In this document: positions 1 to 64,000 of the stretch, one piece after another | How the letters are laid out: each line of letters begins with the position of its first letter | Position numbering within the stretch: the first letter of the stretch is position 1 | Assembly (NCBI GenBank): GCA_951406725.2 | Contig: OX597816.1 | Span: 110,050,001-110,114,000, forward strand | DNA from: Octopus vulgaris | Lineage: Eukaryota | DNA: 64,000 nucleotides | Direction of reading: 5' to 3' | Program-made: the position numbers and the translations under genes | Notes under the pieces: generated by a model | Databases searched by the model: none | The model's input: the letters and a program-made list of their open reading frames with translations, nothing else | Told to the model about the DNA's origin: nothing

Positions 1-909
1 TGCAATTTATTCTAAATAAATACTCACTAGCTATGTCAGGCAGGAGCGAATAAGACGAATGCAGTAAAGGTATATAATTACTGACAACATTCACAAAATA
101 TATATCAATAAGCATTTTCACTTCTTATTGTTAACGTTACAGCTTTATCCGCTGTAGTTTATAATGCTTGTTGAAGGACATAAATAATCTAAAATTCATC
201 ATGAAAAAATAAAATATACAAAAAGGACAAATTTTAGCTGAACGCATTAAAATAAAGAAATATTGTTAAATAAGATGAGGCACAATACTATCTGCCTGTG
301 TCTAAAATGTCGGCATCCCAACGACATGATTTCATTGAAATTTAAAAGCCGCTAATCAAATAAATAAATAAATAAATACAAATATAAAAAAAAACAAAAC
401 TATGAATATCAACAAAGATAAAAATCAAATCTGACTTCAATAACTTTACATCAAAGATAATTGAAACTGTGTGCACACAGAGAATAAGAGACCGTTTATT
501 CATGTTAGAATTTGATGCGACTGAACCAACATAGGATAGGGAATATTTCCCATCGTTTATTCTGCAAGACACAAGGCACAAATATCTGTCAAGAATAAAT
601 AATCTCTTGCAAAGCGGAGGCACCTATGGAGACAAAGCCATAGATTAATTATGTCGAAGGAAAATATGTCTGCAGGTGGAGAACGCTTCAAAAGTCTGTT
701 CCATTAACAAAAAGCGGGATAAAAGAAATAAGATTTCTGCGAGAAATTGTCCGCAAGACATATGTTTGTAATAAGTAAATGCCTGTAGGAATTTATTTTA
801 GCTTTTCTTGCATCACAATTTATTATTGATCTATTGCAAGACGTAGCAAACAAGAAATCTCAGAGAAATGCCCAGCCCCCCCCCTATATATATACATATA
901 TATAAATAC

Positions 910-960
<51 letters not shown>

Positions 961-3549
961 GCAGTTTAACGCAGGTGTAATTCAAATACTTTTACTTCCG
1001 ACACATGTTTCGAAGTGTTGTGTTAAGAACCAACAAAAAGAGGACAAATATCCGTCAAATGTAAATAATGTAAATAATGTGCAAACCCTGTTCTTGTAGT
1101 ATGTTTCAGAGGAATTTTGGTTTCGTTTCTAAGTAGTGGGTGATATACCTTAAATATTTACCGTATCAATCTTGCGTTCCTTGGCGGATTTACGTTTGAG
1201 CCTTTGTTTTGACAGTTAATTCGCTGTTAACATTCTTTTTGTCTCATTATGCATATGCTATTTAAGATTATATCGCTTAGCCTTAGAGTTTAGAAATATT
1301 CTGCATATACTATTAGAATCGTATACTAATTAATGGTTCAGTAGGTCTAGGAGAATAATGGAAAATTGATCTTGCATGATTTCTTGATAAATATGTACAA
1401 CCGTTCAGATTGTAAGCATATTTATATCCTTTTAATTAGTTTCCATTTTAAAAACTGTAAGTTTAAGAGCATTTCACATTCTATCTGTTTATAAATATTT
1501 TAATGAATTTTGTTTATGGTCTAGTATTAGCTTCTTTGTCATTTTAAAATTTCTCTTTCATCTCTTTTCTTTGATGTTTTCCTTATTTTTACATGGTACT
1601 TGAAAAACGGTTGGGGTAGACGAGCAGATTTGTGTTTTAAATGTATAAAATATTACAAGATAATAAATATATCATAAATATTTTATGTGGAAAATACAAG
1701 ATAAAATAATTGGCTGGTGAGGAAGGGTCGAGTGCAAGTCCAAATTCTTATGAAAGACGAGTGACAGAAAGATAGATAGATAGAGAGAGAAAGGGAGAGA
1801 AGAGAAAGAGAGAGGGGGTTCTTTGTCCGGGTTCTTTGTCAATCAAATTACAGCTACACGCCAGACCTAATTAAACCTTCTGCTGTGCTGGTGATACTTG
1901 CGGTAGACGGTTGACAAAGGTCGTCGAACAAATCTGGCATTACATGCACATTTGGTAAGCAGACTATAGAAACCAAGCCATCTGTTCCTCATGCAGCCAG
2001 CCACCGTTTTCTATATTGGTGTATCTGTGATCAGTTTCGTCTCTTCGCGTAATAGAGGCGGCACATTAATTAACCTTGCACTCACAGCCTCCTTGCCTTT
2101 GGGCATAACATTATTCGCGTGCCGATATCGCTGCAAACATATTGGTATCGATAGCTATCGCATACACAACATATTTCTATCTTAAATGTCCTCAAATCTA
2201 CTCGCAAACTGTCATAAAATTGAAAAAGTCAGAGCGGTTTTTGTGAAACTTTTGCGCGCGATATTCCTATGTGCTATCTATCACCCACACTGCCCTAGTT
2301 GGCATGCGATATGCCGTTTGAATTCTACCATAACACTGAGGAGAGGGATTTATACAAGAGAAATTCTATGGTGAAAACAGATAAAAGTGTGAATATAATA
2401 TATCGTCAGCCACCAGTAAATAGCCATATTCATTCATATAGTTCACATTTGCGAAATTATGAATTTTTTGTAACCCCTCTACCTGTCCCCGATTGTTTAT
2501 ATTTAAAAATTAGCATATTGGAAATCCTCAGAATGTTATGGCTAGCGTTTATCCACAGTAATTTTAAAAAAAGAGTTATGTAAACGATAATTAATTTTAA
2601 TCGCATACTTTTAGAAAATGTTTTTTTCTTACGCACACACGGCTTCGCTTGATTGAAGTGGGGTAAAATTTTGATTACAATTTATTTTATTGTTTATATA
2701 CCACCAATGGACAACGCGTGTCTTACTTCGACATCATTCCATAAAATGTGTTTAATGGGGGAAAATATTGAAAAAACAGCAATATGTATGAGAATGAAAG
2801 CGGATGGTGTTTTAGGTTCTACTTGAAACAACAGCGAAACCCCCCTTGTATTGTTCACCTTTTCCTCTGAAAATATTTACAATGTTTATTTGTTTTTTTA
2901 CCGAAAAGTCTTCCCCCAGGGTTTTTCAGTTAAAACGAGAAAATCGGTCCTGATAGTTATTATTGTATGACATATTGCGTTCCAAATAGCCATAAGAGCG
3001 AAATCACTTTAAAATACTTTTACAAAAATCACACAGGTATATTAAAATAGTTTCATTCACTAAATAATGTTTTTACATTAGTAGAATTAACGGTCGGTTT
3101 TCCAAAGAGCAAATTCAAATTGAAATCAAAACATTGAAATAGAGAGTGGGAGACTTTGCAAATGAAAATGAAATAATCTGCAAGTAATGCAACGAATTTA
3201 TGAAAAATTGGTGTTCAAAACTCCAACAAAGTTTAGAAATAGAAATAATACAAAAATGTTTGGAATATGAATTACAATAATAATTGCTTTTTTAGTACGT
3301 TTTGTAGCTGCTACATACATAATTAATAAGCAGTCTTTCATATTATAATATAGATATTTCTCTTTATAATATTATATTTATATTAGAGTTATAGCATGCA
3401 TTCTTACACACCATGACCCGAAAATATTTCTTTATTGTATATATATAATATTGGATCGATTATTGTGGCAATATATATATATATATATACACGTACATAC
3501 ATATATGCATAAGTTAGGTATGTATGTATATATATGTATGTATATGGTA

Positions 3550-5790
3550 GTTGTCTTCTCCTTATACAGAATTTGACCACCTTAGCACCATCATGTCGTC
3601 TGATGTGGCGTTTTAAACCAGACAATGTTCTGAAAAGAAACCTACATAGATTGCACTTCTGAGTTGGACCACCAAGACCTGCAGTTAAATTCTGCTTCTT
3701 GTGGATCTTAAAATGTCTTTTGAGGCCTCCAATGGATTTGCAGTGTATATCAGAAAGTCTGCAAATCCAACGGAAGCCTCAAAAGAACCCCATTTCATTT
3801 TACAAATGCGATGAAGACTTCTGTACAGATTCCATCAGAGCTTCGAAATTTATTGTTATTCAGCCTATTCACAGCTAAATAAATTTTATCTCTTCCATAA
3901 CTAGAATGTGTTCCATTTTTCTATCATCCTCATGTCAACGGATGATGGTCTTTTCAAAAGTGCAAAAAAGTGATCTACCCAAAGCTTATGAAAAGAATCG
4001 GCGCCAGCGAGAAGAAAACGGCCATTTGCTGTTCTCACTAGAGCTATTGAAGAAGAATTAGGGTCATATAACTCCTTAACGTTAGAGTACAAACCCATGA
4101 CATCATTTCTATCATCTGCTTCTTGTATCCCTTTTGTTCTATCATTCCACGATTCCTGTTTAATTTTCCTTGGAGCAGTCTGCAGTTTCCTTTTCAGCTT
4201 TCAATAAGCTTCGTTTGAGTTGGGGATTCAAGTACTGAGGAAGAAGTGTATTGCCTACGTTCTGTTTTTCTAAAGGTATATCATGAATTTCTGCTGATCT
4301 ATCTGAGAACCAGTTACTTGACTTATGTGATTTAAATCCCAATGACAAACTTGCAGTCTGAAATCCTTTTGTTTGGAATCTTCCCATAGATTGTTTTGGT
4401 CAAGATTGATACTTTCTAAAGCATCGTGGAATCTTTGCAAGTTACTTGGTAATTCAAAGTTTGCAACATTTACCTCTTTGGATACCTTAGGATCAGACTG
4501 TCGATTTTTAGGTATTATCGAAAAATCTATTTTCCCACGCACTAGATTATGGTCAGTCCAGCTCTCTGCAACTCTCACAACCCGAACGCTAGAAATGCCT
4601 TTCATATCACGTTTTCACATCAGAGTATAATTTATGAGATGCCAGTACTTAGATCTTGGGGTATCCAGGTGGTTTTATATTTCTTTTTCTGTTTAAAGAG
4701 CGTGTTGTTGATAACCAGATTATTCTCAGTGCAAAAACATCAACAGAGCTACTCCATTTTTATTGCATTTTCCAATCCCATATCGACCTAAAAGAAGCCA
4801 TGAAACATAGTCGTTTATAGCTCTTGAATTGAAATCTCCCAATATGACCAGCTTGTCAGAAATGGGTACTTTCCTCAATAATTATGCTAGATCATCATAA
4901 AACTGTCCTACAGTTTCATCAGAATGGCACATTGTTGGAGCATAAATACTGACAACGGTAAGAAACCTACCTTTTGTCAGTTTAATACGGCATAACATGA
5001 TCCGTTCAGATATACCACTTGGAAGCTCTGCAATGGAGGATACTAATGTACTTTTGAGAGCAAACCCAACACCAGATTCTCTACACTGACCCTTCGGTAG
5101 GCTTCTCCAAAAGATAGTATATCCATAACTAGGTCCATTTACTTGACCCTCACCAGCGATGAACTTCAGAGCGCGCAACTATATTAAGGAAATATTTCTT
5201 CAGCTCATACTCAATAAGTGAAGTACGCCTTTCTAGTCTCTTGTTGAAATTAACATCAAGAAGAGTGCGCACATTCCAACAACCGAAATTCAAATGATGT
5301 TCATTTTTACTTTTTCTTGAAGATTATTTGGCCACAGTGGCAGGATTCTGACCGCATTCAGCCTGTGATACACTGGGACACCTACCGAGCCAGACCTGCT
5401 TTTTTGCCATTTACTGAATGAGTTTGAGACATTTTAGAGTAAGTTACAAGTGCACTTTTAGGTTTCTGCCAACCAACCAATTCAATGATTTTATTAAGAT
5501 TTGGTGTAGAGGAAGTATCTGTGCAGATGAATAAGTTTCAGTGGGTGTAGTTTGCACTGCTCTACCCCCACCTATTGGCCCATAAAGAAATTCACCGGTG
5601 TGACATGAAAACTTCCACGGCCTCAGGTTTTATTTCAGAGAATTTCCTCTCCTAGGTAGATTACCAACCAAGATTAAGGAGATTCTACTTGCCCATGTGG
5701 TAAGTTATCCCATTTCAGATACCAAACTGACACTCAAGCACTCTGTAAAGTGATCAAATATCACTCCGGTGACCGACGAGGAGTAGCTCA
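3550..5790 (-). mobile_element. RTE-clade non-LTR retrotransposon, decayed, RT domain internally deleted
   Basis: Minus strand encodes APE endonuclease motifs (FGCWNVRTL; ESGVGFALK; VSIYAPT; LVILGDFN; WTDHNLV). The linker ...AVNRLNNNK..SDGICTEVF jumps at ~3815 straight into C-terminal zinc-finger-like segments (CKSIGGLKRHFKIH; CNLCRFLFRTLSGLKRHIRRH). RTE-type 5' UTR motif ctacctaggagaggaaattctctgaaataaaacc at ~5625-5660. TA/TACA-rich tail at ~3470-3545. Many stops and frameshifts. Confidence 0.85.
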
Positions 5791-5972
5791 TTCATTAAAA
5801 AAAGAAAGGTAGGATATGTGATTTGCAAATGTAAATAAGAATTATATATAAATATAAAAATGTTAAATATATGCAATATATATATATATATATATACATA
5901 AAATTTTTTTTAAAAATGATACTGTGAATGAAAAAGAATTACATACAAAATAATATTGTATAAAGAATATAG

Positions 5973-6011
<39 letters not shown>

Positions 6012-6013
<2 letters not shown>

Positions 6014-6130
6014 CCGAAATTGCGAAGATGATCCGGTTCTTGACCGATGATTGAGGGCTTCGAATGTCCCGGCCGTGTTTTTTTGTGTCGTCTTCTAAAT
6101 GTTTCACGTTCTTGTCCCAGTTTGTATATA
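6012..6130 (+). repeat. Short interspersed repeat family X (copy 1, partial) between (TA)n tracts
   Basis: gccgaaattgcgaagat...cgaatgtcccggccgtgttt...gttcttgtccc aligns by eye with the reverse complements of 35035-35310 and 58625-58790. Confidence 0.6.
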
Positions 6131-6143
6131 TTTTTTTAACTTT

Positions 6144-6189
<46 letters not shown>

Positions 6190-6415
6190 TACATATGTAA
6201 AAAGATATATACATATTTACAGACATTTTGTTGGATGGCCGCTGAATGTTCAGGAGTTCAGGCGTTCATCCGCCCTTTGACGGGTCTTATTTTGTGTTCA
6301 ACAACACCCTCCTCTCCAAGCAAACCTGGTGGGGTTGCAGTTTAGTCACCGACGACCCGACCATGTGACAGGTTGTATTGGATAACATGATAGCAGTAGC
6401 ACTCAAGAGCGACCT

Positions 6416-6449
<34 letters not shown>

Positions 6450-6532
6450 GGTCCCGGGTTGATTCGGGGTTAACCACAGTAAGTAAGGTACTCAATACAT
6501 AGCAGAGTAAAATTAATTTATTATATAGAAGG

Positions 6533-6583
6533 AGCTTCTACAGGACTAGTACTGTTTCATTCAAGAGAAATCTTCAGGAAGCT
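6533..6583 (-). ncRNA. Type I hammerhead ribozyme (predicted)
   Basis: Reverse complement reads AGCTTC-CTGAAGA-TTTCTCTTGAAT-GAAA-CAG TACTAGTC CTG-TA^GAAGCT. 6-bp helix I, CUGAnGA core, helix II TTC/GAA with U.U at its base, GAAA, helix III ACAG/CTGT with palindromic ACTAGT in the loop, GUA cleavage triplet. Confidence 0.85.
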
Positions 6584-7954
6584 ATTTAACAAGAATTGTA
6601 TTAGCATTTATACATTTAGGCAGGTTTAAAGGAGTGGTGGTGGGGGACTTTTTTGGGGGTAGGCATAGCGCAAAATATCATACTTGGGGGAGTGGTCAAG
6701 GAGTCAGTGGTAAGTTAGATGAAAGAATAGATAAATAAAAAAATATAAAAAAATAATAAAAAAATAAAAATATGTATAGACTAGCCTCCTAAAGTGTAGA
6801 CACGAATCTGTAGGTACGAGTACGTATGTGTATATACGTGAACGTATGTAGATGTTTGTATGTATGAATATAACGCGTGCGTACGTGTATGTGTATGAGT
6901 GTATGAATGGGTGAATGTACGTGCTAATGAGTGTGCGTGCGGGAATGAGTACTTGCCTTCTAGTAGACAGACAAATGGACATGCTGCCATAGCCAGGATC
7001 CTTAGCTCTAGCGATCAAAGATAACAAAAGTAATAAATGAAGATAATAAAATTAAAATTAGGGAATGGGCCTGTATTGGATTGTATATATATATGTATAT
7101 ATATATATATATGTATGTATGTGTGTATGTGTAGGTATGTATAGGTACACATGTGTATGTGTGTGTGTATGTATATGTGTATATGTATGTATGTGCACAC
7201 ATGTATATATATGTATGCGTGTATATGTATATATATATATATATGTGTATATATATATATATATATGTACATATGTGTATGTGGGTGTATGTGTATATAT
7301 AGGTGTAAATATATAAATATATGTATATAGGGAACTAGGTGTGTTGTGTGTGCATGAGTGTATGTGCGTATGAATATATATTTTTCTGTGTATATATGTA
7401 TGTGTGGTCGTGTGTATATATATACATGTGTGTATGCGTGCATGCATGGGAGTGAGTGTATGCATATATACGTGTGTGTATGTGTAGACAGGTATATGCA
7501 TGTGCATGTGTATAAATTTGTATATGTGGGCGGGTGTATGTATGTGTGTATGTAGATATGTATGTATATGTGTATATATGTATATGTGTATATGTATGTA
7601 TATATATATATATATATATATGAGTATATATGTGTGTGTGTAGATACGTATACATGTGTGTATAGGTACAAGTGAGAATCTCCTTATTTACCTATAACTC
7701 TATCCCCCCTTTTTTTTTTATATTTATATATATATATTTTTTTATATATATTTTTTAATTATATATTTTTTTATTTTTTTATTATTTTTTAATATTTTTT
7801 TATTTATCTATTCTTTCATCTAACTTACCACTGACTCCTTGACCACTCCCCCAAGTATGATATTTTGCGCTATGCCTACCCCCAAAAAAGTCCCCCACCA
7901 CCACTCCTTTAAACCTGCCTAAATGTATAAATGCTAATACAATTCTTGTTAAAT

Positions 7955-8005
7955 AGCTTCCTGAAGATTTCTCTTGAATGAAACAGTACTAGTCCTGTAG
8001 AAGCT
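7955..8005 (+). ncRNA. Type I hammerhead ribozyme (predicted), identical inverted copy
   Basis: agcttc ctgaaga tttctcttgaat gaaa cag tactagtc ctg ta gaagct read directly on the + strand. Confidence 0.85.
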
Positions 8006-8016
8006 CCTTCTATATA

Positions 8017-8074
<58 letters not shown>

Positions 8075-8123
8075 ATATATATACATATGTATATATATAT
8101 ATAAATATATATATATATGTATA

Positions 8124-8224
<101 letters not shown>

Positions 8225-9474
8225 GTATGTATGTGTGTATGTTTGTGTATTTATGAACACATGTATCCATATATCGAAATATGTTAATCATTTGTAGCAA
8301 AGTCACTTTAAGTCACAGGTTCTCGTGAATAAGTAGAGATTAACAATGATGCATAGACTATTGAAGACCTAAACATGATGCGAACTTCTCAAATTTGGCT
8401 GTTGACCAAGAAGCATCCAGTCTGCGTTTCATAATTACTATAAGAAGAAATTATGCCAAACGAAATTGCATAGAATAGACTGTACACGTTTTAATTGTAT
8501 TCATTTTGGGAGTTGGAAGTAGCGCAAGCAGAGGTGCCTTTCAGGAATGCTTAAATAATTTTCGGCCAGCAGATGTTGTCTTATCATGTTTGACAATGAC
8601 AATTCCTTAAAGTTAATTTTCCTTATTTTTATAAGGGGTGCTATGGTAATTAAAGAAAATAATTTTCAAGGTATACATATTAATTATGTATCTCCTACTT
8701 CAAAATAAACACGTTTAGAGCTTGTTGCGAGTGGCAAATATATACTATACTATATACCCCTTGCATTGTTCATATACTCTCCACTACACTTTCAATGCTA
8801 AAACATTCTACTAAACCTTTCTTTTTTTAGTGAACTCTCTAAAATCCCACTCTGATATCACTTTATTAGATCAGATATAAACTACCACGATACCGACTCT
8901 TTCTCTACAATCTTTTTCTTCTTCATATGCACACAATATAATCTACTGTATTACACTTAATTCAAACGAATTGTTTCCTCTACAAAATTATGATGATAAA
9001 TATGCCTAATGCTGCTTTACTTTCTATCGAATTATTAACGTTTTAAAATACTGATATCTAAAGGCATTTGCGAGTTCGTTATTAACCTATTTACTCATTC
9101 ATAATTACTTCTCTCCTAACACAAAACACATTGTATTATTGTTATGATCAAGGTGCTGTACATATTAAAGATTTCCCTGTAGGAAACAAGATCTGAAATC
9201 ATTGTACGCGAGAAAACAATATTAAATGTGTATATTGTCCTTCTTTTCAATATAATCTAAGTCAGAATGACATTTAGTTAATTAATTATTCATTAATTAA
9301 TGTCTTATACAGCATGATACCGTGACAATTAATAATTTCCGAGAAAAAATTTATAACAATTCTCATTACTGCAAAATAATCTAGTAATTTAAATATTTTC
9401 TTAAAAGGTTGTATTTCATTTTTTAAAAAAGCATAGAACTCCAGGCAAAATTAAATTTTCAACATAAGAAATAC

Positions 9475-9547
<73 letters not shown>

Positions 9548-9560
9548 TGATGATAAAATA

Positions 9561-9598
<38 letters not shown>

Positions 9599-9639
9599 AA
9601 TGATGATGACAATAATAATAACGATAATAATAGTAATAT

Positions 9640-9775
9640 ATTCTTTCTACTATAGGCACAAGGATTGAAATTTGGGGGCGGGGTAAATCCATTGCATCGA
9701 CCCCAGTAATCGACTGGTAGTTAGCATATCAACCGCGAAAGGATGAAAGGCAAAGTCGACCTAGGCGGAATTAAT
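9640..9775 (-). mobile_element. SINE family B fragment
   Basis: ccccagt...ctggta...cgaaaggatgaaaggcaaagtcgacct.ggcggaatt is the reverse complement of the family-B core at 16517 and 43798. Confidence 0.75.
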
Positions 9776-10193
9776 ACTAACAAGTGCTCTTATGCATTAC
9801 CAAGCAGTGGCTGTCATGAGTTCTGCTCTGAATTGATTCGCGTGTTAGCATGCACGTGTTTGGTCTTGGTGTAAAAGATGGGCTACAACAAATATCCTGC
9901 TCAGCAATATATATTTGATTGTCAGTTGCTTGACCTTAACCAGTTGAGCATGAACCTTAAGTCTGACAACATGTGCATCTCTGATCGTGAGCAGGAGTAG
10001 TGGGGGAACATGATAACCAGGTGTTGAGAGGGTATCTTTGTGGTTTGAATAATTCACATCTGGAGACGTAGCTGTTTCGTCGATCATATTTAGACAACAC
10101 TTATCTTTCCAGCAAGATGGTCTACTCAACCTGAAAACAAATTGTAACTAGGCCCCACGTGCATGGTCGTGCACCTGCTCTCTTACTCAGTTA

Positions 10194-10295
<102 letters not shown>

Positions 10296-10384
10296 TAAAA
10301 TAATTTATGAAACATATTTGCTTACATATACATACTACACACTTATTCCCACACGTATGTATTGTTTTGTTTTTGTTTTTGTTT

Positions 10385-10595
10385 TTCCAGTTTCAGCTCT
10401 TGAGCTGTGGCCATGCTGGGGCACCGCCATTGTGGTGAAAGAGTACAGCAGGGATCACCACCCCCTGCCGGAGCCTCGTAGAGCTTTTAGGTGTTTTCGC
10501 TCAATAAACACACACAACGCCCGGTCTGAGAATCGAAACCGCGATCCTGCGACCACGAGTCCGCTGCCCTAACCACTAGGCCATTGCGCCTCTAC
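10385..10595 (-). mobile_element. tRNA-headed SINE family C
   Basis: Minus strand has an A box (tggcctagtggttagg), a B box (ggtttcgattct) and a 3' tail ggcggtgccccagcatggccacagctcaagagctgaaac shared with the CR1-like LINE end at 46933. Confidence 0.75.
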
Positions 10596-10632
10596 ATATA
10601 CTATAAAATATTTATTTGTATATGTATATATA

Positions 10633-11746
10633 CAGGATTTGGACAAAATAATGCAAACATCTAGCATCATAGCATCATAATTATGAAATATCTATAAAAC
10701 AGTGAAAAGCTTGTTTGTTTTTATGTTTTTTGATTTGTTATTAGTGTTGCTTAATATGTTTTTCTAAAATTGCTATTTCTTTTTAGATATCATCAGAAAA
10801 AGACAATTGAAATTCATTAAAGTGGCAAATCTATCGGACATTCAAAGCGGTCAAATTGTTGGTGCTCGTATGGCAGGCGCTAGCGTAACAAAAACAGCCG
10901 AAATGTTTAGTGTATCAAGAAGTACTGTCACGAAAGTAATAACAACCTTTGACAAAGAGGGAAAAGCATCCTCGTCGAAACAAAACTCCAGAAGCAAACT
11001 AAAACCTTCAGATAGGTTTAACGCAAATTGTTAAAAAGGAGCACAAAAGTACAACTCCCAAAATTACTGCAAAGCTTAATAACCACCCCGAGAACCCAGT
11101 TTCCACAAAAATACTCGGACGATTCATCATTTACCTTATTTCCGACCACTGGCCAAGTATACGTGTGGAGACAGCTAAAAGAAGCGTTTGACCAAGACTG
11201 CTTTCTTCCAACTGTTAAACATGGAGGAGGATATGTGATGATCTGGGGGACTATATCTTGGAAATACGCCGACTCAATGGTTTCCCTTCATGACAGAATT
11301 AATAGTCAAGACTATTTAATCATTTTATCTGATCAAATTCATTCTATGTTTGCGTAACTGTTTCCGGAGGGAAACGCAGTCTTTCGGAATGATAATGCAG
11401 CAATTCACATAGCTAAAGGTGTTACTGAATGACACGAGGAACATTCTAGTGAAGTTGAACATCTTATCTGGGTACCACAGTCTCCAGATCTCACTATCAT
11501 TGAAAATTTATGGTGTATTTTAGAAAACAAGAAAGGAGTCAATATCCTCCACCGTCATCACTACAAGAACGGGAGACTGTTCTAGCTGAAGAATGGACAC
11601 AAATTTATTTGGAAACAATTCAAACTTTGTGCAATCCATACCTCGTAGAATTCAAACTGTGATTACTGACAAAAGGGGCCCAACCCCATATTGAAATACA
11701 TTTGTTTGAAATTTTAAGGTGTTTCCATTATTTTGAACAACGTCTA
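10633..11746 (+). mobile_element. Tc1-family DNA transposon, decayed transposase
   Basis: Imperfect TIRs (caggatttggacaaaataatgcaaaca / tgtttccattattttgaacaacgtcta) in TA context. HTH GQIVGARMAGASVTKTAEMFSVSRSTV; SDDSSF; PTVKHGGGYVMIWG; NDNAAIH; WVPQSPDLTIIENLW. Internal deletion and stops. Confidence 0.9.
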
Positions 11747-12529
11747 TATGTATGTGTGTGTGTAATATAGAAATTTTAGATATGCACACACATATAATCA
11801 GACATACATGATTATATAAGTATGTAAAAATATACAGATGTACGTATACATAAAACAAATATAAAAAAAGAATCTGTCTATATGTGTTGTTTCACTGAAA
11901 GTGGTGTTTTGGGATCTTATCGGTTTGGCTGCCAGTATCAATTCTGTTCGAATTGATTTCATATTCAGTGTAATGATACACATTAATAGCCTAATTAACG
12001 ATGTAAAAGTAATTTTCTCTATAAATCAGTAAATAAAGAGTTATTAGCAATTAAGTTTGGAAATTTTGGTGAATTTAGCCAATCGTAAGCCACAAGCACA
12101 TTTATGTCTGTTTCGATAGTAAGAAGCCGAACATAAGTGTTCATTTGTCTCCCAACTTGCTTGTTGTCATAGTAACAAGCTAATCCGGGCAATCTTTGAA
12201 AAGTCTTTTATCTGCAAGAAAGCACGCGTTGACAATTTTAACGCTATGTTCGGTGTTCTGTGTAATTATGGCAGCAAGCTCCAGCAACTTCGATTCTCCG
12301 ATGGAAATATTTAAAATAGAGGAAGATATGTTAAAGATTAAAAGCGAAATTTAAATGTTTGTCTTTTTTATTCTTAGATATTTGTTTTTTAAGCATATTT
12401 TGTTCACTGTTATGTTCATGTATAGCATATAAACATGTACTTCTGGAAATTTGTCAATTTATGAGATTTTGCAGGCACATTTATAAATTAACATTTATAA
12501 ATTAAAATTATAAATTAACATTTATTAAA

Positions 12530-12676
12530 GATGCAGGAGTGGCTGTGTGGTAAGTAGCTTGTTTACCAATCACATGGTTCCGGGTTCAGTCCCACTGCGT
12601 GGCACCTTGGGCAAGTGTCTTCTACTATGGCCTCGGTGAGTGGATTTGGTAGACGGAAACTGAAAAGAAGACCGTC

Positions 12677-12739
<63 letters not shown>

Positions 12740-12975
12740 TGTGTGTGTTTGTGTGTCTGTGTTTGTCCTCCTAGCATTGCTTGACAACCGATGCTGGTGT
12801 GTTTATGTCCCCGTTACTTAGCGGTTCGGCAAATGACACCGATAGCATAAGTACTGGGCTTACAAAAGAATAAGTCCCAGGGTCGAGTTGCTCGATTAAA
12901 GGCGGTGCTCCAGCATGGCCGCAGTCAAATGACTGAAACAAGTAAAAGAGTAACAGAGTAAAAGAGTAAAGAGAG
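12530..12975 (+). mobile_element. tRNA-derived SINE family A (octopus-type) with internal (TA)n/(TG)n
   Basis: Head gcaggagtggctgtgtggtaag...gggttcagtccc (A/B boxes) and tail ggcggtgctccagcatggccgcagtcaaatgactgaaac. Five copies in the window. Confidence 0.9.
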
Positions 12976-13665
12976 TAACATTTATTTACACATAAGAAAA
13001 TTACCGGAGAACTTTCATCTAATTCTTCCAAATCGTTCTGTTAAAAATTGTAATGTGTTTATCGCGTGTAACGTGTTGTTTATCGCATTTGCATTAAATG
13101 CATATGATTGTTAACTCGTTTTTATGCCAAACTTTTAAATTTTTGGTAAGCTTTAATTTTTGAAAAGTTGGCAGCCAAACGGATAAGATCCGCGATATTC
13201 TCTGTTTTTGAGCATAGAGCGGTGGCGTGTTCATTGCATAGAGAGCAGAATGTAAGGACAAGCGCAAGTGTATGGAAGAAAAGGGGAAAAATAGGTACCG
13301 TACAATATAGTAGACCCGTGAATTTTCTCACTGATGCTATATCGCAACGTGTATCCAGGGTGAAATTTTAGGTCGTTATCTGAAAATCTAGATAATCCGT
13401 AGTTGCTAACTAAATCAATGATTATACTAAACTTTGCGTATTATACTGGGCAAACGAGCATTTCATTGCATGCATGCATATTTCTCTTGTTTTCGAGAAT
13501 TTATTAATGATCCGTTGCCTGGTCAACTAAAGAAAAAAAAACTATTAATCTGAGCATAGTCTGCACTTCCATTTTCCTTTGCTGTCATTTGTTATATACT
13601 TAACGAACCCTGAGGAATTTCTGAGGTAGATCCTGCGAGATTTGTGTAAATACCGTGGATATATG

Positions 13666-13729
<64 letters not shown>

Positions 13730-13754
13730 GCATATATTACAATAATATATTACA

Positions 13755-14040
13755 ATAATAGTAAAATCAATAATAATCTTAAAAGGTAGCCAGTGCGGAA
13801 ATAAAAACCCTATGGGTAAATTTTACAAAATATTTTATAATTACATACATAATAATAACAAGGGAGCGGCTTTATGCCTCGCCCCTAACTGCAAGAAATA
13901 CCACCTTAAAATCTCTGAGTATAACACACTTTATTATTATTTATATAATTATAAAATATTTGGTAAAATTTACCTATAAGTTTTTTATTTCTGCATTGAC
14001 TACCTGGTAAAATTTTTATTGATTTTCCCCTTTATTATTA
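13755..14040. repeat. Diverged foldback element next to (TA)n
   Basis: aaaatcaataataat..aggtagccagtgcggaaataaaaa..tatgggtaaattttacaaaatattttataatta (13760-13860) is the inverted copy of 13930-14040. Spacer ~70 bp. Confidence 0.7.
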
Positions 14041-14478
14041 TAATGAACATTTGAAATTAAGTCACTCCATGATCGAAACTGCATTTACTGCGGTCTAGAT
14101 CTTAACATACTACACGTGGGTATATAAGAAAGATATGACTCACACTCGGCAGTATATTTTGCGAGTGTGGATTGATATTGGGCATGCGATGACGCTGGTC
14201 GCATGCATATTTTGGGATACTCGTGAACTTATATAGAGTATGCTGTTGAGAATAGTAAGTAAAATATTTTTTTTTGTTTAAGTTGGAAACGCGTACATAG
14301 TTAACCAGAGTTGTTGATTCATTATTTTTCTTTTGCTTGCCTACATTAAAGTGTGTTATTCTTGGAAATTTTAAGGTCGTAAAAAGAACTTTAGCGGCTT
14401 TTTATTGCGGTGCGTGTTGAGGCATAAAGGCGGATCCCTTGTTATAATTAGGTATATAATTATACGATATTGTGTATG

Positions 14479-14533
<55 letters not shown>

Positions 14534-16088
14534 TGTGTGTACTGACTGGCTATCTCTGTCCTAGCGAAATAGCCATATTTATAACTATTTTCTACCACAC
14601 TTCATCTCTGCCATGAAATTGGGTAAAAACACATATGTTTTCTTTGGGGAGTGGTTAACAAACCGTGAAAGAGACTGTCAGAAGACACACGCTCTCTCTT
14701 TCTCACCTATGAATAGCATACATAGATTGAGTTTATAGTGTAATCTCAATGAAGTGGCACCTTGTGAAGCGTGTATGCGTTTAACTTCTGATTTGTGTAG
14801 ATGTAGTTAAAGTCCTTTGTAGAGCACGACTTTTACATATCGCTGGATTAGTTAGTATTTTATATTGAGACTGCACATATGACAAATGTATAACTTCTTG
14901 TTGAGGCATAGATATTCTAACGCTTTCAACGAGTAGCTGAATGATTTCTGTATAATTAATTGACATATATCCAACTAGTTTAAACTGGGCCAGTCCCACG
15001 TTCCTGTTAGCTGATGGAGTGTTAGTAGGGGTTAGCTCCATCTGCTAGCAATGTATTGTATATAAAGGATGCAGAACGTCGCTTCGAAAACCAGATAACA
15101 GAGAATCTGCCTGGGGTGAAACTAGAAGTAGCATTCACCTGCCACTTTGATGTGATAACTGTTCACTTTTTAGTACATGTTACTACTGTATCTCATCTTC
15201 AGATTTTAAAACTAGTTACTTTGATAAAATAGTCTTTGAGGAGACTTTGTTGTCTATGTCTTTCTAAATAGTTTGGAAATGCTATGGTTTTCAAATAATT
15301 GTCATAGTCATGAGATAATAGACTATATATTTAACTTACTGCTTTTGGTATTTCGACAGACAAGAGTTCATAATAATCATATGGCAACCACTATTTTCTG
15401 TTGGTGCGGCACCCAAATAGGGATTGTTAACGTCTAGTTTATTATGTCAGCAAATCAAGTTCACTACTTATGTGTTATTAGCTTCCACTTATTGTAGTGC
15501 GTCAATCCTCTCAGGATCGTTGTAGCACAATTTATTCAATTATGCATTACACTGAAAGCAGTTGAATGAAAATGGTCCACATCTCGCAATTACATATGGC
15601 TCAAAATCAACTTTCCATCACTTTTGAAAGAATCGACTTGCAAAACTATAAATTTGTAGATAATCTATATTAGTGAAAGGGTGGAAAGGTTGCATTTTCT
15701 CTATAGAAATATACGAAGTTGCTTGTGAAAGTTTTTTTCATACATATGAGACCGAAATTATCGGAAATTTATCGTGTTGGGATTCAAAATTTTTTGTCTT
15801 CATTCATCTCTACACGCTCAAACTTTGGTCCGTTAAAGCGAAACGTGCTCTTACTAAGTGTTGTAAATCAATTAAGAAATATATTGGTGAACTATTCGAA
15901 ACAAACCTAGCGAAAATGGATTTTCGTCTTAGTATGGACGCCTTAAATTCAAGTGTCGGTTACATTATGAATAAGAGAATTCGAAAAATAATTCAATAGA
16001 TATTATCTACTAATAATAGCCACCTTCCTAGGTTTTTGTATTTTATGCACGTAACATTACATACATGAGAATATTACTCTTTCCAAAA

Positions 16089-16310
16089 GGCGGCAAGCTG
16101 GCAGAAACGTTAGCACGCCGGGCGAAATGCCTAGCAGTATTTCGTTCTGAGTTCAAATTCCACCGAGATCAACTTTGTCTTTCACCATTTCGGGGTCGAT
16201 TACATAAATACCAGTACATCATTGGGGTCGATATAATCCACTTAATCCCCTTGTCTGTCCTTGTTTGTCCCCTCTATGTTTAGCCCTCAGTGGACAATAA
16301 AGAAATAAAT
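16089..16310 (+). mobile_element. SINE family B
   Basis: ggcggcaagctggcagaaacgttagcacgccgggcgaaatgc...gagttcaaattcc...ggggtcgat...tttagccc...aataaagaaat. Confidence 0.85.
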
Positions 16311-16516
16311 ATTACTCTTTGCAAACAAAGTGATGCATATATCATGATCTGCATATGAAACTTGTATATATAAACATAGGTTGCATTTTCAATTATTTTA
16401 ATCATCAGCAAAATGAAGCTTTAAATGTAATATTTAAAATGATCCAGCATCTGATGAAATAAATAAAACCCTGGTTATCATCATAATTTTTTAGGCCAAT
16501 ATGTAGGGAAATGAAA

Positions 16517-16915
16517 GTGGCGAGCTGGTAGAAACGTTAGCATACCGGGCGAAATGCTTAGCAATATTTCGTCTGCCGCTACGTTCTGATTTCAAATTCC
16601 GCCGAGGTCGACTTTGCCTTTCATTCTTTCGGGGACGATTAAATAAGTACCAGTTACGCACTGGGGTCGATATAATCGACTTAATCCGTTTGTCTGTCCT
16701 TGTTTGTTCCCTTTGTGTTTAGCCCCTTGTGGGTAGTAAAAAAATAGGTATTTCGTCTGCTTTTACATTGTGAGTTCTAAATCCTCCGGGATCAACTTTG
16801 TCTTTCTTCTTTTCTGGGTCTATAAATTAAGTACCAGCTGCGTACTGGAGTTCATCTAATCGATTGGCTCCCTCCCCCAAAATGTTGGGCCTTGTGCCTA
16901 GAATAGAAAAGAATA
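16517..16915 (+). mobile_element. SINE family B, dimeric
   Basis: Full unit 16517-16745 followed by a second head-less unit (gtatttcgtctgc...) ending ccttgtgcctagaatagaaaagaata. Confidence 0.85.
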
Positions 16916-17160
16916 TGTCGGGAAATGTCAATAGGTTTTCCTAAATTTTTATGGATTTTTCTGCATTAATGCAAAGATAGATAAATTCTTTAGTACAGTT
17001 TACGTTCCAATGTTAACAATACTCAAAGTAAATTCCGCTCCTGAGAATTTCAAACGGTGTAGAATTTTAAAGCACATGACAAACAATTGAATCAAAATGC
17101 GTATCAGCTCCAAAGGTTCAATAAAACAAGAAAATACGATTAAACAGTTATATTTCTATC

Positions 17161-17242
<82 letters not shown>

Positions 17243-18083
17243 TTATTTATCTATTTATCTATCTACATGCATACATACATGAATGCACACACAAACATGT
17301 ATATATATTATTAGTATCATTAATGGGCGTGTATAAGAATATAATAACGGCATAGTGTGTATTATATCCTATTACGTACAACTGATTACTATTACTATAC
17401 ATACAATGTGTACAATCCACTTAGTATTTGATGTTAGGAAAGAAAACCAGACACTACAAAACAAACCATGATACACCGACTGAATTGTTTCTCAAAAAAT
17501 TATAAAAAAACAGTTTAATGTAATAGGCTTCTGTATCTTGTCAGTACAAGGCAAACAATGAAATAGTTTGACGCATATTTCACAAATTTATTTAAATATG
17601 AAGGAAATGTAAGACGAATAATATTGATAGAGCTGCATAGTATATAAATCAGACTCGGCAACGACAAAGCTAAAGGAGATCTGACATTTAAAAGTACAGA
17701 TAAATATATAATTGTGTAAGGAATAAAGTGCTAAATAGATAGAGTTTACAGGCTGGACGAAAAAAAGGATATTTGGTTGAATGTATGCACATACATACAT
17801 ACATCTCCCTCTCTCTCTCTCTCTCTCTGTATATATATATATATATAATTGACCACTAGCTACAAAATATTTTTTTATTCTCTGTTTGTATATTTGCTCG
17901 TATTCCTTTCTGTTTACGAACGTAGGCTCGAAACGTAAAATACTTTCTCATCTTCCCGTACGTTAAACGAATATACCTGTCTTCGCCTTTGTATTTCTGT
18001 AAATTAAAACTTTATATATATATATATATATATGTGTGTGTATGTGTGTGTGTGTATGCATGCATATTCACACCTACACACAC

Positions 18084-18120
<37 letters not shown>

Positions 18121-18611
18121 CATACATGCACAAATGCTTTTGTGTTTATACGTTGCTACTTTATCCATGCACATTTATATACGAGTGTGTATCTCAATGT
18201 GTCTATATAATGTTTTATGCGTGTTCATCGGTATATAATACTCTACTTGTGTATTAAACTGCGTTTCCTTCTTGCCAATGTGTTTACTTTCAGATTGTTA
18301 ATATAAAATTTCCAAGTATTTGATCCTTGATTTTTTTTTTCCAATTGTACATTAAGTAGTCATGTGTGAAGGTCACACATTATTGGCAACTTTATTGATT
18401 TAAGTACAATATAATTATATTAAGCACTTTTCTATGAAATATATTTGATTCTACGTAATGGTTTACCCTATAGAAACGTAAGTAAAAATCGAAATAATAC
18501 GAAAGATCACTACAGATCTTTCATTCTGGGAGAAATTTTGTGAATTCACACACATACGCACACACATGCCCACACAGAAAGAATTTATAATTTGCCTAGA
18601 ATACATATATA

Positions 18612-19030
18612 GGCCCAAGCGTGTGTGTGTAGTAAGAAGTTTGCTTCTCACCACATGGTTCCGGGTTTAATCCCACCGCATGGTAGCTCGGTCATGTGTC
18701 TTCTACTCGAGACTGCGATTGACCAAAGCGTTGTGAGTGTATTTCGTAGACGGAAACTGAAAGAATCCCGTCGTATATATATGTCTGTGTTTGCGTGTGA
18801 GCGTGGCTGTGTATGCTTGTGTGTCGCTGTTTCTGTTTATTCTTCCCCTACTGCTTGACAACCGGTGTTGGTCGTTTTATGTTCCTGTTACCTAGCGGTT
18901 CACTAAAATAAGCCGTTGGAAGAAGTACCAAGCTTGTACTGGTGTCAATTCAATCGTCTACAATTGTTCAAGTCGTTGCTCCTGCATGGCCGCAGTTTAT
19001 TGACTGAAAGGTGTATGAGATAAAAGTTAA
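18612..19030 (+). mobile_element. SINE family A, older diverged copy
   Basis: ccacatggttccgggttt...gacggaaactgaaagaatcccgtcg...gcttgacaaccggtgttgg...gcatggccgcagtttattgactgaaa. Confidence 0.8.
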
Positions 19031-19379
19031 AGTATATATACGTTAAAATAATGCGTGATTTGCCTACTAGGATTCTGAGAAATTACTTGTTTGTAGGGAA
19101 TATCGTACGCACAATATCTAACACCACGGGATTCAATTTCTCATTTTTCTCTAATGGATTTTTCGTTTATATGGTGCTAAAAGTATAATATATTAAAGGC
19201 AAATGAAGTGATAACGTACTGCGATAATTTCTGAATTCGAAGATTGGAAACTGTCAGTAAAATCTAGAAAAGCTGGGTAGAAATGTACGGGTCTAATTCG
19301 AAGACCATAACAATATACAATAGGAACACTAAAACAACTAAAATTTTATACATAATAATACATAATTCGTCCGTTTTTA

Positions 19380-19975
19380 AGTTCTGATTATAAAGTGCGC
19401 CGAAGTCGACTTTGTCTTTCGTCATTTGAATAAAATAATTACCTGCTGAACGCTGGGTTTAATGTAATAGACTTATATGCCTCCTCGAACTTGATGGGAT
19501 TGAACCAAAGTTTGAAACTAATATAAAATAATTAAATATATGAAATATATGTAATATATAACAATAACTAAACATATAATAATAAATCAATAATAATCCT
19601 CCGAACAACATGAACAGTGCTAAAATTTTGGGGAGAATGTACGTGACAATGCCTAGAATTTTGATTATGTTGACCTTCGGGGATTACTGCTAGTAATTTT
19701 TACGAGCCTGAAAGAATTAGTGGCAAAGAAGATCTCGTAGGAATTTAAACACAGAATATACAGATGAACGAATGCTAGCACGCCGCCTTTCAAAATGCAT
19801 TATGATAATACTGGCCCAAAATCAGCAGTTCCAGGGGAGAGTTACATGGACACCAGTAACTTTATAAGGCCAAGTCGACCTCGGTGGAATCTGAACTCAG
19901 AACATCAAGATGGACGAAATGCCGCTAAACATATTGTGCGGTGTGCTAACGATTCTGGCACCTTGCCAACTTAGA
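19380..19975. mobile_element. Cluster of degenerate SINE family B fragments (both orientations)
   Basis: gccgaagtcgactttgtctttc (+, ~19400) and aagtcgacctcggtggaatctgaactcagaac...gtgctaacgattctggca (-, 19870-19970). Confidence 0.65.
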
Positions 19976-20099
19976 AGATGTATAATGATAATATTAATGA
20001 TAATGATAAAGCTATATGTAAATTAGAAAGTAAAAGAAAAATATCCTTCTGGAATATACGAACCAATACCTGCGGTTTCAAAGCATGGAAAACGCTAGA

Positions 20100-20830
20100 T
20101 AACTTACTTAGATATGTAGCATGTCAAAGCCTTTGCTGACAACTAAACGAATACAAAAATCTCCACGATAGGGCAGGAGAGTATTTACATTGGAAACTAT
20201 GTAAACAGTACAAAATCAGCAGTCCTGCTTACTAGTATGAACATCATCCCGAGTCAGTCGCTGAAGGAAAAAAATGTCACTAAGCTGAGGGCTTTTCTAC
20301 TCAACACTGACAGAACGATCAAGGCTAATCAACTCGACATGATTATTAAAGACAAGGAAAAAAATCGTTGTACACTAATAGATATAATCTTTTCCACTGT
20401 AAGGGAATTCGACAAACTGGGTAAATGTAAGGACCTGGAAATTGAAATAAAAAAGATGTGGCATCTTAAAGCGAAAAGTGTTTCTGTTATTATAGTTGCC
20501 CTAGGTATGATAAAAATGGGATTTCAGGAACATCTAGATAAGTTCCCAGAAAAAATATGTCTCAGAGAAAGCCAAAAGATTGTACTGACATGTATGCCCA
20601 CTTACTTAGAAAAACTTTATCCATTTAAATGTCTATGTTGTATTCCATGAGGGTATTTTGTTTACTTCCCCATCTCCAAGCTTTCAGTCATAATGTAACA
20701 ACTCATATTCTTCACTCACCCCAGGACGCAGGGTGTGTCTCGGCAAGTGACTGTAACAAACATGCAGATCAAAAGTAAAATGATGATTATAATAATAATA
20801 ATAATAATAATAATAAGATTAATAATAATT
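20100..20830 (+). mobile_element. R4/Dong-type non-LTR retrotransposon 3' fragment (RLE domain), old
   Basis: HDRAGEYLHWKLCK; TDRTIKANQLDMIIKDK..CTLIDI; KLGKCKDLEIEIKKMWHLK..VIIVALGMIK. (AAT)n tail at ~20790-20830. Confidence 0.85.
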
Positions 20831-20899
20831 TTGGTAGAAAGAAACAGAAAGAAGATGCGTGATAATCAACATAGCATGCTTCGGTGAACATTGGATGAA

Positions 20900-21225
20900 A
20901 GAGAAAGAAAACGAGAAACTAAACAGCTATGAGGATCTGGAGTAGGAAATACGAAGGTTGGGGTCAATGAGGATAGTAGATATGGTACCAATTGTAATTG
21001 GCACATTTGGAATTATCAGTATTTAACTACCATTATAGTTCAAAAAGATTAGTACAAATGCAGGCCGAAGAGAATTAACATCAGTAGAAGACTGCGTGGA
21101 ATTAGCTGGAGTAAATATAGATACCGATAGTAACCGGTGCACTTGGAAGTACCAGCATGGCTCAAAGAGATTGGTACAAATGTACAGATAGAACACCGAC
21201 AAAAATCAGCATTGCTTGGAACTTT
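20900..21225 (+). mobile_element. Degenerate R4/Dong-type RLE C-terminal fragments
   Basis: YEDLE*EIRRL..MRIVDMVPIVIGTFG, then a second IPIVTGALG...QKSALLGT segment. Confidence 0.6.
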
Positions 21226-21227
21226 GG

Positions 21228-22882
21228 ATCAGCCACGTTTTTTATATGAATGACCTAAAACTATACGCTGCAAATGACTAACAGCTGGAAACACTATTAA
21301 AGACAGTTCATGGATTTACCAAAGAAATAGATATGAAATTTGGATTAGAAAAATGCGCCAAAGTAACCATGAAAAGAGGAAAACTAGTTAAGAGTAGCAA
21401 CATCACACTAGATAAAACCAATGAAATAAAAGAATTAGACCAAAGCCAAACTTACAAATACTTAGGAATCCATGAACTAGATAAGACACAACACACACAA
21501 ATGAAAGAGAAAATAAAAAAGAATATTATAGACGAGTTAGATCAATACTAAAAACAGAGCTCAATGCTAAAAGCAAGATAATAGGTATTAACACTTTAGC
21601 TGTCCCAGTTATAAGTTACAGCTACAATATCCTTAACTGGACACTAAATGAACTGACCAAAATAGATAGGAAAACAAGAAAAATAATGACAGGGTCTAGG
21701 ATGCATCACCCAAAATCTGACATAGAAAGACTATATATACAACGTATAGAAGGTGGTAGAGGCCTTATACAACTGGAAAACTACTATAAAATAACCACCA
21801 TAGGACTGCAAAAATATCTACTTCAGAAAGAAGGAAAACTGATACAAATAGCGGCAAAACACAAGCAAAACAAAAAACTGTTCTCAGTATTTAAGGAAGC
21901 TGACAATTACAAACAAGAAATCATACCATCTAATAAATATGAAGAAGAAGATGAAGAAACAACAAAAGCTATAAAACAATTGAAATCCAAACTAAAAATA
22001 GAACAGCAACGAACCATGATAAAACGATGGCAAGAAAAGCCCCTTCATGGTAAATACTGGACTAAACTAAACGCAAAAGGAATAGACAAAGAAAAATCTC
22101 AGCAATGGTTGAGAAGCTCAGGACTCAACGCAGAAACAGAGGGATTTTTAATTGCAGCACAAGACCAAAGCCTCCCCACCAGAAATTACCAAAAACATGT
22201 AATGAAAAGAAATATAACAAATACCTGCAGAATATGTGGAGATGGACAAGAAACAATAAATCATATTATCTCTAGCTGCCCAGTCCTGGCTAAGAAGGAA
22301 TATATTCACAGACATGACAGAGTTGGGACCTACATACATTGGAAGCTATGCCAAAATTATGGAATAACAACAGAAAAAAGATGGTATAGGCACACACCAG
22401 AAAAGGTCACAGAAAACGAGAAAGCAACCATACTCTGGGATATGCCGATACACACAGATAGAGAAATTAAGGCCAACAGGCCAGATATAGTTGTTAGAGA
22501 TCATGAAGTAAAAAAATGCTTTCTAATTGATGTATCAATACCGGCAGATGACAACGTGTCTCTGAAAGAAATGGAAATAGAGGTAACCAGAATGTGGAAT
22601 CTGAAAACAGAAGCAATTCCTATCATAGTAGGTGCATAAGGCATGATAAAAAAAATATTCAGACAAATACATAACAAAAACACCAGGACTTACAAACACA
22701 TATAACATACAGAAAATTGCACTACTAGGCACTGCACACATCCTACGCAGAACACTTTCCATACAGTAACCATCAGAGCATCACAAAAAATCACAGCACA
22801 TACCCAAGGCACACAGAGCTGCGCTCGGTAGTGAAGTGAAAGCACGCTATAAAAATAAAACTACGGAATAATAATAATAATA
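21228..22882 (+). mobile_element. R4/Dong-type non-LTR retrotransposon, 5'-truncated, relatively young pseudogene
   Basis: RT end (ISHVFYMNDLKLYA..MKFGLEKC), HPKSDIERLY..GGRGL, CCHC knuckle CRICGDGQETINHIISSC, RHD, RLE ANRPDIVVRD..LIDVSIP. Frameshift at ~21515, deletion removing the K..KY motif at ~22570, stop at 22637, (AAT)n tail. Confidence 0.92.
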
Positions 22883-24115
22883 CTATTTTGAATATCCACT
22901 GTATGTTGTTGGGATCGACGCTTCAACACATTTAATTACGATTTTCTTGAATAATCACAATCTAAACAGAACATTGTAGAATATATTCTAAGGAGAAAAA
23001 TAGTATCAATAATAATAATATGAAGATGTTTTATTTCTTACGATATTCATTTCCCAAATAGCATATATTAACAGGACGAGAGAACAACAATAGACCTTGT
23101 ACAATAAAGCAGATCAAAGCGAAATTAAGTGGATGGTGCATGGCCTTGGTTTTTAATAAACCTCCCTGGATATTGAGACGATATAAAATATATATTAACG
23201 ATTGAGGTAGTTTTAATACCGAGAGTTAATATCCATACCCACATAAACGTGGCTGTTTCATTAAAACAAACTTTTCTGCGGTAGTTATGGTAAGAGAAAT
23301 CCTTATATTGGTATTTTGGTGCAAAGTGCACTCTTCTTTATATCGCTAGTAGTGAAGTACTACTACCTCCAGCGCCGAGACCACTAGTTCACTTGGTTTC
23401 GACCTTGTTTGGTCTTGTGAATGATGGATACTCGATCTTGAGACAACAGTGATTCATCACCCCACCAATGATATATAGAATGACTGTGTTAGAAAAGGCG
23501 CTGCTGTTGCGATTAGCCAGTTAAGTTTTTAAAACATCTATATTAGCGACAAAAGCAGTATCAATATAGCGAAATAATATTTATCCCCACTTAAATGTGG
23601 ATGCTCTATTAGAATGACCTTACAACGGTAGCTACCGTGAGAGAAATTCTCATATTGGCTTTCTGCAGTAAAATGCACACTTCTTTATATCGCTAGCGGA
23701 GAGATAACACACTGCAGATGATATAACTAATTCAAGCCTAAATATCTAGGGTTCTATGCTCGCAGAAAATGTGAAATAGTGGTTATACTCCTGTAACAAA
23801 CCCAAATGCTACTCAAGGCTCCCAGTCACAATGCTGATGGTGCTTTATCGGACAAAGTGTTAAACTGACACCTCTTGTAATATTAGAAACTATATAGCCT
23901 TCTGTAGTATTGTTTACCATTCAGTAAATTTTCGGTGTAAAGTATGATAATGTGAGTATCGCAGAATCAAAATATTGACTCACGGGATGAGTTGAGATCA
24001 GCCTTCATCAAGTTAACCAGGGACAAAACGTCAATTAGTAACATGACAGTAATCGCATTTTAAATCGGGGTTAATATTCTCCAGTGTGGTCTTAAGTATT
24101 TTCAGAGTATAACGT

Positions 24116-24154
<39 letters not shown>

Positions 24155-24915
24155 GACAGAGAGAGAAAAGAGAGAGAGATGTGGCTATTAATGATTGCAG
24201 GCCGAATATTGTAATAATCCATTGTATAGTCAAAGTGCAGGCCGGCATAAATGGCTCTGTAAAATGTATTTTAAAATGGAAGAAGCCTGACAAATTTCCT
24301 TGCACATCTTTCAGATTTGCCTAAACAGAGACATTAGAGAGTAACATATTTCGTATATTTTAACATTGAAAAGCCTCACAGGCAGGTGACATTAGTTGAG
24401 CCAATGCCCAGTGTCTACATCAATATTTCTATAAACGCAGGAGCGATGGGGTTCTCGGTGAAAGCAGACGATGATCTGAATCGTTCCAAAACGTGAACTT
24501 TGGAAAGTCCCCCCACCACCTCCAATGACTGATGTGTGTGATGCTGGAATTAATTAAAAGTAGAAAGTTAAACCAGTGAATATCAAACAGAAGATTCGTT
24601 ATGATTAGTCATTGGCAAGAGACCGAATGATAAACAATAGCAAGTCTTAATATTTTCGACGAGTTGAGGCTTATACCGTACAGATAAGTATGTGCCATAA
24701 ATTACCAGTAATAAATTGTATACAGAACAGTGATAACAATTTTAATTACGTTGTAATGAACATAGGTTTCGTATCGATTGTTGGATAAACTATATATTGG
24801 GATCTTAATCATCCACACATGCATTACATTACAATGCATACATAGATTCATACATACATATATATACACAAACACACATACACACATATTTATGCAAATG
24901 TATACATTTATATAT

Positions 24916-24947
<32 letters not shown>

Positions 24948-25024
24948 CCAACATAATCTATCTATATATATACGCGTATATGTATATGTACATACATACA
25001 TACATACAATTTTTTTTTTTTTTT

Positions 25025-25166
<142 letters not shown>

Positions 25167-25407
25167 GTAACACCGCATTGTTGGATGCAGATTCTTTATT
25201 TGTGTATTAATGCTACCATTGGGTTCACATAACAAAATGTCTTAACAATTTTTGAAGGCAATCAATTGGTGAAATTTGTTTTTGTGAAAAAAAATGAGAT
25301 GAACACCAATTTCTCCATGTGATCAGCTTGAAAATCGTTAAGATATTTTCTTAACATGAAAGCAATGGTGGTCTCAATAAATAAAGTACATATGTATGTA
25401 TGTATGC

Positions 25408-25480
<73 letters not shown>

Positions 25481-26266
25481 TATGTATGTACGTATGTATG
25501 TGTGTTCGTGTGTATGTGTGTGTGTAAATATGTATATATGTATGTCTGTATATATGATATCAATGGGTCAGTCGATTGATCATGCTACAAGCAGATGGTT
25601 ATTCTCTAGCTTAAGCATAGCTGGTATACAAAATAATGATGACCCGATAATTAATTAATAGAATAATTTCTAATTAATACATGTAATGCAGTTCCTTCTA
25701 AGTAGAAATTAGACGGAAAATGTCGTTGACTGTTGCTATAAAACTGTACGTAAATATGTATGTATATAAATAGATTCATGTGTGTATGTATTCGTACGAG
25801 TGTTTATGAAGAACTTTCCAGTCTAGAGATGCCTACACAATCATCCTTCTCTACTCTACTTTTGCCCGGTGCCACCTTAAGTACTGTTGCTCACTCATTA
25901 TGGGAGTAGAAACAGAGACGGCATGAGAGGCACTGATTATTGTGGTCGACTAAAAAAACGCAATCTCTACTGTCGGTAACGCTACATCGTTTGTGTTATG
26001 TGGAACATATTCCATCAGTATTGCACAAATGCTGTTGGCATCAATTTTAAAATCAATCCAAGACATCGCCCCCATGCTATACGCCCACTACAAAAATCGA
26101 ACTCGGTACACATAGCAACATTACCTCACAGTTCCTTTACCTCAATCGGTCCACACAAAACTACAGAGTGAGGTATGTTTATCCATGTTTGACTAAAAGT
26201 TTTCACCAGGTGGTGGTAATGAGTTAGACATGGCCTGGGCCTATACTGGCCGAAAACTATCAAAGT

Positions 26267-26893
<627 letters not shown>

Positions 26894-27384
26894 CAAAACA
26901 CTTTGATTCATATATTTCCAGTAGCCAGTGGCGAAAGGATCCATAAAGGACCTGCGAAAGTTGAAGTACCAAATATGTTGAGAGCCCTTTCTTTTGTTTG
27001 TCCACTCATTCATATATTTATATCATGGATATACACTCAGACAAACACACGCATATGTATATATTTATATATGAATATTTGCAAGAATATATACGCATCC
27101 GTTTGATTACGTTTGTTACGTCTTGTTATAGCTGGGTAATAATGGATTCCTTCTTATCTAGTAGATTTCTTTAACGGTGATATCCATATATTATCAGATT
27201 TATGAAATATTTATTCGCTGCAGGGTTTCAAATGCCATGCGTTTGAAATTACATACATATCACTATATGCTGACGCAGATGCTTATATCCTATGTGATAT
27301 AAAACAGAATACATAAATAAATAAAGATGTTGAGCAAAAGACGATATGTGAAATTTTAATGTTTCTCTGATAGACTGACATATA

Positions 27385-28559
27385 CGAGGGGCATTCAATA
27401 AGTAATGCCCCTGACCCACTTCCCATAGCAGTAGAGCAACGAGACTTGGCACAGCTATTAGTCTTTTTCTACATAGGAACCACCCAAAGTTACGCATTTC
27501 TCCCATCGTTTGAAGCAGCTCTGAAGACAGTTTTTGTAGAAGACCCCAGCTTGGTCTTCCAACCACGACGTGACTTCAGAAATCAAGGCTGCATCATCTG
27601 GGAAACGCTTCCCTTTCAAAAACACCTTCATGGCTAGGAAGAGGTGACAATCAGAGGGTGCAGGTCAGGAGAGTAGGGAGAATGGGGGATGAGTTCATAG
27701 CCGCACGCCTGTGCTTCTGATCTGGCGTCACGCGAGTTGTGGATCGGAGCGTTGTCCTGCAGGAGGAGGATGCCTTTGCTGATCTTGCCCCGCCTCTTGA
27801 TTTTGATAGCTTCTCATAATTTCCTCAAAAGTGAAGCATAATAGACACCTGTAATTGTGGCACCCTTTGCCAAGAAATCTGTCATCACTACTCCGTTCTG
27901 GTCCCAGAAGACTGTGAGCATGACCTTGCCAGCGGAGGGCTGCACCCTTGCCTTCTTTAGAGGAGGTGAGTCACGGTGCTTCCACTGCATTGACTGGGCT
28001 TTGGTCTCTGGATCATAGTGATGGACCCAGGTTTCATCCTGTGTAATCAGTCTTTTGAAAAAATTTGACTGATCTTCTTGGCACATCTTCAAATTCATCC
28101 TCGCGCAATCGACGCGTTCTTGCTTCTGGAAAGGTGTGAGCAGCCTGGAAATCCATCTGGCAGACATCTTTTGCATATGCAAATGGTCATGAATGATAGT
28201 TTCCACAGACCCGGTACTAATCTTGACCTCATGGGCTATTTGGCGAATAGTTATGCGTCGATCTTCCAAAATGGCAGCCTCAACTTGACGCACAGATGCC
28301 TCATCAATGTAAGAAGGGGGCGACCAGATCTGGGAGCTGTTTCCACAGAGTTCCGACCATGTTTGAATTCACGATGCCAGCGTTTTACAAGGTCATATGA
28401 TGGGGCATCATCACCATAAGTTACTTTTATTTCATCAAATGTTCAGAGCTGTAATTTGCCACTTCATCTATAGAGATATAAATAATTGCACATGCAAAAT
28501 TTCAGCTAGATCAAACAATTGCAAGTGGGTCAGAGGCATTACTTATTGAACGCCCCTCG
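27385..28559 (-). mobile_element. Mariner (DD34D) DNA transposon, decayed transposase
   Basis: ~38-bp TIRs cgaggggcattcaataagtaatgcccctgacccactt / aagtgggtcagaggcattacttattgaacgcccctcg with TA duplication. SARWISRLLT, ITQDETWVHHYDPETK, LLLQDNAPIH, PYSPDL motifs. N-terminal deletion and stop. Confidence 0.93.
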
Positions 28560-28804
28560 TAGGATATAAGTAAGGAATCAGACCTACATTTGTAAGTATA
28601 TATGTTAGTATGCATAGATGTGTTAATATAGAGTTACATATATGCCAATTTGCTTAGATATAAAAATGTTGGTTAGAAATGTTGGTTTTGTAAGAGAGGG
28701 TGAGTCCAGATGTTTAAATTCGACTTAAATCGATTTCACTGAACACGGTTATCGAGAAATACACACTATGCATATATATATATATATGAATATATATATA
28801 TATA

Positions 28805-28890
<86 letters not shown>

Positions 28891-28970
28891 GTATTTATGT
28901 ATCTATTTATATATATATATACATACATACATATATATATATGTGTGTGTGTGTGTATATCTATATATGC

Positions 28971-29019
<49 letters not shown>

Positions 29020-29168
29020 GGGTGTGTGTGATTGTGTATAGAAGAATATATTAATAAAAGGGATTCCGACCTTGTCTGATTTTCACGTTTTATTTACAAT
29101 CTCATAATGATATAGGATAATATAATAATTTAAAATAAAATAATAGAATGTTAAATGTTCATTCTGAT

Positions 29169-29213
29169 TGAACTAGTACTTTCATGCATTAAATTCTGCA
29201 ATCTTCAGGTTCA
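29169..29213 (-). ncRNA. Minimal Type I hammerhead ribozyme (predicted)
   Basis: Reverse complement TGAAC-CTGAAGA-T TGCA GAATTTAA TGCA T-GAAA-GTAC-TA^GTTCA. 5-bp helix I, 1-bp helix III with palindromic AGTACT, CUA triplet. Confidence 0.8.
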
Positions 29214-29294
29214 TGTAGTAGTGGTGACAGTCATGCTTCACAATTTTGACTTTCACAGTCAAAATTGTGAAGCATGACTGTCACCACTACTACA

Positions 29295-29339
29295 TGAACC
29301 TGAAGATTGCAGAATTTAATGCATGAAAGTACGAGTTCA
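29295..29339 (+). ncRNA. Minimal hammerhead copy with core-disrupting U16.1>G change
   Basis: tgaac ctgaaga ttgcagaatttaatgcat gaaa gtac GA gttca; differs from its partner at position 29333. Confidence 0.7.
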
Positions 29340-29451
29340 ATCAGAATGAACATTTAATATTCTATTATTTTATTTTATTTTATTATATTATCTTATATCA
29401 TTATGAGATTGTAAATAAAACGTGAAAATCAGACAAGGCCTGAATTACTTT

Positions 29452-29533
<82 letters not shown>

Positions 29534-29589
29534 AAGATTCAGTGATTCAGTTGAATTAGTTGGCACATCTTGGAGTAAGGTAATAAAAT

Positions 29590-29755
29590 GAAATAAAGTA
29601 ATAAGATGTCAGGTACTAATGTAATACGATCGTTTCAATCAGCGTCATTTAATTGAACGATACAAGCATTACATCAATTTGAATAAAGTGCCATCTTCAA
29701 TTGCAGAATATATGGTCGTATTGCATTAATAACTGACATCTTGTTACTTTATTTG
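29590..29755. mobile_element. Small inverted-repeat element with a hammerhead-like fold, between (TA)n tracts
   Basis: aaataaagtaataagatgtcaggtactaatgtaatacgatc (29591-29631) is inverted relative to ggtcgtattgcattaataactgacatcttgttactttattt (29714-29754). Confidence 0.7.
29620..29705 (-). ncRNA. Hammerhead-like fold, UUGAAGA core, long helix II (probably degenerate)
   Basis: Reverse complement TGCAA-TTGAAGA-(~58 nt)-GAAA-CGATCG-TA^TTACA with palindromic ACGATCGT. The inverted arm preserves TA TTGCA, which restores helix I. Confidence 0.55.
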
Positions 29756-29816
<61 letters not shown>

Positions 29817-29869
29817 GCTACTTTCTCGTATATGAGCAAAGCTATTAATAGAAAGAATCACTGAAATGA

Positions 29870-30175
29870 GTCGTTGATAATGCAATGTGAGGCCCTTGTA
29901 TAGGTCTTGAGTCCAGCGAGTGTTTTGCACATTCTATTACATAATGTATAGCAGTGCTGGCTGATAGAAAGACCAGGTTTCACAGTATGAACACTTTTGA
30001 CATGCCTTTTCGATAGCCCATCTCAAAGACACAGCTTTCCACAAATTGTACATGTTCCGCTGTGAAAAGAAGCCATATCACGTTTATAATTGGTTCATTC
30101 CTGTGAGTTCTCTGATGGCGGATCAGGCCTGCGCAACTGAAGCATTTCCCACGAATCACACACATAAAATGCAAA
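29870..30175 (-). pseudogene. Degenerate C2H2 zinc-finger array, most likely the 3' end of an RTE LINE
   Basis: FMCVIRGKCFSCAGLIRHQRTH; TCTICGK..KRHVKSVH; CNRMCKTLAGLK. The last resembles the C-terminal fingers of the RTE at 3590-3760. Confidence 0.55.
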
Positions 30176-30305
30176 AAATGGGTGTGTGTATTCATATATA
30201 CAAGTACATGCACAGTATAAAGGATATCTATATGACATTGAATCATTGGTCACCTATAAGCATGTAAGCATATTCATGACATTTTTCTCATTTATTATTT
30301 CATTC

Positions 30306-30682
30306 ATTTATTTGTTTCAGTCATTTGAGTGCAGCCATGCTGGAGCACCGCCTTTAGTCGAGCTAATCACCCCCAGGACTTATTCTTTGTAAGCCTAGTT
30401 CTTATTCTATCGGTCTCTCTAGCCGAACTGCTAGTGATGCACACGTAAACACATCAGCATCGGTTGTCAAGCGATGTTGCGGAGACAAACACACAGACAC
30501 AAGTACACACACACACACACACACACATAGATATATACGACGGACTTCTTTTGGTTTTCGTCTACCAAATCCACTCACAAGTCTTTGGTCGGTCCGAGGT
30601 TATAGTAGAAAACACTCGCCCAATGTGCCACGCAGTGGAACTGAACCCCGAACTATGTGGTTGGTAAGCAGCCACTCCTGCT
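30306..30682 (-). mobile_element. SINE family A
   Basis: gtttcagtcatttgagtgcagccatgctggagcaccgcc ... gccacgcagtggaactgaacccc...gccactcctgc. Confidence 0.9.
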
Positions 30683-32118
30683 TACCAACCTATAAATAAA
30701 TTACACGCTAAAGTAACTATAGTACATACTTCATATATATTATGTTGTGTTCCAAGGGAAACGGGAACGTATTTTCATTTATTTCTTGATAAAAAACTTA
30801 CAAACAGTTGTATAACCTCATTTAATATATTTTAAAATAATTTCTAGGAGAATTTGTGCTTTTGGGAGTAGAAGATACTTTTCAAGTTTTCAATTGCTCT
30901 GTCGAACATAACATTTGACAATTACATTCCAAACGGAACATTTTCGAAGTGTTATTTTAAATTTACATATCATAGAAACACCTGTTCTATTACGAATAAT
31001 TGTTTTCCATCTACAGTTTTGTTACGTCTTATGTAGTGTCGACTCTCTTCGGGATATTACATGCTACAGTCCAACAGATATCAAGCTCTGGTGGCACGTC
31101 TGGTGGCCTAGCTGACATTTTCAGGTGCAGACATTTTAGTGAGAAATATTCCTAATGAGCTGTCCGTTACAAAGATGCTTCCGATAATTTTCTAGCACAA
31201 ATAATGTAAATCAGTTTTCGCAGATGGTTTTCAAGAATTCTGCAAATCTAAATTGCTGAGTTTGTCAGAAATTAAAAAAATATATTTATACATGTTGGCA
31301 CTCTTGCTACAGTTCTTCGCATATGTGGTTTTGCTCCAAACGTTTACACTTGTTTCAGGAGGGATAATAGTGGCGATCTTAGTTCCATCAGCAGTAGTAG
31401 TTGCTGTGGCGGTGATGGTCGAGATGATGCAGTGCTTTCTTACTCCCTGACACATATTGCATTGCTTGCATTATTTTTGTTGTTAGAGTTGCGAACACTG
31501 GTATGTACAGTGGTAGTTAAGGCGAGATTTAATTGTTGCCATGCAATGCTTTACATACCGCTATACTACTATTGATTTTGTTGTGATGGTTACAAACTAC
31601 CGTAGCTGATGCAGCGGCGCTTAGTAGATTGAGATTTTCTCCTTTGTTTGCCGCGATTTTGTTGTTTGTGTTTCCATTCACATTTCAGTCTTTGTACTTC
31701 GAATGTAGACGAATCTCCCTCAGTTCTTCACAAGCTGGTTATTGAATACGTCGCCATCTTGTAAATTTTAGTGTACGGAACAAAAAAATTTCAGAATTCA
31801 GTCATAATTTTTAGTTCGCTAAAGTGCAAGACACAAAATAACTAACTAGCTGACTTGGCTCTTGGAAGACTTAACAACAGGTAAATAAGAGACATTAACA
31901 ATGGAAATTTGTCTAGATATTCAAATAAAACAAACATATCAAGGAGCCGTAGTGTACGAGTTGACACAGCGAGCAATAACAACAACACAAATAACAGTAA
32001 TGATAATGATGATGGTCATAATAATAAAACCTATAACGAAAAATGCAATAACAACAACATAAACAATAAATAATTATAATAATTATGTTTTATTTCTTCT
32101 TCTTCTTATAATAATAAC

Positions 32119-32170
<52 letters not shown>

Positions 32171-32334
32171 GTAATAATAATAATAAGCATTATAAACAAC
32201 TGCAATCACTATCAGAACTAAAGCCAGCTCTGAACCATCATTGTCCAATAATCATCATAATCACCATTACCCACATCAATCTCCTGCCCCCTCCTCCATC
32301 CTCCTCCTCCTCCTCCTCCTCCTCCTCCTCCACC

Positions 32335-32374
<40 letters not shown>

Positions 32375-32723
32375 TATCTTGGTTATTATCAATCCAGATT
32401 TTATGGCTATTTTTATTTCTCTGTTCTGTTTACTCTTTCTTTCTTTCTTTCTTTTTTTTTAAAATATATTTGCGATATAGTTTTTCGTTGCTTTAGTTGC
32501 TACATTTCTTTCTGTATTTCAGATTTTAGATGTTGCTTCTTTTACTAGTTTTTGCTTTTCAGAATCTTTTATTTTAATACGTTTGTGTGTTTGTTAATTT
32601 CTCTCTATTTGTTTTGTTTCGTTTATACATAAAGATACAAACGCACATATAAGTTCATAAAATTATATAGAGGTGTATGCATGCTTGTATTTATATATAT
32701 GTATTTATATATATCTATATATA

Positions 32724-32755
<32 letters not shown>

Positions 32756-33209
32756 TGCGTGTGTGTGTGTGTATTGTGTTTGTTTCCCCCAATTGTGTTT
32801 GAGGTGTAAAAACATTCAATATAAATTTTTAAACAATTATTTTTCAATAAAACTTTACTCCTTTGGTTACCAGCACTTCATTTCTCTCTTTCTATGGGGC
32901 GTCTGTTTTTCTCACCCTCTCTGTCTCTCAATATATAGATACGAAGCTGCATACATACACATAATAAAGGTTCATATATATACATATATGTGTGTGTGTC
33001 TGTGTGTGTGTGTGTGTTTGTGGTTGCGTGTGCGCATGGGTATGTGTTATATACCTACATATTATATGTATATTAAATATACATATAATATATATGTTCA
33101 TATATATGTATGTATACATACACACACACACACATATGTATATATATGGACCTTTATTATGTGTATTCATGCAGCTTTGTATCTATCTATATATATCTAT
33201 ATCTATCTA

Positions 33210-33250
<41 letters not shown>

Positions 33251-33692
33251 ATGTATATGTATGCACATTCACATATATACATGTTTATATATGCTATATA
33301 TTTATATGTCCGTGTGTATATGTGTGTATATACATTTACATATATACTTGCCTCTATATATTAATATATATTTTGAGAGAATGTGAGAGATACTCCGTGC
33401 GTGTGAGTTTTCTGTTTATTATTACAGTTTCTTTATCCTTTCCAACCACCACATATACCCGCACACATTTTTACAGGGATTTGAACAAATAGAAATATCA
33501 AATTAAGTTCATTTGGAAACAAATATTGTGCTTTGATGCAGTGAAGAGCAAACAATCAATCGTAAGATAAAATTTTAAATATAATTTATGGGGAAAATAA
33601 AAAAAATAGACGAAAAACATTTTTTCCTTTCTAAAACCTATTTTATCGTTTGCATGTTTGTATGTATACGAAATATATTATTATTATATTTA

Positions 33693-33758
<66 letters not shown>

Positions 33759-33794
33759 TATATTATACACACACACACACACGCACGCATACAG

Positions 33795-33870
<76 letters not shown>

Positions 33871-33991
33871 GCATGTATGTATGTCGTCTGTTTCCGATCT
33901 TTATGCTACTAAATTTCTGTTTGAAAACGTGAAAAAAATACAGTTTGTAGTTTCATATGTTCGTCTAAGTGCAATATAATTCATATAAATA

Positions 33992-34024
<33 letters not shown>

Positions 34025-34149
34025 CGCACAAATGTAAGCACAACACAAAGACAGAGCAACATACTTATGCATAGATAGGGAGAGTCAAACGCAAACATGC
34101 GTGCAGACATACATACACACAACTACTCATTTACACACATTTACACACT

Positions 34150-34203
<54 letters not shown>

Positions 34204-34999
34204 TGTATATATATAAATATAAAGAGTCATATTTACATTCCTCAACTTACTTTTATATAGTAAAATAGCTTAGTCAGTGGCGCACGTAATTAAATAATTC
34301 TGTTACATCATTTAGTTTTGTACCATTAAATCTGAACTCGAAATAGGCAGAAGGATTCGTGGAGAAACACAGTCAGACATAAAGTGATGGTCATGAACTA
34401 AAGCACACACGATTTTAATTCGGTTCTTTTTATCAAAGCGCTTCCAATATGCCTTGATATTTCAATGGAAGTTAACTGCAAGGTATTTGTGCGAATAGAC
34501 AAATGTTGAGGCTTAGTTGAATCTGAAAAATGTCACTGAAGTTACAGAAATACATCTAAATTGAAATACATTCCCACTCGTTTAGTTGTAGGTAATATGT
34601 GTGTGAAGAATTTTAATCAAATCATATATAATTCGGGTGCTGACAGAACACATGAGACAAGAACCTAAACAAAAACTTCTGAAGTCCTTGTTTTATGACT
34701 GCATGGTTTAAGTAAATCATCCAAATATACAATTTGTTCATATGTAGATTATAGGGAAGTTACGTCCTTTCGACAATCTAAGATTGCCTGAGTTATGTTT
34801 GAAACAAAAGTAAAAAAAAACTCCCTTAGTACATGATATCTGAACACGAACGAGGACATAATTCCCCAAATCAACCTTTTTGGCAAATTTATATCATACA
34901 CCTAGTCAATTCCGATTGAATAAGATCTGGCTTGATGTCAACTAGTTTATGTTATTCAAAGGTTTCGAACTTACAAGCTTTTCCAGCACACGTACACAA

Positions 35000-35034
<35 letters not shown>

Positions 35035-35037
<3 letters not shown>

Positions 35038-35305
35038 CAAAATGGGACAAGAACGCAAAACATCCGGACAGTTAGGTGATACAAAAATGGGACATCAAAA
35101 CATCTAGATAGACGATACAAAGGAAACAAGGACGGTTCATTCGGAGTTTTCTTTCCTCAGTAACGTACCAAATTATCTTCACAATTTTGGCCGATTATTC
35201 TTGAGATTGCTCCAATCTAGACTGCCCCAAGGAAAAACTAAGCTAAGAGCATTAGACTCCTTGGGAGAAAGCAGCGAATGTACACAAAACAAGGACGGAA
35301 AAACG

Positions 35306-35310
<5 letters not shown>
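35035..35310 (-). repeat. Short interspersed repeat family X (longest copy) between (TA)n tracts
   Basis: Internal direct repeat aaacaaggacgg (35123, 35287) and hairpin ccaagga...tccttgg. Homologous to 6012-6130 and 58625-58790. Confidence 0.65.
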
Positions 35311-35342
<32 letters not shown>

Positions 35343-36648
35343 GTTGGAAAATTAAAAGTAGTAACTATTATGTTAAACTGTCTTATATCAAAATTTTTCT
35401 CAATATTTATTTTTGTTCCTAGCCGGTTCGTTTGATCAAATTATCATATCTCCCGCTGCTTCAGATGCCAAAATATCAAACCTTTTCAAGGTCTAGTATA
35501 ATGGTTTTGCTATGGAATAGTAAAATTATTTTCCCGTTTTCTGAAGAAGCATTGTTTGTTACTTACGACACTTTTGATATTAAGTGATATTTGTGATTAA
35601 CATAATTTTTTTCACAAAATGTAAGGGTGGAAACGTCTGAAGTTTTACATCTTATCTAGATGTCCACCAGACGTATATTCTTGTCACATTTCTGAAGTTT
35701 TAGCTATTGCAACACAATATATACACAGAATATGTTTATATGTTCATGGAAAAGAAAAGTGGTGGCGTAAAATATTTAGCAGTTAAACAATCCTCAGGCT
35801 CTATTTCAGTTACAATGAATATTTAAATGTGTGAAATAATTTTAATGCTACGTATATTATAATTATGCATCATTCTTAAGTCATTTCAATATTTAAAAAC
35901 ACTAAATAAACATGAGACATTTTAGAAGAAGAAAGATATAGCATGATAATGAGCAGAAGTACTTTTAAAAAGTATATTGCTTGTAGGTTACGAATTACAC
36001 TAACGTATATTTACATACTAAATACAAATCGTCTTTATTCAAATAATTGAGAAATATATGTAAAAACACAAAATTGTGACCCTAACAGAGACAAGCAGAA
36101 TTATTTCTACCGACTCCGTGATAAGTAACAAATAATTTCAAACCATAAAGTAATTAGGAAAAAGTAATTAGGAAATTATACAAACATAAAATGTTAAAGA
36201 AACATCGTGAAAATGTTTATAATTAGATACGCTACGAGGCAAGGAATATACAACTAAGCAGAATAGTAGCCAAAGACGAAACATGTTGTAATTATGATTA
36301 AGGTGAACATCTCTTGGGTATCTGTATATTATACAATTTGTTATATGCATTTTTCATAATCCAGGAAGTTAATTCGTGATTTTATGTAGTTCGATTGATG
36401 CACAATACATATGCACAATACACACAACCTACCATCCCATAGACATACACATATACATACTTAAACGCATACATATATACATATATATAAAGTGGTTGTA
36501 TAAAGTCAACAAAATATGACATTCCCGTAGAGAGAATTACACAATCGCTATATAGCCCTAGGAAGCATCGACGCTTCCTGTCGGCTTTGACACATTTTCT
36601 GTGTCCTTATATTCGCAAAGGGGAGGCAAGCACCCCCACCAGCTAGGA

Positions 36649-36697
<49 letters not shown>

Positions 36698-36699
<2 letters not shown>

Positions 36700-37456
36700 A
36701 TTTTCACACTTCGGACAGTGGTAGAATGTGGCATATAATTCATATTTTACTCTTAGTGTTGTTGAGAAAAGTTTATGTTTTCAAAGTTATTTCGTGTTCA
36801 AGTTGTATTTCGGTAATTTCAACCAATCAATGAGGTGTATTAAGCTGAATAAAAGTACTGTCTTTGTTTGTCAACAACAACTATCGGCGGTGTATATTTC
36901 GTTTGTCACTGTTATTTATGACATTGTTCGTGCGTTTGTGCTGGTTTTAGCTTTAGGGTTTTAGGGTTAGGGCTAGGTTTCTTTGAGTTAGGGCTTTAGG
37001 GTTAGGGTTAGGGATGGGTTTTAGTGTTCGGGTTAGGGTTTTATGGTTAGAGTTATGGAAAAAGTGAAACATGAAATTGGAAGTCTTTCCGAAAATAGTA
37101 GCTGAAAAACAGGAAAAATAAGGTAAAAGCAGTAGAAATGCACGAACAATTATGGTGGTGCCACGAAGTAAACATACTTCAGATACACTAGTTTATTCAT
37201 ACAAACGTAACTGAGATGAAATATGTCATAAATAACAATGACAAATGAAATATACACCGCCGGAGGGTGTTGTTGACAAACAACAGAAGTAATTTTATTC
37301 GGCTGAATACACGTCATTGATTGGTTGAAATTACCGAAATACGACAAATTTAACACGAAATAACTTTGAAAATAGAAACTTTTCTCAACAACACTAAGAG
37401 TAAAATAAATATATTTTATATGACACATTCTACCAGTGTCCGAAGTCTGAAAGTGT
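36698..37456. mobile_element. MITE / non-autonomous DNA element with ~225-bp TIRs and internal TTAGGG-like repeats
   Basis: 36698-36924 is inverted relative to 37223-37456 (cttcggacagtggtagaatgtg.../cacattctaccagtgtccgaag). (TTAGGG)-like array at 36953-37055. Confidence 0.85.
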
Positions 37457-38059
37457 TTAGTTACAAAATATTAATTTCTCGATCTGCCGTTGAAAGAGCA
37501 ATGATCCGAAGCAAATTCTCACTTTATGAAAGCAGAGGATGCCTATTTTGGTGCGGTTAGGTTTTTAATATGTAGGATTCAAAATAATAATATTATTTGC
37601 TACTATCACATATTTCAATAAAATTAGCATAATCAGAATGCCATTTGAAATACGAAAACAACATGTAAACATGTATTGCATAAAATAATTAGAGAATGAG
37701 AAGTTTCTATCTTACATTCTGTCTCTTCCTTTCATTGTAATAGATTTACTGATAAATATCTTTCACTCTTCAAAATATGTCTTTAAAAATTCTAATACCA
37801 CATGATTTTATGTGAGTATACTGCGCAAATACACGAAGAATAGATTTTACAACTTAGCTTATGATATAGTCCGAAGATGCATATAGTGAGCGATACCATC
37901 TCTACTGTGAACAAATGTGTACATATATGGATGCATACAACCAGCTATCTATACATACAAGCATATATATACTCATACATCATATGATGTAAGGTCGGAT
38001 GTACAGTTACATACATCGTACACCATGCATTATATAGATACCTACATACAGGCATTATA

Positions 38060-38104
<45 letters not shown>

Positions 38105-38629
38105 CGATATTTAAATATTCTATATTTACACATACATAGGTAAGGCCACGCGCCAGTTTCAGTGTGTATGTGTATGAAAGACAGTGTGTATGACTGCATG
38201 TAAAGACAGGCCATTAATGATATGCAGATGTATTCTTCAAGCTCGAAATACGATCTTCATATAATGTTCCAATTTATTCATAGAATAAGTAAGCAAGTCT
38301 GAATTCTGTGTTGAGAGTTTTTGGAATAAGTAACTATCCATTCTACGTAGAGGAAATCTATATATATAATCACCATATACGTTTCTATCTTGAAATTTAT
38401 TCTTTAAGTTATTCACCAAGTTTCTAAAGTTTCTAACCATCATTGCACTGTATTTTACACAAGTATTCACACCAAGATCAGCCAAATCAATAACCATAAG
38501 TTCAGATATAAATTTAAAGGTCTAAGTAGTTTTAACTAAGATAGGTCTAAGTTAAGTAGGGAGGATTAATTTGTGTGCATATGTATCTCACTGTGTGTCT
38601 CATACCCATACATATATGTTTATATATAT

Positions 38630-38663
<34 letters not shown>

Positions 38664-39091
38664 GTATGTATATATATATATATATATATACATACATACA
38701 TACATACATTTATAAATATACGCATATGTATATCCACATATATGTATACTGCTTATATAGGTGTCGGAATATAAGATTCTGTAATGCTTTACCCCTGAAT
38801 ATTTATTGATCGATGTGTTTATAAATAGATGTATCAGTGTCACTGGTGTTGTATTCATAAACATGAGTTCTTTGTTATGTTCTGTATTTATACAATAACA
38901 CTAGACATATTCTATTAGTGTTAGAGAACTGATAAATTGGCACACGTTGTAAAATTGATCAGAAAAACTTTTACTACTCAGGCAATGTTCTCCAATATCT
39001 TAGTTTCGAGTACCAGTACTAGTCAATGTCTATTATTTGATTGCTGTCTTATATATATGTAAATACGTATATTTATATGTGTGTATGTATG

Positions 39092-39126
<35 letters not shown>

Positions 39127-41199
39127 AAAATTTACAGACAACAAAAGACGAAGACATGTGTCATTGAAACATACATACACACACACATACATATATTCAT
39201 ACATACATAATACATACATACATACATAAATACATACATACATATATACATACATACATACATACATACATACATACATACATACATACATACATACATC
39301 GAAATCTCCAATTTATATATTCGGATTACAAATCTACATTTATACCAATATAAACTGTAACAATTGGTTTCGTGAGTAACTGCCAGTTAGCTTGAATTTT
39401 CAGAAGAATTCAACTAAATGACTCGCCCATTACAAATACAATCAGGCGGAACAATATAAATATGCAAGAATCTTCTTAGGTTTAAAATGCGACATTGTTT
39501 TCGTTATCTATATTACAATTATAGAGCTCTGTAAATTTGTTAGAAACCACCTCCATATATATAGATTTGCTTGTTTAGCTTATTGTGTCTCGTTCTGTGT
39601 GAGAAAGTAATGCTTGTTTTGAATGAATATCAACACATTTTCCAAATAAATAATCCTAAACCCATCGTTAGTAATATCCATTTTAATAAAAATTATTGAC
39701 ACCTTTATAGAGATTGTATTAGAATTTCTGCAGTAAATTTGCTGAGAATAGAATAGTTTTTGAAGTTGATTGAATGTAATTCTGGATTTTAATTAACACT
39801 TTTTCAATTTAAAGTGTGGATTGTAACTCATTATATATATTGCTCTATTTATGATCTTGTTCATATATTTAGTATCATTCGTTACTTATTGTTGTATGAT
39901 AGATTGTACGTAACAGATCTCTTGAAATATCCCACTGAAATATTTATGTAGAATCATTTACAATTTGTACGTTAGCAGAAATGTTTGTGATTCTGTGGTG
40001 TTTATATCTTTTCCCTTTATTATTTATATTCACAAAGTAAATGCTCTGATTATAACTCTCCAGATTTAAATAAATTACGCTTTTACCGAATGATTGACTT
40101 GTCAACCAATCTACCGTTCATTTCTAATCTTCTCAAGTGTTCTGAATATGGATGTAAGATGCTGTAGGACACTAAAAAAGTTAAATATTTTGGCAAACTA
40201 GATCACTGGGAAAGATCGAGGCCAATAATTCGGAACAGAAAAGTATTGAAACAAGTACCTTGAGGGCTATATTCAAGTCTCTGAATTACAACTTCAGGAT
40301 CAAAGAATATCATTATTTTTTCTGTGTCTGCCTCCTTTATCTCTCTGACTGTATGTTTCTCTTTCTCTCTCTTTCTATCTAACACTATACAGTCAAATAT
40401 CCAAATGTATACAAATTCAAACACGAACACACACACATACACATGCACATATTTCTGCTCTTGCAGATGTATATGTATGCGTGTATGTTGTTGATACTTA
40501 CAACACAGAATAATGCTGCATAACACATATTAAGAAAATTGTAGCTGCGGAAAATATTACACGTAACAAATGTCAGTGAATTTTAGATATTGAGTAACAT
40601 ATGGTTGTACGTGAATACTATAGAAAATAATTAATCATCCGAAAGGTAAATATAGCAAAATTCATATATATCATTGGAGGTAATAATTAGTATCACTTTT
40701 AAAACACACTATTAAATGCACACGTGGCCTAACATAACCCAGTAGTAAAAACGTGTTTTTGAACGAATTGTTTTGAACCCCAAGGGGAAAACGTGTTTGG
40801 TGTAGACAATAAATTATCTACGTTAGAGAAACCACGACAAATTTCAACGGTATTTCAATGAAAAACGTGCACAGTTGTACATATATTATTTTGAACATTT
40901 ATTAGTGGAATGTTAGTCATTACTAGAAGCCTAGGGAATTATTTCTCATAAGAGTACGCTCAGCGCTTCTAATGTTTCGAGCAGCACATCATTCTACTTG
41001 CAAAATATATTACAGAATTAAGCAGCCAAACAAATTCACAAGGTATAAATAAAAATACCTTAATTACAGAATTCAACAGATTATCTGCTGAAATGCATTT
41101 TGAAGGAACTTGCCTTTCAGAACTGACTTAATATCTTCCAAAGCTGGCACTATATATATATATATATATGTGTGTGTGTCTTTAAGTATCTATGTATGT

Positions 41200-43010
41200 A
41201 TGTATGTATGTATATGGAAGAAAAGTCAAGGTAGAAAATACTAAAATAATTCTATGAAAAAGCTTTTGAGTACCGGTTTCAGCCTTTCAGACTTTTTCAA
41301 CTGTAAGTATAGAAAACAATAAAATTTTAAAAAAATTAAAAAGGTTTTTTTTAAAGAATATTTGCATAGTATTCAAATACAATGGGCATTTTCCTTGTTT
41401 CTGCCTGTCTCTGTCTCTCTTGCTTACTCTTGTGGATTCGAGGTCGTTGTGAATTCTTGGCAGAGAAGGAGAAGAAGAAGAAGAAGAAGGAAGGAAAGAA
41501 AAATAAGGGGGAGAAGAAGAAGAATGCTGGAGTGCGATGATAGTAGTAGGACGTTCGATGGTCAAGTTCCCTAAAAGTGACTTGTTGTGGCTGGTAGTAG
41601 TGATTGAATTCTTGAGACATCTCTGTTGAATGTATTGTTTATAAAATTTGCGTTGGTGTTATTCTCAACGACAATAGTGGTGAAGTTAGGAAGGATGTGG
41701 CGGAGAGGAAGAACACGAAGAAGAAGGAGAAAGATAAGGGAGAATAAGAAAGGAATGTATGTGGTATGATAGTAGTAGGATGTTAAATTGTCAAGTAACA
41801 AAAAGTGGCTCAGTATGGATTATAGCAGTGATTGGGACTGTTTTTAAATGAATTGTTGGGAATCTCTTGAGTGTATCATTTTTAATATTTGCTTGTGTGT
41901 TTGTGTTATTCTAAGGCCGTGGTAGTTATGTCGTTTGTTGTAGATGCGTTCAAAACGGGTCTGTATTTTGTAATAAGCAGAATCTCTTTACCAATTCGTT
42001 GGCTACAGGTTGTATCGTCCCTGAATTGGCAGGGGAAAATTCTGAAGCTTGGATCTTTGTTGTTGGCGCAAATGTCGATGTGTTGGCTGAATGCAATTTT
42101 TCTGTTTTGGGAGATTTTGATGTCTGAGTTCGTGGATGTTGAGTTGAAGAGCACGTTGAAAGCATATGTCAATTAGTGAAGATGGGTCGTTCCTGGTGAT
42201 GAGTGTAACAACCAAAGGGGCTGATAAAGGAAGTGCAGTTGTCTTAATGGACACGGTATTCTCTATAACTCTAGTACTATCCATATTAGAAGTCACAACA
42301 TATGAAAAAAGCCCCAAACTACAGTCAGCAGAAAATAATGAGAGACTGTTTTTTGTTTTGCCAATGTATTGCTCTTGACATCCAGAGCAGGTTCGTGCGT
42401 ATATCAGGTTCTTCGAAGCACATGTGAAGCTGCTTTTCACTGTGAAACGTTGTCCCTATTTGAAGGAGAACTCTGATCCCTCAATTAAATTGTCGCATAT
42501 CCCACAGTGGGATCTTCCGCATTGTTTTACTGATGGCTTCTGTGTTGTTGAGCGTATTCGGGCTTGTGTTAGGAGACTTTTCATAGATATGGGTTGTATC
42601 TTGCTTTTTATGATGGTGTGTGTTTGGAGGATTAAGTTCATTATGTGGTCCTTTTCTTAGCAGGACAATGTTTTGAAGGAGGCTTCATTGTATCGGAGAG
42701 GTTTGTGTGTGGAGATGTATGGTAAGGCTTTTGGCTGTAAATCCTTCTTTAATTTGGGATGTCTGAGTTCCTGGATGTTGAGTTGAAGGGCACGTTGTAT
42801 GCATATGTCAATTAGTGAAGGTCGGTCGTTCCTGGTGATGAGTGTAACAACCAAAGGGGCTGATAAAGGAAGTGCAGTTGTCTTAATGCACACGGTATTC
42901 TCTATAACGCTAGTACTATTCATATTAGAAGTCACAACATATGAAAAAAGCCCAAAACTACAGTCAGCAGAAAATAATGAGAGACCTAAAATCCATAATA
43001 AACCTATTCT
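41200..43010 (-). mobile_element. Penelope-like element remnant (GIY-YIG endonuclease, rearranged)
   Basis: Minus strand: CGRSHCGICDNL (Cys motif), FTCASKNLIYARTCSGCQEQYIGKTK (GIY-YIG), RIGKEILLITKYRPVLN. Plus-strand inverted pieces KGADKGSAVVLMD (Penelope pre-RT motif) occur twice. Terminal hammerhead; (TA)n on both flanks. Confidence 0.9.
41266..41305 (-). ncRNA. Minimal hammerhead variant (U3-A8 core) in the Penelope 3' terminal repeat; helix I degraded
   Basis: Reverse complement TACAG-TTGAAAA-AGTC TGAAA GGCT-GAAA-CCGG-TA^CTCAA. Palindromic ACCGGT, GUA triplet; only 2 bp of helix I remain. Confidence 0.6.
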
Positions 43011-43029
43011 TAATATATATATATATATA

Positions 43030-43790
43030 TATCATCGTTATGTGCGATCTATCATTTTCTAATTTCTTGTCCGTTTGAATAGGAAAGTCTCACAAAATCA
43101 TACATTTCTTCGATTCCAGTAATCTTTCCACCCGATGATTGTACTATATGTTTCCAGCTTCAAATCTCCATTTCTAGCAGAGTTTGCAGTGTATAACGTT
43201 TACAGCCTGGTCATCTCTCCCTTTCCTATATTCTTTCTGTGCTAAATTGGGGTATTCTGTCACAATATATGCCACTGTCTTGTTCCAAATTCCACAGGCT
43301 CTACATTTTTCTGACACACTCTCTCCACACATTTTTTCTCATGTTGTTTGCTTTTATCGCTTGGGCTTGGGCTGTTACAATTAGGCTCTCAGTTTCTTTC
43401 TTTTAATTGACCCTATATCAATCCAGCGCTGGAGTTTGCTCCGCATACTTCTTCAGTGAATCTCCTAACTTGGCCATGCAGAGTTTTCTCTTCAATAAGT
43501 CTGATATGCTCACTTTGTATTTCATCCTTGTCCTTTTCCCCTTTTACGTGCTTCATCACCTTTTATTTAGTAGCTTTTCTGTAAATAATCTTTTAGACTT
43601 TTTCTTTACATCTGTATATATTTTACTCCTGCTATTAAGCCTCTTCCACCTGGGTCTCTCCTCAAGTACAGCCGGTTGATATCAGCTTTCGGATGGTGGG
43701 CTCCATACATAGTCAACAACTTCCTAGATTTTCTATCAAGTTTCTCTATATCGTTTCTGGTCAAGTGTAAAATTCCAACTATTGTCATTA
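43030..43790 (-). mobile_element. R4/Dong-type non-LTR fragment
   Basis: DIEKLDRKSRKLLTMYGAHHPKADINRLYLRRDPGGRGLI, homologous to the 21.2-22.9 kb copy; downstream heavily decayed. Confidence 0.8.
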
Positions 43791-43797
43791 TTATTAA

Positions 43798-44378
43798 GGC
43801 GGTGAGCTGCCAGAATCGTTAGCACGCCACTCAAAATGCTTAGCGGTATTTCGTCAGCCGTTACGTACTGAGTTCAAATTCCGCCGAGGTCGACTTTGCC
43901 TTTCATCCTCTCGGGGTCGATAAATTATGTACCAGTTACGCACTGGGGTCGTTTAATCGACTTAATCCGTTTTTCTGTCCTTGTTTGTCCCTTCTGTGTT
44001 TAGCCCCTTGTGGGTAGTAAAGAAATAAAAATGGGTATTTCGTCTGCCGCTACATTCTGAGTTCACATTCCCCCGAGGTCGACTTTGCCTTTCATCATCT
44101 CGGGCTCGATTAAATAAGTACCAGTTACGGACTGAGGTCGATATAATAGACTTAATCCGTTTGTCTGTCCTTGTTTGTCCCCTCTATGTGTAGTCCCTTG
44201 TGAGCAATAAAGAAATAGGTCTTTCGAGTGCCGTTACGTTCTGTGGTCGACTTTGCCTTTCATCCTTTCGGGGTCGATTAAATAAGTACCACTGAGGCAA
44301 TGAGAGCGATGTAATCGACTTATTCGCCTTGTTTGTCCACTCTATGTTTAGCCTCCTGTGCAAAGTAAAGAAATAAAT
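43798..44378 (+). mobile_element. SINE family B, trimeric tandem
   Basis: One headed unit (43798-44030) plus two head-less units (~44035-44217, ~44218-44378), each with gtcgactttgcctttcatc...gtcgat...aaagaaata. Confidence 0.85.
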
Positions 44379-44520
44379 ATTTGTTAATGTTTGGATGGCG
44401 GGGATTTTGAAGATATCTAACTTGTGTATCACTCTGGGTTAAACGAAGTAAAGGATATTTTCTCTTGCAACAGCAGATCGAGAAATAATTTTTTGTGATT
44501 AAACATTTTCACATTTCGGA

Positions 44521-44521
<1 letters not shown>

Positions 44522-44563
<42 letters not shown>

Positions 44564-44615
44564 GCTACTGCTGCTGCTGCTGCTTCTGCTTCTACTGCTG
44601 CTGCTGCTGCTGCTG

Positions 44616-44661
<46 letters not shown>

Positions 44662-44671
44662 CACCACCACC

Positions 44672-44738
<67 letters not shown>
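44522..44738. repeat. Compound trinucleotide microsatellite (ACT)n-(GCT)n-(ACT)n-(ACC)n-(ACT)n
   Basis: Read directly; preceded by a 22-bp fragment of the 36698 MITE TIR. Confidence 0.9.
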
Positions 44739-44739
<1 letters not shown>

Positions 44740-45555
44740 CGATATATAAATAGGAAAATTCTGCCAACTAGACACCCATTTATTAATTGTTTTGCAAACA
44801 AAATATCAAATTCGCTGCACTACAATATTGTCACAGCATTTCCTTTATCTATCACCGCTGGACAATTCGTCGTATCTAATTGGCTTGATTGATTATCGTC
44901 GACATTTTTAGTTTTCTAATACGATTATATATTTCGCCTTATTATAGTAATACATATGTTATTATTTTGCACGATATATTATATCTCAAGATCATTTTTG
45001 AAAATTGTAAGTTGTCATTTGCCAAAAGACATTTTTAAAAACTGACGTTTGTATAGAACTGTATTAAATTTGAAATACGATAAAAAAAAGTATCGTGCAA
45101 AATACATTGTGCATGGTCTCTTAGAGCATATTTTAAAACTAATAGAATGAACTCGTAATATGTATTATTATATAAACGAAATTATTCATCGGTGTAAAAA
45201 TAATTGTACCTTCACAATTTTTTTCTTTTATACTATGTAGTTTTCTCACCGGAAAGCAACAGATGGTTTGAAAGGTGTTGTAATATAATTCACATGAGAA
45301 ACTTTAAGCCCCAAGTTCTATAACAAGATTATGTAGTTTTACTAATGTACTTGTAAAAGCCAGTGGATTAAATTACTTCAGCTTTCTACCGAACCTAAAA
45401 GCAAAATCTTAACTGTTCATTGTAAATATTATTTAAAGTATCAAACTATGTTTCGCTCGTGTTTGCTGATGCTGAAAATTTAGAAATAAATATTTATTTT
45501 AAATCATAGCGATGGATACATACATACATACATAATACATACATATATATATATA

Positions 45556-45611
<56 letters not shown>

Positions 45612-46985
45612 CATAGATGAGGTTGACGCAAACTCAGCTGCTGGCCCTGATGGATTCCCAGTAGTCCTCAAATCGTGTAAACGAGCCCTTGCAAAACCAC
45701 TGCAGCTTCTTTTTCAGAGCTTTCTTGCAAGTCGTAAGATTCCAGGCTACTGAAAGAAGGGATAATATGCCCTAGCCATAAGGGAGGAAGCAGAATAGAT
45801 GCTGAAAAATTATAGGCCTATCGCTCTGACTTCATACATCAGCAGAATCATAAAACGAATAGCCCGCCATAAAGTAATCGCGTTCCCTGAAGAAAAGGAC
45901 TTGCCGATTTTCACCCAGCATGAATTTCGACAAGGTAGAATGTGCCTAACTCTCGGAACACTATGGCTGGGTGTTAAAACAGGTGCTCAGTGTGGATCTG
46001 ATATAACTCGACTTTGCAAAAGCCTTTGACAAAGTTGACCATGGTATATGTCACAAACTGCGTGATCTCGTCATAGACGGAAAACTTGGTGAGTGGCTGC
46101 ACCCTGTTCCACAGGGCACTGTATTAGGGCCACTGCTGTTTATAGTGGTTCTCTTAGACATGCCCTCAGCTGCTCAGTATGTCATCCTTGCTAGCTATGC
46201 AGATGGTACAAAGTCTCTCAGACAATACAAAACCAGGAAATATTGCATATCTGCAACGTGAGTTGAAAGCAATATGCAGTTGAGCTGAAGACAACAGCAT
46301 GCAGTTTAATGCAGGAAAATTCTAAGCCCAGCACTACCAGCAAACAAAGCTGAACGTCATGCAGACAGGATATACTGGTCCGGAAGAATTGCAATCACAG
46401 AATCAAAAAATAGTGCGTGATCTGAGCATTGACATGAGTAATAATGCATCTTTCCAAGTGCATATTACCAATTTGGTAATAAAAAACGAACGGCTAGCTG
46501 GATAGATCCTCTGAACTTTCAAAACAAGAGAAAAGGAGACAATGATGGTCTTGAGAAGAGCATACTCCTGCTCCCAACTATGGTCAGCACACAATATAAA
46601 ATTAACGGCGGTACTCGAAGTAATCCCACGTAGCAACACTAACAAAATTGTCTCAGTGCAACATATTAGCTACCGGAAGACTAAAAAATACAGGATCAGA
46701 TACAGCAATAGCTTGGGTTTGAAGGGCCCACAGCTCTTCAATATCCTTCCAAAATGCCAGAGAGATCTGCATGGTGTGGATGTAAGTGTCTTCAAAGTAA
46801 ACCTGGATCTCCTCTTCTCAAGGGCTTCAGATAAACCTATCTACAGGCAGGAAACACAGATGAGAAACACCCTCATTCACCAAATGGACACATATCAGGG
46901 AAGGTTTCAGATAATGGTGTAGCACAGTCAACGGTAGTGCTGCAGCATGACCGCAGCTTTGAAGCTGAAACAATTTAAAGATTTA
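45612..46985 (+). mobile_element. CR1/L2-group LINE, decayed RT and 3' end
   Basis: SAAGPDGFP..LAKPL; NYRPIALTS; DFAKAFDKVDH; VPQGTVLGPLLF; SYADGTK; KGPQLFNILP. 3' tail ggtagtgctgcagcatgaccgcagctttgaagctgaaac. Confidence 0.88.
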
Positions 46986-49336
46986 AATATATATATATGT
47001 GTACATATATAATAACTATAATCCTAGGATGGAAATTGTGAATATTTAATGTATCGCTATGCGCGTTCCCATAAATGATATGACTTTTAAAATCACAGCC
47101 CGTATTCCTGGGATGATAAAAATGTAGTCAGTAGTATCGGTAGCCATCCGATTCATCATCATCATTGATTCATTTCTTCAGGCGATATAATATTAATGGG
47201 TGAACCATAGAGGGATGCTTTTGTCTTATTAACAGTATGAAGATCAAGCAAGTTATGTGGGAATTTCTGTGTGTATTTGGTGGGGAGGTGTATAAGTTAA
47301 TGAGAATAGAGGGAGGAATGGTAGTTATATGGGGATGGAGTAGTGTGTGGGGGCGTTGCATTTATTTTGCTATTCATTCGGCAGATGTTACGGATGGGTA
47401 CTACATTCTTGTGTATAATTTCATGTAAGGACTGACTATCTTTCAGATATATATATATATAAGCATAAATATATGCATACATACATAGGTATGTGCATAC
47501 ATAAATATATGTAAGTATGTATATATTACTGCATTAATACAAAAATCGGATCTATATCTGGCACAAACTTATCGTATCGTCTATTATAGTGATCCAGGTT
47601 CATTTTCAGCTTATATCTATAAAGCTGGTATCCGCCTAGAAAAAGAAAGCGTACACGAAAAGCAAAATAAATCATTAAAACTAAGAACTGGCAGAAAAAA
47701 TGAGTAAAAATGAAAATACAAGCCATGATGATATTACATAGGTATAAATGATGATCTGCCTGCATTTTTTTCTTTTTTTACCACTTTAGGCAAAAGATGA
47801 TGATGATAGCGTGTCTAATAATGTCCATTATCAAATACTAAGGGGACGACAAGACATAAATCAATAAAATTGTGAGATCACAATGACTAGTAGTATTTCT
47901 TTTATGGCAATGTACAGTTTTTTCTTTAGTTTCACACCATTATAGACAGCGTAAAAGAAATGTTTTTATTATTCTTGTTGCATAGAATGTAGTGCATGGT
48001 CTCATAAGTGAAGACAAAGAAAAGCAACTTCCTCCGCAAACAGATCATATTTCGATGCACATACTCAGTCTATACTCACACATGGTATACACGTGTATAA
48101 GTACACACACACACGCACGCACATAAACACACACACACACACACACATATGTATAGCAGCATACAAATATATGTGTATAAGTATGCAAGTATATGTATAT
48201 AAATACAAATTGCACACACAGTACATATATACATGTATATATATATATATATGAAGAAGAAGCGGACATCAAATGAGAGAAAAGGAGAGACGCATTTACA
48301 TTACCTGTCCTATGTTGGCAAATCGTTTCAATGCTAAGAAACTAATATTTGTTCCATTATAGTTTATGATGGTCAACTTTGACAGCTCTCTATTTCACCG
48401 TCAATAAATTTACAAAAGCACCATACCCTGAATACTTCTCATTGAACCAATCACACTCAGAGACATGTGCGTACATGTGCATATCTATATGTATATATAC
48501 ATATGCATACATATATATTTATATATATATATATATGTATGTGTACGTATTTGGGTGTGTATGTATGTATGTATACATACATATATATTTATATATAAAT
48601 GAAAATATCTATGTATATTTTCACATATGAAGAGATCCATGGAATCTCAAGCAATGTGCATTACGGGGATGTATCATACTTACTGCATTTATGATGATGC
48701 TCCAATAATGTCCACATATACATTAATTCATATACATTTTCCAACCCCAATTGAAAATTCCGAACAGAAATGGGGATAAATCAATAAGATAGTACTCTAC
48801 ATTTTGGTTCATAGAAAGGTGTACTTAAACAGGTCTTCTAAGGTCTTTTTGAGTCTAATTGAATAAAAGCAATTACTATCTTAAAAATAAACTGTTTTTT
48901 TGGTTTAGATATTATTTTCCGTATTTTAATACATTGTGTCACCTATATAATATTACTTCTAGAATAAAATTGCATTTTCTTTAAAAGTCGATTTTTAAAC
49001 ATCAAACTAAGGTAAGATATATCTGTATATGAAGTGGTATATATGTATTTCTGTATTTGCTTCATGTTCTGGTCACGAATATAAGTGTGTATGGTGTTCA
49101 GTGTGAAAGTGACATTGTGTAGTTATGCATGCCACGTAACTTGAATGGCATATGACCTTGAAATTTTTAATATTTCTTTTTTCCCCGTACGTTGTATGAA
49201 TGTGGCAGAGAGGACCAATATAACACTTAAAGATTATATCATGTTCACTGCACGAGTGCAGAATAACTCTTTTTAGTCACACATATGTAGAGAGATACAT
49301 AAAATTACGTACCTATCTGTATCTATGTTTATATCT

Positions 49337-49401
<65 letters not shown>

Positions 49402-49420
49402 CATACATACATGCATATAC

Positions 49421-49482
<62 letters not shown>

Positions 49483-51159
49483 GGAGAGGGAGATTAATAG
49501 ATAAATAGAGAGATATAAATATATATGTATCTATATATGTATGTATGTATGCTTGTATATTCTTATTATGTGTGTATGTGTGTGTACTTGTATTCTTCAA
49601 AAGCACTATGTTAAATACCTTAGACTGCAACAACAAAAGCTGCAGTTTAGAAGTGTATATAGGTCACAGATATTTCATTAAGTGGCAGGATATAAACATA
49701 TGCACCTGACTTAGAGCAAGGGAATTTGATTTGGAGCCTCTCTTCATTCTGAAGGAACCATTACACGTTGTAAGCATTTTTTATTAAATAGATCTAATTT
49801 AATTCAAAATTCAAAATGCATGAATGTTATTTACAGATACAGTTAAGTACAGTTCATTAGTTGTCTCAAAGACAGAACTTAATATCTGCCTTTTGGAAAT
49901 ATGTTCGCAGTCAGAATGCTCGTAGCTTGGAATCTAATCTTGTTAATGACCTACAATATAGGTATATCATTTAAGTTTTATCAATAATCTATAAAGGCAA
50001 AATAAACAAAATACTAGAGATTATTCACTAATGATGTGCAAGAAAATAAAACACCATCTCCAATCTAGAAGCAGAATATTGAAGGCTAAATTTCGTATAT
50101 CGATTCATCATATCTACAGTTTGTAATATCCATGAACGTTCTGCTAAGTATTCTACATCGTCGAAATTAACTTGTGATGCATGTTTTCTTTTTCCTATTT
50201 ATCAATAATATTATCTGCGGCAATGTAAATTTATCACATCATCCCCTGCGATTACTACACATTATCTATTAACACTGAACTGAGAAGAAATGGCTGCAGA
50301 GTATTGATGCCTTGTGATGTAACATACAGAATGTCAAAGAAAGAAAATGTTGACATATGCATTTTCATCGACAATGGTTAGGAAACGGGATCGGGAAACC
50401 ACAAATTATCATTTTACTTGTATAGGCAGCGATCATAACTTACAATTATTCGTTATCAGATGAGATTCTAATCCGAATGCTTGCAAAATATTGGTCACTT
50501 CTGTTATGGGAATCTTAATATGATAATTTCAATTCGAGATTCGGATTAAAACCGGTGTGCTAGAAGCAATTTACTTTAAATATTGATTTCGAAATTACAA
50601 ACAAGGTAATACATTAGTTGATATTTCAGTAGCCTTAAATTCTGGAGTGCTTTTTTGCTAACATTTTTTTGACTTTTTTCTTAAAAGCTTATCATCCTAC
50701 ATATTTGATAAAGGTCTACTATGATATTCAAAATGTGTTTCTTGTAAATTTAAATTCCATCCTCATTATATTAATTTGATGGTTATACACACTTATTGCT
50801 ACGAAGCTAGTTTTCCTCTAGTGGATATAAATGAATTTCTAGAAAAGTCATCATAAAGAAATATATATCAATGTTTAAATATATCATTGCTAAAGTTGTC
50901 TAACGCAAGTGGGGCAATAAATACGTAATTTTATGTATTCCCTAATGTGTACTATACTCTAGTGTATGATTTTAATATTGAAAACAGGCACTGAAAATTT
51001 TGCTTTTATTTTAAACCAAATGACAACAATCCAAATCATAACATCTAGATACAAAGAAAAAAGGTAAAGAAAAATAAAAAAGGGTTACGCAGCAGAATAT
51101 GGAGGGGGTGCAATGAGCCACCCATCCCAGAACAAATGGTGTGATCAACCGTAAATTGC

Positions 51160-52050
51160 AGTAATGATGGCGATGGCATTGCCGTGGAGAATGGCTAGCG
51201 ACACTAACTGCAGGAGTGGTTCCACCACGCGGTAGCCATTTCTCAGACGGGTCACCATAATTCCGATTTTTCCGGAGGAAACCAGTAGTTCGGCGTCCGA
51301 GGAACATCTGTAGTTTTCAACATCGACCGACACGAGTGATAACGATTATTAAGGGCTCCGTATTTATTTATGTTACTCATTTCTGCGTTATGGTTAGGAG
51401 GGTTGGAAACAGGAGAACCTGTCGCTGCGCATCGCATTCAAGATTTGGGATGTGACTCCCTCGAGTGGTTAGAGGGTTGTTTCATTGGGGCGCTTACTAT
51501 CCGCGCGGTCAAAGTCTACTGGCTCCAGTTGAAACCAGAAGCTAGCCGAGTCAAGGCCTCTTCCACTTATGTCATTCAGAGCGGCGTATGAGGGTAATTG
51601 GTTCGCGGTAAAGGTAATGGATGCAGGCTGAATTAATCGTATGCGAACAACGATATTTGTGCGCACACACACGCGGAGAACGACGTTTTGGGCCACTCCA
51701 ATACGACTGCATTTATAATCTAGAATGGTTCCAGTAAATGAGGAGGGCAGTGAATTAAGCCATGTGCCAATGTTTGACCGTGAAGCAGAACCAAGGCAGG
51801 AAAGGTCTAACGATCTCTAAATCGGTTTGAGTGTAGACGTCCATCTGATGTCATTCCAGTTACGTTGGACGTCCACATTCTGGGGGATGGCAAGGCGGTC
51901 CAGTCGACTAGGGCTGACCCCAGTTCCCGGGTTAGATTTCTTTCGACCATCCCGATGACGCTGCAGGTGGAGGAGACCAAAGGAAAATAGGCCGGCAGAG
52001 ACAGGTCCAATGAGGAACGGAGACCAAGGCCACCGAATATAATGAGCAAT
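51160..52050 (-). mobile_element. CRE-like (RLE-type) non-LTR retrotransposon 3' fragment
   Basis: GGLGLRSSLDLSLPAY; GTWLNSLPSSFTGTILD; AALNDI; LEPVDFDRADSKRPN (PD-motif remnant); GDPSEKWL; VSLAILHGNAIAI. Confidence 0.75.
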
Positions 52051-53149
52051 TTATCTACAAGTTGGTTATATTAACTATGATAATAATGTGCTCTCTATAC
52101 TAACGAACAAACGAGGTTTCAAGTAGTTGCAAAAGCTTCCTCAATTCACATCTTTCCATTATGAAAATGGGTTAACATATATAAAAGACAAAATGGGAGC
52201 GCTGGAAAATCCTTTATCTACTTGATCAAGTTGGATATAGTACTACGCATCAACGACAACTTAGGGCCGAAATTTCAGTAACAATATTTTCCATGAATGA
52301 GCTATTTAGTAATGACAACGACAGTACTTCGTCGAAATACATTCTCTTCTTAGCGAATAAGCACGAATACGGTTGTGTGTGTATACTGAATTTCTTGTGT
52401 AAGTAAAAGAAAGTTTTTAACAATATATCTAAGTCATAATACCACTTATCTCACTAGGCATACATGCCTTCATTCATGAATTCCCATGCAGCATTTCTTA
52501 AATAATATGGTTTCTTTTAAGACAACATAATACTCGATTTCTTTTGAAATCGAGTATTATATATATATTGTAAAATATGTTTGTTCATGCTTATTGCAGA
52601 CGTTGAATTTTCAGGAAATAATCCAGTTTAACAATTCCGTTTAAATAATCCCTCTACATAATTGTATACCCTAGCATTACTCTCATCCAAAAAGTACCTC
52701 TATTTTGTCGTGGAATGTAGATCGTCTCTCATTTTACACTAGCTGTCGTGTTTCAAATATGATGATAGAGATAATCCTCAACTGCTACAACGTTTGTAAT
52801 GCAAGCACTATAACTGCTCTTTAGCTCTTAAGATCGCCGCAGGGAAAAAAATCATAGTTACATTATAAGCATTTTCGATTGACAATTCTTCCAGGTTTCT
52901 TGTGCGTTGTTGCTGACGTTTGTATATGTTGACGTTTTATTGTAGTTTTATACTAAAGTTTTCTAAGAGACTAGATGATTTATATGAGTTCCATATAGTA
53001 TTTTGCTACGGAGGTGAAACTGACTGGTTCACGGTTTGTAAAGAACAGCCCTGATAAATTAATGCGATTTCGTGCATACTTTGTTAGTTGAGGTTTTCGA
53101 CATCTGAAGAAAACAAAACATGCAATCACAATATCATATCTGTATTGAA

Positions 53150-53615
53150 TAAGAGATCTCCAAAGAGATCAGGTGCAAGAGAATAAAAGACCGAACCTAG
53201 TGGTGGTGGACAAGGTACACCACATATGCTATACAATCGATGATGCATGCCCCTTTGACTCCCGAATAATTAAAGAAGGAAGGCGATACGATAGAAGATA
53301 CAATATTCTTAAGTACGAAATGACCCGGTTATGGAAAATGAAGAAGCTGAAGAAAGTACCAATTATTGTTGGGTCCTTGGGAAGAGTAGCGGTGCATGAA
53401 AGAAAGTAGAAAGAGGGTTCAGTAGAAATGTTGCAAAACGTCTGCCTCCTTGGCACCGCCAGAATAACCAGGAAAGTATTAGATAGATGAAAAGAACAGA
53501 TTGCACAGTACCGTGGGCTACATGTACTAAGCTTGGAAGACTGCAGGAGCTCCAACAAAACCTTTGATGAAGAGAAATAGCAACCAAAAAATCGATCTAT
53601 TATAATTATAATATA
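53150..53615 (+). mobile_element. R4/Dong-type RLE 3' fragment
   Basis: NKRPNLVVVDK..CYTIDDACPFD..RYNILKYEMTRLWKMKK..VPIIVGSLG; LQNVCLLGTARITRKVL. Confidence 0.8.
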
Positions 53616-54699
53616 AGGAATAAACGGAGGGTTCTAAGCACTTGAAAGACTGCTGAAAACTTGTTGATACGTCAGGTTACAAGTAGTAACCCGCGACCTG
53701 TATAAATCCTACCAGGAATAACAACGAACACGAGCCAAACCAAGATAATGATAATAAAAACCACCTAATATAAGCTGCATCAGTAAAAGAATGATATGAA
53801 GATATATCATTACCTGCAATTCGCTGCAACAACAGTAAACAAAGCAGAAATAAATATATTAATAATAAATGTAAAAGAAAGCAAAGTCTTTGCAACAATT
53901 TATTATTTTTGTAATTTTTTTTAAAGGAAATATGTTTGTCGAGGAAACGAAACATGAGCAAAATCAGGAAATCTTACAATGTATGATTTGATTAGTTATA
54001 ATTGAAGATATAATGGCATTTCAACAGTCTGCAATGGTGCCACTTAGATGTGTTGTATTTACAATGGGAAAATAAAACCCTACAAAATAATTTTAAATAC
54101 AAATTTTAACATGTTTAAGATAATTTTCTTCATATATGTTATTTTACTCTACTTTTAATAAAATGTTAAAGAACAAGTATAAAATGAAATATTTTATTAA
54201 GTGCAATTTATGCTTTGTGAATATTTTCGCATTAAATTATATATTTTCTATGTTGTTTTTATATTAGCCATTATTTAAAAACCTAAAGGACAAATATTTG
54301 CATGTCTGTCTGTGCGTGCATACAAGAATTCAGTATTTTGACAGAAAGTTAATATATTTATATATAAATGTATCTATACACACACATATAGTGAAGAAAA
54401 TCTATATGCATATATTTCTCCTGAGTAACGTACATAAATGCGTGTGTTTATATGTATATATGTAAACTATCTATGTGTGTGTGTGTGTGCGCGCGTTGTG
54501 GCATGTAGATCTTTATACGAAATTTGTTGATGCCTATATCTATACAAAAATACCGTATGAATATATTTACAAAACTATTTGTTCATGTGCACTCATGCAA
54601 AGGATATTATGCACAATATGTAATATAGCTAATATTATATTGTTCTCGTATTATGTGATTTTTCTTTTAGTTTTATTTAAGTTTTTCGGTAGAGTTAAA

Positions 54700-55965
<1,266 letters not shown>

Positions 55966-55969
55966 TGAG

Positions 55970-57360
55970 TATTTTTCCTGTCTTGTCCTTCTTTCCTTTC
56001 TCCAGTCACCTTTCTTACCCTCTGTACCACTTTCCAAAACATACTTCTATTTCTTACAAAATTTTCACTCGACTATTTCCTGATCTTTTCACTCGCCTCC
56101 CATTTTGCCACCCTTACCACTCTCTTTACTAACCTCTTCGTTTCTCTGTGGTGATCATAAACTTCTCTATCTCCTACTACTACTCTTCAAAGGCCCTTTT
56201 CTCCTCTGCCTCTGCATCCTTTACCTGATCATTCCACCACTCACTACTTTTCTTCACATCAATTCCAACCATTCGTATACCACATGCTTCTCTAGAAGCT
56301 TCCTACTCCTCCTGTACATCTCCTAGCTCCCGTTTTTTAACCTGTTCAAATTCACCTCTCAGAGTCTCTACATACGCCTTCTCCTTCTCTCTCTTATAGC
56401 GTTCCTTCACGTTCACAACCTCTCTCCTCCCTGTCACTCGCCTAGAATTTCATTTTGAGCATACCATCAACATACCCTATCATTAAAAGTGATCATACAC
56501 TCTTCAACCGTCACCTCTCATTGCATGTACATTCACCAACCTTCCTATCACTCTCTTATCAATTAACATATAGTCCATCAAGGCCCTATCCACTACTGTT
56601 CCTCCCTCTATCCTCCACCACGTGAACTTATTCTTTTCCCACTTTTAGAAAAGACTATTCCTCACAACTAGCTCCTTCCCCATACCGATTTCCAAAAACC
56701 TCCTTCCACTCATTCCGACCACGAACACCATATTTTCCTACTACATTTTCTACTTCCTCATTTCCCATAGCATTCAAATCACCCACAGGACCATTTTCCC
56801 CACCCCACCCACATACTCTGTCAGTTCCCTCCAGAACTCCTCTACTTCTTCCTCACTCCCTTCACTTTCTAGACCATATGTACTAAAAAACACCCACACC
56901 TTTTCTTCCCACCTCATTTTAACCTACATTAATATTGAAGACATTTCCCTTCGCTCCACCACATTCTGCTTCACACGCTCACTCATCAACATTGCCACTT
57001 CATCACAATCCCTTTCCCGATACTCGTCCAGGCATATTCCCAAACTGATACACTCTCTTACCTTTCAGTGCCAGCACATCCATCCCTCTCCCCATCCTCA
57101 CACTCCTTATCACTCTCCTCTTTACCTCCCTTGTACTACACCAACGCACATTCCATGACGCTAGAACTAGGGTCAGATTTGATGTTAACCTTCTCTCACC
57201 CCTTTTTCTTTTCTTGCCGCCTTTCTAGGAATATAGATTTACTAGGAGGCGAGGATTCCCAGTCCCCTCGCTCCTGATCCTTTTAGCCGCCTCTTACGCC
57301 ACACAGAGAATACGGCAACTGCTTTCTACCGATCCCCACCACCAACGCAGGACGATTTTC
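55970..57360 (-). mobile_element. RTE-clade LINE 5' half (APE endonuclease), purine-rich sense strand, decayed
   Basis: Minus strand: STYGLESEGSEEEVEEFWREL; VGDLNA; VVGKYGV; NKFTWWRIEGG..ALMDYMLIDKRVIGRLVNVH; DHF. 5' UTR structured motif at 57250-57350. Confidence 0.8.
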
Positions 57361-58624
57361 TTGTTAACCCATAGCTGAGACCTTTACAGGTACTACCACT
57401 CCGTGCCGGAGTAGACATGGGAACAATAGTGGTTAAGCGTTGTTTCACACTCCTCAAATCCTGAAACCAAGGCCCCAGGGTACCACTACCGGAGGTAGAT
57501 TTTTGCAATCACAATATCTACTTTCATTTTTATTTTTATTTCTATTTTCATTTACAGAACTACATTCATTATTATTATTCTTTATACCGTTAGTCTTTAG
57601 GTTAAGATGGGCTCCAATGTGAGTTGTTTCCTTTCGTACATTAGACGGTTTATTAGTATATTCTTTACTATCATTTTCCCCTTTCTTGTTCTACAAAGTA
57701 TTAGTATTACATTTCTTATTATTATCATAGTAGAAATCAGTTAATTTAAGTGAATATATAAATTAGAAAATATTTCTAGAGACAGAATGCACCACGCGGA
57801 GGTTACTGGAGTTACTTATATCATAATATATATTTTATTTAGTAAAATGTTTAGATAAAAACTTTATATAGGGATCTAACCAAGTTTATGTTTTCTTTTT
57901 TTTTATTTTCTGGCGAATGGAATAATAAACCATATAACATTACACTAACTAGAAATTATATTGCAATTATCTAATTACCGATCAACTTTATTTATATATG
58001 TGGTATGTCGCTTAAGTCCATTCTTATTACTTTTATTATTTTTATTATTTTGCTTTAATTTTAGTACTCTCAAAAGTAATAATGAAACTTAGGTATAAAT
58101 GTTTTTAATTACAATTACCCATGTCAGAATACCCTTTAGGCAAACTAACGGTTTCTTCATTTTTCAATACGCTAACAAACGAACTGAAATAAATTAAAAC
58201 AAAGTTACATATACACAAGTAACGGTTTTTAAAAAAAATATACGAGAATACACAAGCGAACATATATGGATTTAAGGCTAACTTTACGAATGATATATCA
58301 ACAATTTGGAATATAGTTCTGACTGTGACGAAATATTCAATTAACTATAATTCGATATGAATCATTAATTTAAGTTTTCTAATTTGAATTTATTGATTGG
58401 ACATGGAAACAATTGTAGGTCCCATGAGTTTGATATTGTTAGAAATCGGATTTGTTTCAATAAATTGATCCCCATTGTAAATTTCTCCATTTTCGTATTT
58501 TGGTTAGATATAAATTGTACTATAACCATATCCAACAATGTGAAACTAACATCTTTTAGTATTTCACAGATAGAGTGGATAAAACCGGGAAATTGGATGC
58601 TGGAATCTCTTTAAGAGGTATTAT

Positions 58625-58785
58625 ATAAAAAAAATGGAACAAAAATGCGACAGACGACTACAGACCATGCGGACATGTAAAAGATAAAAAGACGGACAGG
58701 AAGAAACAAGGACGGGTCATTCGCAGTAATCTGTCATCCATCGAGTATCCAGACAATTGTAAAAGTTTCGGCTGGTTGCGCTTTG

Positions 58786-58790
<5 letters not shown>
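58625..58790 (-). repeat. Short interspersed repeat family X (copy 3)
   Basis: aaacaaggacgggtcattcgcag..tcgagtatccaga..tttcggctggt matches 35123-35205; abuts (TA)n. Confidence 0.6.
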
Positions 58791-58823
<33 letters not shown>

Positions 58824-60033
58824 CTATATCATATGCAATGTGCTCTATAGTTATATAGAACTTTCCAATTGAATCGCTAGAGCGCAGTAAAGAACTACGA
58901 ACTTTGTCATTCGTCCGACTACCTATGTCCCTAAATTCTTCTCAATTACACTCAGCGAAAGGCTTAAAATAACACTGGCAAGCATTACAAAATTCCATTG
59001 AACACTCTTGAAATATCCTCACATCAAACAAACTCCATGCATTAGTTATCTTCTATTTCTGCAAAGCAATATCTTTGTAAATGATTTCACTTTTAGTTAG
59101 TAAAAAATAAACAACCTATCCTGCTCTAGTAGCCGAAAAAAATTGTTTTTGCAATATATAATTTTACCACCTATTCTTTCCATCTGTCTGACATCCTTCG
59201 GGAAGGCGTTCTGTCCAGAAATACTGTAACGAGTACACCTTATAGACATATTTTAGAGAATCATGTGTAATGCAATGTGCGGCTATTTCTCTTTCAGTGG
59301 ACTTACTGTACATAAACAACTTAATTGTTATTGTTTTTAGACTAAATGCACTTACATGTCTTTCGCTTTTATATCTCTACAACATATCATCTATACAAAA
59401 TTTAGATAGATTGCAACAGTGACCCTGTACTAGCAGAAATATGCCAAGATGTTCAGTTCGGGTAAATAACATCGATACTTATTGAATAGATTAAAGAAAA
59501 TCAATCAGTACTCATGCCAAAGACATAATCAAGACTCGTCTCTCTTCTAGATTAACGACTGCATTCCTAAGGAAAATGTCATCGTGATTTCAACCCCTTA
59601 AGCATTGGTGTGATTGTTAGCATCTCCTAACTCAACTTCAATTCTCTTTTACCTCTAGACTACCAACCTATGCCATTCAGGTTACCTCAAAGAATGTTTC
59701 TAACTTCTGTTTTCCTTATATATTCTTAATTCACAAAACTAAAAATTAGCATTTTCCCACTCATTCTGTAAGAGGCTTGCTATCATATGGATTTCCATTT
59801 TGTCTCTGGTTTCTCTAAACCGAGTAGTTTATAGATATTCAATATATGACGGAGTGATGCACACAGAACAGGGAGAAAATTTCGAGGATTTAAGAAGTAA
59901 TCTCTCAAAATAGATGTAAGCTCTCAGTAGCATATCTGCTCTTTCTTTTCAGGTAAAGGGGCAATTGTGTGTGTGTGTGTGTGTGTATATACATGTGTGT
60001 GTTTGTGTGTCAATATAATTTAATATAAAATGA

Positions 60034-60075
<42 letters not shown>

Positions 60076-60280
60076 ATAAGATAATATAAATAATATGATA
60101 TATATATATATATATATATATACATACATATACAATTTAAAAATAGGATAAAATCTTTATAAGAATTTATCAAGTAGTTAGCGTGAAAAGCCTCATAAGG
60201 GAAAAATTATTAATTATTCCTTTAAAATATATTTATTTATATTAATTTTAATAGAAATATATATATTCATACATACATAC

Positions 60281-60344
<64 letters not shown>

Positions 60345-61891
60345 ATATATATATATGTGTGTGTGTGTGTGTATAAACATATATATGTATGTGTGTGTAT
60401 GTATGTATAAAACAGTTCTTTACAACCCATCAGCGCAGTATACTATACTCAAGATTGATAATCAGTTGACACAACTTTATATACTCCAAAAGAGAATTAA
60501 TTTATACTCATAATGTATATATTTAAAACAATTATGTGAGGTAAAGAAAGGAATTACATAAAACTGATTCATTAAGCAAAAACAGAAAAGAAGTGTATTA
60601 TATCTCTCAAGTACGGGATTATTAATTAAAATTATTTACGGAAAAGATCAAAGGCAACAGACAGACACTATAATAAGCAATATTCATGCAAAAATGGAAT
60701 TTATGTTAAGAAAACAAAAATAAATTCGTTAAAAATAGAGAGAAGCATATTTATATTTTTCATGTTTTCAACAATAGTCAAAATATTCTCTAAGCAAATA
60801 AACTAACTGTGAGTAAATTTGTTAAGAAATTAATAAATGAATTTCTTGAATATATCTTCACTGTCTGCTCACAAAGAAGTAAAATTAAATAATTCAAAGG
60901 GGGTAAATAAGCATGGATGATGGGGATTTATTGTGCATAATTTTACGATCAAAATGGAGAGATAGATAATAATATGCTAGTACTATTAAGAACACCCCGA
61001 TTCCCTTTCAAATTCACGCGTTAGAAAAAAACAATGTTGGGTATGTTTTGGAAGCTATAGCATAAATTTCCGACTGGTAAAATCGGGCATCAAGCTGATA
61101 ATCATTATTTGTAGAATGAAGTTGTATGCTCGTGATAGGAATGAATGCACACGAGAATGTCCCACTAAACGGAGAGAATCAATTATTAAGCTATTTCCAA
61201 AGAAGTCAAATGAACATACAAAATAATATAAAAAAAAACGATACACTTAGTTCGATTTGTAATTCAAGAAAAGCTTTATTTTCTCGAATGATTCCTAAGA
61301 ATTGACTGATAGTGGAAGACAGACTGGTTTTCAAGTAGGCATTAACACAATTACTTAGATCTCTATAGTTAACTTTCTCACAGAATATATTTTTATATAT
61401 TTAAGATCTTTTCACTACACCACCCACCTTAAAATGTGATTTAACTGTTATTGTGGAACACAATAACATGGTTTATTATAACCACAGCCTACCAATAATA
61501 CAGAGTATACAATCACAGCATTAACATGAGACGTGTGGGATTGCTTCGGGAATTGCCATGGAATAATTCCAAAGTAAAAAATGGTGTCATACGTGGAAGT
61601 GAGATTCAACAAACCTTTACAAAATTTTTAAACATAAACATAATAAAAGTGCATGAGCTTTTTGAAATAAATGTGAAAGTCGGAAGAAGATGAAGTGATT
61701 CCCTATAATATTTCCCTATAATATTTGATGTAACATGACGTACTTTGAGATCTGTAGAACCATCTTCATAAGAATACAAAATCTTATAGAAATATCTGAT
61801 GAAATATAGCATGCTGATTATTAGCAACATAAAAGATAATAGAGCGTAGGAGAGACTCAAATAAATCAATAAATGAAAGACTAATAACAAC

Positions 61892-61980
<89 letters not shown>

Positions 61981-61988
61981 TGATGATA

Positions 61989-62143
61989 GGCGCAGAAGTG
62001 GCTGTGTGGTAAGTAGCTTGCTTACCAACTACTTGGTTCTGGGTTTCGTTACACTGCATGGCAAGTGTCTTCTACTATAGCCTCAGGCCGACCAAAGCGT
62101 TGTCAGTGGATTTGGTAGGCGGAACCTGAAAAAGCCCGTCGTA

Positions 62144-62240
<97 letters not shown>

Positions 62241-62452
62241 ATTTGTGTGCCTGCGATTGTCCCCCATCATCGCTTGACAACCGATGCTGTTGAGTGTACG
62301 TCTCCGTGACTTAGCGGTTAGGCTAAAGAGGCCGATAGAATAAGTACTAGGCTTACAAAGAATATGTCCAGGAGTCGATTTGCTCGACTAAAGGCGGTGC
62401 TCCAGCATGGCCGCTGTCAAATGACTGAAACAAATAAAAGATTAAAAAGAGA
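61989..62452 (+). mobile_element. SINE family A inserted in an (AAT/GAT)n tract
   Basis: ggcgcagaagtggctgtgtggtaagtagc...ggcggtgctccagcatggccgctgtcaaatgactgaaac; (AAT)n on both sides. Confidence 0.9.
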
Positions 62453-62469
62453 GTATGATGATGATGATG

Positions 62470-62533
<64 letters not shown>

Positions 62534-62659
62534 TAGAGATAGAGATAGAGCGCTAGCCTAGACATCGGCTGGACGTGTTCTTCGCTGCTCTTGATAGTCA
62601 GCAGCCGAAGCCACAGAAACACTAATATAACCCATCAGGACAACTGAGAAATAATTTTG

Positions 62660-63090
62660 AAAGATTGCAATATCTACAATTTCCTGCGACCATTTTTATT
62701 TCCCTCAAAATAAGTTTAAAAGCTTACATATCTACAGTTTTCGAACACACAAACGATCTCCTTTAAAAACTTTAATATCTACAACTTCTGTGAATATCTA
62801 TCCTTTCCTTACGCCCTGAGTATTCTAAAATGTAAACAATCTTTTTATTCTAAGACTATTACAGTTTTCTCTGCTCGGACATACAAACGATCATCTAGTA
62901 AATTTTAAAACACTAATATCTACAATTTTCTTCAAAAATTTTACTCTCATTTTCTTTACTTTTCTTCTCCTTAAGTATCCGAAAATGTAAACATCCATTT
63001 TGATAGCAAAAACACTACGGTCTTCTCTGAACGGACACAGAATAAAACATTTCTAGAAAATCTAAAAGTTTAATATCTACAAGTTTTTGT
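62660..63090. repeat. Degenerate tandem repeat, ~140-160-bp period
   Basis: Recurring aatatctacaa (62669, 62775, 62915, 63073), tattctaaaatgtaaaca / tatccgaaaatgtaaaca, and ttctctg..cggaca. Confidence 0.6.
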
Positions 63091-63226
63091 GACAAAAAAT
63101 GTCTCCCTGACTACCCGAATATACATACAAGCCGTTTATTGCAACAATACAATTAAATGCACGATAAAAAGCAAAAAAAATATTCAAAGAAAAAAATTCA
63201 AGAAGGTGAACATCAATATATGTATT

Positions 63227-63269
<43 letters not shown>

Positions 63270-63299
63270 ATGTGTGTGTGTATGTATATGTATGTATGC

Positions 63300-63347
<48 letters not shown>

Positions 63348-63349
63348 AT

Positions 63350-64000
63350 AAAATACAGTGTATATTAAAACATATTAAGAGGCTTCCATCATAGGAATCC
63401 GTTATGCTAGAAAGAACAGTTAAATTCCAAACCAATAATTAGGGATAAATTCTCGAAAGAAATGAAAAATTTTACTATCTAATTCCTGGACCATAGTTTC
63501 TGACCTATTTTAGTAAATAAAAATTATTATTCACTAGGCGAAGTCGTTATCAACAGGGACGCCATAAATTAAATATATAAACAAGGAGACCAATCCAGCA
63601 TGCATCTCATTGCTTGTACATTTCAAATTTTTTTTCAAATCCACTGCACAATCAGTCTCTTTTTGTCGGCAGCAGGAAAATGCCGGCAAAATCTTCGAAC
63701 GAATCTACCAGAAATCATTATACATAATTAATGATATCAGGGTAATAAAAATTTTAGAAATTTCTACTACCAGTGGCCTAGCGTAAAAGAAATTAGTCAA
63801 TAGTCTATATATTATTCATATAAAATATAGTGTATATTAAAACACATTAAGAGGCTTCCATCATAGGAATCCATTACGCTAGAAAGAACAGTTAAAGTCC
63901 AAACCACTAATTAGGGATAAATTCTCGAAGGGAATGAAAAATAAAAACATTTACCATCTAATTCCTGGTCCAGGAATTCATATAGTAAATGGTCCAGGAA
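63350..64000 (-). mobile_element. Hammerhead-bearing direct-repeat element (retrozyme-like), ~480-nt unit
   Basis: 63351-63489 is repeated at 63823-63967 with few differences. A hammerhead lies at the unit junction, an inverted cleavage-site fragment sits at the window end, and (TA)n is on the left flank. Confidence 0.75.
63485..63557 (-). ncRNA. Type I hammerhead ribozyme, U3-A8 core variant, extended helix II (predicted)
   Basis: Reverse complement CCTG-TTGATAA-C GACT tcgcc TAGTGAATAA taattt TTATTTACTA aaata GGTC A-GAAA-CTATGG-TC^CAGG; GUC triplet. Confidence 0.75.

Follow-up and report, generated by a model that had tools for sequence, protein, structure and literature searches.

The repeat at the right-hand end of the window (the whole stretch of 64,000 nucleotides of Octopus vulgaris DNA that was analysed, G000:C3:110050001-110114000 in a searched genome of 2.8 Gb) is very probably a non-autonomous hammerhead repeat of the type of Penelope-like elements (PLEs), that is, an animal non-LTR retrozyme, representing a new family of a known class. 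The copy in the window is a 5'-truncated repeat copy of 1.3 units, whose insertion into a (TA)n tract was likely the work, in trans, of a PLE reverse transcriptase-endonuclease. The first-pass annotation of this DNA had called the locus a retrozyme, and the label holds in the current sense of the term; the family carries a hammerhead motif and is non-coding, dispersed and retroposed. The class of element is known. The worth of the family lies in the countable footprint that it leaves of an unsolved insertion mechanism.

The layout of the window copy is given in Table 1, with positions in the unit counted from +1, the first nucleotide after the predicted ribozyme cut. The minus strand holds a unit of 479 nt (63967 to 63489), which is followed by ~143 nt of a second round and then by (TA)n/(TG)n. 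The monomer of ~480 nt with a partial second round that had been described from the letters alone is thus confirmed: the direct repeat (63341-63470 and 63813-63942) is 92% identical over 130 nt, ungapped, and the alignment of both rounds spans ~150 nt with a single 7-nt indel, nearer the cut. The hammerhead also keeps the coordinates first assigned to it, 63557-63485 on the minus strand, with the GUC cut predicted between 63489 and 63488. The 3' end of the second round would correspond to the first of two start sites of reverse transcription and the TA-rich patch inside the unit to the second, and the ~90 nt that separate them are the PLE-type "tail". Among its best matches, the window unit is 80–89% identical to non-self copies, and its fold gives z scores against shuffles of -6.3 (circular) and -4.3 (linear). 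The locus has one complete hammerhead, and of the motif upstream only 4–5 nt are present; thus, the locus itself could not release a monomer by two cuts.

Table 1. Features of the window copy and its surroundings (window coordinates).
Feature	Position	Strand	Basis
Full family A unit of ~479 nt, non-coding, bounded by +1 behind a predicted cut and by the GUC that follows	63489..63967	-	Sequence, family alignment
PLE-type hammerhead motif (type I), with cleavage predicted between 63489 and 63488	63485..63557	-	Motif anatomy, family covariation
Partial second round, +1 to ~+150, stopping at the short 3' end class of the family	63346..63488	-	Repeat alignment
Target microsatellite, (TA)n/(TG)n, flanking the element on its 3' side	63222..63345	.	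Sequence
TA-rich patch, unit ~+230-250, the long 3' end class of the family	63716..63740	-	Sequence, family arm ends
First short inverted (fold-back) piece, -4 to ~+8, spanning the cut site; palindrome at the 5' junction	63966..63978	+	Sequence
Second short inverted piece, -5 to ~+13, passing slightly beyond the window end	63989..64000	+	Sequence

A search of the genome with the unit gave at least 137 matches from the 40 candidates scored of 3405, and exact patterns occur genome-wide as 184 hammerhead 24-mers and 286 tail 22-mers, with 0 hits for the reversed-pattern controls. The matches and pattern counts establish a dispersed family, and local tandem duplication, an alternative that had been raised with the initial claim, is ruled out by the genome-wide dispersal. 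Head-to-tail copies define a unit of 475 nt in this family (family A) and of 492 and 459 nt in two sister families, B and C, which align with A over the entire unit at roughly 50–80% per 50-nt bin. The family A unit has a GC content of 33% and no ORF, the longest stop-free frame of a family trimer being 58 codons. All three units fold far better than dinucleotide shuffles, with z scores of -7.1 (A), -6.0 (B) and -4.7 (C) against -0.5 to +1.6 for four controls; in family A, circular and linear folds are alike. Tandem copies in family A comprise 1.3–2.5 units, so that copies exceeding one unit length, as had been claimed for the window locus, are found in the family too. Repeats inside one insertion differ by ~7%, which indicates that family A is aged. 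Our literature search found no paper on this family, which may already be listed in Repbase/Dfam or in supplements.

The window motif has a 4-bp stem I, a U3-A8 core, an extra base after A9, a long stem II and a short palindromic stem III. Rfam returned no hammerhead match for it, at the gathering threshold or at E<=10, and the minimum-energy fold of the isolated 88-nt motif is not hammerhead-shaped (z -1.4); the ribozyme call therefore draws on motif anatomy and covariation in the family. In an alignment of 45 family A copies, selected from 56 pattern matches with a pattern that requires the core and so builds in its invariance, 93.3% of cells are paired under the hammerhead structure and there are 25 two-sided changes. 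This number of changes is reached by 0/500 shuffles, a control that ignores relatedness among copies, which inflates the test, while slid structures are 20–44% paired. The 3-8 pair is U-G in 32 copies, C-G in nine and U-A in four, the window copy being among the last, and core position 7 may be U, A or C. The family A core is thus non-canonical, with U3-G8 in the majority and A-A at the base of stem II. In families B and C the core is canonical, and stems I–III differ from those of A yet keep their complementarity (in 23/30 and 24/30 loci, respectively). The motif is real as a structure, and self-cleavage is a prediction. We predict the family A ribozyme to be weak, a U3-G8 core being presumably a poor one. 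By computation, a self-duplex between two copies of the stem III palindrome has an energy of -6.6 kcal/mol for the window copy and -11.2 for the family, and the hammerhead fold lies above the monomer minimum by 2.0 (window) and 3.3 (family) kcal/mol.

Breakpoints at the GUC had been put forward as the hallmark of the family, a claim that its 5' ends do not support. To avoid selection on the 5' end, arms were anchored on a pattern at +101: the first 100 of the 286 pattern sites (contigs C1-C6), minus the window and two loci examined before, yielded 112 anchors and 93 distinct arms, 92 of which were scored for 5' ends (L139 was dropped). The hazard of a 5' stop stays roughly even along the arms, at 0.0066 per nt. 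Of the arms, 51 extend as far as +8; the cut is crossed by 43 of these, and one stops within -2..+3, where 1.7 would be expected. A small excess appears at +1..+8, with eight stops observed against 2.6 expected (P=0.004, uncorrected and post hoc), one of which (L133) is an alignment artefact, and over -24..+25 there is no excess, with 14 observed against 15.5 expected. The hammerhead cut does not define the 5' ends of insertions; a minority of cleaved templates is possible. Two apparent clusters of 5' ends were discarded. Ends at +1 among the best BLAST matches (L009, L019, L022, L030) are an artefact of a monomer query, as L009, L019 and L022 pass the cut by 4–17 nt and L030 goes further, and a pile-up at unit ~217-239 is uncorrelated with exactly one round and is better fitted by TA microhomology or internal deletions.

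In the window copy itself, the similarity of the two rounds does end at the predicted cut to within ~1 nt, as had been observed, with a breakpoint that is blurred by an overlap of 2–3 nt between the main arm and the first inverted piece, so that the arm ends between positions 0 and +2. The letters at 63989-64000 had been taken for the start of an inverted copy; extension to the right reveals no full inverted copy, only fold-back pieces of 12–24 nt. Three short pieces are inverted (starting at window positions 63966, 63989 and 64028), and one short piece is direct. The inverted pieces cover the unit from -4/-5 to ~+8, +13 and +19, and 4–5 nt of them come from upstream of the cut. Joined directly to these pieces is a coding-like fragment of ~260 nt (~64052-64310; L031:1052-1310), which is frameshifted, unrelated to the unit and ends in (TAA)n. 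It has no informative match in PDB or Atlas, a similar sequence occurs upstream of locus L033, and we take it to resemble the endonuclease region of RLE-type non-LTR retrotransposons. The boundary of the window copy at the cut may reflect a minority cleaved template, or chance aided by the palindromic sequence there.

The 3' ends behave quite differently from the 5' ends in that they are fixed. Of the 93 arms, 48 end at +140-170, 38 at +234-260 and seven elsewhere, so that 86/93 fall into two classes, and these fixed ends match PLE internal initiation. A (TA)4 is found at the 3' end of 63/93 arms, as compared with 7.4% of 42-nt background windows, and any microsatellite next to the 3' end in 76/93, as compared with 13%; the stretch scored includes the last 12 aligned bases of the arm. 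Head-to-head insertions make up 44/83. Where both outer ends of an inverted insertion belong to a class, one is short and the other long in 31 of 32 cases (P=8e-9). The pattern recurs in other family A loci (6/7, with 12 inverted among 36 loci), in family B (7/7, nine inverted of 30 loci) and in family C (6/6, 11 inverted of 27), the remaining inverted loci having one end outside the classes; the windows that define the classes were set after the data had been seen, for A, B and C alike. The paired arms overlap on the template in 29/31 cases, and the short-end arm extends further 5' in 23/31. A simple fold-back of one cDNA cannot produce such overlap together with the longer 5' reach of the short-end arm, and we infer two primings. 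A search of the literature found no report of this one-short-one-long rule of double priming.

A candidate source of the enzyme is present in the same genome. A GIY-YIG search, in which 150 of 6136 candidates were scored, identified repeated intact ORFs of 781 aa that combine reverse transcriptase and GIY-YIG domains (PF01541 above the cut-off, PF00078 just below it) with a CX4CXXC linker. The pLTR of these elements carries a U3-A8 hammerhead, and the elements end in (TA)n. The enzyme is probably a PLE of Neptune type, the clade being assigned by the linker motif, which is of the kind given for Neptune/Nematis in the part of PMC8557442 that we draw on. The autonomous family (L092-L100, L102; for example G000:C16:20835000-20841500) has a 479-aa frame followed by the 781-aa frame in many intact copies; it is young and likely recently active. 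Its 3' ends also fall into two classes, 40 nt apart (+83/+123), with one of each in both of two inverted cases (L097, L074). DNA homology between the unit and an autonomous PLE was found neither in 44 PLE loci taken from the 150 scored candidates nor beside 60 sister-family loci, so that the partnership of this enzyme type with the unit is itself put forward as probable. In two loci, L137 (4364-5790) and L209 (2065-3045), family arms are fused directly to internal PLE coding fragments, with neither a PLE 3' end nor a TA spacer between them, which suggests template switching. Such chimeras are few. A third candidate, L195 (5054-5043), is ambiguous and could be a nested insertion, and the three involve three different PLE families. 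Further apparent chimeras were rejected as nested insertions: L194, which looks like an ORF with a family tail, has the repeat inserted into the (TA)n tail of a PLE, and L165 and L181 are likewise nested.

Taking into account what has been described for PLEs, a course of insertion can be proposed. A PLE protein has been shown to cut both strands and to extend them, with synthesis beginning at two internal sites, one on either side of the tail, and with RNA that is mostly unprocessed as the template (PMC11167929), and inverted insertions have the tail at one end and palindromes at their junctions (PMC8557442, PMC3846280), in so far as the available portions of these papers go. The enzyme would nick the (TA)n target and prime inside the RNA, at the TA-rich patches that lie +150 and +245 from the ribozyme cut on its downstream side; often both strands of the target would be primed, each from its own site. 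Synthesis of cDNA would then move toward the 5' end of the RNA and terminate at a roughly even rate (on average ~150 nt past the +100 anchor), usually passing the hammerhead junction, and the 5' side would be joined by microhomology. The read-through at the junction implies a template that is mostly uncut there, either a tandem precursor or a re-ligated circle. In the window copy, synthesis may have stopped at about the cut site and the end been patched by short fold-back pieces. The ribozyme, for its part, would act as a dimer via its palindromic stem III.

A more specific proposal, whose chances of being right or wrong seem to us evenly balanced, is that PLE insertion is a two-ended reaction, in which the enzyme acts as an asymmetric dimer on structured ribozyme RNA. 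The dimer would prime from the two strands of a (TA)n break, either subunit being tied to a start site of its own, and would use two template copies supplied by an RNA dimer through stem III, a tandem or a circle. The one-short-one-long rule and the overlap of arms constrain how PLE enzymes insert, and if the two-ended reaction is true, it accounts for the inverted-plus-tail shape of Penelope-type elements, and the short units are minimal substrates for testing. One genome offers both the substrate, a non-coding unit of 475 nt, and intact PLE ORFs of 781 aa, which makes an in vitro test straightforward.

How the template arises is the main point on which explanations differ. Within the PLE explanation, tandem transcripts could cleave themselves to monomers of ~475 nt that are ligated to circles and copied for more than one round, a model that we hold to be quite possible but somewhat short of an even chance. 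It agrees with the well-folded head-to-tail units of all three families, with the absence of a wall at the junction and copies of up to ~2.5 units, and with at least five loci that have two full hammerheads in tandem (L012, L014, L019, L028, L193); moreover, circular RNAs have been demonstrated for the retrozymes of coral, mussel and axolotl (PMC7229834, in the text available). However, an uncut tandem precursor predicts identical read-through, so a copy length of more than one unit does not require a circular template. Unprocessed RNA is, according to the available text of PMC11167929, the dominant substrate in vitro, the circular fold is no better than the linear one, and the core of family A is non-canonical. 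Rare variants common to the repeats of one insertion, of which there is one among 20 tandem pairs, do not discriminate between a circle and a tandem template. That ribozyme-cleaved linear monomers are the main template, with reverse transcription running off their cleaved 5' end and template jumps accounting for the longer copies, is improbable: the boundary of the window copy at the cut and the repeated fold-back there, the 8/51 arms that stop at +1..+8 and a short piece starting at +1 in locus L149 would all suit it, but 43/51 arms cross the junction seamlessly, and the single stop within -2..+3 and the lack of an excess over -24..+25 are not what run-off would leave.

The remaining alternatives concern the nature of the element rather than its template. 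We give very little credence to the idea that the copies are pseudo-LTR fragments of an unsampled autonomous PLE and not a self-standing unit. The order of hammerhead, tail and (TA)n is the same as in the pLTR of the resident autonomous PLE, and the search for a partner covered part of the candidates (the 150 of 6136 in the GIY-YIG search), yet arms that extend beyond the cut enter the same non-coding unit, and tandems return to +1 after 459–492 nt without an ORF. Scarcely any weight attaches to SINE-like mobilisation by a LINE or an RLE-type non-LTR element, or to mere local tandem duplication. The fragment that we take to be RLE-like abuts the 5' junction of the window copy, with like sequence upstream of L033, and would speak for such an element; against it stand the hundreds of dispersed copies, which local duplication does not explain either, the internal 3' ends in two classes without poly(A), and the one-of-each rule of inverted insertions that the unit has in common with the PLE.

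The preferred reading, a non-autonomous PLE derivative, places the family among the animal non-LTR retrozymes, which Li, Clavereau and Pollet (2026, 10.64898/2026.07.22.740005) argue, in the portion of the preprint drawn on here, to be non-autonomous PLE derivatives. Like these elements (PMC7229834; 10.64898/2026.07.22.740005, as far as the accessible text of each describes them), the octopus unit is non-coding, low in GC and highly self-paired, is arranged head to tail with one type I hammerhead each, ranges from monomers to multimers and shares its genome with PLEs. It is longer than the circles of 170–400 nt reported in 2020 and lies inside the 51–972 bp range of the 2026 preprint. In contrast to what the same passages describe, its copies are mostly dispersed and truncated and do not form arrays, its hammerhead is the PLE variant and not the canonical loop-loop type, and it shares no pLTR homology with the resident PLE in the 44 PLE loci compared. 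Two consecutive complete hammerheads are taken by the preprint, in the part available, as the mark of an active element; the window locus has one, and the five tandem loci listed above have two. Neither octopus nor cephalopods are named in the available text of Cervera and de la Pena 2020 (PMC7229834), whose circles come from coral, mussel and axolotl.

The family also resembles EN+ PLEs of Neptune type and the non-autonomous elements derived from them (PMC8557442; PMC3846280; PMC11167929, on the basis of the portions available). In both, insertions are truncated at the 5' end, tandem rounds are incomplete, arms may be joined head to head and the tail marks one end; both have a pair of internal start sites, (TA)n as target, palindromes where inverted arms meet and a hammerhead upstream of the 3' end. 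Unlike the elements in these portions, the unit has no ORF, its tail is ~90 nt as compared with 30–40 nt, and both start sites are TA-rich, whereas the available text of Frangieh et al. describes initiation at a site that lacks homology to the target. The strict use of one short and one long site, counted here, appears in those papers in qualitative form only, within the same portions. As to the ribozyme, the available part of the account of PLE hammerhead variants by Cervera and de la Pena (2014, PMC4209133) shares with the unit a helix I of 4–5 bp, a long helix II, an unpaired base after A9, a palindromic stem III and the U3-A8 core variant; family A differs from that account in being mostly U3-G8, in a second extra A before G12 and in a long A/U hairpin that extends stem II. 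With plant LTR retrozymes (PMC4918200, and as described in the 2026 preprint), the family has in common that it is a non-autonomous hammerhead-bearing retroelement. In the plant elements, hammerheads of type III sit in true LTRs, accompanied by PBS/PPT, TSDs of 4 bp and a partner of the Gypsy group, whereas the octopus hammerhead is of type I and the ends of the unit are variable or internal and not LTR-like.

Several further repeats were seen in the course of the analysis. A tandem array derived from family A (G000:C24:12327801-12337238; L021, L024, L027), with a period of ~580 nt and 49-nt sub-repeats (+19..+68), is a satellite born from the element. More diverged relatives beyond A–C occur at L031:3948-4019, L147:1176-1418 and L142:2177-2307, and in the relative at L147 the A-A of family A at the foot of stem II is replaced by an A-U pair. 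Other repeat families carry hammerhead-like motifs with a palindromic stem III and U3-A8 or canonical cores (L031:5091, L031:5422, L163, L176, L080, L180, L194:774, L151, L168, L188). Within the window, a decayed PLE coding fragment with 42–56% identity to the 781-aa protein lies at 41945-42854 on the minus strand, and a degenerate tandem with a period of ~105-157 nt, whose fold is no better than that of shuffles, occupies 62660-63140, immediately to the left of the microsatellite.
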